Shown here piece by piece: positions 1 to 64,000 of a stretch of DNA of 64,000 nucleotides. Made by a program: the position numbers and the translations under genes. This stretch comes from a virus: positions 39,460 to 103,459 of IMG/VR virus record IMGVR_UViG_3300037247_000810. One strand, written 5' to 3'. The notes beneath the pieces were generated by a model. It made no database searches. It was not told where the DNA came from and saw only the letters and a list, made by a program, of their open reading frames with translations. How positions within the stretch are numbered: the stretch's first letter is position 1; each line of letters opens with the position of its first letter.

Positions 1-487
1 GGATTGTCTCCTCAGAGCAGCCGAACTTCGCGCAGAGGAACCGCACCATGCGGGCAATCCCGACCGTGGCCTGGCGCATCATCTGGAGCGTCGGCCCCAC
101 GATGCCGAACAGGTATTCGGTGCCGGGTGGGCCTTCGTCAACCTTCTTCTGAATCTCCCGCCAGAGCCAGTGGGGGCCAACGTGCGACTTGCCGCCCTGA
201 GACCCCGCCAAGAGGATTGTGTTTAGGGTCTCCCTATCATACCAGACAGGCTTCTGACCCCAGTGCGGGGTAAAAGTTGCGGCCATAGGGCCAACCTTCT
301 TGACATCGCCCAGTACACGGCGTGGGCGACGCACCTCGACGACGTTGCCCGTGACCTTGTACGCGGTCGTGGGCAGTCGAAGGTTGCCGTTGGCGGTGGA
401 GATGTAAGTGGTCATACCGATCAAGTTTCTTATCCTTGATCAATTGTAACCGCTGGCCTCCTAGCGGTCTAGGATTTGGGCCACTTC

Positions 488-721
488 TCATTCGGACGGG
501 GTGCGGGTGCCAAACAGCGCGCCGACCACGATGCCGAATGTGGTCGTGATCGATCCCAAGACGACGGGCAGCAAGTCCTTGATGACGCCGCCATCCTCCA
601 AGCCCAGGTACGTGAACAGCGCGTGTAGGCCCAGCAGCGAAGCCGCCAGGAACAGAACGCCGCCGAAGGCCCCGAATGCGATGGTGCGTGCCGTCAACGT
701 CAGTGGTTGTCCGTTAGCCAT
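488..721 (-). CDS. small 2-TM membrane protein (holin-like)
   Basis: ATG at 721 with GGGGAAG RBS; two hydrophobic segments. Confidence 0.6.
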   Translation of the reverse strand: MANGQPLTLTARTIAFGAFGGVLFLAASLLGLHALFTYLGLEDGGVIKDLLPVVLGSITTTFGIVVGALFGTRTPSE

Positions 722-923
722 TGTCTTCCCCCTTCTCAATAGTGATGCCGCCCTCCTGCTGGAGTACGATCACGTCGCCTTCCTGGAGGTGCAAGCTCAA
801 AGTACTCATGGGTGGCACCGTGTCGGGTGCCGCACTGAGACTCGCCGTTGTCACCTCGACTGGGCGATCCGTGATCGTGAACGGCACGGGTTGGATACGG
901 TCGTTCCTAATCGTGATCTTCAT
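714..923 (-). CDS. hypothetical protein
   Basis: MKITIRN start, tiles between neighbouring genes. Confidence 0.55.
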   Translation of the reverse strand: MKITIRNDRIQPVPFTITDRPVEVTTASLSAAPDTVPPMSTLSLHLQEGDVIVLQQEGGITIEKGEDNG

Positions 924-1542
924 CAGCCTCGAATACCTCCTCCCATTTGGGATCATCCCCATTTTCGCCAGCCGGGGCCTTCTCCTCGTCCTCCGACTGC
1001 TTTTCTGGTTCTACGGGCGGCTGCTTGGTGCTCCCGCGCCCAGCGCGGACGAGTCGGATACCTTCCGCCTCGGCGATGGCCCGGTTCCACCCGTCGATGG
1101 CATCCAGCAGTGACTTGTGATGGGCCGCGCCCACCTCATCCAGCGTAATCCAAGTCGCGTCAATGAGCCGATGAAGGCGCTGGATGTACTCGTCACGGGC
1201 CGCCTCCGAGCCTTTCTTCCCGCGCTCCTCCTTGACCTCCCTGATGATTACCCGAACAGTGTCGTGGACATTCCCCAGACCCTCAATGAGAATGCTGTAT
1301 GGCGACTCTGGGTCGGCGAGTGCCATAAAGATTTCCTCGCTCAGATAGCCCGCCACAACCATCTCTCCAATTGCTTGGCCGCGCAACTTATTGAGCCCGC
1401 CGCGCCCTTTGTTAGAGAAGACCACGGCGGCAGCGGCGCGCTGGGCATCACTCAACCCGTCCTTGGAATCCCATAGCCCCTTGAGACGGCGTAGCTGATT
1501 GAGCCGAGCATAGGCACTAATCGGTAGGTGTGGCTTAGTCAT
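907..1542 (-). CDS. hypothetical protein with acidic C-terminus
   Basis: 211-aa ORF, protein-like composition. Confidence 0.65.
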   Translation of the reverse strand: MTKPHLPISAYARLNQLRRLKGLWDSKDGLSDAQRAAAAVVFSNKGRGGLNKLRGQAIGEMVVAGYLSEEIFMALADPESPYSILIEGLGNVHDTVRVIIREVKEERGKKGSEAARDEYIQRLHRLIDATWITLDEVGAAHHKSLLDAIDGWNRAIAEAEGIRLVRAGRGSTKQPPVEPEKQSEDEEKAPAGENGDDPKWEEVFEADEDHD

Positions 1543-1573
1543 ACACTGATAGCCTACCACAGTCGCAGGCGAG

Positions 1574-1603
1574 TTGACAAGGGCGGGCCAGAACAGGTAC
1601 TAT
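1574..1603 (+). promoter_or_regulatory. sigma70 promoter, probably giving a leaderless mRNA
   Basis: TTGACA-N18-TACTAT; in-frame GTG 7 nt downstream at 1610. Confidence 0.65.
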
Positions 1604-1609
1604 GGCCCT

Positions 1610-2017
1610 GTGACTAGCTCATCTACAAAACGGGGGCATTCCGTCGAGGCGCGCCGTGCGGAGTTAGACCGAGCGCTCCGCAGGCCCCGTCGGGTTCTGT
1701 GGTCGTACTGTCCGCATCACGAAGGCGGATATTACTTCTTCGGCATCAGCATCCAATCATGGGGCGGCGGTGAGGAAGAACGCTGGAGTGCTGACCCGGA
1801 TATGCGGAAGATCAGGGGCACCTGTATGTGGTGCGGGAAGCGCACGATCTTCTTTGTCAATGCTGATGAACTAGAGAAACACCGATACACACCCATTGAA
1901 CTCTGCCTATGTGGGCTCCCGGACTATCACAAGGCCCCTTCCGTCACCTTCCTTCAAGAATACAACGCTATGGGCGTAGTTTGCCGACCCAATGGCCGTC
2001 AAGAAGCCAACGTTTGA
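1610..2017 (+). CDS. Cys/His-rich hypothetical protein (Zn-binding)
   Basis: CPHH, CMWC and CLC motifs; lies after promoter. Confidence 0.55.
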   Translation: MTSSSTKRGHSVEARRAELDRALRRPRRVLWSYCPHHEGGYYFFGISIQSWGGGEEERWSADPDMRKIRGTCMWCGKRTIFFVNADELEKHRYTPIELCLCGLPDYHKAPSVTFLQEYNAMGVVCRPNGRQEANV

Positions 2018-2657
2018 CGAACTCACGGAGGAGAGCCGCTACGCCGGGCCGCGCCGGACGCCAGTACTCGATCACGCAGCAGTCACTAAGGCCGTAATCG
2101 AATGGTTCCAGAACAAGAGCCAATGGCGGGCAGCCGAGACCGAGATGGCGCTGCCGACGAGCCCCCGTCGAAAGGCGACTCCGAAGTCTGCCCCATCTAC
2201 CATCGTGCGGCGGGCCGATGTCATCGCGTTCAATTCCGCCGACCACGAATTCTACATCATCGAAGTCAAGGCCCAGTGGAACGACTTCCACCAAGACCGC
2301 AAGTTCTTCGACTATCGCAAGTGGTGTAACTGGTTCGCCTTCGCCGTGCCGGAGGAGCTAGCCGTATGCGCCCGGCGACGGATGGATGACATCCCTGGCT
2401 GGTACGAGGGTGTGGGCCTGCTCGTGATCCCCAATGACTACAGTGATCGGCGAATGGTGCGACGGCCGAAGAAGTACGAAATGTCAGACGAGGACTACCG
2501 CTCGATGGCCGAGCGGTGGGGGCTGTCTTGTTGGGGACGGCTGATCGGGACGCGCACGAAGATCGCCGAGCTAGAGTGGCAGCTAAAGAATATCCGGTCA
2601 GATGTCCGCCAATTGCAGAAGAAGCTAGGCGACTCGAATCCTACCCTCTACCCGTAA
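1992..2657 (+). CDS. MmcB-like PD-(D/E)XK nuclease
   Basis: RADVIA...IIEVKAQWNDFHQDRKFFDYRKWCNWFAFAVP resembles the MmcB family motif. Confidence 0.7.
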   Translation: MAVKKPTFDELTEESRYAGPRRTPVLDHAAVTKAVIEWFQNKSQWRAAETEMALPTSPRRKATPKSAPSTIVRRADVIAFNSADHEFYIIEVKAQWNDFHQDRKFFDYRKWCNWFAFAVPEELAVCARRRMDDIPGWYEGVGLLVIPNDYSDRRMVRRPKKYEMSDEDYRSMAERWGLSCWGRLIGTRTKIAELEWQLKNIRSDVRQLQKKLGDSNPTLYP

Positions 2658-2662
2658 CGCCA

Positions 2663-2974
2663 ATGTATCCAATTCTGCCGGGGCCAAAGGATTACAGCCT
2701 AGAGGACGCGGAGTGCGAGAAGCCCTTCGCCATTTACGTTTGGGAATCGCCGCTCTGCCCGCGATGCGGGCAATGGCTTCGGCCCGTGGATATGCGGCCA
2801 GTTGGACAACCGTTCCAGGCAACCGCTGCCTGCCCGTCCTATCACGGACTACTCATTCACAACCAAACGGTCTGGGCTGATCTCCGTCCCCCGAAGGCCC
2901 AGAGGGGAGGCGACGGGGCCTGGTGTTCGAGTCTCACCGCCGAACAATTACGGGTGATGGCCGCGGAGTATTAA
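2663..2974 (+). CDS. Zn-ribbon hypothetical protein
   Basis: CPRCG and CPSYH motifs. Confidence 0.5.
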   Translation: MYPILPGPKDYSLEDAECEKPFAIYVWESPLCPRCGQWLRPVDMRPVGQPFQATAACPSYHGLLIHNQTVWADLRPPKAQRGGDGAWCSSLTAEQLRVMAAEY

Positions 2975-2979
2975 ATGCG

Positions 2980-3010
2980 AACACCGCGCCCCAATTAGAG
3001 GCGCGGTGCT
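2980..3010. terminator. GC-rich hairpin between convergent transcripts; likely end of the tRNA operon
   Basis: CACCGCGCC / GGCGCGGTG stem; U-tract weak. Confidence 0.65.
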
Positions 3011-3240
3011 GATATGTGACGGGTGACTTGGGGGCGGCCGGTGTGGGCAACTCAGACCCGCAAGTCTTCGATTCCTCTCAGACCTTGGCACTTGCTTCCG
3101 GTCTGGATTATTTCAACGCCGCCCGTCCGACGTTAGCCCACGGGATCACACACCTGACCCGTGGGGAAACGCAGTGGCCCGCGCGGGTGCTACCACTGTC
3201 CACGTCTTCGGGCAAGCCCTACTGGTGAACTTACGCAGGC
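3011..3240 (-). ncRNA. unassigned structured RNA (~220 nt) at the 3' end of the operon
   Basis: helices GCCCG/CGGGC, GACGT/ACGTC, CCCACGGG/CCCGTGGG, CAGACC/GGTCTG, GCAAGT/ACTTGC; no credible ORF. Confidence 0.5.
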
Positions 3241-3286
3241 CGGTGCCGGTGGAGGGAGTCGAACCCTCTTCTTACCCTTGACCGGC
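3241..3286 (-). ncRNA. anticodon-less mini-tRNA A (acceptor + T arm)
   Basis: GCCGGT..ACCGGC stem, GAGGG-TTCGACT-CCCTC T arm, short linker, ends ACCG. Confidence 0.7.
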
Positions 3287-3361
3287 TGGAGCCATCGGAG
3301 GGAATCGAACCCTCTCCTGCGGTTTACGAAACCGCTGCACAGCCACTTGTGCTTCGATGGC
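3287..3361 (-). tRNA. tRNA-Thr(CGT)
   Basis: cloverleaf, loop TTCGTAA, encoded CCA. Confidence 0.93.
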
Positions 3362-3447
3362 TGGTAGCCTCGGCGAGAGTCGAACTCGCACGCCGTTTCC
3401 GGCCGGGGCTTCTAAGACCCCTACGTCTACCATTCCGTCACGAGGCT
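3362..3447 (-). tRNA. tRNA-Leu(TAG)
   Basis: loop CTTAGAA, long variable arm; A1 shared with the terminal A of the upstream tRNA. Confidence 0.9.
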
Positions 3448-3522
3448 GGTACACCTGGTAGGAGTCGAACCTACAATCTCTCGGATGTGAACCGAGCGCC
3501 TTAGCCTTTGGGCCACAGGTGC
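3447..3522 (-). tRNA. tRNA-Val(CAC)
   Basis: loop TTCACAT, CCA. Confidence 0.88.
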
Positions 3523-3597
3523 TGGTGCTTCGGGACGGATTTGAACCGCCGACGCCGCGCTCTTCAGGCGCGCGCTCTACCCCTGAGCTACCGAAGC
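3523..3597 (-). tRNA. tRNA-Phe(GAA)
   Basis: loop CTGAAGA, CCA. Confidence 0.95.
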
Positions 3598-3598
3598 G

Positions 3599-3675
<77 letters not shown>

Positions 3676-3750
3676 TGGAGCGGAAGAAGGGACTCGAACC
3701 CTCGACATTCTCGTTGGCAACGAGACATTCTACCACTGAATTACTTCCGC
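3676..3750 (-). tRNA. tRNA-Gly(GCC)
   Basis: loop TTGCCAA, U73, CCA. Confidence 0.95.
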
Positions 3751-3837
3751 TGGTGTCACCGGCGAGAGTCGAACTCGCACCCCCTTGCGGGGACAAGGCT
3801 CTCAACCTTGCATGTCTACCTGTTCCATCACGGTGAC
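3751..3837 (-). tRNA. tRNA-Leu(GAG)
   Basis: loop TTGAGAG, long variable arm. Confidence 0.93.
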
Positions 3838-3913
3838 TGGTGAACTCGGTAGGAATCGAACCTACGACATCCGACGTATCAGATCGGCGCTCTAACCCCT
3901 GAGCTACGAGTCC
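3838..3913 (-). tRNA. tRNA-Ile(GAT)
   Basis: loop CTGATAC, CCA. Confidence 0.94.
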
Positions 3914-3989
3914 TGGTGACAGCGGGTGGACTTGAACCACCGGCCTTCGCCTTATGAGGGCGCTGCTCTACCAACTGAGCTACGCTGCC
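3914..3989 (-). tRNA. tRNA-Met(CAT), elongator-like (Ile2 not excluded)
   Basis: loop CTCATAA, G1-C72 paired. Confidence 0.88.
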
Positions 3990-4067
3990 TGGTAGCCCCA
4001 GCAGGATTCGAACCTGCGACGTTCCGCTTAAGAGGCGGCTGCTCTGGCCGGACTGAGCTATGGGGCC
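3990..4067 (-). tRNA. tRNA-Lys(CTT)
   Basis: loop CTCTTAA, CCA. Confidence 0.93.
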
Positions 4068-4153
4068 TGGTGCGCAAGGAGGGAATCGAACCCTCAAACC
4101 CTAGTGGGCACACGGTTCTGAGCCGTGCGTGTTTACCGTTTCACCACTCGCGC
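4068..4153 (-). tRNA. tRNA-Leu(CAG)
   Basis: loop CTCAGAA, long variable arm. Confidence 0.93.
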
Positions 4154-4241
4154 TGGTGGGGCAGGTAGGACTCGAACCTACGGAGACCGTTAAGGCCAGC
4201 AGGGTTACAGCCTGCCGCAATTGCCGCTATGCGACTACCCC
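4154..4241 (-). tRNA. tRNA-Tyr(GTA)
   Basis: loop CTGTAAC, long variable arm. Confidence 0.94.
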
Positions 4242-4243
4242 TT

Positions 4244-4317
4244 TGGAGACCCCGGCCGGATTCGAACCGACGATAACCGGGTTGCAGCCGGTTGCCTTAC
4301 CACTTGGCCACGGGGTC
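4244..4317 (-). tRNA. tRNA-Cys(GCA)
   Basis: loop CTGCAAC, U73. Confidence 0.94.
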
Positions 4318-4390
4318 TGGCACACCTGGTAGGAGTCGAACCTACTCTCACGGGTTTGGAGTCCGGTCGGCGCATCCCGCGCTCAGGTGC
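4318..4390 (-). tRNA. tRNA-Trp(CCA), atypical D arm
   Basis: loop CTCCAAA, G73; D arm GCGC-GGGAT-GCGC. Confidence 0.87.
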
Positions 4391-4465
4391 TGGCTGTCGG
4401 ACTAGGATTCGAACCTAGAACTTCCTGATTCAGAGTCAGGCGTCATACCGTTAGACCATCCGACA
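4391..4465 (-). tRNA. tRNA-Gln(CTG)
   Basis: loop CTCTGAA, U1-A72. Confidence 0.94.
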
Positions 4466-4539
4466 TGGATGCGGGAGCAGGAATCGAACCTGCATTCACG
4501 GGTTCAAAGTCCGACGTCCGACCTTTAGACGATCCCGCA
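4466..4539 (-). tRNA. tRNA-Gln(TTG)
   Basis: loop CTTTGAA, U1-A72. Confidence 0.92.
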
Positions 4540-4626
4540 TGGTGCGCCGGGAGGGAGTCGAACCCTCATGCCCCTGGAAGCACACGGGTTTGAGCCGTGC
4601 GTGTCTACCAATTTCACCACCGACGC
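4540..4626 (-). tRNA. tRNA-Leu(CAA)
   Basis: loop CTCAAAC, long variable arm. Confidence 0.93.
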
Positions 4627-4704
4627 TGGTGGGCCAGGTGGGAGTCGAACCCACAAGAGACACGGGGTTTAAGCCCGCCGCATATACCATTCTGCTACTG
4701 GCCT
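4627..4704 (-). tRNA. tRNA-Leu(TAA), short variable loop
   Basis: loop CTTAAAC; 7-nt variable region; A1:C72 mismatch. Confidence 0.85.
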
Positions 4705-4780
4705 TGGCACCAGAGGTAGGACTCGAACCTACAACCAACCGCTTAACAGGCGGCCGCGCTACCTATTGCGCCACTCTGGT
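4705..4780 (-). tRNA. tRNA-Asn(GTT)
   Basis: loop CTGTTAA, G73. Confidence 0.93.
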
Positions 4781-4849
4781 TGGAGCCAGGGGCGGGATTC
4801 GAACCCGCGTCTACAGACTTACAAGGCCCTAGACAACCTGTTACCTGGC
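4781..4849 (-). tRNA. tRNA-Thr(TGT), D-arm-less, 69 nt
   Basis: GCC..GGC acceptor, intact T arm and CCA, loop CTTGTAA, extended anticodon helix GTCTA/TAGAC. Confidence 0.7.
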
Positions 4850-4939
4850 TGGCGAAGCGAGCAGGATTCGAACCTGCGAGACCTTACGGCCCACCGCGTT
4901 AGCAGCGCGGCGCATTCAACCTGACTCTGCCACCGCTTC
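4850..4939 (-). tRNA. tRNA-Ser(GCT)
   Basis: loop CTGCTAA, long variable arm, G73. Confidence 0.93.
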
Positions 4940-4951
4940 TGGCACCGCTTC

Positions 4952-5027
4952 TGGCACCCTCGGCAGGAGTTGAACCCGCGACATCCTGGTTCGAAGCCAG
5001 GCACTCTGTCCACTGAGCTACGAGGGC
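4952..5027 (-). tRNA. tRNA-Arg(TCG)
   Basis: loop CTTCGAA, A20. Confidence 0.92.
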
Positions 5028-5105
5028 TGGTATCCGTGAGAGGGCTCGAACCTCCGGCCTCAGCCTTCGCAGGGCTGCGCTCTTATCCAACTGAGCTACA
5101 CGGAC
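5028..5105 (-). tRNA. tRNA-Arg(GCG)
   Basis: loop CTGCGAA, A20. Confidence 0.92.
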
Positions 5106-5192
5106 TGGCGGAAGGTGAGGGATTCGAACCCCCAAGGCCCATCACGCCCAACCGCTTTCAAGGCGGTGTACCACACCAATGGCAGACCTTCC
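5106..5192 (-). tRNA. tRNA-Ser(TGA) with selC-like D arm
   Basis: loop CTTGAAA, 7-bp acceptor GGAAGGT, 6-bp D stem with 4-nt loop. Confidence 0.85.
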
Positions 5193-5280
5193 TGGAGGAG
5201 ACGGTGGGATTCGAACCCACGAGACCTTGCAGCCCACTCGCTTTCGAGGCGAGCGCTTTCATCCACTCAGCCACATCTCC
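5193..5280 (-). tRNA. tRNA-Ser(CGA)
   Basis: loop CTCGAAA, long variable arm. Confidence 0.93.
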
Positions 5281-5368
5281 TGGCGGACGCTGTAGGATTC
5301 GAACCTACGGTGCCTTGCGACACACACGCTTTCCAGACGTGCCCGTTAAACCACTCCGGCAAGCATCC
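5281..5368 (-). tRNA. tRNA-Ser(GGA)
   Basis: loop CTGGAAA, long variable arm. Confidence 0.93.
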
Positions 5369-5453
5369 GTGTGCGGCGGCCTGCATCACAGTGTGCCTAC
5401 TAACATATAGGGTGGAGCCCAATGTTTCGGCACACGCCGCCGCCATCCACATT
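5369..5453 (-). ncRNA. unassigned ~85-nt hairpin RNA with loop-E-like motif
   Basis: GCGGCGGC/GCCGCCGC, GTGTGCC/GGCACAC, GAA/AGTA internal loop, AACAT/ATGTT. Confidence 0.55.
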
Positions 5454-5501
5454 CTGTGTCGGCTGCGGGAATCGAACCCACCTAACACCAGTTTAGCCGA
5501 C
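5454..5501 (-). ncRNA. anticodon-less mini-tRNA B
   Basis: 7-bp GTCGGCT/AGCCGAC, T arm GTGGG-TTCGATT-CCCGC, 13-nt linker containing TGG. Confidence 0.72.
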
Positions 5502-5578
5502 TGGCGACCCCTACGGGATTTGAACCCGTGACCTCCGCCTTGACAGGGCGGCGAGCACAACCACTGCTCCAAGGGGCC
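5502..5578 (-). tRNA. tRNA-Asp(GTC)
   Basis: loop CTGTCAA, G73. Confidence 0.95.
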
Positions 5579-5663
5579 TCGTTGCTAGCGCAGGTGCCCT
5601 TGGCCTTGGCTCCCCGACCGACCCGCTAGCTAGTCGACCGGATCAACGCTGTACCGAAGGGCT
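5579..5663 (-). ncRNA. unassigned ~85-nt structured, possibly pseudoknotted RNA
   Basis: GCCCTT/AAGGGC followed by ACC, GCTAGCG/CGCTAGC, CGTTG/CAACG. Confidence 0.45.
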
Positions 5664-5739
5664 TGGTGGCGGAGGCAGGATTCGAACCGACGTTCTCTTG
5701 CTTATGAGGCAAGCGAGATGACCACTTCTCCACTCCGCT
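5664..5739 (-). tRNA. tRNA-Met(CAT), initiator-like
   Basis: loop CTCATAA, 1:72 mismatch, A11-U24; lacks the 3 GC anticodon-stem pairs. Confidence 0.82.
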
Positions 5740-5814
5740 TGGCGGCCCATCAGGGAATCGAACCCTGCTCTGATGCTTGAGGGGCATCTATCCTATCCGA
5801 TAGACGAATGGGCC
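5740..5814 (-). tRNA. tRNA-Glu(CTC)
   Basis: loop CCCTCAA, 4-nt variable loop. Confidence 0.92.
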
Positions 5815-5890
5815 TGGTCGGGACGGCAGGATTCTAACCTGCGATTCCGTGCTCCCAAAGCACGTGTGTTGAACACTACACTACGCCCCG
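5815..5890 (-). tRNA. tRNA-Pro(TGG)
   Basis: loop TTTGGGA, C1-G72; T loop TTAGAAT. Confidence 0.9.
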
Positions 5891-5967
5891 TGGTCGGAGT
5901 TGCAAGACTCGAACTTGCGGCCCCCGCGTCCCGAACGCGGTGCTCTTCCTGGCTGAGCTAAACTCCG
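5891..5967 (-). tRNA. tRNA-Pro(CGG)
   Basis: loop TTCGGGA, C1-G72. Confidence 0.93.
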
Positions 5968-6043
5968 TGGGGTGATCGAGGAGATTTGAACTCCCGCTAA
6001 GAGGGCCACAACCTCTTGTGCTAACCACTACACTACGACCACC
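5968..6043 (-). tRNA. tRNA-His(GTG)
   Basis: loop TTGTGGC, encoded G-1:C73. Confidence 0.94.
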
Positions 6044-6044
6044 T

Positions 6045-6118
6045 TGGAGCGCCTAGCGGGAATCGAACCCGCGAACTCTGCTTGGAAGGCAGATATGTTG
6101 CCCCTACATCACAGGCGC
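6045..6118 (-). tRNA. tRNA-Gly(TCC)
   Basis: loop CTTCCAA, U73. Confidence 0.94.
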
Positions 6119-6193
6119 TGGTACGGGCGGTGGGACTCGAACCCACACCGAACGGTTTAAAAGACCGCTGCTCTGCCTTCGAGCTACACCCGC
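6119..6193 (-). tRNA. tRNA-Lys(TTT)
   Basis: loop CTTTTAA. Confidence 0.92.
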
Positions 6194-6269
6194 TGGTAGC
6201 GTCGACGGGATTCGAACCCGCTCCGTCCGGTTTGAAAGACCGGCGACCTATCCTGTAGTCGACGACGCT
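6194..6269 (-). tRNA. tRNA-Glu(TTC)
   Basis: loop CTTTCAA. Confidence 0.92.
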
Positions 6270-6345
6270 TGGAGCCTTCGGCGAGATTCGAACTCGCTGC
6301 CTCGTTCTTACCAAGAACGCGCTCTACCAATTGAGCTACGAAGGC
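6270..6345 (-). tRNA. tRNA-Thr(GGT)
   Basis: loop TTGGTAA. Confidence 0.94.
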
Positions 6346-6353
6346 TTGTTATC

Positions 6354-6683
6354 GAGCAATCGGGTCGTAAGCCGCTTTCTGTTTCTCTGCCTACATCTCT
6401 CTAGCTGTCACGCGGTCGCTGCCAAACTACCCGCCGCGCCTCCGGCCCCCTAACGCAATCCGTCTTTTCACACGACCTCCGTGTCTCCGGGTCTCGGCAG
6501 GCTCGGTGGCCCGCTACCCGTAGTCGCTGTTCGTGACATCTCGCCGGTCTCTTGCCCGACGGCCCGCCTTATTAGGGACGGGTAGGTTGTTTGGCGGCCG
6601 AGCGGACTTTCCTCAAGGGCCTCGTGGTGCAAACGCCTCGCGGCTCCCACCAGACGATCCTGCGTAGGCACGTCCGATTGCTC
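6354..6683 (-). ncRNA. rnpB: RNase P RNA (divergent, reduced)
   Basis: CR-I GAGGAAAGTCCGCT and CR-V ACAGAAAGCGGCTTA form P4 with a bulged U; P1 GAGCAATCGG/CCGATTGCTC; P2 TGCCTAC/GTAGGCA; CR-IV-like CTAGAGAGATG. Confidence 0.92.
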
Positions 6684-6686
6684 TCT

Positions 6687-6737
6687 TGGCAGCCGGTCGC
6701 GGAATCGAACCGCACGGAGGTCAACCAGACCCCGGCT
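6687..6737 (-). ncRNA. anticodon-less mini-tRNA C (acceptor + mini D arm + T arm + GCCA)
   Basis: AGCCGG/CCGGCT, GGTC-TGGTT-GACC, TGCGG-TTCGATT-CCGCG; directly 5' of the RNase P RNA. Confidence 0.72.
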
Positions 6738-6812
6738 TGGTGCCCTGAGCGGGAATCGAACCCGCATCTGCCGCTTAGGAGGCGGCTGCGCTATCCATTA
6801 CGCCATCAGGGT
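6738..6812 (-). tRNA. tRNA-Arg(CCT)
   Basis: loop CTCCTAA, A20. Confidence 0.92.
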
Positions 6813-6887
6813 TCAATAGGCATCCGTGCCGATGGCCTTCCTGGCCCCAATACCACGGCCCGCCTGAGTTAAGGCACACGGGCCGGA
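6813..6887 (-). ncRNA. unassigned ~75-nt structured RNA
   Basis: CGGCCCG/CGGGCCG, CCT/AGG, possible pseudoknot GTGCC/GGCAC. Confidence 0.4.
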
Positions 6888-6936
6888 CGGTCGACTGCGC
6901 GGGGATTTGACCCCATAGCGCCAAGCGCCGCAGCCG
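6888..6936 (-). ncRNA. anticodon-less mini-tRNA D
   Basis: CGGCTGCG/CGCAGTCG, GCG-CTTGG-CGC, GGGG-TCAAAT-CCCC, ends ACCG. Confidence 0.62.
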
Positions 6937-6937
6937 T

Positions 6938-7007
6938 TGGCACCCTCGGTGGGAGTCGAACCCACGTTTGGCCGCTTAGAAGGCGGCGCATCGTCCCCGA
7001 CGAGGGC
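6938..7007 (-). tRNA. tRNA-Arg(TCT), truncated D arm, 70 nt
   Basis: loop CTTCTAA; only 13 nt between acceptor and anticodon stems. Confidence 0.8.
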
Positions 7008-7083
7008 TGGTGAGCGATGAGGGAGTCGAACCCCCGGCACCCTGGATGTAAGCCAGGTGCTCTGGCCTCTGAGCTAATCGCCC
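7008..7083 (-). tRNA. tRNA-Val(TAC)
   Basis: loop CTTACAT. Confidence 0.94.
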
Positions 7084-7158
7084 TGGTGGAGATGACAGGA
7101 TTCGAACCTGCGACTTTCAGTCTGCCAGACTGACACTCTCCCGCTGAGTTACATCCCC
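7084..7158 (-). tRNA. tRNA-Ala(GGC)
   Basis: loop CTGGCAG, G3:U70. Confidence 0.95.
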
Positions 7159-7234
7159 TGGTGGAGCACGCGGGACTCGAACCCGCAACCTCCTGCGTGC
7201 AAGGCAGGCGCACTCCCAATTGTGCTAGCACCCC
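7159..7234 (-). tRNA. tRNA-Ala(TGC)
   Basis: loop CTTGCAC, G3:U70. Confidence 0.95.
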
Positions 7235-7310
7235 TGGTGGAGACGACAGGACTCGAACCTGCTACCTCGTCGTTGCGAACGACGCACTCTCCCTGCTGAG
7301 CTACGCCCCC
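7235..7310 (-). tRNA. tRNA-Ala(CGC)
   Basis: loop TTCGCAA, G3:U70; first tRNA of the operon. Confidence 0.95.
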
Positions 7311-7320
7311 TAGTCTATTC

Positions 7321-7353
7321 TAGCAAAGAACGGGCCGCCTCTATGGGCGGTCG
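7321..7353 (-). promoter_or_regulatory. rrn-type boxB hairpin plus boxA-like antitermination site
   Basis: CCGCC-CATAGA-GGCGG hairpin then GTTCTTTG, between promoter and first tRNA. Confidence 0.55.
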
Positions 7354-7359
7354 ATCCTC

Positions 7360-7388
7360 AATATACCGGATCGCGGAATACTTGTCAA
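7360..7388 (-). promoter_or_regulatory. near-consensus sigma70 promoter of the tRNA operon
   Basis: TTGACA-N17-TATATT with AT-rich upstream element. Confidence 0.85.
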
Positions 7389-7530
7389 GGGCAAAACGAA
7401 CTTTCTTCGAAAATATTTCAGGAGCCGTATCCGCATGTGACGGCGTAGAGACACCATGACCGACCATTCGGCTCGATCTGAAGACTCTGGCGGTGACATC
7501 GTGGACAGTACACAAGAAGTCCTAGCATCA

Positions 7531-7770
7531 TTACCTCCTCACCCGGCCCTCGGCGACGGCTACCGTAAGAATCTCGACTACCTGTTCCAAGTTGTCTAAC
7601 ACCCTCTGAAATGGGATACCGCGCCTAGTCAGATCGACGAGTTGGAACTTGAGCGGGCCAGGGCCATAGGCTTCCAGTAGCGCGCAGATGCGGGGCAACT
7701 CGGCCCCGAACTCGCGCTCGCTAATGCAACCGTCCCGGATGATCTCGAAGGCCCAGACCTCAAGGTTCAT
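7531..7770 (-). CDS. hypothetical protein
   Basis: ATGA overlap with upstream gene; GGAGG RBS. Confidence 0.65.
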   Translation of the reverse strand: MNLEVWAFEIIRDGCISEREFGAELPRICALLEAYGPGPLKFQLVDLTRRGIPFQRVLDNLEQVVEILTVAVAEGRVRR

Positions 7771-8360
7771 CGCTTGTTCCTCCCCCGCCGTCGAAGTCGT
7801 TTCGGCACCTCGCCCCGGGTCTGGTAATCCCTAATCTCCTGTGGCGTCATCTCCTCGATGTGCTCGTTCAGGAAGAAATTGTAGGACGGCAGCGGCGGCT
7901 CCTCGTCGGCCCCGTACAACGCGGGCCGGAGCACCATCTTGCCCTTGGCCATCACATCCTTACCAGACACGCCCTGCTCTCCCTCGAACTTGCCCTTCTC
8001 GTACCAGAGCACGAATGCTTGGTTCTCCTTGGCCTCTTCCAAGCAGGAGAAGTGACGGCCGCACCAATCGAAGCCGTCCTCCCGCACCTCGCTATGCTGG
8101 CCACCGTGGCCGGGATTGGAGCAGTGCGGCGGGACACATGGGTCAGCGGTCGTGTGCAAGTCGGCCGAGCCATACCAAGAGTAGACGCGGAAGCACGGCC
8201 GATACCAGACCCGCGCCTTCGTTGGATCATGGCGAGGCGGCTTCCGCCCGCCGAAGCGCCGCCAGAGATTGCGGAGGCCGGGGAAGGATGGCTGAAGGAG
8301 ACCCGCAACCGCACGCGGGATCGGCCCGCTGGTCTGCTGCTCCTCTTCTTCGTTAGCCAT
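7767..8360 (-). CDS. hypothetical protein
   Basis: GAGGAG RBS; tiles with neighbours. Confidence 0.65.
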   Translation of the reverse strand: MANEEEEQQTSGPIPRAVAGLLQPSFPGLRNLWRRFGGRKPPRHDPTKARVWYRPCFRVYSWYGSADLHTTADPCVPPHCSNPGHGGQHSEVREDGFDWCGRHFSCLEEAKENQAFVLWYEKGKFEGEQGVSGKDVMAKGKMVLRPALYGADEEPPLPSYNFFLNEHIEEMTPQEIRDYQTRGEVPKRLRRRGRNKR

Positions 8361-8712
8361 CGCACTCCTCACTGCCCGCGAGACATTCCTTGCAGGTCAC
8401 GGCCTCCCTGTAGTTGGCAATGCGGTAGCGCTCCCGTCGCTTGTGCGCGGCGTCGGGCGAGAAATCACAAACAATCTGCCCGGCGCGGCAGTAGTGGACA
8501 TCGGGCTTAGCCATTACGCTTGGCTTTCTCATAGAATTGAATGGCGCGGTGAAATCTAGTTGTCGCCCGGCGGTTCGGCGGGCAGATACCATAGCTGCAA
8601 GTCTTAATGGGTTCGGGGTGCCCCTGGCCCTCGTGCATAGACCACCGCATTGTCCCTAACAGAGCAGCCATAAAATCTGCACTTGACAACACTTCATCGA
8701 TCAGATCGTCCA

Positions 8713-9426
8713 TCATCGCCTTTTCCCCCTCTTTGCTTTGCCCTTCTTGCGTTTCTTCGGCTGAGGGCGCGCGGGCTGCGCCACCACTAACTGGCCGCGT
8801 TTGACGGGCTGGAACTTGTAGGTGCAGAAGTCCAGGCCGTCCACGTCCGTCGGATGCTGGGGATAGGACGCGCACATCTTCGGACGTTGCGCCGTACCGG
8901 AAACACCACACAGCCCATCTTTGGTCAATTGGGTACAGCGGACAGGCACGTAAGCCGCCAGTTGTTGGCCAAACCGCCGGAGCATCGTGATCCCGTGCTG
9001 CTCCAACCAGACCACCCAGGCATCGAAGTCCCATGTGGGCGGCTCGCTCTTCACCTCAACGGGAATAGCCGCCGTCAACAGGCCGCTCGGCAACTGATAC
9101 AGGTAGGCATCATGCTGCGCGAGCCAGTATTCCCAATCCTCGAATCCCGCTTTGCCGCGCGTGACGGGATCGATAGGTAAAATGATCTGCTCGTGGACGA
9201 CTAGGGCGAAGTCTTCATCCGCCAACCCTTCGACCTGAATCGGTACGACGAATGCGGTGCAACAGGCCCCGCAGCCCGCCGTGCAACCGCCCATCCGCAA
9301 ATAGCCAACAAGGTCTTCCAACTCCGCAACGAGGGGCTTGAACAGCTTGATCTCATCGGCCTGGAGCCGCGAGGGATTGAAATGGGCAGGCTTATCAATT
9401 GTCGGATAGCGATCAAGAACCGGCAT
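8713..9426 (-). CDS. YkgJ-family Cys-cluster (Fe-S/Zn) protein
   Basis: CTAGCGACC ... CTQLTKDGLC..RPKMCASYP. Confidence 0.75.
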   Translation of the reverse strand: MPVLDRYPTIDKPAHFNPSRLQADEIKLFKPLVAELEDLVGYLRMGGCTAGCGACCTAFVVPIQVEGLADEDFALVVHEQIILPIDPVTRGKAGFEDWEYWLAQHDAYLYQLPSGLLTAAIPVEVKSEPPTWDFDAWVVWLEQHGITMLRRFGQQLAAYVPVRCTQLTKDGLCGVSGTAQRPKMCASYPQHPTDVDGLDFCTYKFQPVKRGQLVVAQPARPQPKKRKKGKAKRGKRR

Positions 9427-9873
9427 CTACGCCGACCATTCTGGACAGTAACCGGGCTTGTGTTCCCCGACGCAGCCATCTGAGAATTGCTCCGTCGATA
9501 GGTCGCCGGGCAGCGGCATCGGATCGGACAACACGGCCACGTGCACCTCACCCAACTCATCCAGCACGCGATGGCCCGCCTCGTCTAAATGCATCTTTTC
9601 GACTTCGAATCCGGGCCGGATGGCGAGCTTGCCCTGGCGCAGCAATTCGACCAGATCAACATCGTCGAAGTACGCCTGCACGTACAGGTCGTGGTCGTCA
9701 ATCCACGCCTGGTCGATTTGCCCAACCGGCCGCCGGAAATTGAAGTCGCGTGTGATAATGGAGCCAGTCCACAGTGCATCGACCATATCCATCAGCGCCT
9801 CGGCGGTGACGATTTCACCTCGTACATCTACCTGTTCGCTCCGCCAGACCAGTGCATCGATATTCTCTCCCAT
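9427..9873 (-). CDS. XkdF/HK97-like prohead protease domain protein (tentative)
   Basis: VDVRGEIVTAEAL..DFNFRRPVG pattern; GGGAGG RBS. Confidence 0.45.
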   Translation of the reverse strand: MGENIDALVWRSEQVDVRGEIVTAEALMDMVDALWTGSIITRDFNFRRPVGQIDQAWIDDHDLYVQAYFDDVDLVELLRQGKLAIRPGFEVEKMHLDEAGHRVLDELGEVHVAVLSDPMPLPGDLSTEQFSDGCVGEHKPGYCPEWSA

Positions 9874-9900
9874 ATCTACCTCCCTAATGGGCGCAATTCC

Positions 9901-9929
9901 TTGCCAAGTTCTTGGCCGCATGGCATAAT
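9901..9929 (+). promoter_or_regulatory. sigma70 promoter
   Basis: TTGCCA-N17-CATAAT; ATG at 9939. Confidence 0.6.
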
Positions 9930-9938
9930 GAGAATGTC

Positions 9939-10301
9939 ATGGCCACCAAGAAGAACTCCACGAAGTCCGTGAACAGCGGCCGCGCCACCACCCGCGATGT
10001 GCTGTCGGCTGTCCTCGGCCTGAATGAGCGGATCGACGACACAAACGAGCGGGTCGACCGCACGCTCGAAGGCCAAGTACGCCTCTCGGAGCAAATGACC
10101 GGCCTTCATAACTCGATGCACGATCTCCGTGAAGCAACCAATGACCGCCTGCACGAGATGAAGGCGGATATTATCACGCTCAAGCGCCCGTGGCTGATCC
10201 TGGCCTCCGGTTGGTCGAAGGCCCTGGCCGTCGGTGGCTTCGCGGCCGCCCTTACCGGCACCATCGTCAAGCTGGAGTTGTGGCGCTACCTGCCGTTCTA
10301 G
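9939..10301 (+). CDS. coiled-coil protein with C-terminal TM segment
   Basis: heptad-rich N-terminus, hydrophobic C-terminus. Confidence 0.65.
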   Translation: MATKKNSTKSVNSGRATTRDVLSAVLGLNERIDDTNERVDRTLEGQVRLSEQMTGLHNSMHDLREATNDRLHEMKADIITLKRPWLILASGWSKALAVGGFAAALTGTIVKLELWRYLPF

Positions 10302-10729
10302 CACGCGATCAACCACTCCCCCTCAACCTTTTCCAACATAGCGGTGCTCGGCAAGCCGGACGGCGTGTTCAGGCCCAAGATCGCTTCGGTGCTGTCCTCA
10401 CTGATCCAGACCTCCTCCACATCGAATGTCCGGCGGAAAGAGAAGCCGGAAGCTAGTGTCTCGTCCAACACCTCCTGCGGGTTGTCCTCGGCCCCGGCCA
10501 GGAACCCGATGGTGCATTCCCCCTTGACATAGATGTCGGACAACTCCCAGTCCCCAGCGTCGAGCGCCGCGAGATGCGCTTCGAAGACATCACGCGGGCC
10601 AATCTCCGAATCGTGAGTGGCGATCCCGCCGAAGATCAGAAGGGCGGTGATGAATAGGCCCCCGAAGACTACTCCGGCTCCCATTACAACCAGCCGCAGC
10701 AGCCATCCTTGTTCTTGTTCGAGTCCCAT
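10298..10729 (-). CDS. membrane-anchored NTF2/DUF4878-like protein
   Basis: N-terminal TM; AGDWE..Y and LEKVEGEWLI ending. Confidence 0.6.
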   Translation of the reverse strand: MGLEQEQGWLLRLVVMGAGVVFGGLFITALLIFGGIATHDSEIGPRDVFEAHLAALDAGDWELSDIYVKGECTIGFLAGAEDNPQEVLDETLASGFSFRRTFDVEEVWISEDSTEAILGLNTPSGLPSTAMLEKVEGEWLIAC

Positions 10730-10763
10730 AGTTCCTTCACCCCCTCGTACCCATCATAGCGAC

Positions 10764-10792
10764 TTGACACATTCGGCGCAACATCTTATGCT
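10764..10792 (+). promoter_or_regulatory. sigma70 promoter
   Basis: TTGACA-N17-TATGCT followed by GAGGAGG RBS. Confidence 0.75.
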
Positions 10793-10811
10793 GGAAGTCG
10801 AGGAGGAAATT

Positions 10812-11036
10812 ATGAGCAGCAATATCTCGAAGCGCGGGGCCATCCGAATACTCCGGCGGGCGGGCTATCAACAGGAGTCCACGAGTAAGAGACATGAGCT
10901 TTGGACGAACGGGAAGCACCGAATATCACTACCCCATAAGCCGATCAGCGGTGTGCTGTACGGCTGGTTGGCGAACCAGATTCTAAGGATCGAGGCCGGG
11001 GCAGACCCGGCCAAACTCTTCAAAAGGGAGGTGTAA
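10812..11036 (+). CDS. HicA-like mRNA interferase
   Basis: 74 aa; LRRAGY..SKRHELW..ISLPHK..G.LANQIL matches the HicA pattern. Confidence 0.6.
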   Translation: MSSNISKRGAIRILRRAGYQQESTSKRHELWTNGKHRISLPHKPISGVLYGWLANQILRIEAGADPAKLFKREV

Positions 11037-11290
11037 TGCGTAACCTGACCAGCGCACAGATTGCCCGGCGGAGCGCCCTGTTGGAGCGGCTAAGGGTGCA
11101 GGGGTGCCAGACCGCCGATATGCTCCGCAGCTACCTCGTGCACCGCAAACGCATCATCGTGACGGTTGACACGGTTCAACGAGACCTCCGGGCGATGGAG
11201 GCCGTGGGCACCTTGAGGCGACGTGGGCTCTCATCCGCCGGACGCGCATGGGGAAACGGGCGCAGCATCATCTGGAGCATGGCCGAATGA
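11036..11290 (+). CDS. winged-helix DNA-binding protein (ArgR/DeoR-like)
   Basis: VTVDTVQRDLRAM; TAATG coupling to upstream gene. Confidence 0.55.
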   Translation: MRNLTSAQIARRSALLERLRVQGCQTADMLRSYLVHRKRIIVTVDTVQRDLRAMEAVGTLRRRGLSSAGRAWGNGRSIIWSMAE

Positions 11291-11628
11291 GCGAACAACG
11301 TCACGAAGTCGCGCGCATCACAATTGCATTCGTCCGCGAGACGGCCCGCCTGCGGCACGACCGCGGCCTCGATTATATGCCGTGGTGCCGGGGCAAGAAG
11401 CATAAAGGTGTCGGCTGGCCGTGGTGGAACATCCGGTTCTCGTACAAGACCCTCTCGGTTAGGGCCGCCAACCAGTCCTTCTACTGGTGCGACGTGTGCC
11501 TGCCCGCCCGCTACCGAACGGTTGCGGACTCCATGATTAGGGGCAGCGAGAAGGCCCGCGTTCTCCAGGGCGAGGCGCTGGAGAACGTTGCGCGCCGAGC
11601 CGCGCCGCAAGGAGCCGATGGGCACTGA
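11287..11628 (+). CDS. hypothetical protein
   Basis: ATGA overlap; Cys motifs. Confidence 0.5.
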   Translation: MSEQRHEVARITIAFVRETARLRHDRGLDYMPWCRGKKHKGVGWPWWNIRFSYKTLSVRAANQSFYWCDVCLPARYRTVADSMIRGSEKARVLQGEALENVARRAAPQGADGH

Positions 11629-11809
11629 CCGCATCCCGTGGAAGCAATTACTGTTGTAGCTCATCCTTGATCTCTCGCCAGAGGTTCTTGAGCGTTTCCT
11701 TATCAACGTCACGATGGAGCCGCATCTCCGCCCAGGCGACAAGGATAAGAGCGGCGACCAGATCGGCCGTCGCTTCTTTATCCTTGTACGCTGGGTGAAT
11801 AGGCATCCG

Positions 11810-12142
11810 TTACTGTGGATCGCCGCTCCAGAGAATACCACGCACGCGAGGATTCTGGCCCGTCGTCACATTAATGAACGACAGCTTGGTATCGATCTCC
11901 AGGTCGTGCTCATCGTAAGCATCGCCCTCCTCCAGTAGCAGGTCGGTGATCACGGCCGTGGCATCGAAGGCGATGGCCACATCACCCGGCCCCGCGTTGA
12001 CGAAGGACACAGCGCGGCCCTTCTTGCCGCCGGGCACTGTCACCAAGTCTTCGGCAGTCGCTGGCGTGGTCAGCGTTTCGTCGAAGGGTGTCGGAGTATC
12101 GGCGACTGGAGTCTTGAAAACGGGACGTGGGTTAAGAGCCAT
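11810..12142 (-). CDS. hypothetical beta-rich protein
   Basis: AAAGGAGA RBS and TGCTATAAT extended -10 at 12173-12181. Confidence 0.7.
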   Translation of the reverse strand: MALNPRPVFKTPVADTPTPFDETLTTPATAEDLVTVPGGKKGRAVSFVNAGPGDVAIAFDATAVITDLLLEEGDAYDEHDLEIDTKLSFINVTTGQNPRVRGILWSGDPQ

Positions 12143-12313
12143 TTGGGTATCTCCTTTCGATGGTCTCCTCGCATTATAGCACATCGTCGGCCCGGCAACT
12201 AGGCGAAGAACACACCCTTTACTTGTAGAACGGCCCCCAGTACTATGAGAGTAAGCCTGGCTCGGAGCGACGCAACAGCGCGCCCGAAGCAATCAAGAGA
12301 GGAGAACACCCCT

Positions 12314-12820
12314 ATGTCCGAAGAACTCACCTTGATCACGGCCACTCCGGTTGTGAAACTTCTGAAGGTCTACCCGTACAGTACCCGTGAGAGGATCGAG
12401 GTACGCGCGGCGTCGGAAGACGGCCCACGCGGCCTGAGCCTTTATTACACTACCGAGAGCGATGAAGCCCCATCAGCCAACGAGAAGCTACTGGTCGCGG
12501 TGCTGGCGGGCGTCTATCCTTCATGGCTTACCCCTACCGCTGCGGAGTCACTGGCGGCGGCCGCCCGCGATGAGCCGGTGCCCATCCGTTTCGAGGGCGT
12601 GAGCGCAATCCCCCACGGGGGCAGTGATCCATCCCGCTCCATCCAACACGATGCGTTGCATATCGACGCTGTCGCTGGCAATGGTATGACCCGCCTGCAT
12701 ATGTCGATGGCGAATGAGGCTGGTAGCATCCACCTCGCGCGTGTCATGTTTAGCAAGGGGCAGGTCACGTCGATGATCGCGGCCCTGTTGGCGATCTACC
12801 CACGCCTGCGAGAGAACTAG
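12314..12820 (+). CDS. hypothetical protein
   Basis: GAGGAG RBS; TTTACT-N17-TACTAT promoter at 12218-12246. Confidence 0.65.
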   Translation: MSEELTLITATPVVKLLKVYPYSTRERIEVRAASEDGPRGLSLYYTTESDEAPSANEKLLVAVLAGVYPSWLTPTAAESLAAAARDEPVPIRFEGVSAIPHGGSDPSRSIQHDALHIDAVAGNGMTRLHMSMANEAGSIHLARVMFSKGQVTSMIAALLAIYPRLREN

Positions 12821-12836
12821 GAAAAAGGAGTGCACT

Positions 12837-12879
12837 GGGGAGCGACTAGGGGGCCAGGCCCGTCGCTCCCCTCTTTTTA
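12837..12879 (+). terminator. intrinsic terminator
   Basis: GGGAGCGAC/GTCGCTCCC then CTCTTTTT. Confidence 0.7.
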
Positions 12880-12883
12880 TCTC

Positions 12884-12940
12884 GGCCCCTAATATGGCCC
12901 GGCCCCTAATATGGCCCGGCCCCTAATATGGCCCGGCCCC
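12884..12940. repeat. 17-bp tandem repeat GGCCCCTAATATGGCCC x3+
   Basis: read directly. Confidence 0.9.
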
Positions 12941-13302
12941 CGATATTGCTGCTCCCTTGCCGTATCCGTAAGAGCGGCCCCCGATGATGTCCCCGGCTAG
13001 GTACTCGCCGGGACTTTCGACCAGGGGGGTGGGTGGGGAGGTTCGCCCGCGTGTCGGGGCGGTCGGTGCCCACGCTACCTAGACCCTGCTGATCCCGCCT
13101 GCTCGGTCGCCGCACCCTTCGGCTGCCATCCCTACCATCCCCCGCCGGATGCCGTGGCTCCTACCGCGCGCCCTTCGGGTGGCGTGGGTGCTGGCGACTC
13201 CCGCTTCGATGCCGTGCTGTGCTCCCGCTCGGCTCCCGCCGCCCCACCTAATGCCCCTCGGTCAACGCCACCCAATGCCCGTGTCGCCCATGCCAGGGAC
13301 AC

Positions 13303-13346
13303 AAAAATAGCCCCTACCACCAGCATCCCGCTAGCGGTAGGGGTTG
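13303..13346 (-). terminator. intrinsic terminator of the leftward operon
   Basis: CCCCTACC..GGTAGGGG hairpin then TATTTTT on the minus strand. Confidence 0.75.
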
Positions 13347-13400
13347 GGAGTTAGGAGCCGAGAGCCCCGATAGGCTCCGAGCGTTGCCGTCGTCGTTTCC

Positions 13401-14018
13401 TTACGGCGTGGCTGTGGGCGTGATCACGGGCGATAGGGGAGCGACGGGACACACACCATAGGCATTGATCTCGCTGGTGCCGTCCTGATAGGTGCGCTCA
13501 GTAGTGACACACTCCGTACCGTCGGCGTTGACGTTGACGGCTGGACGAGGCGAGCCATCGCCGCCATACTTCGATGCGCAGTCAGCGTCACTGCCGCACA
13601 GGGCGGTCGTGGGAGCTAGTGAGCATGTGGGCGAACCACCCTCGATTTCATACTCAAGGCGCGTCGCTCCCATGCACTCGGCGGACAGGATACGATCCAC
13701 GTGGATACACTCATTGCTCACGTGGTCGAACACTGCATCCTCCTCGCAAGACGTTTCGCCCGGCACGTAGTCACCGAGCGTCAAGGTGATTGTGCCATCG
13801 CGCTCGGCGTCCGTCGTCTCAGGCGGCGCAAACACGATTGCCAGCGCCACAAGCCCGATCAGCGCCAGGGCTATCGGGTACGGCAGCATCCGCCAGGGCA
13901 TGAGCACGTTGCGCCAGTTGCGCACCAGGATTGACGGCAGCCCACGCGTTAGCTGCCCGAAGGCGCGCCCGAAGGCTGCCCGCGTCTTCTCTGATTCGGT
14001 CTTTCTTGGTGTTACCAT
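13401..14018 (-). CDS. membrane-anchored Cys-rich protein
   Basis: one TM segment, extracytoplasmic Cys pairs, AAGGAAGG RBS. Confidence 0.65.
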   Translation of the reverse strand: MVTPRKTESEKTRAAFGRAFGQLTRGLPSILVRNWRNVLMPWRMLPYPIALALIGLVALAIVFAPPETTDAERDGTITLTLGDYVPGETSCEEDAVFDHVSNECIHVDRILSAECMGATRLEYEIEGGSPTCSLAPTTALCGSDADCASKYGGDGSPRPAVNVNADGTECVTTERTYQDGTSEINAYGVCPVAPLSPVITPTATP

Positions 14019-14483
14019 GTATGACCTTCCTTTCTCAGAATGCCAGGGATATGATAGCGACGATGATTAGCACCAGCAGCCCCATGCCGAACAGTGGCAC
14101 GATGCCACTGGTGCTGTCGTCCATCATGCTCTGCTGAACCGATGCCTTCACAGGGCGGCGGGCGGCATCCTTGCCCTTGCCCCCAGCGCTGTCGCTACAG
14201 CCACCCATTAGGCGACCTTCCTAAGCGTCTCTGCGCTTGCTGGTAGGCAGCCCGCCTCCACCAGTAGGCGTATGACCGCGTGCGTGCCGCCCTTGCTGTG
14301 CTCGTATCGCAGCCCGCGCACCGTGTCGGTGCGGAGCTCGCTGAGCTCCTTCTCAGCGGCGCGGTCGTTCATAGCGATTAGGTCTCTTAGTCCATGCACG
14401 GTTATGCTCCCTTCTTGGCGATGATTTGCTTGCCGCTCTTGCGGACGGCAGCGCGGATGGCGAGTGCTAGCGTGCCGCCCATA

Positions 14484-14810
14484 CTACGCTGCCTTCGCCG
14501 CCTTCCTAGCGGCTACCTGCGCTTCCTTCGCTTCCTCGCGCTGTAGCTGTGCCAGCGCCTCTGCCAGCCGCTTCACCTGTGACCGCTTGCGGGACAACGC
14601 CCGGCACCGCTTGCACCATATCCGCTCTAGCGGTGCTGGCGTCGCCTTCGTCGCCTTCGCCGTGTACCGGAAGATGTTGTCGTCGTCCATGCGGTGCGTG
14701 GGCTTGTTGTAGCACACCTTCCGCTGACCGAGCGACAGGACGCGCCCCTTACCGGGACGACCCTTGACGATCCCGTTGACCGTCGGCTTGTGTTCTCCGT
14801 TCTGGGTCAT
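14484..14810 (-). CDS. basic Zn-finger-like protein
   Basis: CYNKPTH and CKRC; AAGGAGAG RBS. Confidence 0.65.
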   Translation of the reverse strand: MTQNGEHKPTVNGIVKGRPGKGRVLSLGQRKVCYNKPTHRMDDDNIFRYTAKATKATPAPLERIWCKRCRALSRKRSQVKRLAEALAQLQREEAKEAQVAARKAAKAA

Positions 14811-15040
14811 GATCCGCTCTCCTTCTCTAGTGGCGCATCATAGGCACCCCTTATCTCAGCGAGCCGTGCTTGACAGGCAGCGATGTGATGCTCTAGCCCT
14901 TTAGCTCCGAGCGTCACTTGCCGATCACCCCGACCGCTGATGATAAGCTTTGCGAAGTACGCGCCGTACTTGTTCACTTCGATATGATTCTGCGAGACCG
15001 CCCCTGCGAATGTCTGCTCGTAAGTCTCGTGGCTTGTCAT
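14807..15040 (-). CDS. hypothetical protein
   Basis: RBS; ATGA overlap. Confidence 0.6.
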   Translation of the reverse strand: MTSHETYEQTFAGAVSQNHIEVNKYGAYFAKLIISGRGDRQVTLGAKGLEHHIAACQARLAEIRGAYDAPLEKESGS

Positions 15041-15285
15041 AGGTGCCTTCCCCTACGCCGCTCTGTACCGACGCGGCATGTAGCGGGCGATCCGTGTCGG
15101 GACGTAGCCTAGACCGTCCGCAGCCCCTAGGCTGCGTGCTAGCATCCTTGCGCGGACGGTGGACTTGCTGTCGCCGGAGCAGGCGACGGAGCAGGCGACA
15201 CACCCGGCGACCATGCCGCCGATAGAATGTGTCGCCCGATTGCGGACACTGATCTTGCGCCCGCATGCGTGGCAGCCTTTGCCGT

Positions 15286-15705
15286 TCATGATATGGGCAC
15301 AATCAGCCGCGCACGGCAACGAACGCAAGAGTAGCGCCAGTTGCCGTGCGCCGCATCGTCAGCGTCGATGATGCGCGTCTCTTCTGCCTCAGTAGTGACG
15401 CCTTGGCGCACATCTGAGGAGAACGCGAGCAACATTTCGATACCTGTGGTGCTTGCCATGCGCCCGCCGCAATTGGGGCACCTGGCACCAGCCTCTCGAA
15501 GCTCGCACATCTTGTGATCCTCTGCCGCCATTTCCAGGGCAGCGTCGATGCGCCAGTCTTCACCGCGTGCCTCGCACGCGCCGCCATCGGAGCACCAGCA
15601 GTCAGGATTGTATCGCCCTTCCCAATCGCAATTGGCGCAGCCGACAACGGTATCAAGTGTACCGTCGTCAACAATGTGGAGCCGTCTGATCTTCTCGCCA
15701 GCCAT
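15286..15705 (-). CDS. multi-Zn-ribbon protein
   Basis: CANC, CPNCG and CVRC motifs. Confidence 0.6.
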   Translation of the reverse strand: MAGEKIRRLHIVDDGTLDTVVGCANCDWEGRYNPDCWCSDGGACEARGEDWRIDAALEMAAEDHKMCELREAGARCPNCGGRMASTTGIEMLLAFSSDVRQGVTTEAEETRIIDADDAAHGNWRYSCVRCRARLIVPIS

Positions 15706-16221
15706 AGCGCCGCCTACGCTTCCTCGCCTGCGCCACGGGCTAGCAGACGGGCTACCAATGCTTCCGCCTCGCCCATTGGCGACGGGTTGCCGAAGCAGTA
15801 CAGGCAGCCGAGGATGTGATATTCTGACCGAACAATCTCGGTCAGCTTGACTTGCTTGTGACAGAATGGGCACTCCATTTGACCTTCCTCTCTTCAGCGG
15901 GAGATGTTTACCGTGGCGGGCAGATGTGCGGACGCCCTGAGAATTCCACCAGCTTGTCGCTGAGGGTCTTCAGCACGGACGTCCCACAAGGGCAGCGCCA
16001 CGCCTTGATCGTGAACGTGTCTTTACGTTTCATTCCGAGAGCCTTCCTTTAATGGTGTGGTGAGTGTTGCCCTTCGGCTTGTGCGGCTCACTCTTGCCGC
16101 TTGCCGTCCGCCCTATCGACGGCTCCCGCTTGCTACCTCGCTTGTGCCAGGTGGGGCTTTGGGGGTGGAGTCCGGCGCGTGTAGCGCGTTGGGTGTGTTG
16201 TGTGCTGTACCTCTCATCATT

Positions 16222-16251
16222 AGTATCGGCATCCTGAGGGATTCCTGAAGG
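16222..16251 (-). promoter_or_regulatory. sigma28-like promoter (leftward copy of a 30-bp inverted repeat)
   Basis: CCTTCAGGAATCCCTCAGGATGCCGATACT on the minus strand. Confidence 0.65.
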
Positions 16252-16350
16252 CTGGCCGGACTTTATTTCCGAGAATCTTTTGAGCCCTGGCCAGGTGTTC
16301 CTACACCCTAGAACGTGTTGGCGGGCGGAACGTTACTCCCTGCTCCTACC

Positions 16351-16380
16351 CCTTCAGGAATCCCTCAGGATGCCGATACT
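16351..16380 (+). promoter_or_regulatory. sigma28-like promoter (rightward copy)
   Basis: identical 30-mer; TTCA-N15-GCCGATAC. Confidence 0.65.
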
Positions 16381-16384
16381 TAGA

Positions 16385-16690
16385 GTGGAAGGGCTGGTAC
16401 GCTGGTATCGCCCGCCAGGGCTCTACGGAGCTCTGGTACGCCGACCGCCACCCGTCAGCCCCTTCCACCTTGACAAACGAATAGCGGTCAACGCGGGCGA
16501 TGGGCGCGGGAGATTCCTTCCCGTAGGCGGTTCGGTAGGTGTGTTCCCTCTCTCCTCTCCCGCCCCCATCGCTCCCGTTGACCGTAGCGCAGGCGTCCGG
16601 CGCATCGAACGGACGCGAGCCAGCGACCGCCCACGGCGGCGTCGGGAAGACCGGGAGCTTCTAAGGGAGCCCGCCCCCCCCCCGCGCGAC
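16385..16690 (+). ncRNA. putative structured ncRNA
   Basis: long stems GTGGAAGGG/CCCTTCCAC and CGGTCAACG..GCGATGGG..CGGGAGA / TCTCCCG..CCCATCGC..CGTTGACCG directly after the promoter. Confidence 0.45.
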
Positions 16691-16699
16691 TAGAACAGG

Positions 16700-17370
16700 T
16701 GAGCTACAGGGGCCAAATACACTATTGCACTAGAGCGGTCACAATTTCACTATGGGGCCAGCGGTCACTATGGGGCCAGCGGTCACTATCAACGAGGCGG
16801 GCCAACTATGGCCGCTATCGCTCGCCAGGGCCAGCGATGGCCTACAAGGGAGCAGGGAGCGGAGCCGGGGCCAGGAATGGCCCGTGGGCCAAACTTGCGG
16901 CGCGGGGCCAGGGAGCAGGGAGCTCGGCCAGGGAGCCCATACCGGAGCAGGGAGCCGGGCCAAGGGGAAGGAAGCGGCCGCCGGTACGTCGCCGGGCCAG
17001 ACACTCGGCCGCCGGGCCGGGGCCAGTCCTCCGCTCCCTGCTCCCTGCTCCCTTGGCGGGCCAGAACGTGGCAGTGATTTCGCCAGCACTATCGTTCAAC
17101 GTAGACGTCCCCGGCGGGCCAGGGAGCTTTGGGGGCGGGCAGATTCTGAGGTGGCGGCCGGGCCAGGGAGCAGGATCACCCACCGTTCCCCATTTTCCCC
17201 CACGCTCACCCTTGCACCCCGTCCCAGACTACCGGGCCAGGATCGGGCCAGTAGCTCTCGCCTGTGACCCTCCAAAGCCCCTTCCCTGGAAAGGCTCCAA
17301 AGCCCCTCAAAGGGGCCAGTGAGTGGAAAGCCCCTCGAAAGGCTGTCCGGCGCAGGCGGAAAGCCCCTGG
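16700..17370. repeat. non-coding repeat region (CACTATGGGGCCAGCGGT x2, GGGAGCA arrays, AAAGCCCCT x4)
   Basis: read directly; overlapping ORFs are low-complexity. Confidence 0.75.
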
Positions 17371-17394
17371 TATGCTGGCATCGGGCAATCCCCC

Positions 17395-17422
17395 TTCAGG
17401 AATGGGGCAACGTGCCGATACT
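17395..17422 (+). promoter_or_regulatory. sigma28-like promoter
   Basis: TTCA-N15-GCCGATACT. Confidence 0.6.
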
Positions 17423-17684
17423 TATGGTAGACCAATGGTGCGGGCTAAGGCGGTAGTCTGCGCCCATATAGCTTGTACTGAGAGGAGGGGCCAATATGAG
17501 ACAGACGGGACAGGGCCACAAGTGCGCGAGGTACATCAATGCACGGGGCGAGATGATCGACCCCGCGAAGCAGAACGGTATCGGCTGTCGGGTCTGCTGC
17601 GCGCCGGACGGCAGAGTGAGCTAGGAAGGAGGGCCACAAGATGCTAATCATCTACCAGGCAACGCTAACCATCACTTAGAGGGC

Positions 17685-17712
17685 TTCAGATTCCCGGCGG
17701 GCGGTCGATACT
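17685..17712 (+). promoter_or_regulatory. sigma28-like promoter
   Basis: TTCA-N15-GTCGATACT. Confidence 0.5.
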
Positions 17713-17819
17713 ACCAGTGAAGGGGTGTAACGCTAGGGGTGCTACCGCGTTCCACATTATAGAGGGATCGGCAGTCCGGTCGAAGGATTGACCCAAGCAG
17801 AAGGAGGGCCAAAAAAAAT

Positions 17820-18152
17820 ATGGTGAAGATCGGGACAACCAATAAGCCTACGATCATAAGCAAGGGCGGAACCCATTACATCCAATGCAACGGGCGGACA
17901 CACGTGGTGTTACCCTATGACGGGTACACGCGGATTGATGGCCCCTGCAAGGGCGCTGGCGATTCGCGGCATCACGATGACTATCTCACCATGATGCTGG
18001 CCGCAGACCGGCTAATGACTGGTCTAACCCAGGATCACGCGGACGCGGCGCAACGTGCGCTTGATCTGTTCGAGGAAACGATAGGCTGCCCGACAGGTGG
18101 CAAGTGCGTGGACGCGGAAGCGGAAGTCTGCAACCGCTGCCAGGGAGCCTAG
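17820..18152 (+). CDS. hypothetical protein
   Basis: AAGGAGG RBS. Confidence 0.65.
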   Translation: MVKIGTTNKPTIISKGGTHYIQCNGRTHVVLPYDGYTRIDGPCKGAGDSRHHDDYLTMMLAADRLMTGLTQDHADAAQRALDLFEETIGCPTGGKCVDAEAEVCNRCQGA

Positions 18153-18579
18153 TATGCGGCACCTGGCTGTAAAAGAAGGGCCAAGCATGAGACATAACCC
18201 GAAGGCGATGGCACAGGTTCTCACAGTCGAAGGCTTCCTTCGCTGGTGCGAGGGCAAACCACTGAACGCGCAGGACTTCAAGAGCCAAGTATGAAGTACA
18301 GCAATAAGGTTGACATGGGGACTCTCTGCGAATGCGGTGCCCCACTACGTGAGCATCGAGGTACGGCGGCTCAATGTCCACCTCTCAACGACTTTGGGCA
18401 GACGTTCCGGCCAGCCGACAAGGGCATCGCCCAGAAGGAGGGCCAAGCACGAGCATGAGCAATCAATTATGGATAGCCGAGACACGGAATGGGGCCACGG
18501 TGGGCTGGCTCGTCATAGACAAGCGGACGGGCCAAATCGTGCGCGCCATTCGCTACGCAGATCGATAGGAGGGCCAAGC

Positions 18580-18963
18580 ATGAGAACATACGAGCAACTG
18601 GCAGAAACCGAGCCGGAGCACGACTTCCGACTCGAAGGCGAAGGGCCAATGACCTCGGTATTCCGGCTGATCCCGCTGACCACCGTGGCCAAGGTGTGGG
18701 TCGCGCTGAACGTGGGCGAGGGCGGAGAAGACTTCCAGCCCGACTACCCTACGCTCTACGTGGAGCACAGGTATATCGAGCCCCTGCTAGAAGGCATCGG
18801 CGAGGCGGGCTTGACCGTCAATGTCATAGAGCGGGCGGTAGCCGCTAGCACGCCGGGCAGCGCACGCTTGTGCCAGCACTGTAACGAGCCGGTCGCTGGT
18901 GCTGGCACCTGCCCACATTGCGGGCTACAGGCGGCGCGTGAAACTTACCACGGAAGGGCCTAG
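18580..18963 (+). CDS. hypothetical protein with C-terminal Zn ribbon
   Basis: LYVEHRY motif; CQHC/CPHC; RBS repeat. Confidence 0.65.
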   Translation: MRTYEQLAETEPEHDFRLEGEGPMTSVFRLIPLTTVAKVWVALNVGEGGEDFQPDYPTLYVEHRYIEPLLEGIGEAGLTVNVIERAVAASTPGSARLCQHCNEPVAGAGTCPHCGLQAARETYHGRA

Positions 18964-19326
18964 CATGACGGTACATTCACACGCCCCATGCCAGGACTGC
19001 GGAGAGATGCGGGCGATCATGCCCACGACGGGCCAAGACGGCACCAAGAAGGCCAAGCGGTGTGCGCCCTGCCTGCGGAAACTGCGCGGGCGACCGCCCA
19101 TCGTAAGCCAAGATGATCGCCGCCTGCAAAAACTAGCGGAGAAGCACAAGAGAGAGGAGGCCAAGGCGTGACGTACAAGATCATCCGGTTCCGGCTCAAT
19201 AGCAGCTCGCGCACCATCAAGCGGGGCCTGAGTCTGGAAGAGGCACAGGCACACTGCAAGCGGGAAGACACCCACGGGCCAGGTTGGTTCGACGGGTATG
19301 ACCAGGAATAGGGAGGAGGGCCAAGA

Positions 19327-20400
19327 ATGAGTAAAACCAACGCACAGGTGCAAGAGGCATTCGGCCAGGGTAAGGCGGCCAGCAACAGTCGGGCCACGCT
19401 AGAGAGCAGGGCTCCATTCAACGAGCCTAACTATACGTTCCTAACGTCCTACCAAACCACTATCGCCATCCGTCGGGCCAAAGATGGGGCTGAATTCCAC
19501 GATGCCCATCACTACAGCCCGACAACGAGCCAGCATCAGCGGGGCCACTATGACCAGCCCAACTTCAGTTTCGATTGCGTTGCGGAGCTAATAGGGCCTC
19601 GCTGGTATGAGACGGCGCACATCCTGGACTGGGGGCCAAGGCAGTGCTCCAACCCTGAGTGCCAACGGGAGCGCGACGTCCAAGGCGAAGCCTTCCGCGT
19701 TGGCCTTATGAAGTGGTACGGCGACATCTTCAGCAAATGCTGGGGCCTGGGCGACCCGCAGGATCGGCACGATGTCACGATCCCCGCCTACACCAACGGG
19801 CATTGGCCTCACGTCGCCGCCGTCCTGCTGTCGTTTGACAGCAGGGGCCAGCAGGTGCTCTGCGGCTTCGAGCGGGGCAAGGCACTACCGCCCTTCGGCC
19901 GCACTGACCAGTTGTGGGCGACCATCCTGCCGTTCCGCGTACATGACGTGGTGCAGGCGTTCGAGGCGCTAAAGCCCTCTTACGTGCGGAACGCCGAGCA
20001 CAGCAACGCCATCGGCCAAACCGCCGAACCGCGCATACGCGCCGAAGAGGTGCCCACAGTGGCCATCCATCGGCAAGGCGACCTGTACTTTGTCGAATGC
20101 CCCAACGGGCACGGGCCACCGAAGGCAGCCGTCAAGCTGGACGGGGCAACGCTCCCGCCGGGGGAGCGCGCCAGTCACCAGGCCAACCAAGTGCGCGTAG
20201 TATTCGGTGATGACGCGGCGCAAGCATTTCACGCGGGCACGGGTGTATGGCGCATCTGGGCCAAGGGCAACGTCGATCACCCTGAGCACGCCCGCCTGCG
20301 CCTGAAGGGATGGCACCGCGTCCTACAGTCGGCGGCGGTACGCGGCGCGTCTAGCGCCTACAGGCACCCAATGGGCGGTGGAAGCGTAGGCATCGACTGA
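19327..20400 (+). CDS. phage hypothetical protein with RQGD/HPEH domain
   Basis: 357 aa; HRQGDLYF..HPEHARLRL motif; RBS repeat. Confidence 0.7.
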   Translation: MSKTNAQVQEAFGQGKAASNSRATLESRAPFNEPNYTFLTSYQTTIAIRRAKDGAEFHDAHHYSPTTSQHQRGHYDQPNFSFDCVAELIGPRWYETAHILDWGPRQCSNPECQRERDVQGEAFRVGLMKWYGDIFSKCWGLGDPQDRHDVTIPAYTNGHWPHVAAVLLSFDSRGQQVLCGFERGKALPPFGRTDQLWATILPFRVHDVVQAFEALKPSYVRNAEHSNAIGQTAEPRIRAEEVPTVAIHRQGDLYFVECPNGHGPPKAAVKLDGATLPPGERASHQANQVRVVFGDDAAQAFHAGTGVWRIWAKGNVDHPEHARLRLKGWHRVLQSAAVRGASSAYRHPMGGGSVGID

Positions 20401-20645
20401 TGGCTAGTGATGAGCACATGGTCAAGTTCGGTACGCTACACCCTGACGAGTCGCTAACGAACGTCCGGCACATCCCCCAAGCGGACATCGGGGCCTGCCC
20501 GCACGCGATCTTCCATCCCGATCATTACCGGCTTGACGGTACATGCAGGTGCGACGACCCCGACGAGAGGGCCAAGATGATCGCGGAGTGGGGTTATGAA
20601 GCCAGCGACTTCGAGGGGCCAACAAGAGAGGAGGCCAAGGCATGA
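20400..20645 (+). CDS. hypothetical protein
   Basis: CPH..HY..GTCRC; coupled start. Confidence 0.65.
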   Translation: MASDEHMVKFGTLHPDESLTNVRHIPQADIGACPHAIFHPDHYRLDGTCRCDDPDERAKMIAEWGYEASDFEGPTREEAKA

Positions 20646-20837
20646 CAAACAGGAGCTATCTCAAAAACATGCTGCGCTGTATTGAGGCATGGCTCGGCAC
20701 GGCGGAGCGTTACTGCGGCGATGAGCGAACCCTCGGTAACGTCCTAGAGCACATCAAGGCGGCCCAGAGACAAGTACACGCCGCCGAGGAGGCCGAGGTC
20801 AGCGACTTCGAGGGGCCAACGAGAGAGGAGGCCAAGG
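20603..20837 (+). repeat. 38-bp direct repeat (20603-20640 and 20800-20837, 1 mismatch)
   Basis: CAGCGACTTCGAGGGGCCAAC(A/G)AGAGAGGAGGCCAAGG. Confidence 0.9.
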
Positions 20838-21349
20838 TAAGAGAATACTACACGCTAGTCGACCGGGACGTCGGGAAGAATTGGCTGTTGGCCTTCGAGC
20901 AGACGTGGTTGGTCAGCGACTTCATGGGCCGAATACTGCCGACCGATGTGGGCAAGCGGGTCTACCAACAGGGCGACGTACTCCAAATCGAGAGCAATAA
21001 TCAACGCTCACGCCGCTTTGGGATATGGCCTTGGTGCGAGTGTATGGACACACTCTGTCGCGCAACGATCGCGGATACTGGCCATCATCCGGCGAGCGGA
21101 CGCCCACCAGCGGTCGGCTGCGGCCAGCCTGCGGTCATGCGCCTATTCCAAGTGACCATGCTCCAAGTGACTATAATGGTGCATAGGACACTGCTCGTGG
21201 AAGGCAAGCCAATCGCCTTCTGCGAGCCATGCGGGGACAATGCTCTGCAATCGGGCGCGTTCGCCACCAGTGAGGACACGGCGGCTGCGCTGCGGGCAGA
21301 AGAAGTCCATTACATCACACACGGCTACCCGCCGGAAGAGGGCCAGTGA
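20642..21349 (+). CDS. hypothetical protein, probable cassette fusion
   Basis: contains an internal copy of the RBS repeat. Confidence 0.55.
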   Translation: MTNRSYLKNMLRCIEAWLGTAERYCGDERTLGNVLEHIKAAQRQVHAAEEAEVSDFEGPTREEAKVREYYTLVDRDVGKNWLLAFEQTWLVSDFMGRILPTDVGKRVYQQGDVLQIESNNQRSRRFGIWPWCECMDTLCRATIADTGHHPASGRPPAVGCGQPAVMRLFQVTMLQVTIMVHRTLLVEGKPIAFCEPCGDNALQSGAFATSEDTAAALRAEEVHYITHGYPPEEGQ

Positions 21350-22157
21350 TGGACGGGGCACCGCAGATTATGAGGCTGGCCGAAGCGGTACTTCGCTCCG
21401 GTGACGTTGAGGAAGCAGAGCGGGCTTTCGCCGCATTGGCCGCCGCCGATATTCACGCAGCGAACGACCTGGCCCGCGTCCTAATTCGAGCCATACCTCA
21501 GTCGGGGCCAATGTGGACGGCCATCTTACGTCAAGCGATGACCAGCCAACTGGTCGATCAGTACAACCAGGAACAAGAGCAGCCCAAGCCAATAGACTGG
21601 GGTCAAACGGACGCGGCGGACACTGCCGATGGGATAGCCGCTCGGATGGGATGGCGGGATGTGGAGCGCCAAGGGGCATGAGGAAGCTGATCTACGCCGT
21701 AACACTGGCGCTAGCACTCTGTGCCATCGCCCAGGAGCTAGCAAGGGCGGGGGCATGAGAGCTTGTAACGTTTGGGACGGTGGCGGCGTTATACAGTTGA
21801 GGGTGCAGCGCAGGCAGTGGGCTGCTGCCCGCCGCTCCCCTCACTCCTACCGAGCGGCACGGATGCCGCGACGGGGCCAAGAGCGGGGTGCCCCGTCGCC
21901 GGTCAGCAGTTTCGTGGCCAAGTCGTCTCAGCTTGGCCCGCCTTCCTTCCTGCTGATCGGCGACAGGCCACCCGGCCCGAATCTTACAGAAGGGGGTGAT
22001 CAGTATGGGCATAACGGAGTACACGCGCTGGTGGATTACGCATCCCTGGCACGTGACGGGCACGCCAGAGAGCGGTAAGGTGCCGCCGGACTGTGATTGT
22101 GATACCTGCACGGAGAAGCGAGCCAGGGCTGCTAGGCCCTAGAGAGGAGGCCAAGAT

Positions 22158-22520
22158 ATGACGGAGTACCTAGACCTGCTGGATTTGGCCGAGGAATTGG
22201 CCGATCTGAAGGAACGAACGGAGTCGGAGGATGATCCGCTGGACGATGCCGATAAGGAACGGCTGGCCGCCTTGGTCGAGCTAGAGGGCCAACTGTGCAC
22301 CGACATAGCGGATTACGCCTCGAACGAGCAGATGTTGATCCCCGAAGAGGAGTTCGAGGACTACGCCCAGGAGTTTGCTTACGACGTGGACTTCGCGTCG
22401 CGGGCCGATGATAACCCGTTGCACGCATTCATCGACTGGGCGGGGTGGGCCAACTACATCAAGGACGACTACACCGAGGTCACGTTTGAGGGCCAGACCT
22501 ACCTGATTCGAGCTTACTAG
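22158..22520 (+). CDS. ArdA-like acidic antirestriction DNA mimic
   Basis: very acidic; EDYAQEFAYD..NPLHAFIDWAGWA resembles the ArdA C-terminal domain. Confidence 0.55.
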   Translation: MTEYLDLLDLAEELADLKERTESEDDPLDDADKERLAALVELEGQLCTDIADYASNEQMLIPEEEFEDYAQEFAYDVDFASRADDNPLHAFIDWAGWANYIKDDYTEVTFEGQTYLIRAY

Positions 22521-22534
22521 AGAGGAGGCCAGAT

Positions 22535-23077
22535 ATGGCAAGACAGCAGTTTGAACGAGGCCAGACGGTCTACGTACACCGCTACAGTGGCCGTTGGCAG
22601 AAGGCAATCGTGGCCGACCCGGACATCGTGAAGATGTCCCCCGGCTGGCACGGCAAGAAGCGGGCCATCAACTACGTCGGGGTCAACTACGTTGATATGG
22701 TCGGCGTCGACCGCCAGTGGGACATACTGAACAACCGGCTGCGTATCATCACCGAAGAGGAGAACGCGAAGCTCGACCGGGCCAAGGACATCGGCAAGCT
22801 GCACCAGATCATCGCCGACTACCGCGCCTTCGAGACGAATTTCGCCAAGTACGTCGAGCAGGCCAGAATCATCCTTGAGGAACAAGTCACCAAGGCTGGC
22901 CTGGACGACATCGACGAGTTGGCCCACTACCTGCGCGGGACGTTCAGCTTCCGAGGCGACTACAGCCGCTTGACGCGGGGCGAGGTGCGGAAGGTGCGTG
23001 CCGACAAGCGGACGGAAGCGCAGGCGGCACAGGTGACGCTACAGGTGCTAGGCGAGCCGCCGCCGGAGCTACCCTAG
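22535..23077 (+). CDS. hypothetical protein
   Basis: RBS repeat; 180 aa. Confidence 0.7.
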   Translation: MARQQFERGQTVYVHRYSGRWQKAIVADPDIVKMSPGWHGKKRAINYVGVNYVDMVGVDRQWDILNNRLRIITEEENAKLDRAKDIGKLHQIIADYRAFETNFAKYVEQARIILEEQVTKAGLDDIDELAHYLRGTFSFRGDYSRLTRGEVRKVRADKRTEAQAAQVTLQVLGEPPPELP

Positions 23078-23324
23078 ATGTCTATCGATGATGACGACAC
23101 CTGCGTAACACTAACTCAAGAAGAGTTGGATGCTCTGATTGAGAAAGAGTGTCAGCGGTCGCTAGGTATCTCCCGTGAGACGTTCATCCAGCGATACAAT
23201 GATGGGACGTTCAGACGCGAGGGCAACGGCTGCATATGCTGTGCTCGTGATGGCAAGGTGCGAAGCATCTCAATATGGTTCGGCATAAGCGGACGAGAAG
23301 AGTTGAACGAGGAGGCCCGCACCC

Positions 23325-23750
23325 ATGACCAATGAAATCGAGCGGATGTTCGAGCAAGAGGGCCATCGGCTGAAGGCGGCCATAGGACGGCTGAATGAGA
23401 TCGGGGCCTTTGGTGGCCAGGTCTGCGAGGCGGTGGACGAATACGGGTGGGAGCTAATGTGCGATACCTGGGCCGCGTCGGCGAACTTCAGCGACGCCTA
23501 TGGAGCGGGCGACGCGGACGAGCCGGGCCAAAAAGCCAACGTCACGGTGTTCTGCGCCGCACTCGGCGGACGACTATTGCCCACGTTCGTCCCCCATAAC
23601 TATACGGCAGAATGCTGGTGCGATCTGACCAACGGCGAGGGTAAGGAAGAGCTACTTATGCGGCTGGACGATCTGGAAGAGTGCCTAGAATCCTTCGCCG
23701 AGGCCATCAAGGAAAACCTGGCCGCGCTAGAGCGGGAAGGGGCCTTGTAG
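23325..23750 (+). CDS. acidic hypothetical protein
   Basis: GAGGAGG RBS; PHNYT motif. Confidence 0.65.
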   Translation: MTNEIERMFEQEGHRLKAAIGRLNEIGAFGGQVCEAVDEYGWELMCDTWAASANFSDAYGAGDADEPGQKANVTVFCAALGGRLLPTFVPHNYTAECWCDLTNGEGKEELLMRLDDLEECLESFAEAIKENLAALEREGAL

Positions 23751-24086
23751 TCCGATGGAATCGCCTGCCCCTGCTGACTGCCTGCCGATCCGCATCGGGG
23801 CCTTCATGTCGAAGGGCGCAATGCTGTGTGGGGGCTGCGGGATAGTACACCAACAAGAGCCACACCCGCAGCCTAACTGCCGGTTCCTGATGTTGATCTA
23901 TATGCCAGTTATGGAACGGGCCGCGCCCGCGATGGCCCGTTCTATGCCATTCATCGGTGGCCCGCGCACACCGCCGGTCGAGATCGCCCACGTGTCGATG
24001 GCCAGCCACCCAGCGGTACAGCATCTCATGAGATTCCTGCATTGGAATTAGCGGTCGTGGTCGTGAATCTGATTCACTATTGGGGG

Positions 24087-24114
24087 TTCAGGGCCAGAAA
24101 TTGCTGCCGATACT
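24087..24114 (+). promoter_or_regulatory. sigma28-like promoter
   Basis: TTCA-N15-GCCGATACT. Confidence 0.6.
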
Positions 24115-24132
24115 ATCACTGAAAGGGGGTCG

Positions 24133-24834
24133 ATGACTATGCCACGAAAGTCGTCAAAGGGTTCAAAGTACCCACAGCCAAGCCTGCCAATCGTCAAACT
24201 GGACAATGTGCCAGGGCCGGAAGATGACGTCGGTGCACTCAGAGCCCACTACCAGCAAGTGCAAAACGCTTTCGCCACACATCGATACGATGATGTGATC
24301 CAGGCTTGCCATTGGTGCCTCGATATGGAAGCGGGCCTAGGCTACTCCAAGACGGATGAGACCAGGGGCACGCGGATGTTCTGTTCGGGCCGATGCGCCA
24401 GCGCCTACTGCGCCTATCAGGTGAAGGTGTTGCACTGCGACAAGAAGGCGCAGCAGCAAGCTCGCCCACCGGAGGACGAGGGCGACGATCCAGCAGACGA
24501 CGCCAGCGAGGCCCCACCAGAACCAGCACCGGAGCCGGAGGCCAACCCCGCCGAGGCGGGTCGGGCAGACTGGGCCAAGCGCGTGTCGGAGCAAACTCTA
24601 ACAGGCCGCAGGCGGCGCGTAAAGGATGTAACGACGGTCGTAGGCAAAGAGGGTACGGGAAAGACCACCGCCCGCAAACCACGGGCCGGCAAGCCGAAAC
24701 GCACCGATGACAAATGCCCGAAGGGCCTGCATGAGATGACGCCGGAGAATCGGTACGAGTACAAGGGCACCGTCTGGTGCCGCGAGTGCCGGAAGGCCAG
24801 CCGCGCCAAGAGCAAGAACGGGGGGAGCAAGTGA
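24133..24834 (+). CDS. Zn-finger DNA-binding protein
   Basis: FCSGRC and CPKGLHEMTPEN..CRECRK; own promoter. Confidence 0.65.
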   Translation: MTMPRKSSKGSKYPQPSLPIVKLDNVPGPEDDVGALRAHYQQVQNAFATHRYDDVIQACHWCLDMEAGLGYSKTDETRGTRMFCSGRCASAYCAYQVKVLHCDKKAQQQARPPEDEGDDPADDASEAPPEPAPEPEANPAEAGRADWAKRVSEQTLTGRRRRVKDVTTVVGKEGTGKTTARKPRAGKPKRTDDKCPKGLHEMTPENRYEYKGTVWCRECRKASRAKSKNGGSK

Positions 24835-25388
24835 CAAGCACGGACGGACGGCCACGATTCTCGTTCTGGCGGCGATGGCTGCGTCGCCTCATTCTCACCA
24901 TCGCGCTAACCCGCTGTGTCCGATGCAAGGTGCGGGAAGCGGCCGGGCCAGACCTGCTTTGCGAGGAGTGTCTGACCGACCCGGACGTGCGGGAAAATTG
25001 GATTATGGACGATGACTGAAGCTCCGGCTTCGGTCGACCGTCAGCAGTAGCACGGGCGGCGGCCCGTTTCGGGCTAGTCACATCTGCTGACGGTCGACGG
25101 GAGCCGGAAGAGAAGGCTCTACGCCAGCAAGAAAGGGGTGAAGCGTATGGCAGAGATACAACGGTACGTGCTCGTGGGCTTGGATGATGTGGAAGGCGAT
25201 GAGGAGTACGCTACTCTTCACGATGCTATAGCTCATGCAAGAGTGCGCACCAGCACAGCCGTTATCAGCCGCACTTACGAGTACACCGACTCGGAGCTAG
25301 TGTGGACGCCAGACGATTCGGATATATGGCCGCCCACCAACGGCGAGGAGAAGTAGCGCGGCCCGCAGGGGCAGAGAGGAGTAAGCAT

Positions 25389-25670
25389 ATGGGATACTAC
25401 ATCGAGGTTCAGATTCCACACGGCAAGGCGCAGCAGTTGGTTGACCTATACGGCGCGACCATCCTGCCGCAGCGCCCCGAAGCATTCGAGGATGTGCCAG
25501 AAGGCCAAGCGCTCATCTGCGTCGTGGACAATCGCGCGTTCGAGGCGGCGGCACTCTGCTACTCCCGCGAGGAGTTCGAGGACTTCGCTGACCCAGACGA
25601 CCCGCGCCCGCGCACATGGCTGCTGATGGGGCGAGACGATGCGCACGAGTTAGCCGGGTACACCGGCTAG
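25389..25670 (+). CDS. hypothetical protein
   Basis: GAGGAG RBS; VVDN..FEAA..DDPRPRTW. Confidence 0.65.
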   Translation: MGYYIEVQIPHGKAQQLVDLYGATILPQRPEAFEDVPEGQALICVVDNRAFEAAALCYSREEFEDFADPDDPRPRTWLLMGRDDAHELAGYTG

Positions 25671-25683
25671 GAAGGAGGCCAAT

Positions 25684-26769
25684 ATGCCTGATGAATTCGA
25701 GAGTGGAGTGTACGCCCGCGAGCGAGCGTGGCACGGACACGGAACAGTGGTCGAAGGGGCTTTGACCACGAAGGAAGCGTTCGAGAAGTCGGGGCTGGAC
25801 TGGCCTGGTGGCGTCGAGAAGCGCCCGCTGTTCACGGTCGCAGCCAAGGTCGACCCGAACGCCAGGCCGGAGAGCCTAATCGACGCGGGGCATCCCCCGC
25901 TTGGCCGAATCGTCGGCCGCTCGGACAGCTTATCGAACCCGCTGTTCGTTCCCGAACAGAGTGCCGTTGTGCGCTGTATGGACAACGCCATCCTCGGCAC
26001 CGTCGGCCCCGCATACCAAGTGATTCAGAACGTGGCGATGTTCGATTTCCTGGACGCACTCACGGCCGGTGAGGACAAGGTGGCCAAATGGGAGTCCGCC
26101 GGTAGCCTGCGGGGTGGCCGCCACGTGTGGGCACTCCTCAACCTGCCGGACTCTGAGATCGTGGTGGGCAAGGATGACCGGCTGCTGCCGTACCTGCTCA
26201 TCACCAACGCCCACGATGGCAGCGCCGCCTGCCGTGTGATCCCAACGACCGTGCGTGTCGTCTGCATGAACACGCTGATGGCGGCCATCGCCGGAGAGTT
26301 CCGTGACCTGACCGTGAGCATCCGGCACACGGGGGATGTGGCCAACAAGATCGCCGAGGCCAAGCTGATGCTGGCCCAGGCGGCGACCATGTTCGGTGCC
26401 TTCGAGAAGGTGGCCAACGAGTTGGCGGCCACGCTCATCGACCGCAAGTCATTCGAGGCCGTGATCGAAGAGCTTTTCCCGACGCCGGAAGAGGATGCGA
26501 CGGACGCGGTGAAGACCCGCGTGGAGAACAACCGGACGTTGCTGGCCTCCTCGGTCGTCGAGGAAGTCAAGCTCCTGGCTGCGCCGGACATGACGTACTG
26601 GACGGTGCTGAACGGCGTAACGCGATTCGTCGACCACAGCCAGAAGGTGCAACTGCGCGGGCGCGAGGCCAGCGAGGCGCGGTTCGAGAACAGCTTTATC
26701 GGACGCGGCGCGGACTTCAAGGCCCGTGCAGCCTCGACGCTGATCGACCTGGCCCGCAAGGCGAGCTAG
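25684..26769 (+). CDS. DUF932 / TIGR03299 phage-plasmid protein
   Basis: AWHGHG, WESAGSLRGGR, NAHDGS, RVVCMNTL, RHTG. Confidence 0.85.
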   Translation: MPDEFESGVYARERAWHGHGTVVEGALTTKEAFEKSGLDWPGGVEKRPLFTVAAKVDPNARPESLIDAGHPPLGRIVGRSDSLSNPLFVPEQSAVVRCMDNAILGTVGPAYQVIQNVAMFDFLDALTAGEDKVAKWESAGSLRGGRHVWALLNLPDSEIVVGKDDRLLPYLLITNAHDGSAACRVIPTTVRVVCMNTLMAAIAGEFRDLTVSIRHTGDVANKIAEAKLMLAQAATMFGAFEKVANELAATLIDRKSFEAVIEELFPTPEEDATDAVKTRVENNRTLLASSVVEEVKLLAAPDMTYWTVLNGVTRFVDHSQKVQLRGREASEARFENSFIGRGADFKARAASTLIDLARKAS

Positions 26770-26829
26770 AGGATCGGACAGTGATTAGTGGGCGGGGGCC
26801 AATCCCCCCCGCCGGAAGGGAGAAGCAAC

Positions 26830-27699
26830 ATGGCAGGAGATACCAAGAGGATCGTACTGAACGACGTCCTGCTGCCGGGGCAGTACGCGGCAGGCGCGCC
26901 ACGTAGCGCGTTCTGGGGCGTCCCGCATGCGGGCGAGACGCCGGACGAGCAAAAGGCGTTCCACCATCACGTGGCCGTCCTGACCGTCCGCACCGATGAG
27001 TACAACATCGCCACAGCAGTCGGCATCGAATACTTCCACTCGGAGCCGCTGGCACGTGGGGCGGTGCTCCTGGCCGGGGGGCTGCTAATGGTGGGCGAAG
27101 CAAGTGTGCTCCCCCACTACGGTATGTCCTCGAACGAGGGCAACCGACGCGTTAACCTGCTAGTCTGCTGCGCGATAGAGGGCGTCGAGCAGGGCCGGGA
27201 GCGCAACCTGGTAACGGCGATGGTGCGCGACACCATTACGGCCATCAAGCATGATCACGGCGAGGTTACGGACACGGCGGTACGCGAGCAAATCTTCGCT
27301 GTGCTGACCCCGATCTTCCAGCAGGTCTACGGCGTGCCGCTGGCCGTTGACGAGATACGCCCTCGCCTGCCGAGCAAGACGGGCACACCGATCTCGGCCG
27401 AAGTCCATTCCGATGACCACATGGTAGAGGTCACGTTCGATGCGATCCCGTGGTTCGAATACGTGAGGGCCGAGGACATCGTGGCCCTCGCCAACTGCGG
27501 ATGGGGCGACGACTATCCAGCGGATATGGTGGCGACATATATGGCCGAGCACAGCGGCAACGTTCGCCGTCTGTTCCAGTACCTCGCCGTCATCGCGGAC
27601 GGGCCAACGTCCGTCGGCTTCAAGTGCCGCGTAGACGGAGAGCAAGCAATGGCCTGGCTCGCCGCCAACCGGCGCGAAGTCCACGAAGCCATCGAGTGA
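26830..27699 (+). CDS. hypothetical protein
   Basis: 289-aa ORF with RBS. Confidence 0.65.
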   Translation: MAGDTKRIVLNDVLLPGQYAAGAPRSAFWGVPHAGETPDEQKAFHHHVAVLTVRTDEYNIATAVGIEYFHSEPLARGAVLLAGGLLMVGEASVLPHYGMSSNEGNRRVNLLVCCAIEGVEQGRERNLVTAMVRDTITAIKHDHGEVTDTAVREQIFAVLTPIFQQVYGVPLAVDEIRPRLPSKTGTPISAEVHSDDHMVEVTFDAIPWFEYVRAEDIVALANCGWGDDYPADMVATYMAEHSGNVRRLFQYLAVIADGPTSVGFKCRVDGEQAMAWLAANRREVHEAIE

Positions 27700-27790
27700 G
27701 AGGAGGCCAAAGATGAGGAATGAACCGACGACGTCAGGAACTTGTCGGCGAGGCCGATTGGCGCAGACTATAGGAAGGAGGTACGACACT

Positions 27791-28408
27791 ATGCCGAATA
27801 CACTTTCGATAGAAGGACTATCGCTGGCGGCCGTCGAAGTAGTCTCTAAGCCCTTCGATTGGGCTGCCGAGGGCGAAGGCCAAGCATGGAACAACGTCTA
27901 CGCGCCAGGGGTTATGTGCCCCGACTGTGAGACGGTCTTCCCCGACGGGGAGGCCACCGCCACTTGCCCGCACTGTTCGAACGCTTACCTTGAGGAGCGG
28001 GCGGGCGATCCGATGATGAACTATGTCTGGCCCCTTCCCGCATTCGGAGGTGAGGACGGCGGGGCCGAGATCGCGCAGGGCACGCTGATGGAAGCGCGAA
28101 TCAACATCTGTCTGGTACAGGTCGCCGACATCGGGCCGGAACGTGACGACGAGTACGGGCTGGCGCTGACCGGCGGGGGCATGAACCTCGCATGGGACAT
28201 CGCGCAAGCGTATGTCCTGCTAGGGTACGTGCCGCCAGTGGCGCTGTACGATAGCCTGCCGTGCTTCGCAGGACAAGACAACTCGCAGGAGCCGTTCGCG
28301 TCTGTGCTGAAAGCCTGTCACCGGGGCCTCGAAAGCGCCCGAAACCGCCTAATCTGGGCCGAGAAAAAGCTCCTGGACTGTCAGACATGGACGGGGCAAT
28401 CGTTATGA
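27791..28408 (+). CDS. Zn-ribbon hypothetical protein
   Basis: CPDC/CPHC; ALTGGGMNLAW motif. Confidence 0.65.
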   Translation: MPNTLSIEGLSLAAVEVVSKPFDWAAEGEGQAWNNVYAPGVMCPDCETVFPDGEATATCPHCSNAYLEERAGDPMMNYVWPLPAFGGEDGGAEIAQGTLMEARINICLVQVADIGPERDDEYGLALTGGGMNLAWDIAQAYVLLGYVPPVALYDSLPCFAGQDNSQEPFASVLKACHRGLESARNRLIWAEKKLLDCQTWTGQSL

Positions 28409-29008
28409 GCACGCTGTACAAGATGACGTTCGGGCACCAGACGGGGCTATGCCGGGCCGTGGACGCCAACGACTGCGAGAAGTATATGGAGCGACGCATC
28501 GGCCTGGACAACGGCCCCGTCAAGGTGGAACTAGCGACCGAGGATGACGAAGCCTGGTTCAAGGGAATGGGCGGCGGGTTCATCTACTGCACGCCGGAGG
28601 CCCATCAGGAGGACAGAGAAGATGAGTGATAAAATCGCAGACACCATCCGCAGGATTCGCAAGCGGCCGGCGGCCGACCGACACGGACGGCCCAGCGGGG
28701 TGATGGTTGACTATACCGACCTCAAACACTACTTCGACATCCTGGATGTACACCTCGCTCCTGCTCTCAGAGCCGGGAATGCGGTAACGATCCATCCTAA
28801 CAGCACCGTGGGTCGTAACATCGTCTATCTCACGCAAGAGGACAGAGAAGATGGCTAACACCTGTCAGCAAGTCGTGGATGACCGAACGAAGCGCCGGTG
28901 CGGGAAGCCCGCAAGGCCACGGTTACGGTTGGGCCTGTACACCATTCTCTGCGATGAATGCGCCGCACGGGCCAAGCGATGTGCGCTTGCTGCCTGGGGG
29001 ATTGACTG

Positions 29009-29281
29009 ATGTGTGAGCTTGGTACAACCGAACTCGTCCGTGTGCGGATACCAGTCGACTTAGCGACTGGGGGGCGAGCTAAGTGGAAGCGAATGCGTAT
29101 CGATGCCTGCATCGCTCCATTAGTCCGAGCACTCCAAGAGGCAGGGATCAATATGCGCGGCTCGTGCTGTGGGCACGGACGGGGTTGCGGCGACATTCAT
29201 CTACAGGATGGCCGGATGTTAGTGATCTTGGACGAAGCGGCCGCAACGAAGTACCTGGTCAGCAAGAGGAAGGTGAGATAA
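29009..29281 (+). CDS. conserved phage hypothetical protein
   Basis: IDACIAPLVRAL..SCCGHG. Confidence 0.65.
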   Translation: MCELGTTELVRVRIPVDLATGGRAKWKRMRIDACIAPLVRALQEAGINMRGSCCGHGRGCGDIHLQDGRMLVILDEAAATKYLVSKRKVR

Positions 29282-29583
29282 CATGGCCAAGATCAGACGG
29301 CGATACTACGGCCCCAGGAACGACGAACAGAAGGACATCAAGTACGGCAAGCGGGTCGGCCCGCAGGGCAGCGGCCAGCAAGCCTACGCCGAGAAGAAGG
29401 GCCGGAAGGGGAAGTGATGATGCTACGGCAATTGGCCAAATTCCGCGCAGGCCGGTGGCTGCTAGATCGCATCCGACGTTATGAGTGGGCGCACTCGCGT
29501 CTTTGCTGGTGTCGGCCCAAAACGTGCGACCCTGATTGCACAGACTTTTGCTGCGGCCACCGTTGGACGATGGGAGATTGGTC

Positions 29584-30054
29584 ATGAACATCATTCTAGT
29601 ACCGGGCCTATTCGCCAAGGCGGAATTCTTCGCCACGCTGCGCGAACGGTTAGAGGATGGGGGCTTCCAATGCTGGGGGCCGGGCTTCCATATCAATACG
29701 CTAGTGCGGGATGAGTTGGAGCTACTGCGCCGCCGATGCCAGCGACTAGCGCCCGTCATCCTGGTTGGCCACAGCGCGGGCGGGCTGCTGTCCGTGCAGG
29801 TGGCCCGTGAGGGTTCAGCAGATGTGCGCGGCGTGATAGGCCTGGGGACGCCGGTGTTCGCGCACAAGCTACCCGTACCCTACTGCGAAGCCCGTTCAGT
29901 GTGGGGTACATTGCTGCCCAGCCCAGCCCATGAGGTCAAGCGGTTCCTGTCGCTCCATACGATGCTGCCGATGACGGGGGCCGTACAAGATTGGGTAGTC
30001 GAGAAGGTGAACGAGCTTGTAACAAACGACGCCGATGCGCGTTGTAGGAAGTGA
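29584..30054 (+). CDS. alpha/beta hydrolase (esterase/lipase)
   Basis: ILVPGL, GHSAGG nucleophile elbow, LGTP. Confidence 0.8.
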   Translation: MNIILVPGLFAKAEFFATLRERLEDGGFQCWGPGFHINTLVRDELELLRRRCQRLAPVILVGHSAGGLLSVQVAREGSADVRGVIGLGTPVFAHKLPVPYCEARSVWGTLLPSPAHEVKRFLSLHTMLPMTGAVQDWVVEKVNELVTNDADARCRK

Positions 30055-30061
30055 GGAGATT

Positions 30062-30334
30062 ATGACTGAATTACGCCGTTGCTCTCTGGAAGGTGATCTG
30101 CGTGTCTATCACATCCAGAACCCCCCACGCATGGGAGTTCGATATGATGTGAGCAGCCCGGCCGAGGGCTACAAGAAGATCGAGGCGCTTGCCGCCAAGG
30201 ACTTACGCAACCCCGACATCTGGGGCAACGCCTTTGGCCTAACCGTCCTTGAGGACGGCGAGTGGGTCGAATGGTACGACGACGAAGGCGATGACCTCGA
30301 TACCTGGGCCGAAAAGAAAGGGGTGACAGCATGA
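30062..30334 (+). CDS. P22 gp17-like anti-exclusion protein
   Basis: LRVYHIQNPP..V.S..EG..NAFGL..EWVEWYD. Confidence 0.55.
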   Translation: MTELRRCSLEGDLRVYHIQNPPRMGVRYDVSSPAEGYKKIEALAAKDLRNPDIWGNAFGLTVLEDGEWVEWYDDEGDDLDTWAEKKGVTA

Positions 30335-31604
30335 GTAAGACAGATGAACGGCTCGTGATCTTCGCGGTGAAGGGGCCGCACGCGAGCGACCTGAGCAAAA
30401 TGATGCTGGTGGTATCCAAGGCCCTAGAGGTCGCTGGTTACTACAGCGTCTACTGGCGGGAGACGAGTTTGAACGCAGCGTCCAAGGCCCTCGTCGCCAT
30501 CGAACAGGAGGAAGACCGTGGCCATGACGCTTGACGAGCTACGGCTACAGATTGCCAAGTACGCGCCGATAGTGGACACGCCTGCCGACCAGTACGCCCA
30601 CAACATCGTGGGCCTCTGCCTGTCACAGATCGCCAAGGAGTTCGGCGTGGCCGACGCGAACGAGGCCATCGAGGACTTCGGCCTGGAGGCCAAGGGCTGG
30701 AGCAAGCGACCTGTACCGGAGGGCGACTGATGGCCTGCCAGAATCCCAAGTATTATCTGCTCGCCGTGGAGCTAAGCGTGGCGATGCCAGATGATCAGAA
30801 TTTCGAGGATGTACAATTCGATGCGGTCATGGCCATGAAGCATCATCTACGACAGCTTGGCGTCCACGTCACAGGCACCAAGATCACTACGGTCGGCCCA
30901 TCCCACGAGCCGATCACCATCGAACGGGAGGCGGCTGGGGAGGTGGGCGACTGATGGACGAACCGACCGCTGATCTACTTGCCGTCGATGGACTGCCAAG
31001 TGCTTGACCTAGAACGGGTTGGCCCGTGCGGTGCTGACCCGCTATACCTACTGATCGAGAAGGACGGGACGTATATTCCCGTATGTCCAGAGCACATCAC
31101 TACCGATCCCGATGGGATGATTCTGCCTGCCATCAAAGTGGGGGAGGCCAACTGATGCATGAACGTCAACGTCGACGACTGCGGAAGGAATACCTGAAGT
31201 TGCGGACGCAGTACGACCGCAACTATCCCGCTGATGAGTGCGGCGTTGCCCTGGCCGAGTACATCCGCCCTGAGCTAGCCATGTGGAGGCGGCGGATGCA
31301 AGAAATCGAGGCCGAGGTCGAAGCGGCCATCAGAGAGGAGAGAGCACGGGGCAACGCCGTGCCATTCGAGACATGAGCGGGGAAATCATCGCCGTCTGGC
31401 AGGACGAACACTTTGGCTTCAATCCCGAAGGCGCGATAGGATGCCTACGCCACTTTGTCACACTCGACTTCCCGCAGCTAGAGCGCCGAACCGCGCTCAA
31501 TTTCATGATCATGGGCGACCCGCATCCGAGAGACATTATCGAGTGCACCGATTATTATGAGATTGAGCCGGAGCCGCCGCTCCTGCCATCACCGGAGGGC
31601 CAAG

Positions 31605-32051
31605 ATGAGTTCCTATAACCAAGTTGAGGAGACACGCACACTGGCCGAGACATTGGGCCTAGCAACCACGGAGGTTCTGGCCCTCTACGACGAATGTGCC
31701 GATCTCTGCGCGACAATCGCCGCGCAGTTCCCCAACACCTATGAGAACATCGCCAAGTACCGGCAGGCACACCACGCCCTAACGGCCCTAGACGAAGCAA
31801 AAACGGTGTTGGACGAGCCGCTAGAACGCCTTGATCCGCCCATTCGCAACTTATCGGTGACTGTGACCATCGGCAAACAGACCCGCTATAACCGGCCCAT
31901 GAGCCAGCGCGTCAGGCTTGGGAATGCGGTAGTGCGGCTGAAGGGCATCGTGGGAGCCTTGTCGGATGCGGACTGGACGGGACTATGCGAAGACCTAGCG
32001 GCCACGGTCGGCGAGCTAGAGGACGTGACGTTCCCGGAGAGATACGGGTAG
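31605..32051 (+). CDS. hypothetical helical protein
   Basis: GGAGG RBS repeat. Confidence 0.65.
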   Translation: MSSYNQVEETRTLAETLGLATTEVLALYDECADLCATIAAQFPNTYENIAKYRQAHHALTALDEAKTVLDEPLERLDPPIRNLSVTVTIGKQTRYNRPMSQRVRLGNAVVRLKGIVGALSDADWTGLCEDLAATVGELEDVTFPERYG

Positions 32052-32054
32052 GGG

Positions 32055-32116
32055 GGGCCAAATAACTATTGCCACGGACGGGCCGGACACTATTGCCGGG
32101 GCCGGACACTATTGCA
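32055..32116 (+). repeat. GGGCC-N3-5-(C)ACTATTGC x3, operator-like
   Basis: matches the motif at 16710. Confidence 0.7.
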
Positions 32117-32151
32117 CCGAGCCTCGACAACTATCAGAAGGAGATGACACA

Positions 32152-32697
32152 ATGTTGCACAAGCGATCAGAGGCAGGCACGCCACGGCGATTTGGCTCAA
32201 GCGCACGCCTAGTGCTAAACAAGATCGCCGTGACGATTGATAACGCGAAGACGTATACGGAGATGGCCGACCGTATGCGACGTGAGGCGCGCGGCATGCT
32301 CGTCGATCTGTTCGGGCTGATAGAGTCACCGGGCAGCGCCGCGTATCGCGTAGACGCCCTCCCGCATAAGGGGAGCATTCTATGTCTGGACTTGCGCGTA
32401 CACTATGAGCCGGACGGCGAGAAGATGGCCAGGGTGCTCGGCGACCGACTAGAGCTAGTGCTCACGCTCAAGCCGCACTTCGACACGAAGAAGGCGGCCG
32501 CCGCAATCAAGGCAGGCTGGATCACCGAGGCGGAATTGGCCAAGTGCGTAACGCCGGTAGCTCGGCCCGCAGCCATTCTACGTGACGCGGGTGACAGCAA
32601 CAGCATGACCCCGAAAGGCATCCCACTTGGCGAGGGCAGGGTAAACCCCCTGACGCTCGCAAAGGGGCTAAAGCTCGATTGGGGAGAAAGGAGCTAA
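32152..32697 (+). CDS. hypothetical protein
   Basis: AAGGAG RBS after the repeats. Confidence 0.65.
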   Translation: MLHKRSEAGTPRRFGSSARLVLNKIAVTIDNAKTYTEMADRMRREARGMLVDLFGLIESPGSAAYRVDALPHKGSILCLDLRVHYEPDGEKMARVLGDRLELVLTLKPHFDTKKAAAAIKAGWITEAELAKCVTPVARPAAILRDAGDSNSMTPKGIPLGEGRVNPLTLAKGLKLDWGERS

Positions 32698-32963
32698 AGA
32701 ACCATGCAAAACGGAAATCGGGATCAATTCACGGAGGCCATGACGGGGGCAATCAACGCGGCGCAGAGGCAGGTGGCCAACGAAACAGTGGGCAAAGTGC
32801 TCGGTACTATCATCGGCCTCGCATTCGCCACCTTCTTCCTACCATTCGTGGCCGTATACGCCTGGAACGGGATGACACCGGAGGGCTGGGTCGACCTGGC
32901 ATACCGGCCGACCGTGGCCGGGTTCTTCGTCTTCCGCGTCCTGCTGCATTGGGTGAGGACGGA

Positions 32964-33377
32964 ATGAGCAGCAAATACCCGCAGCATGACAAACTCAGGC
33001 CCGTCCGCGAGCAGAGCCAGACTGTCGGCGAGTTCGTCACGTGGCTGGCCGACACGAAGGGCTGGTTCCTGGCCACGTTCGACGAGAAACAGGATAACTG
33101 CCGCAACTGTCAACACCCCGACCGGCACAATATCAGTCGCGGAGGAAGAGCTTGGGGACGGTGCACATATGAGGACGATGAGGGCGAAGAATGCGCCTGC
33201 ACAAGCGCCGACTTCGGGAACCCCGACCGCATGTACCCGCCACCCTACAGCTTGGAGAAACTGCTGGCCGAATTCTTCGGCATCGACTATGACGAGCTTC
33301 AACTTGAGAAGGACGGGATGCTCGCCGAGATCAGGGAAAACACGCGCCGCCGAGAGGAGGGCCTGAGCGTTGGCTAA
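32964..33377 (+). CDS. hypothetical protein with Zn-binding insert
   Basis: SQTVGEF..LLAEFFGID; CRNC..CAC. Confidence 0.65.
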   Translation: MSSKYPQHDKLRPVREQSQTVGEFVTWLADTKGWFLATFDEKQDNCRNCQHPDRHNISRGGRAWGRCTYEDDEGEECACTSADFGNPDRMYPPPYSLEKLLAEFFGIDYDELQLEKDGMLAEIRENTRRREEGLSVG

Positions 33378-34156
33378 GCCGCACAAGGCAGACGAGATCG
33401 ACAATTGGGAAGATGTTCTAGCGCTGCCCGTGCCGAAACTCGACCATCCGACGATAGCCGATATGTTCGCATATCTCTTGGAGGTTGAAGGCCATCGCGC
33501 CATTGACCCCGATGCGACGGATGCATATGGCTACGCCGCAGCCCCCAACCCATTCTGCGGGGTCGAGGGGATGGGCCGAGGAGCCTGTCCTAGTTGCATG
33601 GCGCTGCGGCTGTACCGACACGGCCAGGTGGGGGGATGAGCACAACTACACGCGCCCGCCACTACACTGACCCAGTGACGGGGCTGACGAACATCCGGTG
33701 GCACCCCGAAGCCCACGAGTATCAATCGGTGGATGAGGTGAAGCGTATGGTCACGGGCCGGGCGAGCGTGGGAACCTGCCCACTTTGTCATCAGCCCTTG
33801 CCCGCAGGAACCGATGGTGAGGATAAGCCTGATGACGATTTGTAACGAACCAGCCATAGGAGTCGTTATAGATACCATGAGTCACGAACATCGTAACAAG
33901 GACGACACCATCCGGCGCTGCGACCTCGATTTCACCCACTTGGTCGGGCCGGAAGGCGGGCCGCTGACGTGGTGCATCCACGGTAAGCTCGACCCCGATA
34001 TTGGGTACTGCATCCACTCAGGTACAACGGGAGCCAAGGGCATTCGCATCGGTACGCCCTGCGATAATCCGTTCCTAGCGAGGAGGAATCTGCCGTAGAA
34101 GATGGTCGCCTACGTGCAGCAATCAAGCCCACTGGGGAAGTAGAAGGAGCCACACT

Positions 34157-34525
34157 ATGAAGATGAAGACCTTACTGATCGGAATCGCATTGCTGGCCGT
34201 GGTGTTCGTCGCCTGTGGCGGGCCACGGTACGGCGAGCCGCCCCATTCGTCCTGGAAGGAGCGCGAGGAATACTGCTTCTTCTTCCAAGTCGATCCCAAG
34301 GGCGGCAACAACAACAACGTCGGCTGGTCGGATACAAGGCCGATAGTCACGGAGACGGCAGCCGGACGGACACTCACCGCCGTCAATGCGAGGGTGAACC
34401 TCTACAACGAATACACCCACTTGCACGGCGACGCTAACGATGATTGGTTCCGGCCCGACGTGCTATGGGCGACGAGTGTGAACGGCGTGGTGAACGTCGA
34501 CCGCCGATGCAGGAACGAATTATGA
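34157..34525 (+). CDS. lipoprotein
   Basis: signal peptide with FVAC lipobox. Confidence 0.65.
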   Translation: MKMKTLLIGIALLAVVFVACGGPRYGEPPHSSWKEREEYCFFFQVDPKGGNNNNVGWSDTRPIVTETAAGRTLTAVNARVNLYNEYTHLHGDANDDWFRPDVLWATSVNGVVNVDRRCRNEL

Positions 34526-34825
34526 CGTGCCACATCAGGACGTGCGGACTGCCCGGCTGTGAGAAGCAGGTGGAACTTATCTATATGATAGCCTGCCAAT
34601 CGCAGGTCGGTGATAACGATAACTACTGCAAGATCGAGTTCTGCTCGGTTGAATGCGAGTGCAAGCACGAGTGCGAGGCCAAACCGTGACCACCGGCCTC
34701 ATCGTCCTACTCTGCACCGTCATCCTGGTCGGCTTCTTTCTGGAAATCAGTGTGCCTCGTGGTGGCCCGACCACCCAACCGCCGCCGTCACGCCCGCCAC
34801 CTGATGATCCGCCGGAGGACTATTG

Positions 34826-35749
34826 ATGCCTAAGATTTGCTATGTCGACAAGCGATTCAGCCAAAGCAGCGTCGCCATCATCGGCCAGGCGAACGCGATC
34901 ATCGCCGATTACGCGGCCCAGGGCTTCGACCTGACACTCCGCCAACTTTACTACCAATTCGTGGCCCGTGGCCTGATCCCGAACCAGGATAGCGAGTACA
35001 AGCGCCTCGGCAGCGTCATCAACGATGCGCGGCTCGCGGGCCTTATCGACTGGAACGCCATCCGGGATCGCACGCGGAATCTTCGGGCACTCAGTCATTG
35101 GGTAGGGCCACAGGACATCCTCAGGGCGAGCGCCGCACAATACCAGCGCGACCATTGGGTAGGCCAACTTTACCGCCCCGAAGTCTGGATCGAAAAGGAC
35201 GCACTCTTGGGTGTGATTACGCCTGTCTGTAACAACCTGGACGTGCCTTTCTTCTCGTGCCGTGGCTACACGTCGCAGTCCGAGATGTGGGTCGGCGGCC
35301 GCCGGATGGAGCGATGGATGAAGGAACCATCTGGACTACACAATGGGCAGGTGCCAGTCGTGCTGCATTTGGGCGACCATGACCCGTCGGGCATCGACAT
35401 GACGCGAGACATCATCGACCGGCTGGCGATGTTCTCCGGCGGCGTCGAGGTCAAGCGCTTGGCCCTGAACATGGATCAGGTCGAGGAGTACGGGCCGCCG
35501 CCCAACCCAGCCAAGATGACCGACAGCCGGTACATCGGGTACATCGACCTCTATGGCGAGAAATCATGGGAGCTTGACGCCCTCGAACCACAGATGATGG
35601 CCGACCTAATCACTGAGGCAGTCCTGGCCCTACGGGATGACGACATCTACCAGAACATGCTGGCCCGAGAGGAGCAGGATAAGACGCGCCTGAAGGCCAT
35701 CGCCAAGCGATGGGCAGATGTAACCGAATTTCTGGAGGACACGTCATGA
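34826..35749 (+). CDS. TopoVI-A/Spo11-like Toprim protein
   Basis: LTLRQLYYQ, VWIEKDAL, GDHDPSG, WELDAL. Confidence 0.8.
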   Translation: MPKICYVDKRFSQSSVAIIGQANAIIADYAAQGFDLTLRQLYYQFVARGLIPNQDSEYKRLGSVINDARLAGLIDWNAIRDRTRNLRALSHWVGPQDILRASAAQYQRDHWVGQLYRPEVWIEKDALLGVITPVCNNLDVPFFSCRGYTSQSEMWVGGRRMERWMKEPSGLHNGQVPVVLHLGDHDPSGIDMTRDIIDRLAMFSGGVEVKRLALNMDQVEEYGPPPNPAKMTDSRYIGYIDLYGEKSWELDALEPQMMADLITEAVLALRDDDIYQNMLAREEQDKTRLKAIAKRWADVTEFLEDTS

Positions 35750-36028
35750 TCGAAGCATTGCGGAGGTTCCTGAACCGGCGCTACTGGCGCAACTACACGT
35801 TTGCTGGTTGGCACCAGCAATGTGGCTGCCAGCGTTGCACCCTACACGCTGGACGCTGCCCATTTCCTGAGAGTGGAGAGCGCTACAGGCGTGCGTGGAA
35901 TAGTATCTTGAGCCTCTGCACGGCCTGCGCCCTGAGTCGCACTGACCTAACACTAGACCGCCCCGGATATGGGGGGAAGACCCAATGGGATCGACAGCAG
36001 GCGGACTATGGCCAGACGGGGGTGTTCC

Positions 36029-36460
36029 ATGAGTGATACGGATAGGCCCCGCGTCCTGTTCGTCTTACAGAATGCCTGGCGGCGTGGGGCCAAGGAAGGG
36101 GAGACGGAATGGCTCCACGAGAAGGCTTGGCTACGACTGCTGTGGCGTTCAATGACTGGCAAGCGGTTGAAGGAGATGATCCCCGACGGCATCGACTATG
36201 AGGTGGTCAACGCCACTCTGCGTATCGGCGACCGTGCGGCAGCCACATTCCCGGCCGACCACATGCTGATGCACGCACGGATGCGGGCACGGCAACCTGA
36301 CTTGGTGGTGCTCTGCGGCAAGGTGGCCCAGGAGCTAAGATTGGTGGTCAGCTTCGGGTACAGTTGCCCATACATCCTCGCGCCGCATCCGGCCTGGCGG
36401 CTGTTGTCGAAGACACAGACGGCCGAGGTCAGAGAGGAGATCGCCGATGCCCTTCGTTAG
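36029..36460 (+). CDS. uracil-DNA glycosylase-like fold protein
   Basis: VLFVLQN, TGKRL, VVLCGKVA, PHPA. Confidence 0.55.
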   Translation: MSDTDRPRVLFVLQNAWRRGAKEGETEWLHEKAWLRLLWRSMTGKRLKEMIPDGIDYEVVNATLRIGDRAAATFPADHMLMHARMRARQPDLVVLCGKVAQELRLVVSFGYSCPYILAPHPAWRLLSKTQTAEVREEIADALR

Positions 36461-36914
36461 ACCTACGCGCTACGTCATTGAGTACACCGACCGGCGGCGG
36501 TGGGAGGAGCTACACCGCGCTCCTCACGCGGAGCCCGCCGAGTCGGTCGACTTCCGCGTGTTCGCGGATGTGAAGACGCTGATAGCTGCCCGCAAGGAGG
36601 CGGCACGGATGCTGGCCGAGTGGGAGTTCGCGCAGCCGGTGATCTATCGGCGTGATTGGATTACGCCGGTCGCGTGGGACTATGGCCTGGTATCGGTGGA
36701 CGACGATGAAGAGTAACCTAACACGGTTCTGTCCAAGGTGCGGTGGCACAATGGAGCCCAGGAGCGACCTGTACGGGGAGTATGATTGCTGTATCAACTG
36801 CGGCTACCACCTGGACGTGCTGCGAGGGCCGCCCATAGAGTTGAAGCCCCCGTACCGGGGCGGGCCGACGAAGGTGGGACGGAGGCGCGGGCCATCAAGG
36901 AGGGGCCAGAAGCT

Positions 36915-37511
36915 ATGACCTATAGCAACGAACTACTGTACTACGCCACTGAGGAGAGCAACCGCATTGAGCAGGAGCCGATCAAGGGCCGCTCGTTCGA
37001 CAATCATTGGCGGGCCACACTATTGGCCCGGACGGCGGCAGAAGAGTTTACACTATTGCATCCCCGCGTCCTGCATCAACTATTGTTCGAGGGATTACCA
37101 ATGCCGCTGCTCATGGCCAACGAGCAGGCGGGCGGCGACTACCGGCCGCCGGGCGTGACCGCCTACGTGCAGCACGAAGACGGTAGCAAGCACGTCTTCG
37201 CCGACCCTCGCCAAGTGGAAGCGCTTATGCGAGCGTGGTGGGCAGAGTGGTGGAAGGCGTGGGCCTACCATGATCCGAACATCCAGAGCGACCTCGTGCG
37301 CTGGTGGTTCCACGCCTGGTTCGAGGCCATCCACCCGTTCGCTGACGGCAACGGGCGTGTCGGTCGCCTGCTCTGGTGGAACATGACAATGCTTGCGGGC
37401 CAGAAGATTGAAGTCATTGGCTCCGGCGAGGAGCGATTCGCTTACTATGACCGGCTGGAAGCCTGGCAGCGCGATCACTGTAACACCGAGTACATGAACC
37501 CGTTTAAGTAA
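36915..37511 (+). CDS. Fic-family protein
   Basis: HPFADGNGRVGR; ESNRIE at the N-terminus. Confidence 0.9.
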   Translation: MTYSNELLYYATEESNRIEQEPIKGRSFDNHWRATLLARTAAEEFTLLHPRVLHQLLFEGLPMPLLMANEQAGGDYRPPGVTAYVQHEDGSKHVFADPRQVEALMRAWWAEWWKAWAYHDPNIQSDLVRWWFHAWFEAIHPFADGNGRVGRLLWWNMTMLAGQKIEVIGSGEERFAYYDRLEAWQRDHCNTEYMNPFK

Positions 37512-37709
37512 GTGAGATGAAGAAGCTGTATCGTGTGAAGACGTCAGGCGTAAAGCGTGTGACCGTCACCCATCGAGTGTTCGCGGAAAGCGGGCGTGAG
37601 GCAAAGGTTCTGGTGATTACGGGCAAAGGCGAAAGGGTCAACCGAACCGAGCAATGGGTCGAAAAGCCCGACCTCACCGCCAAGCTAGATAAAGGAGAGG
37701 AGTAGCACT

Positions 37710-38213
37710 ATGTTCCCAATCATCCTAATCATCCTGTTCGTCGGACTTCTGGTGGTATCCGCCAAGGGCCTCGTGATCGCGCTACGGGCGAAGTACCCGC
37801 ATACCAATGATGGCTTGGGCGCGGCTTCTATCCTCGGCGGAGCGGTAGCTAGTGGTCTGTTGATTGCGATCACGGCAATCTGGCCCACGCTCTACTTCGG
37901 TAGCGTTGGCGAAATCACAAGCATGGAAGCATTCTATCACGATACGCTGTCGGCCTATGAGCACACGGTGACGGCCACCGGCAACATTGAGATCACGAAC
38001 GCCGAATCCGGTCTGGTCGACATCGCCTATCAAGAGCAGGGGGTCGCCACAAGCGAACGTCTGCGGGAGCTACGGGATCGAATCGAGTGGTTCAATGCGC
38101 GGTTGTGGCACTACGAGCGATTCAACACCTTCTTCATCGCCGACGGGTTCCTTGCTGACTTGCCGGGCGACCTGGCTCCGATTCGGATCGCCATCAATGG
38201 AGAGGAGGAATAG
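37710..38213 (+). CDS. membrane protein
   Basis: two TM segments; GAGGAG RBS. Confidence 0.65.
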   Translation: MFPIILIILFVGLLVVSAKGLVIALRAKYPHTNDGLGAASILGGAVASGLLIAITAIWPTLYFGSVGEITSMEAFYHDTLSAYEHTVTATGNIEITNAESGLVDIAYQEQGVATSERLRELRDRIEWFNARLWHYERFNTFFIADGFLADLPGDLAPIRIAINGEEE

Positions 38214-38214
38214 C

Positions 38215-38601
38215 ATGAACGCAGAGAACATAGTCAGAGTCCACCTGAAGCAAGCCATCCTCGTCGGCTACGGCGAGGAGGAGGCCCGGTACGCGAAGGT
38301 GCTCATCGGCGAGGAGCAGGTCACGCCCACGAGAGCCCACCACAATGACATCTTCATCTTGGTAACAGTGATCGGGTACGTGCGTGGCTACCAGGGCCAC
38401 AACCTGGCCGAACCGACCAAGATGTTGCTCTCGACCAGCAATATCCTGTCCATCGAGTACGCGAAGATTGAGCCGACGCGCTACTTCTCCGGTAAGATCG
38501 ACAACGTTCGCATCTATCTGTGTGGACTGTATCGTGCTCACGCACCACACACTTACAGGGGCACGGGGCCAATGGTCGACTGCCCTGGTAAGGGATACTA
38601 A
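38215..38601 (+). CDS. hypothetical protein
   Basis: GAGGAGG RBS. Confidence 0.6.
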   Translation: MNAENIVRVHLKQAILVGYGEEEARYAKVLIGEEQVTPTRAHHNDIFILVTVIGYVRGYQGHNLAEPTKMLLSTSNILSIEYAKIEPTRYFSGKIDNVRIYLCGLYRAHAPHTYRGTGPMVDCPGKGY

Positions 38602-40255
38602 TGGACTGGGGCCTGGCGCTCGTCGTCCTGGCAGTCATGTTCCTGGTGGGACACTTGGCGCTTGATGGCTACCGATTGCTTCGGCACGTGCGCCGTCTGC
38701 GCCACGTCAAGTACGAGAGCCTGGACAGGGAGCGGTGCGCGCGCTGCATCACCATCGCGGACGGGCTGGCGGACATGCGCCATGAGTCCATCTGGACGGC
38801 GGCCGCCGTCGTCGTCCTGAGCGTGCACATCACGCTGGACTTTGTAGGATAGGAGGAACACCATAAGCAACCCAGGCGGACGACCACTACAGGAGCAGCT
38901 AGACGAGGTGCATCGGGATATGCTCGGAGCCGCCCGCAGGCCGGACTCGGAGTGTGCCCACAGCGATGCGGATAATCACCTGACGCGCTTAGTCACATTG
39001 CTATCCGACGGCAGAAGCACTGAAGTCCAACGGTCAGCAAGGCTAGCACTGCGGGCCTACGGCCGCGTGACACGCTATTACGCATAGGAAGAGAGGAGTA
39101 GACCCCATCATGCCGCATCATGCAAGAAAGAGCAACTATGTGGACGGTCGAGGGCCAGCGCCGATGGTTCACGCACTGCGACCAGTGCTCCCACTGGCGG
39201 TTCGTCGGCTGGTACTACGAGGTCTATCCGCCGCTGCACAGCGACGGCGAGGCAGCGGGCTGGTGGTACGCCTGCGCCGACTGCCTAGTGAACACGCTCA
39301 GTGACCGACTAGACAAGGAGAATGAACCGGCCCACGCACCGTGGGGCGAGTACCGGGAGAACGGCCAGTGGGTGCACTATCGGCGCGGAATGCACGATGC
39401 CACCCAGCACGTTGAGGGTATATGGCCAGCCCACAAGTGCGAGCTATGCCGGTCAATGGCCGAAGCTAGCAAACGAGAGGAGCCAACGACGTGAGCAAGA
39501 GCCGACAATTCGACGTGTGCCTACGGGCCATCGAGGCAATGGGCTGCGGCGTCGTCCTGACTCAGAGCACGGTCAAAGTGCGCTTCCCGCCCGACCCAGA
39601 CGACCCGTTGGCCGCGCCGGACGGTGAGGAGCGGGAGTACCCCCGGCCATTCTTCACGCTCTTGATCACACGAGTTTTCATAGAGCTTGCGGAGGCGGCC
39701 ACCATTGACGATGAGGGCAACGCAAGCGAGTCCTTCCGCTGACCAATGATCAAGTGCGCAGTCTGCCGGGGACGGGTACGGCCCCCCACCCATCCTTGGA
39801 CGACGACCGCCCACGGCGGCGTCCACTTCTACCGGACAACCCCAGATGGGATGGCGCTCTATGAGAAGTGGCTGGCGAAGCTGGCGAAGAAGGTGCCATT
39901 CGTGCATGGGCATTGTGCGGAGACAGCGGCCTCCGGTACACTACCGGAGAAGTACATCATCGCGCTAGACCTGAACGCCAGACTGCGCCTACACCGAGAG
40001 GGGAGCGAACACTAATGCCGTTTCAACTATTCGAGCACGACGTGGCACTATTGCGTGAAGGCGATCAACTATTGTACGGGAACCGGCCCGACAATCTGGT
40101 GCCGGTCGTCGTAGTACTGGGGCCGGGCAGGCGGCTGAACAGCGTGTGCATCCGGTTCCTGGCAGACTACGACACGAACCGGCCGCTCGGTGGCAACTCA
40201 TTTTACAAGGCCGGGGCGGAGAATGACGCCCACGTCGGCGACCTATGGGTGGCCG

Positions 40256-40588
40256 CTAGCCCTCCGTCGTGCTCGCTAGCGGCACGAGCGTAGCGATCTC
40301 CGTGCCCAGGAGTGCGAGTGCGTCGCGTGCAAGGACGGGCAACCCTAATTCTTTCCAAGCTAGGTACGCGGCGCTGGTGAACAGCGGGAAGTCGTCGACC
40401 AAGAAGCTCTGGATGGGACGGCCGTCGACATCGAAGAACAGGATATGATAGCCGAGCGGGCCGCCCCTCGCGTTCTGGCGTTCCAGGATCGTCACGTAGC
40501 CACGGATGGTGCGAATGCCCACCGGCTCGCTGGCGGCGACTACGCCCCACCTATACTCCAAGGTCTTTGACTGCAAAGCCTCATTCAT
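40256..40588 (-). CDS. hypothetical protein
   Basis: AGGAGG RBS; last gene of the leftward block. Confidence 0.55.
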   Translation of the reverse strand: MNEALQSKTLEYRWGVVAASEPVGIRTIRGYVTILERQNARGGPLGYHILFFDVDGRPIQSFLVDDFPLFTSAAYLAWKELGLPVLARDALALLGTEIATLVPLASTTEG

Positions 40589-41081
40589 CGGAAGTCCTCC
40601 TGAAAGGCCGGTAAACCCGCCAATAGGCCGCAATCCAAGCGCGCCAATCGGCCAGCCAACGGCCGATGCGAACGCCTTGGTGAGCCAACCAGCGTTTGGT
40701 TCGCGGGAAACGAGGGAAGGGCGGCCCCGCGCCAACCGCCACGGCCTCGAAGACAGCGAAAGCGATAGCCGCCTGCGCCGTCTCCCTATCGATCTCCGAC
40801 GGCACCTCCACAACCGGAGCAAGGCCCAGGTCTCGGCGCAAGGCGTTTACCGCGTCGACGGCGACGTGCCGGAGCAGGAAGTCCTTGTAGCCCATGCCGG
40901 TGTTGCGCCGGGTGATCCGGTTGGAGGTCGGGTAGTACCAGTAGCGCTGGTCGCAGGAGACGTTGTTGCAGACCGCCTCCGTGCGGCCGCCGTGCAGCGT
41001 ACCATCCAGCCCGACGGACGGGCCGTGCGACAGGAAGATAGAGTCCTGGATTCCGCACGAGGGGCAGACTTCGAGGGTCAT
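40581..41081 (-). CDS. Zn-ribbon hypothetical protein
   Basis: CPSCG and CNNVSC. Confidence 0.6.
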   Translation of the reverse strand: MTLEVCPSCGIQDSIFLSHGPSVGLDGTLHGGRTEAVCNNVSCDQRYWYYPTSNRITRRNTGMGYKDFLLRHVAVDAVNALRRDLGLAPVVEVPSEIDRETAQAAIAFAVFEAVAVGAGPPFPRFPRTKRWLAHQGVRIGRWLADWRAWIAAYWRVYRPFRRTSDE

Positions 41082-41302
41082 GGCAGCAACCTTTCAGGAA
41101 TAAACTTTTCGGAAGTTTCGAGACGCTTCATCATGACGCACGTCGGAGCCTTAGTCGGCACCTCCAGCCGACGGGCCTCACTGCCGCAAGTGGGGCAGCG
41201 GACGCAGGCGGAATCGCGCTCCGCCATCAGGAGCCGCTTCTCGAACGGCTCGCCGTCACGAGAGCACTGACTGCTTTGGCAGCGGAAGTCGTAGGTGGCC
41301 AA
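41078..41302 (-). CDS. FmdB-family zinc ribbon protein
   Basis: MATYDFRC..C..FE..CPTCGS. Confidence 0.75.
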   Translation of the reverse strand: MATYDFRCQSSQCSRDGEPFEKRLLMAERDSACVRCPTCGSEARRLEVPTKAPTCVMMKRLETSEKFIPERLLP

Positions 41303-41305
41303 TGG

Positions 41306-41824
41306 CTACCTCTTCGCCACTCGGATCGACGGGAAGGGCGGGTAGATTAGGGGCTCCATCAGAATCCTATGCAGATCGGAATAATAATCCGCCCCCGACC
41401 GGATCAGAGGAATGGTGCCCCTGACTGTGCCCTCGTTATTCGGCACCGCATCGCACGGGCAGGAGTCCACGTGCTTGCCGCAACCGTCACAGCGGTCGCT
41501 GATTGTTGGCGACGTAGTACGGCCGCACGAGCGGCAGTAGTGCGGCGGCATCTCGATGTCGTTGTCAGGATGATCGTCGTTAGGGATGGTCAGGCCGAAA
41601 TCAATCCAGAGCAGACCGAAGCCAAACTTGAACTCCGGCCCCCAGGACATATCCCGCTCATCGTCCAAGTCGGCCTTGTGCGGCAGAATGAACTCGAAAC
41701 TGAAGTCGAAGTTGAGGCCGATGTGCGGATGCCAGGAGCTCCAAAGATTGACGGCCCGCAACCTCCGACAAGTGAAGTAGCGGTCGTCGAACAGGACGTG
41801 CCAGACCCACTTGAGTACGTTCAT
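41306..41824 (-). CDS. hypothetical protein
   Basis: GAGGAGG RBS; CRSC/CDGC. Confidence 0.6.
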   Translation of the reverse strand: MNVLKWVWHVLFDDRYFTCRRLRAVNLWSSWHPHIGLNFDFSFEFILPHKADLDDERDMSWGPEFKFGFGLLWIDFGLTIPNDDHPDNDIEMPPHYCRSCGRTTSPTISDRCDGCGKHVDSCPCDAVPNNEGTVRGTIPLIRSGADYYSDLHRILMEPLIYPPFPSIRVAKR

Positions 41825-41825
41825 A

Positions 41826-42146
41826 TTACCTCCTCAGTAATTGTTCCCGCTTCGGCGCAGGCGGGAACCCGGCCAATTCTCGTGCCTCCGCCCAAACGAG
41901 AGTGGCGCGGGCGACTCCACGATAATTGACCTTTCCGTACTTTTCAGGAAATGCCAGCTTGTTAATTTCACCAGTCAAGCGGCCAATCTCTTGGTACGCC
42001 GCGTCAAGGGCCAACTGCGCCCCAATCTTGTCGACTAGGGCCTTGCTCAGCGCCTCGGCTAGCTTTAGCTCATCGGGTGTCAGGACGCGGCCCTTGGGCG
42101 CGCTGGGCTTAGTCTTCGTTTTCGTACTTCGGGCCATTTTGATCAT
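41826..42146 (-). CDS. hypothetical protein
   Basis: tiles with neighbours. Confidence 0.6.
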   Translation of the reverse strand: MIKMARSTKTKTKPSAPKGRVLTPDELKLAEALSKALVDKIGAQLALDAAYQEIGRLTGEINKLAFPEKYGKVNYRGVARATLVWAEARELAGFPPAPKREQLLRR

Positions 42147-44084
42147 CCCCCATTTCCCGGAGCGAGTGTTCCGCCGCCCGCATCAGCAGACGACCCCTCG
42201 CACTCTCCGGTGTCTTGCAGTCTCGCAGATAAACCAGTGCCCGGTCGAATGGAACACCAGTCACTACCGCCAAGAGCGCGTAATCCAGGACACGGGCGGC
42301 GGAGTACCGTGTGCGCTTCGCTAACTCCCTGGCAACCATCCGCGCCTCATTGACGAGACGGTCGGCCATTGCGCGCAGCGCGGCGTCTGTTACCCTGACG
42401 CTTGCTGACGGCATCCTTATAGACCCTCCCCAGAGCCCGGCCGCTCATCGGCATCCGACGGCGCTTCCTGCGTTCGCGTTGCTCCCAGCGTTTCTCGTTC
42501 CTTTTCCACACGCCGATTACGCCACCAAGCCCGGAACCCGAACCAGGAACCGAGCAAGAAGATGGCACCGAGGGCGGTGTCCAACGTGTTGAGGAAGATC
42601 AAGATGTCGTACCACACGTCTATGACCCTCTTCATCGATAGCAGGAACGCAGAAACTCATGACTCTCCTATTGTAGCACCGGAGGTGGGCCGCTGTCTAG
42701 TCACCCGTTACCATCTCTCTCGTGAGAGTCAGGCCGCACGATAGGGAATTCACTCACCAGTACGCGCCTCATGCAGCTTGTCGGCGCGGAGGAGGACGAT
42801 ACGGGCTTCTGTTTCCGGGCAGATATGCTCTGGCGTATCGTTCCGCCCCTTGCGCCGCGAGAAGTCGCATGATTTGCACGTGAGTTCGCGGGTTCCCAAC
42901 GCCCGCAGCGCAGCCGCCAAGAGGGTATACACTTCCGAGACATTGCGTGCATCCTTCGCTGCGATCTTCAACACGGGCCTCTCAACCAACGCGGCAGCCA
43001 CATCTTGCCAGGTGCCAGCCTCTACTCCCAACCAAACTGTCACGTCATCCATCATTGCTCCTCCTCAGACGGCTTCTGATAGCACCCCTGCTCGGTACAT
43101 CGATCCGTGACCGGGTGCACATTCGTCACCAACCGCGACACGAGTTTGCGGCCGACAACCTCCCCCTGCTTCCTCTCGTCCACGAGTTTGCGCGCCAAGT
43201 CCTTATCGGCCGCATCAATCGCATACGTCCAGTAGAAAACTTCTTGCATCTCAACATGGAAAAGAGTTGGGGCGGTGGTAGGTTGCTCAGACATCGTACC
43301 CCCTTATACGCGCTTACCGTGCTCGACGATGAAACGCATAAGCGCCAAGTCTCCGGCGTGATCCGCAGTGATGTCCATAATCTGATCGGTCGTGAGCTTA
43401 CTATTATCGGGCGCTACCCAAGCGCGGCCGATGAAATCGTACTCCCAACTGTATTGGGCGAAGAGAGCCTTTTCCTGGTCGCTGTTCACCCCGACACCGC
43501 GCCCTCGTCATCCTCATCAGGTCGCTCCTCTAGGTGCGAGATGTTCGCCCGCAGCCAATCACTAAAGCACCGCAAGCAGAATCGCTCCTCCTTGCCCTCC
43601 ATCGTAGACACAATCGCGTCCTCAACGGGCTGCTTACCATGCACTGGGCACCAATCGCTATTAGACATTGACAAACTCCTCTTGGCCCGCTAAACTGGGA
43701 CTGCGGCGTAGGGTGGGCCAACTGGTTTTCCTCCCTCTCCCCAGACCCCCGACTGGTTGGCTCACCCCGTATTCCTCCCTCTCATGGGGAGGCTCCAGGC
43801 CCCAGTGGCGGCCCGCCGTTCTTCTTATCCTCCCCAATCGGCCAGAGCCGCCAGATCACGACAGCCACCACCAAACAGATGATGGCCACGAGCAGAGGGT
43901 CAACGCCGAGGAACATCGTTATCCTCTTGACGCCGCTCCATCCGCTCGCGCTTATGCCTGCGGGTCTTCATCTTTCGATTCGGGCCACGCCGATATTCCG
44001 GTGGCACCTCGTCGATCCAGAGGATAGCATCCTCAATCACGAGCTTGTCCTCCCCCCGGCGTACCCTGACCTTAATGGGAACCT

Positions 44085-44807
44085 TCATCGACGCCTCCGT
44101 TTCTCCGGCGGCGGGGCCGCGTGCATGAAACAACAAGCGGGCTTGGTGCCGTCACAACAATCACCGAGCTTGTGCGCAATTCGGCCTACAGGTTTGAAGC
44201 TGCGGCGATGATGCGGCGAGAGTCCGTACTTTTCCATAGCAGCCAGGTGCTCCGCGCTACCATAAGCCTTGTTCGAATCCCAACTGTACTCTGGATACTC
44301 CTTGGCCAACTCAGTCATATGCTCGTCACGGGCGACTTTGGCAACGATGGATGCAGCGGAGATAGAAGGGATGATGCTGTCGCCGTGGCGAATGAAACGG
44401 ACGGGCAGGTCGCCTAGCTCGATGTCGAAGGCGTCACCGTCAATGACTACCGCCGGAACAGGCACTGACATCTTGCTCTGCAACTCAGCAATAGCGCGCT
44501 CGATGGCCCTGGCGTGAGCGGTACGCACACCAAACTCATCAATCTCTGCGACCTCGCCGCGGCCCAGCCCCCACTTGCATTCCTCCCGGATTCGCTTGGC
44601 AAGGAAGGTGCGCTTGCGCGGCCCAATCGCCTTCGAGTCGCCTAGTTGGTCGACCTCCGGCCAATCGTAATTGTCGAGGATGACAGCCGCCGCGAAGATG
44701 GGGCCAGCGAAGCAGCCCAATCCAACCTCGTCGACCCCAGCGTAAGCCCCGAACTCATTCTCTAACTGGGAAGTTAGCCACAAGGAGACACCCCGCCGCT
44801 CACTCAT
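44085..44807 (-). CDS. rnhB: ribonuclease HII
   Basis: GVDEVGLGCFAGP, DSK, IDG, SISAASIVAKVARD, HRRSF. Confidence 0.92.
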   Translation of the reverse strand: MSERRGVSLWLTSQLENEFGAYAGVDEVGLGCFAGPIFAAAVILDNYDWPEVDQLGDSKAIGPRKRTFLAKRIREECKWGLGRGEVAEIDEFGVRTAHARAIERAIAELQSKMSVPVPAVVIDGDAFDIELGDLPVRFIRHGDSIIPSISAASIVAKVARDEHMTELAKEYPEYSWDSNKAYGSAEHLAAMEKYGLSPHHRRSFKPVGRIAHKLGDCCDGTKPACCFMHAAPPPEKRRRR

Positions 44808-45288
44808 GCGTTAGGCCCATAATCCTCTCTGCGCGATTCCAGACCTTGTGTGCCTCATACGAGGCAAACATTGCTAGCACTACCGCAGGTAGGAACTTCC
44901 AGCATCGGCGTTGTGCTAGCGCCCAAGTCGCCCACTCTTGTGACATCCCAAGCATCACAGTTGCGGCCAAGAAGCTGAATGCTCCACGAACGAGGTCTTC
45001 GTGCATAACGGGCCTCCGGCCCATTATACCGCACCAAGCTACTCCTCGCTTGCTGCCTCCCGTGTCACGGACGGGACACGACGGACGCGAACGTGCGCTT
45101 GTGTGGCGCGTCGACCCGAATAGGAGCCACGTACTCGTCCTTGGCGTAGGTGATCCCGCCCGCAAGATCGACCGCGATACGCACGTCCTCGGCTGCTTCG
45201 GCGAAGAAGTCATTGATGGTGCGTTCTAAGTCGTCGAGCGTCTTGGCTCGTAGCAGCTTGATCATGAATGCCATTGGGTTTCTACCTC

Positions 45289-46161
45289 CTAGTCCTCTGG
45301 TTCGGGCTCCGGCTGCTGGTAATCCACTGGGTCTACACCACCGGGGGCCTCCACGCGCGTCGTGTCCCATCCGTGACACGGGAGGCACAAGCAGCCCTCC
45401 CCGCACGTGCGGTCGTCGGCACCGTGTGGGCAATCAGGGTGATCAAACGTACATGGTTCGTCCGTGTCACCACCCTTACTGCGGAAGCAAGCCAGGCACA
45501 GGTCAACGGCATCCTCCGGCGGGAGCTTGAGAGGCACGGCGCAGCAGCGGCATACGCTAATGAGCCGGAGACTCATATCGATCAGGTCATCCCGATCCTC
45601 GGTCGGCTCGCCCTCAATCTCTTCGTCCTCGCCAGGGCAGCTATCCGGGCACTCGTCGGGGTGCTCGCTGCACGCATCCTTGATTGGCGTCGGCGCTGTT
45701 GCCATCTCCGCAATCTCTTCCAGCCGCGCACGGAGGACGTTCAGCACACCTTCGAGTTCGGCGACAGGTGCCTTTTCGTTCAGGTGTTCGAATAGCAACG
45801 CCCTGGCGCGATCCAACAACTGCAACGCCGTCGGCTGGGCATCGGGCGGGCCAGGGCAGCACCATTCATCGCACGGGAAGCACGACTCGTCACAGGTATC
45901 ACGTTCAGGATGAACGCAGCACGGCTCCTTTAGCTCCTCCGGCCGGGGGGTGCGGTGTGCGTACATGGGCTTGATGCGGCTGTTGAAGAATTTGCCCTTC
46001 GATTCACTCTCCATCAGCTTCTTGTACTCTTGTTCAAGCACCATCGGGTAATCGTAAGCGCGGCCCCCCTGGAAGATAATACGGAGCGTCTGGGTCTGTC
46101 GGTGATAACCAATGGCCTCGATGTTCGAGGACTCAACGGGTTCGGTGGGAATGTACGGCAT
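45289..46161 (-). CDS. KTSC-domain protein with Cys-rich extension
   Basis: VESSNIEAIGY..L.I.F..G..YDY..SKGKFFN. Confidence 0.8.
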   Translation of the reverse strand: MPYIPTEPVESSNIEAIGYHRQTQTLRIIFQGGRAYDYPMVLEQEYKKLMESESKGKFFNSRIKPMYAHRTPRPEELKEPCCVHPERDTCDESCFPCDEWCCPGPPDAQPTALQLLDRARALLFEHLNEKAPVAELEGVLNVLRARLEEIAEMATAPTPIKDACSEHPDECPDSCPGEDEEIEGEPTEDRDDLIDMSLRLISVCRCCAVPLKLPPEDAVDLCLACFRSKGGDTDEPCTFDHPDCPHGADDRTCGEGCLCLPCHGWDTTRVEAPGGVDPVDYQQPEPEPED

Positions 46162-46180
46162 CTCGTTTTTCCTCCTCCTG

Positions 46181-46558
46181 CTACTCCAATGGATGCTGCC
46201 GCGCCGCAGCAGTGGCCGTAACTCGGATTGAGCGACCGATCAGAATCACGGTAAGTGGCGTCAACAAAAGCGAAACGCCGAGCTTGATACGCGATCCCAA
46301 TGACCAGCCCGTAGTCTCGTAGGCCGTGAAGGCGATTTGTCTACCAGATGGATCGGCGATACCGGCCGCTTCTTGCGCCGCCAATAGGTGCTCTAGGAGA
46401 ACGACGCAAGACTGACCGTAACTCGGTTCTTCGCCCCCGGCCGTGTCGAGGAACGCCCGGATCGATTCCCACTCCAACTCGTACTCCTTCGGGTTGTCAA
46501 TGTAGTTCTGCATCCATTGATTGAACGCAGCAGCGGTTCCTTCGGGCAATTGGGCCAT
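46181..46558 (-). CDS. hypothetical membrane-anchored protein
   Basis: RBS; C-terminal hydrophobic stretch. Confidence 0.55.
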   Translation of the reverse strand: MAQLPEGTAAAFNQWMQNYIDNPKEYELEWESIRAFLDTAGGEEPSYGQSCVVLLEHLLAAQEAAGIADPSGRQIAFTAYETTGWSLGSRIKLGVSLLLTPLTVILIGRSIRVTATAAARQHPLE

Positions 46559-46561
46559 TGC

Positions 46562-46987
46562 TTATTCCTTCTCTTCTGGTGCTGAGAGGAGTTTCAGGTT
46601 CGATCCTCCCAACTCATCGTACAGAGTTCGCCCGCTAGGGGCAAGCATATAGGGCATGAACTCCTGCTCTAGATCGACGATGCCGAACTCGATGGCCTCG
46701 ATCTTCGCCTTCAAGTACCAGTAGAGGGCGCGGAGATTCTGGCGCTGCTGGCGCTCCGTATCGTACTCGATACGGAGCCGGAAGGCGAGCTTGCGGCTAT
46801 GCCACTGGATCATGGCACTCAGTTGCTCGAAACCAACCGCACCGCCGTTGAACTCTTTCCCATAGGGGAGGGCGCTGTCCCAGCGGAAGCCAATGGCCCC
46901 TACCTTCTTGAGCAGCGACTCGATCTGTTCCTTCGTGCGGCCCGCGCCGACCGACGTATTGGCGTAGCTCTTGAGCGACCCCGCCAT
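46562..46987 (-). CDS. conserved phage hypothetical protein
   Basis: YANTSV..EQIE..LKAKIEAIEFG..EFMPY. Confidence 0.7.
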   Translation of the reverse strand: MAGSLKSYANTSVGAGRTKEQIESLLKKVGAIGFRWDSALPYGKEFNGGAVGFEQLSAMIQWHSRKLAFRLRIEYDTERQQRQNLRALYWYLKAKIEAIEFGIVDLEQEFMPYMLAPSGRTLYDELGGSNLKLLSAPEEKE

Positions 46988-47462
46988 CAGTCGTCGTCCT
47001 CGTCATCATCATCGTCGTCCGGCGGCCGCCCGAACAGCAGATACCACACAGCCGCAATCAAAGTCTCCATCTTAGTCGCCTTCCTCATCCTCCAACAACT
47101 CACCGAACGATTCGGAGCAGAGGATTAGGTTGTCCACATCATCGGCAATCTGCGCCAATGCGAGATCGTGCGCCTTTGCGAAAGCCGCCTCCTCCGTATC
47201 CGCCTCGACCACATCCTCCCAATAGGTCTCTACTGTCGTCCGAATCAGATACTTCATTCGTCCTCCACCGGCGCGAAGTCGATGTTCACCCATGCGCCAC
47301 GGGCCGTGACCTGATCGCCACTGTCGTCCGAGATCGTGACTTCTAGGTAGCGGCGAGAGGTTGCCTGGATGCACAGAGTGCCATCATCGCCCTCGCAGAG
47401 TGTGAACAGCTTGCCCTCACACTGCACTTCCACCGTCTTATCATGCGCAAGAATTACCGGGA

Positions 47463-48302
47463 TCATCGTGGCTCCTTTCGGTAGATGTACAGGCTGAAAT
47501 GGTCAACCAGGGGAACGAACGCCTTGCCCCAACCGAACACTTGGCGGCGAACATTCAGCGGGCGCTGGATATAGTGTTGGACACCCTTGAGCCGAAGACC
47601 GCTGCGCTCCTCGATGTACGCCTGAGCCTCGGCACCAACCACGCGATACTTACCGCCTCGGTGCCGGTCGCCGAACCACCAAAGCGCGTAAGCACCGGGC
47701 TTGAGTAGCTGCTCAGAGTAGTGGGCGACCTGGCCGATGTACTGGTAGAAGTAGTTCCACTCCTTGAACGTACCGATGTCTGGCTTGTCCTTGCCACCAA
47801 GATTGACCATGTTGAACGGCACGGAGCCGCCCTTGTCCGCCGTGCGGCCGTGATCGATGCCCCAAGGCGGGTCACAGAACAGCAAGTCCTGGGTCTCTCC
47901 CATATCCCGTTCAAGGCAATGCTGAAGCCAGTCCACGGCGTCGGCCGTCTGCATCCCCCACCAGCCCTTACCCGCAGGGAAACCGTAATGCGCACCGACA
48001 TAGGCGGCCGTCTCGCGGTTCTCGGCATACAGGTCGCAGCCAGCAGCCAGCCGCCCGGCCAGAGCCGCGCCCACAAGAATGCCGCCCTCGCCCGCGAATG
48101 GGTCGAAGACTTGGGCCATAGGCTGGGTGAAGAAGCGGATGATGTCGGCCGCCAGAGGCGGCGGAGTGAGGACGCCCAGCTTCAGATGTTCCCGAAGCTC
48201 CGGCGGCACCTTCCATCCGTACTCCTGAATGGAATGTAGGCGTTTCACCCATTCCTGGGTGTCTAGATCATTCAGGATGTTGTTCTTAATCGGGTTCCCC
48301 AT
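47463..48302 (-). CDS. amino (N6A/N4C) DNA methyltransferase
   Basis: VFDPFAGEG SAM-binding motif; DPPW catalytic motif. Confidence 0.75.
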   Translation of the reverse strand: MGNPIKNNILNDLDTQEWVKRLHSIQEYGWKVPPELREHLKLGVLTPPPLAADIIRFFTQPMAQVFDPFAGEGGILVGAALAGRLAAGCDLYAENRETAAYVGAHYGFPAGKGWWGMQTADAVDWLQHCLERDMGETQDLLFCDPPWGIDHGRTADKGGSVPFNMVNLGGKDKPDIGTFKEWNYFYQYIGQVAHYSEQLLKPGAYALWWFGDRHRGGKYRVVGAEAQAYIEERSGLRLKGVQHYIQRPLNVRRQVFGWGKAFVPLVDHFSLYIYRKEPR

Positions 48303-48598
48303 CCGTCTAATCCTCCCCCAGCTTGACCCCAAGCTGTTCCTCTAGCCAGGCGGCGGCTGCGTTCGGCCCTTCATAGTGAATCCGGTACGCAAGGTCGACC
48401 GCAAATACCACGCGCCCGAATAACTCGGCAAGCAATCGGACTGTCGAGATACCATCGTAGCGCCTCAAGTCAATAGCGATGCTCCTAAAGCAGCATCGGC
48501 GCGCGATGCGCTGCGTCTTGGCATCCAATACACCGCTGGCGGCCCCACGATCAACGACCGCGATCCACTCCTGCCGCAGCGCACTGACATCGACCGGC

Positions 48599-49522
48599 TT
48601 ATTCGTGATGCGCATCAGGGTCAGTTGCGTGCGCGGCCACCGCACCCTGCCACCCGGCAGCAGACTCGTCAACGACAGGATCGTGCTCGTGGGCCTGCTC
48701 ATGAGCCAAGTCAAGAAGCTCCTCCAGATCGTGAACATCATCCTGAAGGCGTACCTTGATGTCCTTTACGATGCCCTGAAGGGCCTCGATATCCTTGCCC
48801 TGCGCCTCGACAACCTTCTTCAAGTCGGCGACCAAACCTCGTAGTACCTGATCCTCTGCCATGTCGTCCTCCTCTTGCTGAAATGCGCTCAGGTGAAAGA
48901 TGCTACAGTCAACGCTCTCGCCACAGAAGTCCGGCACGGTGCCGGTCGTCTGCCAGCCCACCAAATTTCGAGTGAGCCAGCCACCGATGTAACCCTCAAG
49001 AGCATCCCTTGGGAATACCACGTCGAAGCCCGGCCGGTAGTACCCATCGGGCCGCCGGAATCGCAGCAGATAGCGGGCCAGCCAAAGCTTCAGGTGGGAA
49101 TACCGAGTCGTGTTGCCCATGATCGCGGCCCATGAGCTAGGTGAGGCGTAGATGCGCGGCTCCCAGCCCGCCTGCCGGACACCATCGATGATACCATCAT
49201 CCACACCCGCCCCGGCTTCGACATCCAGGTACACGGCACCAGACATGAATCGCTTGTAGTTGGCGACACCGATCCAGTCAAGGGCCAAGGGCCAATCACG
49301 CGGCGGCCAGATGTAGGGATCAATGTTGATGATGCCCACCGCACGGAACGCGTCAACGGCCTGGTGGAAGTATTCGTTACGGCGGCCTGGCACGCCCCCA
49401 CCACCCCACGCCTGAAGAATGACACCCTTCACATTGTACTCCTCCGCCATGCGACGTGCGTTCTGGACTGGGACTGGCCCCGTCCACTCACTCAGGTCAA
49501 TAACTCGAATGGTATCGCTCAT
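48599..49522 (-). CDS. GH25 muramidase endolysin
   Basis: IDLSEW, YLDVE, IYAS, LWLARY, WQTT. Confidence 0.8.
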   Translation of the reverse strand: MSDTIRVIDLSEWTGPVPVQNARRMAEEYNVKGVILQAWGGGGVPGRRNEYFHQAVDAFRAVGIINIDPYIWPPRDWPLALDWIGVANYKRFMSGAVYLDVEAGAGVDDGIIDGVRQAGWEPRIYASPSSWAAIMGNTTRYSHLKLWLARYLLRFRRPDGYYRPGFDVVFPRDALEGYIGGWLTRNLVGWQTTGTVPDFCGESVDCSIFHLSAFQQEEDDMAEDQVLRGLVADLKKVVEAQGKDIEALQGIVKDIKVRLQDDVHDLEELLDLAHEQAHEHDPVVDESAAGWQGAVAAHATDPDAHHE

Positions 49523-49534
49523 AGTCCCTCTCCC

Positions 49535-50305
49535 CTAGTGTAGCAGAAACATGACGTCTCCGGCGCGGCCCTTGACACAGTAACTGCACTCCTGGCAGTT
49601 GGCCTTGTGGCCCGTCTCCTCCGGGCAAACATAGACCGGCCGCCCGTCAATTGCTTTGAAGCTGCGCTGACCCGCGCCAATCCAAAAGTCTAGCCCCTGC
49701 TCAGCCCCAGGGCCGCTACCACGAATCGCGCGGATGTCGTCCTCCAACCAAGCCCGCCGCCAATCGGCTGGCGGACGCTCCTTGATGCTCTTATCCATGC
49801 TAGCGAATAGCTGGACGTTGGGCAAGGCCCGCAGCCGATTCAGATCAGGTAGCAAATCCGGCAGACGCCATGAACGCGTGTAGCCCCAGAAATGGACATC
49901 TGGGTGCTCCAACACCAGCTTGATCCAATGCTGGATATACTCCGGCGTTGTGAAATCGCCGCTGACATGGAGACGGACGAGCTTGGCATCGAGTGGTAAT
50001 TCGTCGGGAAGGGTCTCCACCTCACTGTTCTTCGTCCACATATCCCATACCGGGGGGCATGTGACCACCCGCCTCGCGTAGCAGATGAAGTCACAGTACG
50101 CGGACGCCCCCGGACACGTTCCCCTGGGAAGGTTGCCGCCAAGACCCACCGCTCCAGGGAGCCGCGAGTACGTGTACACACCACCTATGCCGAGCTTTGT
50201 GTTGCCGCGCCCCCACCGCGAAATCGTCACACCCCGCGTGTCCGGCAGGTAGACCGTCAGTTCCTGCTTCGCGGCCTCGACCTTACCCTTAGTCTTGCTT
50301 GGCAT
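49535..50305 (-). CDS. GP88-family (radical-SAM-like) phage protein
   Basis: GNTKLG, TCPGA..C..CYA, RLHVSGDF, WGYTR, CPE..C..C..C. Confidence 0.75.
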   Translation of the reverse strand: MPSKTKGKVEAAKQELTVYLPDTRGVTISRWGRGNTKLGIGGVYTYSRLPGAVGLGGNLPRGTCPGASAYCDFICYARRVVTCPPVWDMWTKNSEVETLPDELPLDAKLVRLHVSGDFTTPEYIQHWIKLVLEHPDVHFWGYTRSWRLPDLLPDLNRLRALPNVQLFASMDKSIKERPPADWRRAWLEDDIRAIRGSGPGAEQGLDFWIGAGQRSFKAIDGRPVYVCPEETGHKANCQECSYCVKGRAGDVMFLLH

Positions 50306-51060
50306 CGGCTTCCTCCTCTAACAATTCAATGGTGACGCGCACCCGCTTGCCCTCTGCATCCATCCAAAATCCGCCGAAGGCCTTGCCGAACATACCGGCA
50401 AGGCTGAGATATTCACTCCTGCCAATACGGATCACCGCATCACCGCAGTCGCAAATGGGATCGTAGACGGTGCCCTCAAAAGTCTTCATTCGGCCTCTGT
50501 GCTTGCCCCCCTAAACGAGCCCTCGCACATCCTTCAGATTACGCTCTCGGCGAACCTCGTTAACGGTCAGAGGAGTGAACACAATCAGTACGCCGTGCGT
50601 ACCGCACTCTGAGAGCTTCTTCGATCCATCGTACTCTGGCCCCTGATAATTGTACTCGATGTCCACGACCTTAGCCATTATGCCATGGTTGTCGAACCAG
50701 CGGTCGGTGGCGAGCATGACCTCTTGGGCCGTACCCTCGAACAGCACAATGCGGATGCGGTCGCCGCGAATGGATTGCATCAATCCTCCTTCAGTGAGCT
50801 ATAGATGACGCGCTGCGCTGCAATAAGGCCCCAAGCTATCGCCGTCGACGCGGCCGAACCAGCCGCAATCCACAGACCTAATGCGGCGTAGACTGCCGTG
50901 AAGATCACCAATCCCAGAAACGTGAGCATTGAGGACGGCAGCGGTACACTACTCGCCCGCACCCGCCACTGGTGCCACACGGTCGGTGCGAGCGCAACGG
51001 TGAACGTCGCGCTAACGATGGCCAAGATCGGGTCGGCGTAGGTTGCTAGGAAGCCCAGAA

Positions 51061-51645
51061 TCACGGCAGGCCCGTCTCCTTCCGTAGCTCTACAAGCCAT
51101 ACCCATGTGAGTTCCTCCAACTCGTTCTTTACTTGCTGCACCACCTCGACCATCAGCGTGTTACCAATGTCCACCTCAGTCTTGGCAAACAGCAGAGCCT
51201 CCAGCTTGTCGGCATACTTGACGATCTGTTGTTCCAACGTCCGGTAGTCCTGGTGTACCATCTGCCGAACGTAGCCCCGATAGCGCTCTGCCATCTCGTC
51301 GGGCAGGGTGCGGAAGATGAGGCTGTCAGCGATCTTGCGCTCCACTTTGCGGACAGCGCGGGCCAAGTCGGGGAATTCGCGCTTCGCAGCCCCCGACACG
51401 TCACCGGACTCGAATTCCGATGCGTCATGGAAGTGCGCCATCAGGAGAATCTGTAGCTCGTTCGGCTCCTCCACCCCCAGCTTTTCCAGGATGTGGTGGT
51501 GTTTCAGCGCGTCCAGGATCACTAGGGAGTCGTGCAGCACGAAGTAGTGGTGCTCAGCCAGTGATTCCTTGCGCTGCACTTGGCGAGCGTGCCAGCGCGT
51601 GATGAAACCAGCACGGCGATCCTCCAGGAAACTTAGGATGGTCAT
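51061..51645 (-). CDS. HD-domain 5'-deoxynucleotidase (YfbR-like)
   Basis: RW..ESLAEH, HDASE..GD, KYADKLE. Confidence 0.85.
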   Translation of the reverse strand: MTILSFLEDRRAGFITRWHARQVQRKESLAEHHYFVLHDSLVILDALKHHHILEKLGVEEPNELQILLMAHFHDASEFESGDVSGAAKREFPDLARAVRKVERKIADSLIFRTLPDEMAERYRGYVRQMVHQDYRTLEQQIVKYADKLEALLFAKTEVDIGNTLMVEVVQQVKNELEELTWVWLVELRKETGLP

Positions 51646-51863
51646 CTAACTTACCTCCACCTGCTGAATCTCACTCGGCACAAGCTGGCCCGACCTAGCA
51701 AACTCAATGGCCCACCGGCCCGGTGCTTCAGGCGGACTTTCTACCATAAGACATTTCGTCGCGGCATGGAACGGGCAATCAAGTAGGTTTGGACGGCAGG
51801 ACAGCGGGTGCTGGAGGCTCCAATCCGTCTCAGTAACTTCCAGAATGTGCAGATTGTTGGTGC

Positions 51864-54473
51864 TCATGCGGCGACCTTCTCCTCCTCCTCGCACGGGCGG
51901 CACTTATCCGGTGCGCCCTCATGCACTTGCGCTCCCTTAGTGAGATGGTGGCTCACGTCCTCCCACGCAGACCCCCATTCTACATCCACAGGCACGATCC
52001 ACGGCCGCCCGACACGAGCCGTCTCCTCGTAAGCCGAGTCCTGCATGACCTTCTGGACGTAGCGAGCTACCTCCTCAGCCTTCTCCACCGCGACCTCCAT
52101 CATTACGCTGTCGTGGATGGAAGCCACGATCCATGCTTCATTGTCGCACAACCACTGATCTCGGTCAAGCCGGATGGTCGCCAACGAGTGAATATCCGAG
52201 GCGCTGGACTGGACGGGGAAGTTATAGCTCTCGCGGTAGACGTGGCCCATCTGCTTCTTGTAGCCACCGAAATGCTTCATCGTCTCCACGCCCCAGAACA
52301 GGCGGCGACGGTCGAAGATATTGTAGACCTCGTGCCGGTTGCGAACAGTACGGCGCTGCTTGGCGAAGTAGTCAGGCAGCTTCTCGACGATGCCAAAGTA
52401 CATATCCAGAAGCTCGGCGGCCCGCTCCCTCGAACAACCCAACCGCTTCGCAATAGTCACTTCGCTCATCCCGTAGCCCAGGCCGAAGTTGAAGGTCTTC
52501 GCCTGGCGGCGCTGCTCCTTCGTCACCTGCGTACCATCCGGCACCTCGAACAGCTTGCGGGCCACGAAGTCGTGCACGTCCGCGCCGCTCTCCAGCACCC
52601 CGATCAGCCGCTCGTCCTCAGCAATGTACGCCAGGCCCCGCAACTCAATCTGCGAGAAGTCGGCGGACAGCAGCACACGACCAGGCGGCGCGATGAAGAT
52701 TTCACGGATGGGCGCGCCCTCTTCGGACTTGCCCTCGCCGACGACATTCTGGATATTCGGGCTGGCGCTCAGGCGGCCCGTCTCGGTGCCGTCCACGCGA
52801 TAGTTGGTGTGCAGGCGGCCGTCCACCTTCGAAATCTTGTTCAGCAGCCCCTTCTTGGCCTTCTCGCGCTGCTCCGGCTTCGCGCCTTTGAGGAAGGTCT
52901 TCATAATCTGTTCAAGGCCCGCCAAGCGGATCAGGATGGGGACAATCGGGTGCGAGCCAACGCCGACCTCTTCCAGCGCCTCCTTTTTCACACTCGGCAG
53001 CCGCGCCTTGTCCGTGAGAATGCCCGACGGCTCCAGGCCCAGCCCGCCCTCGGAGGGCTTACCGAACAGGAGCTTGCGCTTCTGCTGATCGCTGCGGTAA
53101 TTGAACTTCTCCGGCACTTCCGGGATGTCATCCAGCAGCGCCTTCTGCTCTGCTACCAGCCGGTCATAGGTCTCGACCAGCGCATCCGCCTTCTCCTGAT
53201 CAACCAGGACGCCGTGCTCCTCCATGTGCATCGTCGCCCCGGAGAGCGGCATGGTGACGTTCTCGAACAGCCACCGGCGCTTCGGGTTAGCATCGAAGTC
53301 CTTGTCGATTTCCAGCGCCACCCGCAGCGTGCAGTCTGCGTCACCGCCCTGGTACTTCCAGAGAATGGCCAGCGGACAGTCCGCCATGTGTGTCTTGTAC
53401 TCGGCGGCCCCACGGCCATAGTCCCCCATATTCGTGTACAAGTTGCACAGAATCTCAAGGGAGTGGCCCGCCTCCTCGTTGATTAGGTGGTAGGCGAGCA
53501 TCGTGTCGAACGAGATGTTCTTGAGGTAGATTTCGAGGTCGTGCGCGAGGTATAGCTCGTCGAACCTGATGTTCTGACCGATCTTCGGCACGTCGCTCTG
53601 GAAGATGCGGCGGAGGGCGCGGATCACGCGCTTCTTGTCGGCGGGCGACCACATCTCCTCGGCCCCCAAGCCGAGCACCGGCACGACGTAAGCGGTGCCG
53701 ACCTGCCAGGTGACGCCGACACACAGGATATTGCCGGTCTGCCAGTCCAGGGAGGTCGTCTCGGTGTCAATTGAGAGCACACCCGCCTCGGTCTCAACCA
53801 ACTCGGCTAGGTGCTCCACGCTCTCCACATCGAGGCAGACCTGGTACTTGCCCAGGCCCTCCTCGAAGACGTCGGGCTGCTTGCTCTCCTTCAAGGCTTT
53901 CTGGAGATCGGCGATGCCGTATTTTTCGTTGCTCCAGACATGGAAGGCAGAGGCCGGATGGAGAATGGGCACCATCTTCTTGCCCAATTCCTCCTGCCAG
54001 AGCACCGCGCCGCGCAGCCGCGTGATCGGCAGCGGCTTGCCGCCCTCGAACTTGGCCTCGTTGTACAGATTCTCTAGGGCGATGCCACCGGCGGGAACAA
54101 TGAGGTCGGGGTCAACCCACTCCAACTCGTCCATGAGGAAGCTGCGGCAATTGCGTACCTCCTCCGGCGTCGGCTCCCGCTCCTTGTCCTCCTTGGCCTT
54201 GGGGCCAATGCAGCGAGTACTGTTGGCCCAGTAGACATCCTTCTTGGGATGGAAGCCCGCCGCGATCAGCCACCCGCGCGCCGTCTCACCAGCAGGGCCG
54301 ATGAACGGCTCGCCGCGCGCATCCTCTTTCTGTCCTGGCCCCAAGCCGACGAACGCGATCTTCGCGTGTCGAGGCCCGCGCCCATTGACAATAGTATTGC
54401 GGCTATCACATAGCTCCGGGCAGCGGTCACAGTCTAGGACTGTTACGCCGTCACGTTTGTGCATGACCCGCAA
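51864..54473 (-). CDS. polA: family A DNA polymerase with N-terminal family-4 UDG domain and 3'-5' exonuclease
   Basis: CxxC..GLGPG..PFIG..HPAS; DTETT; TETGRLS, DFSQIELR, AKTFNFGLGYG, NFPVQS, IHDS. Confidence 0.93.
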   Translation of the reverse strand: MRVMHKRDGVTVLDCDRCPELCDSRNTIVNGRGPRHAKIAFVGLGPGQKEDARGEPFIGPAGETARGWLIAAGFHPKKDVYWANSTRCIGPKAKEDKEREPTPEEVRNCRSFLMDELEWVDPDLIVPAGGIALENLYNEAKFEGGKPLPITRLRGAVLWQEELGKKMVPILHPASAFHVWSNEKYGIADLQKALKESKQPDVFEEGLGKYQVCLDVESVEHLAELVETEAGVLSIDTETTSLDWQTGNILCVGVTWQVGTAYVVPVLGLGAEEMWSPADKKRVIRALRRIFQSDVPKIGQNIRFDELYLAHDLEIYLKNISFDTMLAYHLINEEAGHSLEILCNLYTNMGDYGRGAAEYKTHMADCPLAILWKYQGGDADCTLRVALEIDKDFDANPKRRWLFENVTMPLSGATMHMEEHGVLVDQEKADALVETYDRLVAEQKALLDDIPEVPEKFNYRSDQQKRKLLFGKPSEGGLGLEPSGILTDKARLPSVKKEALEEVGVGSHPIVPILIRLAGLEQIMKTFLKGAKPEQREKAKKGLLNKISKVDGRLHTNYRVDGTETGRLSASPNIQNVVGEGKSEEGAPIREIFIAPPGRVLLSADFSQIELRGLAYIAEDERLIGVLESGADVHDFVARKLFEVPDGTQVTKEQRRQAKTFNFGLGYGMSEVTIAKRLGCSRERAAELLDMYFGIVEKLPDYFAKQRRTVRNRHEVYNIFDRRRLFWGVETMKHFGGYKKQMGHVYRESYNFPVQSSASDIHSLATIRLDRDQWLCDNEAWIVASIHDSVMMEVAVEKAEEVARYVQKVMQDSAYEETARVGRPWIVPVDVEWGSAWEDVSHHLTKGAQVHEGAPDKCRPCEEEEKVAA

Positions 54474-55374
54474 TCCTCATGATTTGTCGGCCTACATACT
54501 CTGCTACTTGAGGGACGACAGCATTGCCGAGTCCCCTAAGTCTGTCCACCCTAGCGGGAACCCCATGAGCCATTCGACCCACGTTGGGTTCAATTTTCCA
54601 CCAGTCTTGTTCTCTAATCGCTGTACTTGAACAGTCAGCATCAAAGGTACGGTTCCTCGCTTGTGTGCCGGAGCATCGCAGTGATTGTGCGATCCGTCCC
54701 CGGCTTGCGGAGTCCGCCACTGCCTCACGGCCCTCTGCAAGTCCATCATCCCGGGCGGCCCCGTACCCTTCGCGTACTGCCCGCTCCGATGGCGGTTCGC
54801 CGCTCGTTTCTTCGCAGCCATCCACGCTTTTTCCGTCCGCCCGTCGTAGGTCTGTTGGGGCGTGGGCCACATCACATCCCGAATCGGTGTGGGCAATAAT
54901 GAAGACTCTGTTTCGGAGGTGTGGGGCTCCAACGTCTGCTGCCGACACACAACCCCATCCCGCATCGTACCCCAACGAGGAAAGGTCAGCGAGGACGAAT
55001 CCCATCCCTTTAGTAAGGAGTCCTGGGACGTTTTCCACAAGGACGTAGCGGGGTCGAAGTAGACCGATGACACGGGCGAACTCTGGCCAGAGCCAACGCG
55101 AATCGGCTTCAGCTTGCCGTTTACCCGCTGTCGAAACTGGTTGGCAGGGGAATCCTCCACAGATGAGATCGACTTTCGGCGTTGTTTCATCTAGCTCCCT
55201 CACATCCTCGTAGCAGTGTACGTCAGGCCAGTGCTTAGCCAGCACCTTGCGGCAATAGGGGTCGATTTCGCACTGCCAGATGATCTCCATGCCCGCCCGC
55301 TCCAAGCCCAAATCGATACCGCCAATACCAGAAAATAGGCTACCTACTGTCAGAGCGCCATCAAGTTCGCGCAT
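54451..55374 (-). CDS. C5-cytosine methyltransferase, alpha polypeptide
   Basis: SLFSGIGG, GGFPCQ, ENV, RNRVF, LGNAVVPQ. Confidence 0.9.
   Translation of the reverse strand: MRELDGALTVGSLFSGIGGIDLGLERAGMEIIWQCEIDPYCRKVLAKHWPDVHCYEDVRELDETTPKVDLICGGFPCQPVSTAGKRQAEADSRWLWPEFARVIGLLRPRYVLVENVPGLLTKGMGFVLADLSSLGYDAGWGCVSAADVGAPHLRNRVFIIAHTDSGCDVAHAPTDLRRADGKSVDGCEETSGEPPSERAVREGYGAARDDGLAEGREAVADSASRGRIAQSLRCSGTQARNRTFDADCSSTAIREQDWWKIEPNVGRMAHGVPARVDRLRGLGNAVVPQVAEYVGRQIMRIAGHAQT
54504..55190 (-). CDS. C5-methyltransferase beta polypeptide, nested in an alternative frame
   Basis: GGGAG RBS; LNPTWVEWLMGFPLGWT is motif IX, absent from the alpha ORF. Confidence 0.75.
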   Translation of the reverse strand: MKQRRKSISSVEDSPANQFRQRVNGKLKPIRVGSGQSSPVSSVYFDPATSLWKTSQDSLLKGWDSSSLTFPRWGTMRDGVVCRQQTLEPHTSETESSLLPTPIRDVMWPTPQQTYDGRTEKAWMAAKKRAANRHRSGQYAKGTGPPGMMDLQRAVRQWRTPQAGDGSHNHCDAPAHKRGTVPLMLTVQVQRLENKTGGKLNPTWVEWLMGFPLGWTDLGDSAMLSSLK

Positions 55375-55600
55375 GTCCCCCCAAGCCAGTCAGTTGCTCC
55401 GCCGCCTGCGCATTCATCTCGGCGGCCGTGATGGCGTGCTTCCCAACTCCTCCCCTAAAGTTGCGGGCCACTCCGCAATGACGGCAGTGGCCCGGCGCAG
55501 ATGGTGTTGACTTCGAATCGATGACCCAGCGGTGGCGCTTCGTGGGCGATTCCTCGCAATAATGAGCGCAGCCGGGGGCGCAATTATGAGCCACGATCAT
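55361..55600 (-). CDS. small Zn-binding protein
   Basis: HRWVI..GHCRHCG. Confidence 0.6.
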   Translation of the reverse strand: MIVAHNCAPGCAHYCEESPTKRHRWVIDSKSTPSAPGHCRHCGVARNFRGGVGKHAITAAEMNAQAAEQLTGLGGHART

Positions 55601-55748
55601 ACTCCCTTACAAACCAGCCATTCAACAATATGCGGCGCGGTGGCCTGATCAATCAGCTTTTCGTCTGGCCGCGCGCGACGGATATGCGGATCGTGGTACT
55701 GCACATATTCACATGGGACAAACCGGAGGCTATTCCACGTTGGCTTAA

Positions 55749-57095
55749 TCATACCCTCGGCACCTGCTCGCGCGTGCGGCCGATGACCTCAATATCTCGC
55801 ACCTCATCCACCGTTGCCAGGTGGATGCGGGTCTGCTGCGTCTTGCGGCGCTTCGGGTGTAGGAACATGATCTCCTGCGACGGCAGATTGGCGGTCGGGC
55901 GGCTACCCTCTAGCACCTGCGGGGACGGGCCAACGAAGCAGCCGTTCTGGATGACCTCGCCACCAATCTCGTCCTCGGCGGACTCGGCGGTATGCAAATG
56001 GCCCTTGACCATGAAGTTGACGACCTCGCCGACCACCGCGTTCATGTGTAGCTTGTTGTCGAAGGCTCCCGTATACGTCCGGCGCAGGCCGCCGATCTTG
56101 TGACCGTGGCGGAGGTAGAACGACCAGCCTTCGATCTCCGTCATGAGGAAGAACGGACGGGCGATGTGGAAGTCCACCAGGCCGCCAGTGAGCGACATGA
56201 TGCCCGACGGCGATGTGTACTTGTCCGCGCCCTCACCGTACTCGATCCATTGACCGCCGGTCTGCTTCGATACCGCCTCGGCAATAAGCTGCCACGCCCA
56301 CAACTCCATGTTGTCTGCGCCGTAGGACTCGCGGTCGCGGGCAGTGATGCGGCCATGGTTGCCGCGCACCTTCAACCACACAGAATGCTCGAACCGTTGC
56401 GTGAGGTCAAGGATGATCTGGGTCATGTCCACCACGAACCCCGCGACCTGCCGCTCGACGGATGCCTCCATCTGGATGCCCTGTGACGGGAACATCAGCC
56501 CGTGGCCCTCGAAGTCATCTCCGAGTGCCAGCCCATAAAAGCGCGGCACCTTCATGAAAATCTGCCGCATCTGTGCGAACCGCAGCAAGCCATCCCGCCA
56601 GCGGCAGAGCCGTTCGCGGGCCAGGTCGATGTTATACTCGCCGATACCGCCGCTGATGCGCCGGTCGATCTGGGAACCGTAGTGCAGATCGGAGAAGGGA
56701 GCCACCATCGACTCCGGGGTATCGAAGCCCATATCCTCGATCCGCGTTGCCTGAATGTGCTCCGGCACAGGCCGGAGGCTGTCGGCACTCTCCAAGATCA
56801 GACCGCGCAATTCCTCGCGGCGCTGTGTCTCCTGCTCCTCGCGGGTCGGCGGCTTCTCTTTCACCTCGAACGGCTCGCCCTGAACGCGCTTCCGCTTGAG
56901 CACGTCCCGGATGATGTCCGCCGACAGATCGACCCAGTAGTCCTTGCCAGAGAACCACTTGTTCACCTCGGCCGCCACACTCTCGTAGCTACCACGGCCG
57001 GACGGGCCGCTGGCAGCAGTCGTGCGAACGTAAGCGCGCACGGTCTCCCGTAGTTCTTCGGGCATATCACGGAGTCGGGTGAAAGTTTCAGTCAT
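55749..57095 (-). CDS. calcineurin-like metallophosphoesterase
   Basis: SDLHYG, GDD, GNHG, HGH, GHLH. Confidence 0.85.
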   Translation of the reverse strand: MTETFTRLRDMPEELRETVRAYVRTTAASGPSGRGSYESVAAEVNKWFSGKDYWVDLSADIIRDVLKRKRVQGEPFEVKEKPPTREEQETQRREELRGLILESADSLRPVPEHIQATRIEDMGFDTPESMVAPFSDLHYGSQIDRRISGGIGEYNIDLARERLCRWRDGLLRFAQMRQIFMKVPRFYGLALGDDFEGHGLMFPSQGIQMEASVERQVAGFVVDMTQIILDLTQRFEHSVWLKVRGNHGRITARDRESYGADNMELWAWQLIAEAVSKQTGGQWIEYGEGADKYTSPSGIMSLTGGLVDFHIARPFFLMTEIEGWSFYLRHGHKIGGLRRTYTGAFDNKLHMNAVVGEVVNFMVKGHLHTAESAEDEIGGEVIQNGCFVGPSPQVLEGSRPTANLPSQEIMFLHPKRRKTQQTRIHLATVDEVRDIEVIGRTREQVPRV

Positions 57096-57561
57096 GGTTT
57101 TCTCCCTTCGGTACGTTGTTGTGGCCCCACGCCGCAATACCGGCGGCGTCGTAGGCGTCCTGTGGTTGGCCAGGCGGCATCTGTAGGAACGTCTGCGCGA
57201 AGGCGGCGATCTCTTCCTTCGAAGCATGGCCATTGCCGAGCAGCCCCTTCTTCCAGGTGCCATTATCAACGAGCGAATTGGCTAGGCCGTGCCGCCACAG
57301 GAAGGAGCGAACAATACCCACTACCTGGGCCTGATCGCGGAGGGCCTTGGCATTGACCCCCATCACTGGTGTCTCGATGTAGACCCAGCAAACATGATGC
57401 CAGATACTCAATGACTGCACTTCCAACCGTGCCGCGAGTGCTTGAATCCGGTCTTCGGCCCGGCGGCCGTAACCCTCGATGCGGCAAATGTTTGGCACAC
57501 AGTCTCCGAGCGCCACGATCTGAATCGCCTTCGTGTCGGGATCGATACCCGCAATCCTCAT
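57088..57561 (-). CDS. ruvC: Holliday junction resolvase
   Basis: IAGIDP, IETP, GNGHASK, DAYDAAGIA. Confidence 0.8.
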   Translation of the reverse strand: MRIAGIDPDTKAIQIVALGDCVPNICRIEGYGRRAEDRIQALAARLEVQSLSIWHHVCWVYIETPVMGVNAKALRDQAQVVGIVRSFLWRHGLANSLVDNGTWKKGLLGNGHASKEEIAAFAQTFLQMPPGQPQDAYDAAGIAAWGHNNVPKGENHD

Positions 57562-57604
57562 ACCTTCTCTCCGTCTCCTCTCAGGATACCCCATTGTAAC
57601 ACCA

Positions 57605-58306
57605 TTACACAGCGGCTGCCACCGTTGGGGCCTCTGCCCCCTTCAGCACGTGGGAATGGGTGATTTTGCGCACCTTCTCGAAGCTGTACGCAACGTCAGC
57701 CGCATCCACGTACTCGCGCTCCTGAGTGACCATGAGCACCTGGAATCCCAAACGATCAATGAGTGCGGCCATCATCTCCGCCAACGGGTGGCGGAACTCG
57801 ACACTGAGATGGGCGAACGGCTCGTCCATGACCAATACGAGCCGCAGTAGCGGCCGGGAGGCCATAATCAACAGGACGCGGAGCAGGAAGGCGATGATGC
57901 CGATGTAACCGCCACCCTGGCCCTCCATGACGTCCTCTTCCTGCCCATCTTTGACGAGCACGAACTCCACGGCGCTCATGTCCGCTTTCGTTGATGGCCT
58001 AATCTGTAGCTGTAACTCCTCACCGAACACGTGAGATAGGCCTTCGGAGACGATGGCCTCAGTCGACTTCTGGAACTTGCGCTGCCAGACCTCCTCCATC
58101 CCCTGAAGCCGGTCGAGAACAGTGCGCAGAATCTCGGCCTCATCGCCAGTCGCAGTGACGCGCTCCTCGGCCTCGGCGAGCGCAGCAGCAACTACCTCCC
58201 GCGCGCCCTCGTGCCGAGCTAGCTCCCGACTAAGCGCATCGAGGCGCGTTTGGAGCCGGGCCGCGATCTCATCAACCTCAAGCAAGGACGGATTCGGCTT
58301 CGTCAA
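57605..58306 (-). CDS. SbcC/Rad50 C-terminal half (ABC signature, Walker B)
   Basis: GQGGG, VMDEPFAHLS, MVTQ. Confidence 0.8.
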   Translation of the reverse strand: MTKPNPSLLEVDEIAARLQTRLDALSRELARHEGAREVVAAALAEAEERVTATGDEAEILRTVLDRLQGMEEVWQRKFQKSTEAIVSEGLSHVFGEELQLQIRPSTKADMSAVEFVLVKDGQEEDVMEGQGGGYIGIIAFLLRVLLIMASRPLLRLVLVMDEPFAHLSVEFRHPLAEMMAALIDRLGFQVLMVTQEREYVDAADVAYSFEKVRKITHSHVLKGAEAPTVAAAV

Positions 58307-58547
58307 GCTGTTCCTCCAATTGCACCAGATCGGTTTTGATCTCTTCGATCAGCCGGTTCTCCTGGCGCTCCAGATCGCGGTCAGGATCGAGACCCAGTTG
58401 TTCGATAGCGTCGTCAGCGGCGGTAAGCTGATCCTCGGCCGCCTTCTTCTTCGTGCGCGCCTCGGTCGTGCACGTCTTGGCGCGGTCAACACGCTGGCGC
58501 AGATCGAGTACCTGTTGGGTTGGATCATCTTTAGCCATAAACACCCT
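58278..58547 (-). CDS. small coiled-coil protein
   Basis: GGAAGG RBS; heptad pattern. Confidence 0.6.
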   Translation of the reverse strand, partial: RVFMAKDDPTQQVLDLRQRVDRAKTCTTEARTKKKAAEDQLTAADDAIEQLGLDPDRDLERQENRLIEEIKTDLVQLEEQLDEAESVLA

Positions 58548-59015
58548 TCCTCTTGTCATTGGCAAGACAGACAACGGTCGCCCTCGCGCTCGACCAGATT
58601 ATCACAGTCCGCACAAGGAACGCCTTTGCCCTCTTGACAATTCTCGCAATAGAGCTTGTCCCCTAATGCCAGCCAATCGCAATCGGTGGCGTGCCCTCGC
58701 GCCTCTTCAGGACTGGGGTGGTGGACGATGTAGTCAGTTTCAAGCTCCAGATTGCAGCCATCACAAACTGCGGTGTAACAAGTCGTCTGCGGTGTGCCCA
58801 TCTAATTCTCCTCCTCCTCATCATCATCGAGTGCAAATGGCAGCTTGTAATGGTCGCCAAGGCCAAGGCCAAGGCCGACCCACTTGAAGACGGCGCTGGG
58901 CCAAGTGTCCTCGGTCGCATCACAGAATGTGTGAAGCTCCCAACCCCGTTCTCGCGCTTCGTTCAACCGTTCCTCGATCCGCCCAGGGGGGAAGACTCGA
59001 TAAGCGTAATGCAAT

Positions 59016-59990
59016 TTAGTCACAGGCCTCTGCCTCCGTTAGATAATGACGCAGCCGCCGAACCACCTCCGGCGGGTCGTCCTTGGTGTACCGGGCGATT
59101 AGCTCCTCCAGCGGCGTCTCTTCCAACTCCAGGGACGACGCCAGGTTCTCAGCGAAATCTCCTAGCTCCCGCTCCGGGGCCACCTCTTGATCGAAGAACA
59201 CCTCCTCGGCGGGGCGGGCCGACATAAGCGGATGCCGATCGAACTCGATCCCGCCTTTATCCAAGGTCACGGTCAGTACCTCCGGCCGCCGCTCCAGATT
59301 GTGCTTGGTGCGCTCGACCCGTGCGACGGAGCCGATGTTCGCGTACCAGCAGCCGGACGGCAACTGATGGATGCCCAGGTCTCGATGATCGTGCCCGCAC
59401 AAGAGCACGTGCAGCAAGTCAGTCGGTAGCTTGTCGGCGTTGTGATGTGGGTAGATGGCGTCCTGGCCCGGCGGCAGGATCATAGCGTGGGCAACCATGA
59501 TCGTGTACCCGTTCTTAGGCCGCAGCGCCACCTCTTCCTTCTTGAGCTTGAAGATATTCGAGAGGTTATCGATGTATGGCTCCCAGTTTCGCGGCACAAA
59601 TAGCACCTTCTCGCCACCCGCCTCAATGAGCCGGGCCTTGTCCAACCAATTGATGACGCCCGCCCTAATCAGCACACCGAATGGCATGGTGAACACCGAG
59701 TCCACGCCGGAGTAGGAGAAATCGTGGTTGCCACCGACGCCATAAATCTCGACGGGACGCCGCCGGTACAAATCCAGGAGGCGCACCAGCAGCCGATTGA
59801 TGTTGACAACGCCCCGGAATTTGTGGAAATAATCGCCGCAATCTACGATCAAATCGCAGCCAGTACGGGCGGCAATATCAAACGTCTCTTCCTGCTTAGC
59901 CAGAATGTCGTCCATATAGGACTCCGTGCGGCCAAGCGGCGGGCGGTCGGCGTTGTGCAGGTCGTTCCTGACGAGGAACTTAATGCTCAT
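59016..59990 (-). CDS. SbcD/Mre11-like nuclease
   Basis: DLH, GDYFH, GNHD, GHDH, NIGS. Confidence 0.85.
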   Translation of the reverse strand: MSIKFLVRNDLHNADRPPLGRTESYMDDILAKQEETFDIAARTGCDLIVDCGDYFHKFRGVVNINRLLVRLLDLYRRRPVEIYGVGGNHDFSYSGVDSVFTMPFGVLIRAGVINWLDKARLIEAGGEKVLFVPRNWEPYIDNLSNIFKLKKEEVALRPKNGYTIMVAHAMILPPGQDAIYPHHNADKLPTDLLHVLLCGHDHRDLGIHQLPSGCWYANIGSVARVERTKHNLERRPEVLTVTLDKGGIEFDRHPLMSARPAEEVFFDQEVAPERELGDFAENLASSLELEETPLEELIARYTKDDPPEVVRRLRHYLTEAEACD

Positions 59991-60275
59991 GCTCTCCCCA
60001 CATCCGAATCGGTTGTGTCGGGCAGCCCCAATTCAACTGCGGCGGCAATAAAGCGCTTAGCAATGTCTGCACGGCCCCATCGAGCAAACAGCATTGAACT
60101 ACGAACCGCGATAGCCGCATCCGCTGTCTCGCGGACAGGTTGTGCTTCAACAATGAGGCCAAAGTCACTAGGATCACGATCTTGTAAGGTATCGAATGCT
60201 TCCCATTGATCCATTGCTTCAACGATCTCGTCGATGGCTTTGCTTGATAAAAACCATTTCATTGTGTTCTTGCCT

Positions 60276-61229
60276 TTATGATGCGTGCTCATGCTCTCCC
60301 CACGCTTCGGTACTCCCACACAACGGACAAGCTCCTAGTTCCTCTACTAGCTTCTCGTACTGATGCTCCAGCCCCTCCAAGTCATCGAGTGCCTGGCCCA
60401 CCTCGGCCTGGGTCGCATCGACAGCGCCCGCCGCCTTCTTCGTCTGTTGAATGGCCGCCACGATCCCTTCCAGCGCGCCCACACGCTCTTCCAACGCCTC
60501 AACCTCTTCCATTCGCGGGAGCGTCAGGTCAGCAATAAGCAGCGAACCCGCGATGTCCTGAACAATGTCATCGGCCTGTTTTGCGATACCGAGACGCTGG
60601 TTGGCGGTGCGCATCAGCTTGTTGGCCCGCTCCAAGACATTGCGGACACGGCGCACGTTCGGCAACTCATCAAGCTGCGCCTTCGTCCGCCCGGCCTCCG
60701 TCTCAGCCACCTCGTGATCACGCTGGACGCGCTTCAGATCGCGGCGACAATCCATCTGCCCCTCCACCAGCACCGAGAGCTTAGTGAGCTTGGCAAGGGC
60801 GCGGGCGGCCAGCGTCGAGGACTCGGTGAGGAGCAGCGGCAGGTCGTGCTGCGAATGAAATTGAGGTGTGAAGGACACGCCCTTGTCGATTTCGATTCGC
60901 CGAATGCCGAGCACGTTCTCGATGTCCTCCGGCACCGTGCGGCCCACGCGCGTGTACGCCTGGTCGTCGGACGTGTAAGTCGCGCCCTTGTCGCGGGGCT
61001 TCTCCCATTCGATCTTCTTACCACCATCGAGCGTGAGCCGCACCCACGCCTTCTGCTGCTTGTGACGGATGAAGCGGGAACCAACTTGGTTGAAGCATAG
61101 GGCCTTGAGCGCGCGGATCAGGGCAGACTTACCGTTACCACTCGGCCCCACAATCACTGTGAACCGGCCAAGCGCCAGATCGATGTCCTCCAAGGACTGG
61201 TAGTCCTGTACCTCGATCCGTTCGAGCAT
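60276..61229 (-). CDS. SbcC/Rad50 N-terminal half (Walker A, coiled coil, Zn hook)
   Basis: GPSGNGKS; terminal CPLCG. Confidence 0.82.
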   Translation of the reverse strand: MLERIEVQDYQSLEDIDLALGRFTVIVGPSGNGKSALIRALKALCFNQVGSRFIRHKQQKAWVRLTLDGGKKIEWEKPRDKGATYTSDDQAYTRVGRTVPEDIENVLGIRRIEIDKGVSFTPQFHSQHDLPLLLTESSTLAARALAKLTKLSVLVEGQMDCRRDLKRVQRDHEVAETEAGRTKAQLDELPNVRRVRNVLERANKLMRTANQRLGIAKQADDIVQDIAGSLLIADLTLPRMEEVEALEERVGALEGIVAAIQQTKKAAGAVDATQAEVGQALDDLEGLEHQYEKLVEELGACPLCGSTEAWGEHEHAS

Positions 61230-61480
61230 CTAGAACGGCTCGATTCCGGGATCAGGATCGGCATACGCGACCACAACTTGCGTCAATTCGCCGACGAGAA
61301 TCATCAGACTGGCGCAGCGATCCACCAGATATTCGTCACCGTCTTCGTCCGCAAGTTCGCGGATGACGTTGACGACATCGATCACGTCCTGGCACGCCTC
61401 ACGCACGAGATCACCCTCGACAGTCGTCGGTACACAATCGTCAGAATCGCCGCCGCAGCACGAACCAATATCTTTGCACA

Positions 61481-62566
61481 TTATGTCACCTCTGGGAAGC
61501 GTTTGCGGACAGTCTCCGACCAGAACTCCTCGCGGGCAGCAGCAGCGATGCGCTCGCGCAGCCCCGGCGCGTCAGCGAGAATCTGACCGAAGTCCGCCTC
61601 ATGGAACGATTCGTCGACGTCGGCCAACTTGTACCAGGAACCCTTCTTCACGACCATACCGAGTTTCAAAGCAGCCTGGAAGTGGGCGAAGTCATCATCG
61701 AAGCCGTCGTCGAAAGTGCAACGAATCAAGGCCTTGCCGAACGGGTTTGAGCACTTATTCTTGCTGATCTTTACCCGCGACATGATGCCGTAGGCCGGGC
61801 CGTCCTTGCCACCGTGCCGCAACTCCTCCCCCTTCTGCATATCGATGATGGTGCTGGCGTGGAATTGCAGCGGGCGCTTAGCGATCATCGTGCTCGTTTC
61901 CGCGCCGCGAAATCCGCCAGTCTCGACAATCTCCTTGTTCTGGTTGACGATGATCAGAACGATGTTCTCCTTGGCCACGATGGGCATGATGCGGCGTAGG
62001 GCAGCGCTCATAATCTTGGCGTGCTGCCCGATGGCCTGGCCTTCCTTCCCGAATTCGCCCTCAGACTCGGCCGTCGTCTGCGTACCGCCCACGCTGTCCC
62101 AAACGATGGTGGCCAGCGCATCTGGCGTCTCCGCCCGCACTGCCTTGATGCTCTTTTCAACCAGCCGAATCGCCTCCTCCATCGTCTCCGGCTGCGCTAG
62201 CAGCAGGTCTTCGCGCTCCAAGCCCAAACGGGCGGCACGGGATTCGTCGAACGCGAATTCGGCGTCGAGCAAAATGGCGATCCCACCGCGCTGGACGGTT
62301 TCGGCCAGCAGGTGCGTGATGAGCGAGGTCTTACCGGAGGACTCCCACCCACGCACCACTGTCAGGCGGCCAACTGGGATACCTGGCATATTCAACGCCA
62401 GATCGAGGGCAAGGCTCTGGGTCGAGAGATAGTCCTTGGCCCCGGCCACCTCGCCGGTCAAGATGCTCGATTCCTCACCCTCGCTCTTACGGATATGCTG
62501 AACTACCGCGTCGATGAGACGGGCGGGGCGTTCCTCGCCCGTCTCCGTCCTCTTGCTTCGTTGCAT
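61481..62566 (-). CDS. recA: RecA recombinase
   Basis: GIPVGR, GWESSGKTS, DAE, WDSV, NQ, KNK..PF. Confidence 0.92.
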   Translation of the reverse strand: MQRSKRTETGEERPARLIDAVVQHIRKSEGEESSILTGEVAGAKDYLSTQSLALDLALNMPGIPVGRLTVVRGWESSGKTSLITHLLAETVQRGGIAILLDAEFAFDESRAARLGLEREDLLLAQPETMEEAIRLVEKSIKAVRAETPDALATIVWDSVGGTQTTAESEGEFGKEGQAIGQHAKIMSAALRRIMPIVAKENIVLIIVNQNKEIVETGGFRGAETSTMIAKRPLQFHASTIIDMQKGEELRHGGKDGPAYGIMSRVKISKNKCSNPFGKALIRCTFDDGFDDDFAHFQAALKLGMVVKKGSWYKLADVDESFHEADFGQILADAPGLRERIAAAAREEFWSETVRKRFPEVT

Positions 62567-63535
62567 CTACTCCAAGTCCTTCACGCGGCCGCGAACACGG
62601 CTGCTGCCGGACGTGCCCTCGCTGCCGGATGGCTTGGGCTTGCGGCTGCGGGCCGGGCGCTCCTCTTCCGGCTCCGGGTCGGGCTCCTCTTCCTGCTCTG
62701 GCTCAGCACGACGCGAGCGGCGGGCCGGGCGCTCCTCTTCCTCCGACTCCTCCTCTCCCTCTGGCTCGGAGCGACGCGAGCGACGAACAGGCGTATCGCC
62801 TTCAGTCTTTTCGCCGTTATCGTCGCCGTTATCATCCTTCGACTCGGTGCGAGAACGGCCGCCCGACAGGCCCTTGTACGTGCGCTCCATCTCCTCGTCG
62901 GTGAGGAAGCTCTGCACCTCGGCCAGATTAGGCAACTCGTACTCCTCGTCCGCGAGTGCCTGGAACGTCTCGGCGACGGCGGTGCTGCTGTGATTCAACA
63001 GCTTATCCGGCGGGAATGGCTTCGGCCGCGTCGGAGTGGCATCGTACTTGGTTTTGATGCCGCTGCCGGTCTTCTCCACCAGAATGTCGAAGCCCTCCTC
63101 GAAGGACGTGAAGTCGCCGTAGTCCTCCTCATTGAGCCAGAACTTCTTCAACTGGCGGAAGATCGTCTTGGGGCAGGGCCAGACCTGCACACCGTTCTGC
63201 GGATTCGCCAGGTCGACGATGTTGAGCAGATAACGTGGGCGGGCACTCATTGCCTCGGCCTCCGTCACTTCGTCATCGTCGCCCTTCGACAACCGCTTCA
63301 CCAGACGATCCAGGAAGCAGGACTCGCTTACGCCGGACATCACCGGGCACGGCACGGCGCGCTCGTCAGGGCCGACGTTGAAGTGAGTCCCCGTAGCGAA
63401 CCAGAATTCCTCCGCGTCCGCCGCCCACGGCGGCATAACGCGGACACGGCTCTCGCCCTCTGGGGGGTTCCAGAAATCCGCGCCGCCGACCGGCGCGTTT
63501 TCGACTGCCTCTCGGCTAGGCTTACCGTAGCTCAT
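62567..63535 (-). CDS. gp32-like single-stranded DNA-binding protein
   Basis: RVMPPW, CP..C, GFDILVEKTG..TKY; acidic tail; adjacent to recA. Confidence 0.7.
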   Translation of the reverse strand: MSYGKPSREAVENAPVGGADFWNPPEGESRVRVMPPWAADAEEFWFATGTHFNVGPDERAVPCPVMSGVSESCFLDRLVKRLSKGDDDEVTEAEAMSARPRYLLNIVDLANPQNGVQVWPCPKTIFRQLKKFWLNEEDYGDFTSFEEGFDILVEKTGSGIKTKYDATPTRPKPFPPDKLLNHSSTAVAETFQALADEEYELPNLAEVQSFLTDEEMERTYKGLSGGRSRTESKDDNGDDNGEKTEGDTPVRRSRRSEPEGEEESEEEERPARRSRRAEPEQEEEPDPEPEEERPARSRKPKPSGSEGTSGSSRVRGRVKDLE

Positions 63536-63711
63536 GTATATTCTCTCCTCCCTCTCTATGAGAGTCGGCTGACGATCAGCGTCAGCAACGCGGCGACCAG
63601 TAGCCAATAGCCAGTGCTAAGAACCAGGGTCGTCAACTGGCTCACTACACGCTCGACGGGCGTTTGCCCGAAGTTCCAACGCAGCAGCAGCCACAGGTTG
63701 AGCAAGTCCAT

Positions 63712-63951
63712 CTAGTCGTCCTGTGCGGCGGAACGCTGTGCCCGCACCGTGTCCACTAGCCGGTCGAAATCCTCCCAGCTAATATCCACGCCGTGGCCAT
63801 CGACCGCAAGGAAGACGACATCACTGGTCAGCGTGAAGCTAACCTCCTTCGTCTTCACCGGAGCCGTCCGGCTGAGCGTCACCACCGGATACCTGGATTC
63901 CTCCAGGCATTCCTCAGTGACCTCAATGTCGGTGCGCTCTTGTAGTCCCAT
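63712..63951 (-). CDS. hypothetical protein
   Basis: GGGAGG RBS. Confidence 0.55.
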   Translation of the reverse strand: MGLQERTDIEVTEECLEESRYPVVTLSRTAPVKTKEVSFTLTSDVVFLAVDGHGVDISWEDFDRLVDTVRAQRSAAQDD

Positions 63952-64000
63952 CTAATGACCCTCCCTTCCAACTGCGGCCATGTCGGCCCGATCCCGATTG

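Follow-up and report, generated by a model that had tools for sequence, protein, structure and literature searches.

Background

Which RNA, if any, lies between the last tRNA-like element and the terminator of a long tRNA operon in an uncultured marine-sediment phage, and what would it do there? To our knowledge, extra small RNAs in phage tRNA clusters, known since T4, have never been explained. An earlier note on the present DNA had described positions 3011-3240 as a multibranch RNA of ~220 nt that ends the operon. A conserved, structured ncRNA was indeed found at this place; however, its conserved unit (hereafter, the core) has ~155 nt, not ~220 nt, and the first 68 nt are lineage-specific. 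We call the RNA of this unit the trailer RNA.

The end of the tRNA operon

The window (the whole stretch of DNA that was analysed, 64 kb) is the final part of a 103-kb IMG/VR virus record, which is ~82% complete. With ARAGORN, 40 tRNA genes were assigned at 3287-7310, all on the minus strand; they are arranged mostly head to tail without spacers, and CCA is encoded. Since all 40 tRNAs are on the minus strand, the flagged stretch 3011-3240 was to be read on this strand. The order on the minus strand is tRNA-Thr(CGT), mini-tRNA, flagged stretch, terminator hairpin, and the stop codon of a convergent plus-strand ORF. The elements that frame the core are listed below.

3287..3361, minus strand: tRNA-Thr(CGT), the last true tRNA (ARAGORN; Rfam tRNA, 57 bits)
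3242..3286, minus strand: mini-tRNA of the acceptor/T-arm type, 45 nt (sequence reading)
3173..3240, minus strand: 5' domain, 68 nt (single-sequence fold)
2973..3008, minus strand: terminator hairpin, CACCGCGCC (3008..3000) with GGCGCGGUG (2990..2982), then UUCGCAUUU (sequence reading)

The encoded CCA of tRNA-Thr(CGT) abuts the mini-tRNA directly. The mini-tRNA is composed of an acceptor stem (GCCGGU/ACCGGC) and a T arm, with an 11-nt linker in place of the D and anticodon arms, and is followed by A-CC; in the relatives X2 and X3, base 3241 is A, so that its end reads ACCA. An equivalent mini-tRNA closes the array in every related locus. Its acceptor/T-arm shape suggests that the mini-tRNA is a substrate of RNase P: because the CCA of each tRNA abuts the next 5' end, a cut on the 5' side of the mini-tRNA would complete the CCA end of tRNA-Thr. 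The same direct-linkage logic underlies a synthetic tRNA array (PMC12381190). Note that in two related loci (L004:5800-5898 and L016:1838-1912, minus strand) the linker that joins the acceptor strand of the terminal mini-tRNA to its T arm contains structured inserts (45-75 nt); the mini-tRNA itself is thus able to host extra RNA.

The RNase P RNA of the phage was located at 6354-6683. It was also found in arrays that lack the trailer module (L006 and L019); a link between the RNase P RNA and the module was rejected, as their co-occurrence was not strict.

The 5' domain is closed by a stem formed by GCCUGCGU (3240..3233) and GCGCGGGC (3184..3177), with two hairpins inside. No homologue of 3240..3173 was detected in the loci L004-L021 with blastn or nhmmer; the domain was found in contigs from two other studies with ~88-90% identity. 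Among the substitutions listed for these contigs, two tighten predicted pairs of the domain (U.G to C-G at 3237, and U.G to U-A at 3200). As judged from these comparisons, the 5' domain is confined to this phage and its near relatives, that is, an add-on specific to the lineage.

Behind the terminator, the stop codon of a convergent plus-strand ORF (2663-2974) touches the terminator tail. This ORF encodes ~103 Cys-rich amino acids with a CPRC motif; it had no Pfam match, and its sequence is clearly kept across all the related loci, including those without the module. The next plus-strand gene upstream, at 1992-2657, encodes an MmcB-like protein.

Relatives of the locus and distribution of the core

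The MmcB-like neighbour has 44 relatives in a large protein set, and the protein alignment was used to scan metagenome contigs, by which 18 loci were obtained. Of the 13 loci scanned, 12 have a minus-strand tRNA array behind the MmcB-like gene, just as in the window, and nine of these have tRNA-Thr(CGT) as the last tRNA. In the loci carrying the core, the identity of the MmcB-like protein was 51-65%.

In the trailer alignment, the core (~155 nt; 3172..3019 of the window) recurs in L004, L008-L012, and L016. The covariance model R1 scored 115-167 bits in these loci, with a single copy per locus at the same place, and also detected copies of the core cut by the contig end in L013 and L014. The core was thus found in eight full and two truncated sequences. 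Five related arrays (L006, L007, L020, L018, and L019) do not have the core. The terminator follows the mini-tRNA directly in L006, L007, and L020, and a different RNA of ~65 nt occupies the slot behind the last mini-tRNA in L018 and L019. From this pattern of presence and absence, the mini-tRNA and the terminator can be regarded as a fixed frame, and the slot between them as a place for exchangeable cargo. As a side observation, the ~65-nt RNA (L018:1760-1840 and L019:10985-11100, minus strand) is closed by CCCACC/GGUGGG with CCACGGGCCUAC inside, and L019 keeps a remnant of the leader and HP1 (see below) of the module.

A distant blastn search with 2600-3400 against 50,697 phage records gave no match. 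In IMG/VR, where next to no kin were found, neither the mini-tRNA pattern nor the HP2 pattern had any match (0 each), and no relative of the MmcB-like protein was found with the protein or its alignment; the P5/P6 pattern had five matches, all without tRNA genes, of which one read (L025) resembles a coding sequence, and we took all five as chance. A DNA polymerase search yielded one 57-kb relative, in which the trailer and the first tRNAs had no match, although this record is ~50% complete and the result shows little. The search of genome contigs gave only a remote MmcB-like match in a Rhodospirillaceae MAG. With the model R2, two matches of 21-25 bits were obtained in 151 sampled Pseudomonadota genomes; both lack HP1, one also lacks P5/P6, and both were taken as chance, so that the core RNA was not found in this sample, which says little.

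Structure of the core

The elements of the core, as read from the alignment of the relatives, are given below.

3166..3172, minus strand: pyrimidine-rich single-stranded leader (alignment A2)
3137..3165, minus strand: HP1, 9-11 bp with a bulged U and a 6-nt loop, GGUGUG (3154..3149); five pairs changed on both sides
3114..3135, minus strand: HP2, AACGUCG/CGGCGUU, with ACGGG (3126..3122) in the loop (alignment)
3076..3107, minus strand: HP3, outer stem CCAGACC/GGUCUG, internal loop, and conserved apex AGCAAGUGC (folds and alignment)
3032..3059, minus strand: P5/P6 hairpin, GGGU (3059..3056) with GCCC (3035..3032), GCC (3048..3046) with GGC (3039..3037), and loop CACACC (3045..3040)
3040..3045, minus strand: 3' strand of PK1, CACACC, a 6-bp loop-loop kiss with the HP1 loop GGUGUG (3154..3149)
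3019..3023, minus strand: 3' strand of PK2, CCCGU, with ACGGG of the HP2 loop (3126..3122)

The energy of the single-sequence fold was no better than chance: for 3240..3011, z was -1.4, and 21 of 200 shuffled sequences folded as well; with the mini-tRNA included, z was -1.6 (10/200 shuffles as good), and the plus-strand fold gave z = -1.2. That the core is more than chance was therefore judged from the compensatory changes across the compared sequences, not from fold energy. HP1 and HP2 were recovered by RNAalifold, whereas PK1 and PK2 were first spotted by eye in the aligned relatives and then counted formally.

The leader reads UUCUUCC or UUCUCCC in the relatives and GUUUC(CCC) in the window, and no consistent pairing partner was found for it. 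A closing helix between the leader and the purine-rich sequence after HP3 was rejected (-0.6 to -11.8 kcal/mol, no common register). An invariant GGCUA is located just before HP2; the six core pairs of HP2 were formed in 100% of the cells, with changes on one side only. For HP3, single folds agreed in five of the eight sequences, and in the model-fitted alignment four of the six pairs of the outer stem change on both sides, with 81% of the cells paired. The first pair of P5 covaries (U-A, G-C, and A-U); as an independent check, positions 3059 and 3032 change together from G-C to A-U in DNA contigs of three other runs.

PK1 was found in the combinations GGUGUG/CACACC (the window and L004), GGUGAG/CUCACC or CUCAUC, GAUGAG/CUCAUC, and GGUGCG/AGCACC; 97.9% of the cells were paired, and two pairs changed on both sides. 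For PK2, the combinations were ACGGG/CCCGU, GUGGG/CCCAC, and GCGGG/CCCGC or CCCGU, with 100% of the cells paired and two pairs changed on both sides. When the whole fold was counted on the MAFFT alignment, 97.2% of the cells paired, and 10 pairs were changed on both sides. None of 500 shuffled controls reached any of the four measures, and the slid controls paired in only 33-56%. After refitting with the outer stem of HP3 included, the values were 94.6% and 14 pairs, although an alignment fitted to the model, as here, is biased in its favour. Some double changes may be single events, since only eight full sequences in about two clades were compared. On the comparison of these relatives, the core is a compact fold of three hairpins and the P5/P6 hairpin, locked by two pseudoknots.

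These results also bear on the pairings proposed in the earlier note. The nested helices and the long hairpin described there were reproduced: the fold of 3240..3011 consists of a three-way junction on the 5' side, a long hairpin, and a multibranch part on the 3' side. The two alternative partners reported for CAGACC are present, as CCAGACC (3106..3100) can meet GGUCUG at 3084..3079 and at 3058..3053; however, a switch pairing is not conserved, the second site reading GGUUUG or GGUAUG in relatives, with its GGU belonging to P5. Likewise, the second ACCGGC exists, at 3042..3037 (one base off the 3038-3043 given there), but the suggested re-pairing with the mini-tRNA is not conserved: this ACCGGC is the end of PK1 plus the P6 strand, and its equivalents ACCUGC, AUCGGC, and AUCAGC do not track the mini-tRNA stems of the relatives. 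Seen against the relatives, both alternative pairings are coincidences of this one sequence. The possible pseudoknot at CAGACC did not stand either, the real tertiary pairings being two others, PK1 and PK2. The covariation that was to be sought in collected homologues was obtained: eight full and two partial sequences were collected, both partners had changed in 10-14 pairs, and none of 500 shuffles did as well.

Strand, coding potential, and termination

All indels in the core are of 1-2 nt, and each reading frame is interrupted in at least one homologue. The ORF at 3016-3228 on the plus strand, which had no Pfam match and whose frame was not kept, and the tag-like frame ANVGRAALK, which is broken by 1-nt indels in homologues, were therefore removed. 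The invariant U.G pairs of HP2 and P5 would become A.C mismatches on the plus strand. Diverged homologues, compensatory base changes, and the lack of a conserved reading frame were thus all found, as is general for conserved structured ncRNAs. From this pattern, the core is read as non-coding and transcribed from the minus strand.

The terminator of the window is GC-rich with a 9-bp stem, and its weaker tail, UUCGCAUUU, fails the T-run rule of the scanner. On the minus strand, the scanner did call its homologue in L009, which has 11 pairs and the T-rich tail TTGTATTT, and T-rich tails after the terminator hairpin are conserved on the minus strand only. Through this call in L009, the GC-rich hairpin and the U-run on the transcribed strand that characterize an intrinsic terminator were both found. 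No promoter-like site was found in 2600-3500. From the position, the lack of a promoter-like site, and the minus-strand terminator, we infer that the trailer RNA is co-transcribed with the tRNA operon.

Comparison with known RNA families

With Rfam 15 at the gathering threshold, only tRNAs were detected in the whole window. At E values up to 10, the matches in 2500-3450 and 2995-3245 were at chance level, none in the stretch exceeding 17 bits as a rounded score. The best alignment was that of Betaproteobacteria-1 (RF02932), which spanned the whole model at 3168..3056 and scored 17.2 bits, the gathering score being 49.4. The model of this family covers HP1 to HP3, with the shared strings GGUC-GGU and GAAGC-AG-GCC; in the alignment with the trailer RNA, the middle helix of Betaproteobacteria-1 is not formed. 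This family was rejected, because the score is far below gathering and the match is absent in L009, L011, and L016. The Rfam scan proposed in the earlier note thus gave no significant match (17 bits against 49 at best), and none that was reproduced in the homologues.

The earlier note had also failed to recognize tmRNA, SRP RNA, or 6S RNA in the stretch, and we agree. A tmRNA has a tRNA-Ala-like domain with G3:U70 and a free CCA end, a helix P2 that joins this domain to the body, and a tag frame with resume and stop codons. In the closed minihelix of the mini-tRNA, the GCCGGU/ACCGGC stem has C3-G70 instead of G3:U70, and tmRNA was rejected; none was found by ARAGORN in 1-10000 or in Rfam at E up to 10. 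The candidate tag frame GCU AAC GUC ... UAA was also rejected, as it lies inside HP2 and is shifted by 1-nt indels in L010, L016, and L004. SRP RNA, 6S RNA, and RNase P RNA had no family match at E up to 10 in 2500-3450 or 2995-3245 and were rejected, as was a mimic of 16S h18-h20, since the module profile found nothing in the E. coli rrn operon with nhmmer. The HDV-like (theta) fold is a nested double pseudoknot in which the 5' strand of P1 pairs behind P3, P2 closes the structure, and cleavage occurs at the 5' end; this candidate was rejected because the covarying helices of the core are local hairpins with loop-loop and loop-tail pairings. The trailer RNA matches no RNA family catalogued in Rfam 15.

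Possible function of the trailer RNA

We propose that the candidate ncRNA would be transcribed as the final unit of the minus-strand tRNA operon of the phage, this strong operon serving its expression. RNase P would cut 5' of the mini-tRNA, by which the CCA end of tRNA-Thr would be completed, and the trailer RNA would then survive, with or without the mini-tRNA attached, up to the intrinsic terminator. It would act in trans as an optional 'cargo' by binding a protein or RNA of the host or of the phage; the compact fold leaves free the pyrimidine leader and the invariant apex of HP3, which are likely contact surfaces. We give roughly even chances to the reading, made from the sequences, that the trailer is an accessory RNA that closes the operon and acts in trans. 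The module is patchily distributed, has invariant loops, and is swapped for other RNAs in sister phages, all of which suits an accessory trans-acting RNA better than a core processing element. More tentatively, and with somewhat less than even confidence, the core may be the founder of a new class of compact, double-pseudoknotted phage RNAs with a trans function (a sponge or decoy for a host protein of RNA processing, translation, or defence, or a new ribozyme), delivered by a tRNA-operon system with its own RNase P RNA and mini-tRNA cutting marks. Pfam scans of ~130 phage ORFs gave no RNA-binding partner candidate for the trailer RNA and no Ro, RtcB, SmpB, RnpA, or CCA-enzyme domains, and no sites complementary to the leader, the HP3 apex, or the junctions were found within the operon.

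A role in cis was considered, in which the module would cap the 3' end of the polycistronic tRNA precursor, either as protection against 3'-to-5' exonucleases or for better termination or RNase P processing, with no function afterwards. Wherever the module occurs, it stands at the end of the array with the terminator directly behind it, and no copy lies at any other place, as would suit such a cap; on the other hand, five related arrays do without it, the terminator hairpin is already a GC-rich 3' block of 9-11 bp, and the invariant GGCUA and AGCAAGUGC together with two pseudoknots exceed the needs of a simple block, so that we regard this explanation as unlikely. We consider it quite improbable that the core would be a ribozyme, whether one that separates itself from the mini-tRNA by self-cleavage, as theta (HDV-like) ribozymes do behind phage tRNAs, or another catalytic RNA. 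The size and double-pseudoknot complexity are within the range of the glmS type, ribozymes beside phage tRNAs are known (PMC10879173), and the synthetic tRNA array has a terminal HDV ribozyme (PMC12381190). Nevertheless, no Rfam ribozyme family matched even at E up to 10, the covariation-backed topology differs from the nested P1/P2 fold of HDV-like ribozymes, the junction with the mini-tRNA is variable, with an insert of 68 nt in the window, and a cut on the 5' side of the mini-tRNA would already provide the 3' end of the last tRNA.

The aptamer-like size and the tertiary pairings, the location of the 3' strand of PK2 10-20 nt before the terminator, and the convergent genes that begin right behind it would suit a riboswitch-like sensor, whose fold would decide between termination and antisense read-through into these genes (the ORF ending at 2974 and the MmcB-like gene). 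However, no conserved alternative pairing between the core and the terminator was seen in the alignment, and the column-pair scan listed none beyond column 161, although alignment A2 ends at the first bases of the terminator stem. Moreover, the terminator is strong and conserved in sequence, and no riboswitch family of Rfam matched; a sensor is thus highly improbable. Finally, we give next to no weight to an origin from a known RNA (tmRNA body, SRP RNA, 6S RNA, 16S fragment, or Betaproteobacteria-1), of which the core would be a degenerate remnant or a distant member. Such an origin could be read into the full-length alignment of RF02932 at 3168..3056 (17.2 bits) and into brief resemblances, noted by eye only, to SRP helix 8 and 16S positions 500-590; against it, RF02932 remains far below its gathering score and is absent in L009, L011, and L016, ARAGORN found no tmRNA, the ANVGRAALK frame is broken, G3:U70 is lacking, and nothing was found in the E. 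coli rrn operon.

Relation to other RNAs near tRNAs

The accessory trans-acting RNA proposed here has its closest precedent in kind in T4 RNA C and RNA D (species 1 and 2 stable RNAs), small ncRNAs of the T4 tRNA region whose role is still unknown (PMC3014915), both being, like the trailer RNA, small ncRNAs from a phage tRNA gene region. There is, however, no sequence similarity to them (distant blastn, 50,697 phage records), and the trailer RNA differs in its two covarying pseudoknots, in the preceding mini-tRNA, and in that the phages carry RNase P RNA. Theta ribozymes are nested double pseudoknots of ~60 nt that cleave at their own 5' end. These minimal HDV-like ribozymes are pseudoknotted, are located directly 3' of phage tRNAs, and have been linked to tRNA end formation (PMC10879173). 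The trailer RNA is likewise structured, pseudoknotted, and located behind phage tRNAs, but its ~155 nt form local hairpins that are joined by loop-loop and loop-tail pairings, and a cut at the mini-tRNA would produce the end of the upstream tRNA.

As in MALAT1/mascRNA and in mitochondrial tRNA punctuation, a tRNA-like element sets the border between a substrate of tRNA processing and an adjacent RNA that is not a tRNA. The element of MALAT1 is 3' of a long RNA, whose 3' end it defines, whereas the mini-tRNA lies on the 5' side of the ncRNA and probably serves mainly to complete the tRNA in front of it. The mini-tRNA matched the mascRNA family weakly, with 15-19 bits (18.6 in L009) against a gathering score of 42.5, and falls outside this family. 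GOLLD and ROOL are Rfam families of 500-800 nt. They are large structured RNAs of unknown function, often found in phages or prophages near tRNA genes (PMC12286853); neither matches here in Rfam, and the trailer RNA has ~155 nt. Theta ribozymes and GOLLD/ROOL are both examples of structured RNAs located beside tRNAs by phages. The trailer fold is unrelated to T4 RNA C/RNA D, theta ribozymes, and GOLLD/ROOL, and is not in Rfam 15.

The trailer RNA is a clean, comparatively supported example of a phage tRNA-operon RNA with a defined tertiary fold, and the phages of this lineage encode an RNase P RNA and mini-tRNA processing marks as well. As a target of ~155 nt with two testable pseudoknots, it is useful for structure probing, cleavage assays, and pull-downs. 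The end slot of the operon swaps its cargo (the trailer module, a different 65-nt RNA, or nothing), and should the RNA prove to target translation, RNA processing, or defence in the host, phages would have in it a takeover tool of a new kind.

Other features of the window and of the related arrays

Two unnamed tRNA-sized gaps of the array, at 4318-4390 and 4781-4849 (minus strand), are conserved in five to seven related arrays (nhmmer, E = 1e-9 to 3e-3) and are probably unusual tRNAs rather than spacers. The non-tRNA inserts at 5369-5454, 5579-5663, and 6813-6887 (minus strand) had no detectable homologue in the related loci fetched, in which they differ from the RNase P RNA and the trailer module, both of which have homologues there. 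Outside the array, a Fic/DOC-family protein is encoded at 36786-37511 on the plus strand (Pfam, E = 1e-11), and for most of the ORFs located at 7.5-36 kb, Pfam gave no match at all.

In L006, ARAGORN called a 'tmRNA' of 514 nt with a 23-residue tag (11182-11695, minus strand), which overlaps tRNA-Ala(TGC); two halves of tRNA-Ala may have produced this call as an artefact, or the tRNA may be interrupted. The order of the tRNA genes is shuffled in blocks among L004, L006, L008, L010, L012, and L019 as compared with the window; in L004, L006, and L020, for example, Cys takes the place of Thr as the last tRNA. Throughout the related arrays, the arrangement without spacers and the terminal mini-tRNA are retained.

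Follow-up and report, generated by a model that had tools for sequence, protein, structure and literature searches.

Within the tRNA array of an uncultured tailed phage from marine sediment lies a 331-nt element that, judged by its sequence, is a homologue of RNase P RNA. A relative of this RNA is found at the same place in a second phage, and comparison of the two points to a shared fold of bacterial type-A design. We consider it probable that the phage uses this RNA, which would derive from the bacterial design, as a working RNase P RNA of its own, likely together with the RnpA protein of the host.

The window that we analysed (64,000 nucleotides) is the final 64 kb of the IMG/VR virus record IMGVR_UViG_3300037247_000810, which comprises 103,459 bp at a CheckV completeness of 82%. 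This record encodes a portal protein, a tape measure, a baseplate hub, a helicase, a primase, a family-A DNA polymerase, a UvsX-like recombinase, and an endolysin-like protein, and its structural and replication genes therefore identify the source as a tailed phage. Its DNA polymerase shares at most 28% identity with that of any cultured phage.

An RNase P RNA homologue within a phage tRNA array

The array comprises 40 tRNA genes on the minus strand (3287-7310), all of which (40/40) encode the terminal CCA. ARAGORN's calls define 39 junctions between adjacent tRNAs, and in 31 of them the CCA directly abuts base +1 of the next tRNA with no spacer. A sigma-70-like promoter, predicted only from its match to the consensus, is located 50 nt upstream of the array's first tRNA (Table 1). 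The genes for tRNA-Arg(cct) (6738-6812) and tRNA-Thr(ggt) are 392 nt apart, and the space between them holds a 51-nt mini-tRNA that directly follows the CCA of tRNA-Arg(cct), then three bases leading up to P1, and then the 331-nt RNase P RNA homologue itself.

At the gathering thresholds of Rfam, the window yields only tRNAs. The initial annotation, which had proposed a structurally reduced, phage-encoded RNase P RNA at this place, suggested searches with the two bacterial models and the archaeal one, and these gave a graded answer. The bacterial type A model (RF00010) aligns end to end, i.e., over the full model length, with positions 6352-6681 at 26 bits and an E-value of 1.1e-7 (record-wide). 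This is about a quarter of the gathering cut-off of 100 bits, and the gene therefore escapes standard annotation. The archaeal type A model (RF00373, gathering cut-off 84 bits) produces a local match of 16 bits, limited to the 3' 65 nt, and the bacterial type B model (RF00011) has no match at E-values up to 10. The homologue in the second phage (L027, described below) has no RF00010 match in the Rfam model scan and reaches 24.9 bits with RF00373, again only over the 3' 65 nt. The scores below 84 bits and the absence of P16/P17 set the phage RNA apart from the RF00373 family. The loss of a single peripheral element is seen in some true members of RF00010 as well, and a true bacterial rnpB that we examined alongside (L022) lacks P13/P14 yet scores 209 bits.

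The assignment is carried by conserved regions which the initial annotation had already seen in part, namely CR-I, CR-V, and a motif from the CR-IV side. CR-I (GAGGAAAGUCC, 6614-6604) is an exact match to the Rfam consensus and leads into P4, while CR-V (ACAGAAAGCGGCUUA, 6382-6368) reads ACAGAA-AGC-GGCUUA, fits the pattern ACAGAA-NNN-GGCUUA, and forms the 3' strand of P4. The third motif, CUAGAGAGAUG, resembles J18/2 and agrees with the Rfam consensus CuAGAugAAUG in 8/11 letters. In addition, the P15 loop contains GGGUA, which corresponds to the consensus L15 motif CGGGUa. CR-II and CR-III could not be placed, and the S-domain alone (138 nt) has no match to any Rfam model at E-values up to 10; strings resembling ACAG and GUGAAA do occur in the S-domain but fall within a predicted helix.

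Near-identity to a host rnpB gene, i.e., a recent capture, had been named in the initial annotation as something that would speak against a variant ribozyme. What we found instead is a score of 26 bits and a 24-nt S-domain block with no exact match among representative genomes of 185,579 species, and as far as such comparisons can tell this supports the view that the phage did not take up a host rnpB in the recent past.

Several other parts of the array and its surroundings stood out during this analysis. Gaps of 69-270 nt on the minus strand without tRNA call or Rfam match (6813-6937, 5579-5663, 5369-5501, 4781-4849, 4318-4390, and 3016-3286) may contain other small RNAs or mini-tRNAs. A 12-nt spacer before tRNA-Ser(gct) (4940-4951, minus strand) reads GAAGCGGTGCCA, which is a copy of the first 8 bases of this tRNA followed by GCCA. 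The tRNA-Arg(tct) gene (6938-7007, minus strand) is just 70 nt long according to ARAGORN, which places the anticodon at position 28, and it may encode a shortened D-arm; it is missed by Rfam at the gathering threshold, and its L027 counterpart scores 35.6 bits. At 5110-5192 (minus strand), Rfam calls a tRNA-Sec (49.1 bits, cut-off 47) whereas ARAGORN calls a tRNA-Ser(tga), and we rejected the former because the anticodon is UGA and not UCA, which makes this a tRNA for serine whose variable arm is long.

Just upstream of the array, two protein-coding genes are conserved within the phage group and found on the same contigs. One of them (7767-8372, minus strand) encodes a 201-aa protein with a basic tail that has 34 homologues and neither a Pfam nor a PHROG match; its AlphaFold2 model (mean pLDDT 75) finds no fold match in the PDB using Foldseek, and VIA-align gives a best Z of 2.3. 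The other (8713-9426, minus strand) encodes a Cys-rich protein of 237 aa with 52 homologues and a weak match to PF03692 (CxxCxxCC). The contigs that carry these relatives come from Logan and NCBI and are up to 105 kb long.

A relative in a second phage and the shared fold

We found only one full-length homologue of the phage RNA, which is a 328-nt element at 7321-7648 of IMGVR_UViG_3300017530_000053 (L027), a phage contig from a different sample. It was located via an alignment of the 52 homologues of the 237-aa protein, the gene for which lies two genes upstream of the array. The two RNAs are 76% identical (252/332 columns alike) and share the same gene order, with tRNA-Arg(cct), a mini-tRNA (49 nt at 7268-7316 in L027), the RNA, and tRNA-Thr(ggt).

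Mini-tRNAs of 47-51 nt composed of an acceptor stem, a small hairpin, a T-arm, and NCCA flank the non-tRNA parts of these arrays. In L027, the RNase P RNA is followed by a second one (ca. 7661-7706, plus strand) and then by an inserted HNH endonuclease-like ORF (7739-8250, plus strand, read by eye), which precedes tRNA-Thr and is absent from the window. A second HNH gene (5539-5991; phrog_826, E 6e-48) is found upstream of the L027 array. ARAGORN also called a permuted tmRNA at 6900-7467 of L027. We rejected this call since it runs across tRNAs and the P RNA, has no equivalent in the window, and is not backed by any Rfam tmRNA match in L027.

Variants of parts of 6452-6683 also occur on Logan contigs that stem from three other sequencing studies (marine sediment, cold seep, and sediment). 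One of these contigs, 519 nt long, leads from tRNA-Thr into the S-domain through 100 letters that cannot be aligned and that stand in for the 102-nt 3' part. A base swap in P12 of the Logan contigs is identical to the one in L027 and is thus not independent evidence. In IMG/VR, the 24-nt S-domain block occurs on L027's contig alone, and all 18 matches to the exact CR-V 16-mer are due to chance. Two gapped-pattern searches returned L027's contig plus chance matches and no new homologue. A blastn search against phage and plasmid records gave no match, and a search for the neighbour proteins in species genomes found none. Among related contigs, L020, which was reached through the DNA polymerase, is a fragment without tRNA array, and L028, a relative with a 41%-identical neighbour protein, has neither tRNAs nor an RNase P-like RNA.

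To obtain the structure, we combined stems that pair at the same columns in both RNAs with RNAalifold and assembled them colinear with type A (Table 1). The two RNAs have 87 pairs in common, of which 16 differ in both bases (double changes), 5 differ in a single base, and none is broken. All substitutions in paired columns (37/37) thus preserve pairing between the window and L027, a proportion that is inflated because the structure was built from these same two sequences, whereas the 16 double changes could not be produced in this way. When partners were slid by 1-3 columns as a control, 0-1 double changes and 35-40% pairing were seen. RNAalifold independently recovered P3, P4, P5, P8, P9, P12, and P15. 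At least one double-changed pair is present in 10 of the 13 named helices, while P9, P10/11, and the P13-like hairpin are invariant and covariation says nothing on them. This covariation analysis, which the initial annotation had proposed, supports the interpretation that the fold is under selection, and the central claim of a phage-borne RNase P RNA homologue with a selected fold stands.

The same comparison bears on whether the element might be nothing but a functionless, decaying remnant of a host-derived rnpB gene, which would fit its low Rfam score and the loss of several peripheral helices. We regard this as extremely improbable given that every substitution in paired columns keeps the pairing, that long invariant blocks extend through loops and junctions, that the position is kept in two diverged phages, and that the 24-nt block tested has no near-identical sequence in species genomes.

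Table 1. The RNase P RNA homologue, its helices and motifs, and flanking features (window positions; strands of a helix are separated by a slash; changes refer to the comparison with L027)
Feature	Position	Strand	Description
RNase P RNA homologue, whole	6353-6683	minus	331 nt, first to last base of P1
P1	6674-6683 / 6354-6363	minus	10 bp; 2 double changes among 6 pairs scored in register
P2	6663-6669 / 6389-6395	minus	7 bp; 1 double and 1 one-sided change
P3 stem-loop	6614-6662	minus	15 pairs; 1 double and 2 one-sided changes; GNRA tetraloop GCGA (GCAA in L027)
CR-I and P4 5' strand, AAG(U)CCGCU	6601-6614	minus	P4 is AAG(U)CCGCU/AGCGGCUU; 8 pairs, 2 double changes
P5	6596-6600 / 6443-6447	minus	CGGCC/GGCCG (CGUCG/CGGCG in L027); 5 bp, 2 double changes
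P6-type pseudoknot	6589-6595 / 6421-6427 (in P15 loop)	minus	7 bp, 4 double changes
S-domain	6449-6586	minus	138 nt; P7-P8-P9-P10/11-P12 in usual order
P7	6586-6583 / 6452-6449	minus	CCUA/UAGG; 1 double change
P8	6582-6563	minus	1 double change
P9	6561-6542	minus	invariant
P10/11	6530-6522 / 6477-6470	minus	invariant
P12	6514-6497	minus	1 double change
P13-like mini-hairpin	6490-6479	minus	3 bp; invariant
P15-type hairpin	6439-6434 / 6415-6410	minus	GCGCGG/CCGCGU; 6 bp; 1 double and 2 one-sided changes
J15/2	6396-6409	minus	GACAG, then CUAGAGAGA(UG); J18/2 (CR-IV-side) motif joined without P18; consensus CCuAGAugAAUG
J2/4 and CR-V (ACAGAAAGCGGCUUA)	6368-6388	minus	contains P4 3' strand
Mini-tRNA	6687-6737	minus	51 nt; acceptor stem, small hairpin, T-arm, GCCA (fold)
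tRNA-Thr(ggt)	6270-6345	minus	8 nt downstream of P1
Sigma-70-like promoter, TTGACA-17-TATATT	7360-7388	minus	11/12 letters; predicted, consensus match only

Helices P1-P4, which had been recognised from the single sequence, all pair and all covary with the homologue. P1 has a third double change, seen by eye, in its misaligned inner part, and the L027 version of this helix has 11 bp with one C.A mismatch. P4 had been described as altered but still paired, and its reading as a sign of selection is borne out by two double changes (G-C to A-U and U-A to C-G) and by the bulged U that both RNAs retain; the pair adjoining this U is G-C in the window and A-U in L027. Where the window has CR-I, L027 reads GGGAAAAAUCC, and this G-to-A change is compensated in P4. 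P5 comes directly after P4 and is followed by the P6 strand, two bases, P7, and the P8 and P9 hairpins. One base separates the 3' strands of P7 and P5, and J5/15 consists of the three bases GAG (UAU in L027). The two phages are identical over a 13-nt run in J15/2, over 30 nt of the S-domain (6493-6464), and over the L8 block (6579-6566). A candidate P10 pairing (AUGUC/GAC..AU) was rejected, as it forms in the window only and is not preserved in L027.

The initial annotation had the S-domain enclosed by two helices, and the comparison supports only one of these. GCCAAAC/GUUUGGC, which corresponds to UCUGGAC/GUCCAGA in L027, is the best-supported helix of the whole RNA with double changes in 4/7 pairs. 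However, it crosses P5 and P15, which both covary, and we therefore read it as a P6-type pseudoknot. Double changes are lacking in the other proposed helix, CUACCCG/CGGGUAG, but present, one each, in P7 and P8, with which it competes. It appears in the single-sequence minimum-energy fold, where it would bury the GGGUA motif, and could possibly form in an alternative conformer.

Similarly, the space available for P15-P17 and the GGU of L15 had been put at about 15 nt. It actually amounts to ca. 38 nt (6443-6405) and holds a covarying 6-bp hairpin with an 18-nt loop made up of CGGGUA (6433-6428), the P6 3' strand (6427-6421), and AGCGA. The GGGUA of this loop may bind the CCA of tRNAs. With a loop of merely 18 nt, P16/P17 are absent, and the P13/P14 pair is absent as well, since the stretch from P12 to the P11 3' strand measures only 19 nt and holds a single 3-bp hairpin. 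That P18 is missing had been seen correctly: the P15 3' strand is joined to CUAGAG by no more than 5 nt. The L18-P8 brace is therefore gone and L8-P4 is left (PMC8457005). The L8 region of the phage RNA (6579-6566) is among the invariant blocks. Calling the RNA structurally reduced is thus apt for P18, P16/P17, and the P13/P14 pair. It is less so for overall size, with 331 nt compared to the usual 340-420 nt of bacterial RNase P RNA (PMC4919922) and an S-domain of 138 nt.

A proposed role in tRNA maturation

We infer the following route from the array to a working ribozyme. The strong sigma-70-type promoter would drive synthesis of one long RNA that holds the ribozyme together with 40 head-to-tail, CCA-ending tRNAs, and RNase P cuts at tRNA-Thr and at the preceding mini-tRNA would free the RNase P RNA. 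Its 3' end would be set by the 5' cleavage of tRNA-Thr, while the mini-tRNA may allow RNase P to part the RNA from tRNA-Arg. More generally, the mini-tRNAs look as if they could serve as processing "punctuation" for RNase P, and such a role agrees with the place of L027's second mini-tRNA, which separates the RNA from the HNH gene. Minihelices composed of acceptor stem and T-arm are a class of model RNase P substrate, and the mini-tRNA has this shape. Model substrates of RNase P have been reviewed (PMC11143913).

Once released, the RNA would fold into a catalytic core of P1-P5, P15 with its GGGUA loop, J18/2, and CR-V next to an S-domain of near full size and divergent sequence. The braces formed by P18 and P16/P17 would be missing, and the 7-bp P6 pseudoknot with the P15 loop would take the place of P16/P17.

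The most likely protein partner would be host RnpA. This protein contacts J18/2 and CR-V of the RNA, and RnpA proteins are interchangeable between bacteria (PMC4919922). No rnpA gene had been recognised in the window by the initial annotation, and we indeed found no PF00825 match in six frames of the whole 103-kb record. Together with the preservation of the RnpA-contact regions J18/2 and CR-V, this makes the host protein a likely partner, though a protein partner could also be encoded in the missing part of the record, which is 82% complete. Paired with RnpA, the RNA would provide extra RNase P capacity for the phage tRNA precursor. Each cut at a junction would yield the 5' end of one tRNA and a finished CCA 3' end, and with ca. 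45 RNase P cuts per array transcript an extra ribozyme could matter once host transcription falls.

Some features of the RNA speak against a working ribozyme, namely the far sub-threshold Rfam score, the unmatched S-domain in which CR-II and CR-III could not be located, the departures of L027 in CR-I and at the P4 pair beside the bulged U, and the position of the GGU. In E. coli M1 RNA, the GGU follows the P6 strand in the loop. The phage RNA has it 5' of the P6 strand, in reverse order, and its role in CCA binding is therefore uncertain.

Such features could also belong to an RNase P look-alike that does not cut and instead acts as a decoy or regulator, soaking up host RnpA or competing for pre-tRNA and thereby tilting tRNA maturation to the phage. 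Scores far below the cut-off for every Rfam RNase P model, the failure of Rfam to recognise the S-domain, and the deviation of L027 from the CR-I consensus would be compatible with this idea, and a non-catalytic, RNase P-like RNA of viral origin has been discussed before (PMC3001073). We nevertheless deem it unlikely because the window copy retains an exact CR-I, CR-V, the bulged U of P4, J18/2, and GGGUA, because the P4 changes of L027 are compensated, and because a decoy directed at the protein only would need neither active-site strands nor a tightly kept S-domain. The setting, a tRNA array that depends on so many RNase P cuts per transcript, argues in the same direction.

A different question is whether a working ribozyme would need host RnpA at all. 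It could act alone or with a phage protein that we did not recognise and be specialised for leaders that consist of the CCA of the previous tRNA. This extends the suggestion of the initial annotation that the ribozyme is perhaps tuned to such substrates. Consistent with this, the L15/P6 module is rewired, J5/15 reads GAG (UAU in L027) where AA is usual, most junctions lack a spacer, and this phage group conserves a basic protein of ca. 200 aa with no known fold, the gene for which immediately precedes the array. However, the RnpA-contact regions J18/2 and CR-V are conserved, and the ca. 200-aa protein is linked to the RNA by its position alone, which makes an RnpA-independent ribozyme rather improbable in our view. 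We give a similarly slim chance to the joint reading of the locus as a self-contained tRNA-maturation module that would combine a ribozyme with rewired L15/P6 for zero-spacer CCA-leader junctions, excision by means of mini-tRNAs, and independence of host RnpA, with the RNA acting alone or with a phage protein such as the 201-aa basic protein.

We therefore favor a functional type-A-derived RNase P RNA that likely uses host RnpA. To our knowledge, RNase P RNA is regarded as a universal cellular housekeeping ribozyme. If the phage RNA is active, phages with large tRNA sets would also import the ribozyme that matures them. An active RNA would moreover represent a natural "minimised" type-A design, with no P18, no P16/P17, and a long P6 formed with the P15 loop, which could serve to probe ways of rebuilding domain bracing and CCA recognition. 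Given that standard Rfam thresholds miss such genes, viral catalogues may under-count them.

Comparison with known RNase P RNAs

Our full-text literature search returned no publication on RNase P RNAs encoded by phages. A study of genomes from metagenomes reported diverged RNase P RNAs in CPR bacteria, and two megaphages gave only tRNAs and tmRNA by Rfam (PMC8172020). The nearest viral precedent is the RNase P-like RNA of orthopoxviruses (camelpox), likewise a virus-encoded look-alike of RNase P RNA (PMC3001073). It differs in belonging to a eukaryotic virus, in its resemblance to the nuclear type, in having been discussed as a possible decoy, and in being encoded outside of any tRNA array.

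Among cellular RNAs, archaeal type A (RF00373) lacks P13/P14 and P18 as the phage RNA does (PMC4919922), and L027 scores slightly better with this model than with RF00010. However, archaeal type A, which has four or five protein partners, retains P16/P17/P6 (PMC1874661). P16/P17 are absent from the phage RNA, and the setting of the latter is bacterial with its sigma-70-like promoter, CCA-encoding tRNAs, and endolysin-like gene.

With bacterial type A (RF00010), as represented by E. coli M1 RNA and the P RNA of Thermotoga maritima, the phage RNA shares the same colinear core of P1-P5, the bulged U in P4, a P6 pseudoknot, P7-P12, and P15, in addition to an exact CR-I, CR-V, the J18/2-like motif, and the GGGUA loop motif. 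Its setting among CCA-encoding tRNAs is as expected for an RNA with GGU in L15 (PMC4919922). Unlike bacterial type A, it resides in a phage tRNA array, falls far short of the 100-bit cut-off with its 26 bits, and has an S-domain that the model does not recognise. It also lacks P18, and with it the L18-P8 brace (PMC8457005), as well as P16/P17, and a 3-bp mini-hairpin replaces P13/P14. Finally, its P6 is a 7-bp helix made with the P15 loop itself, in which the GGU lies 5' of the P6 strand.
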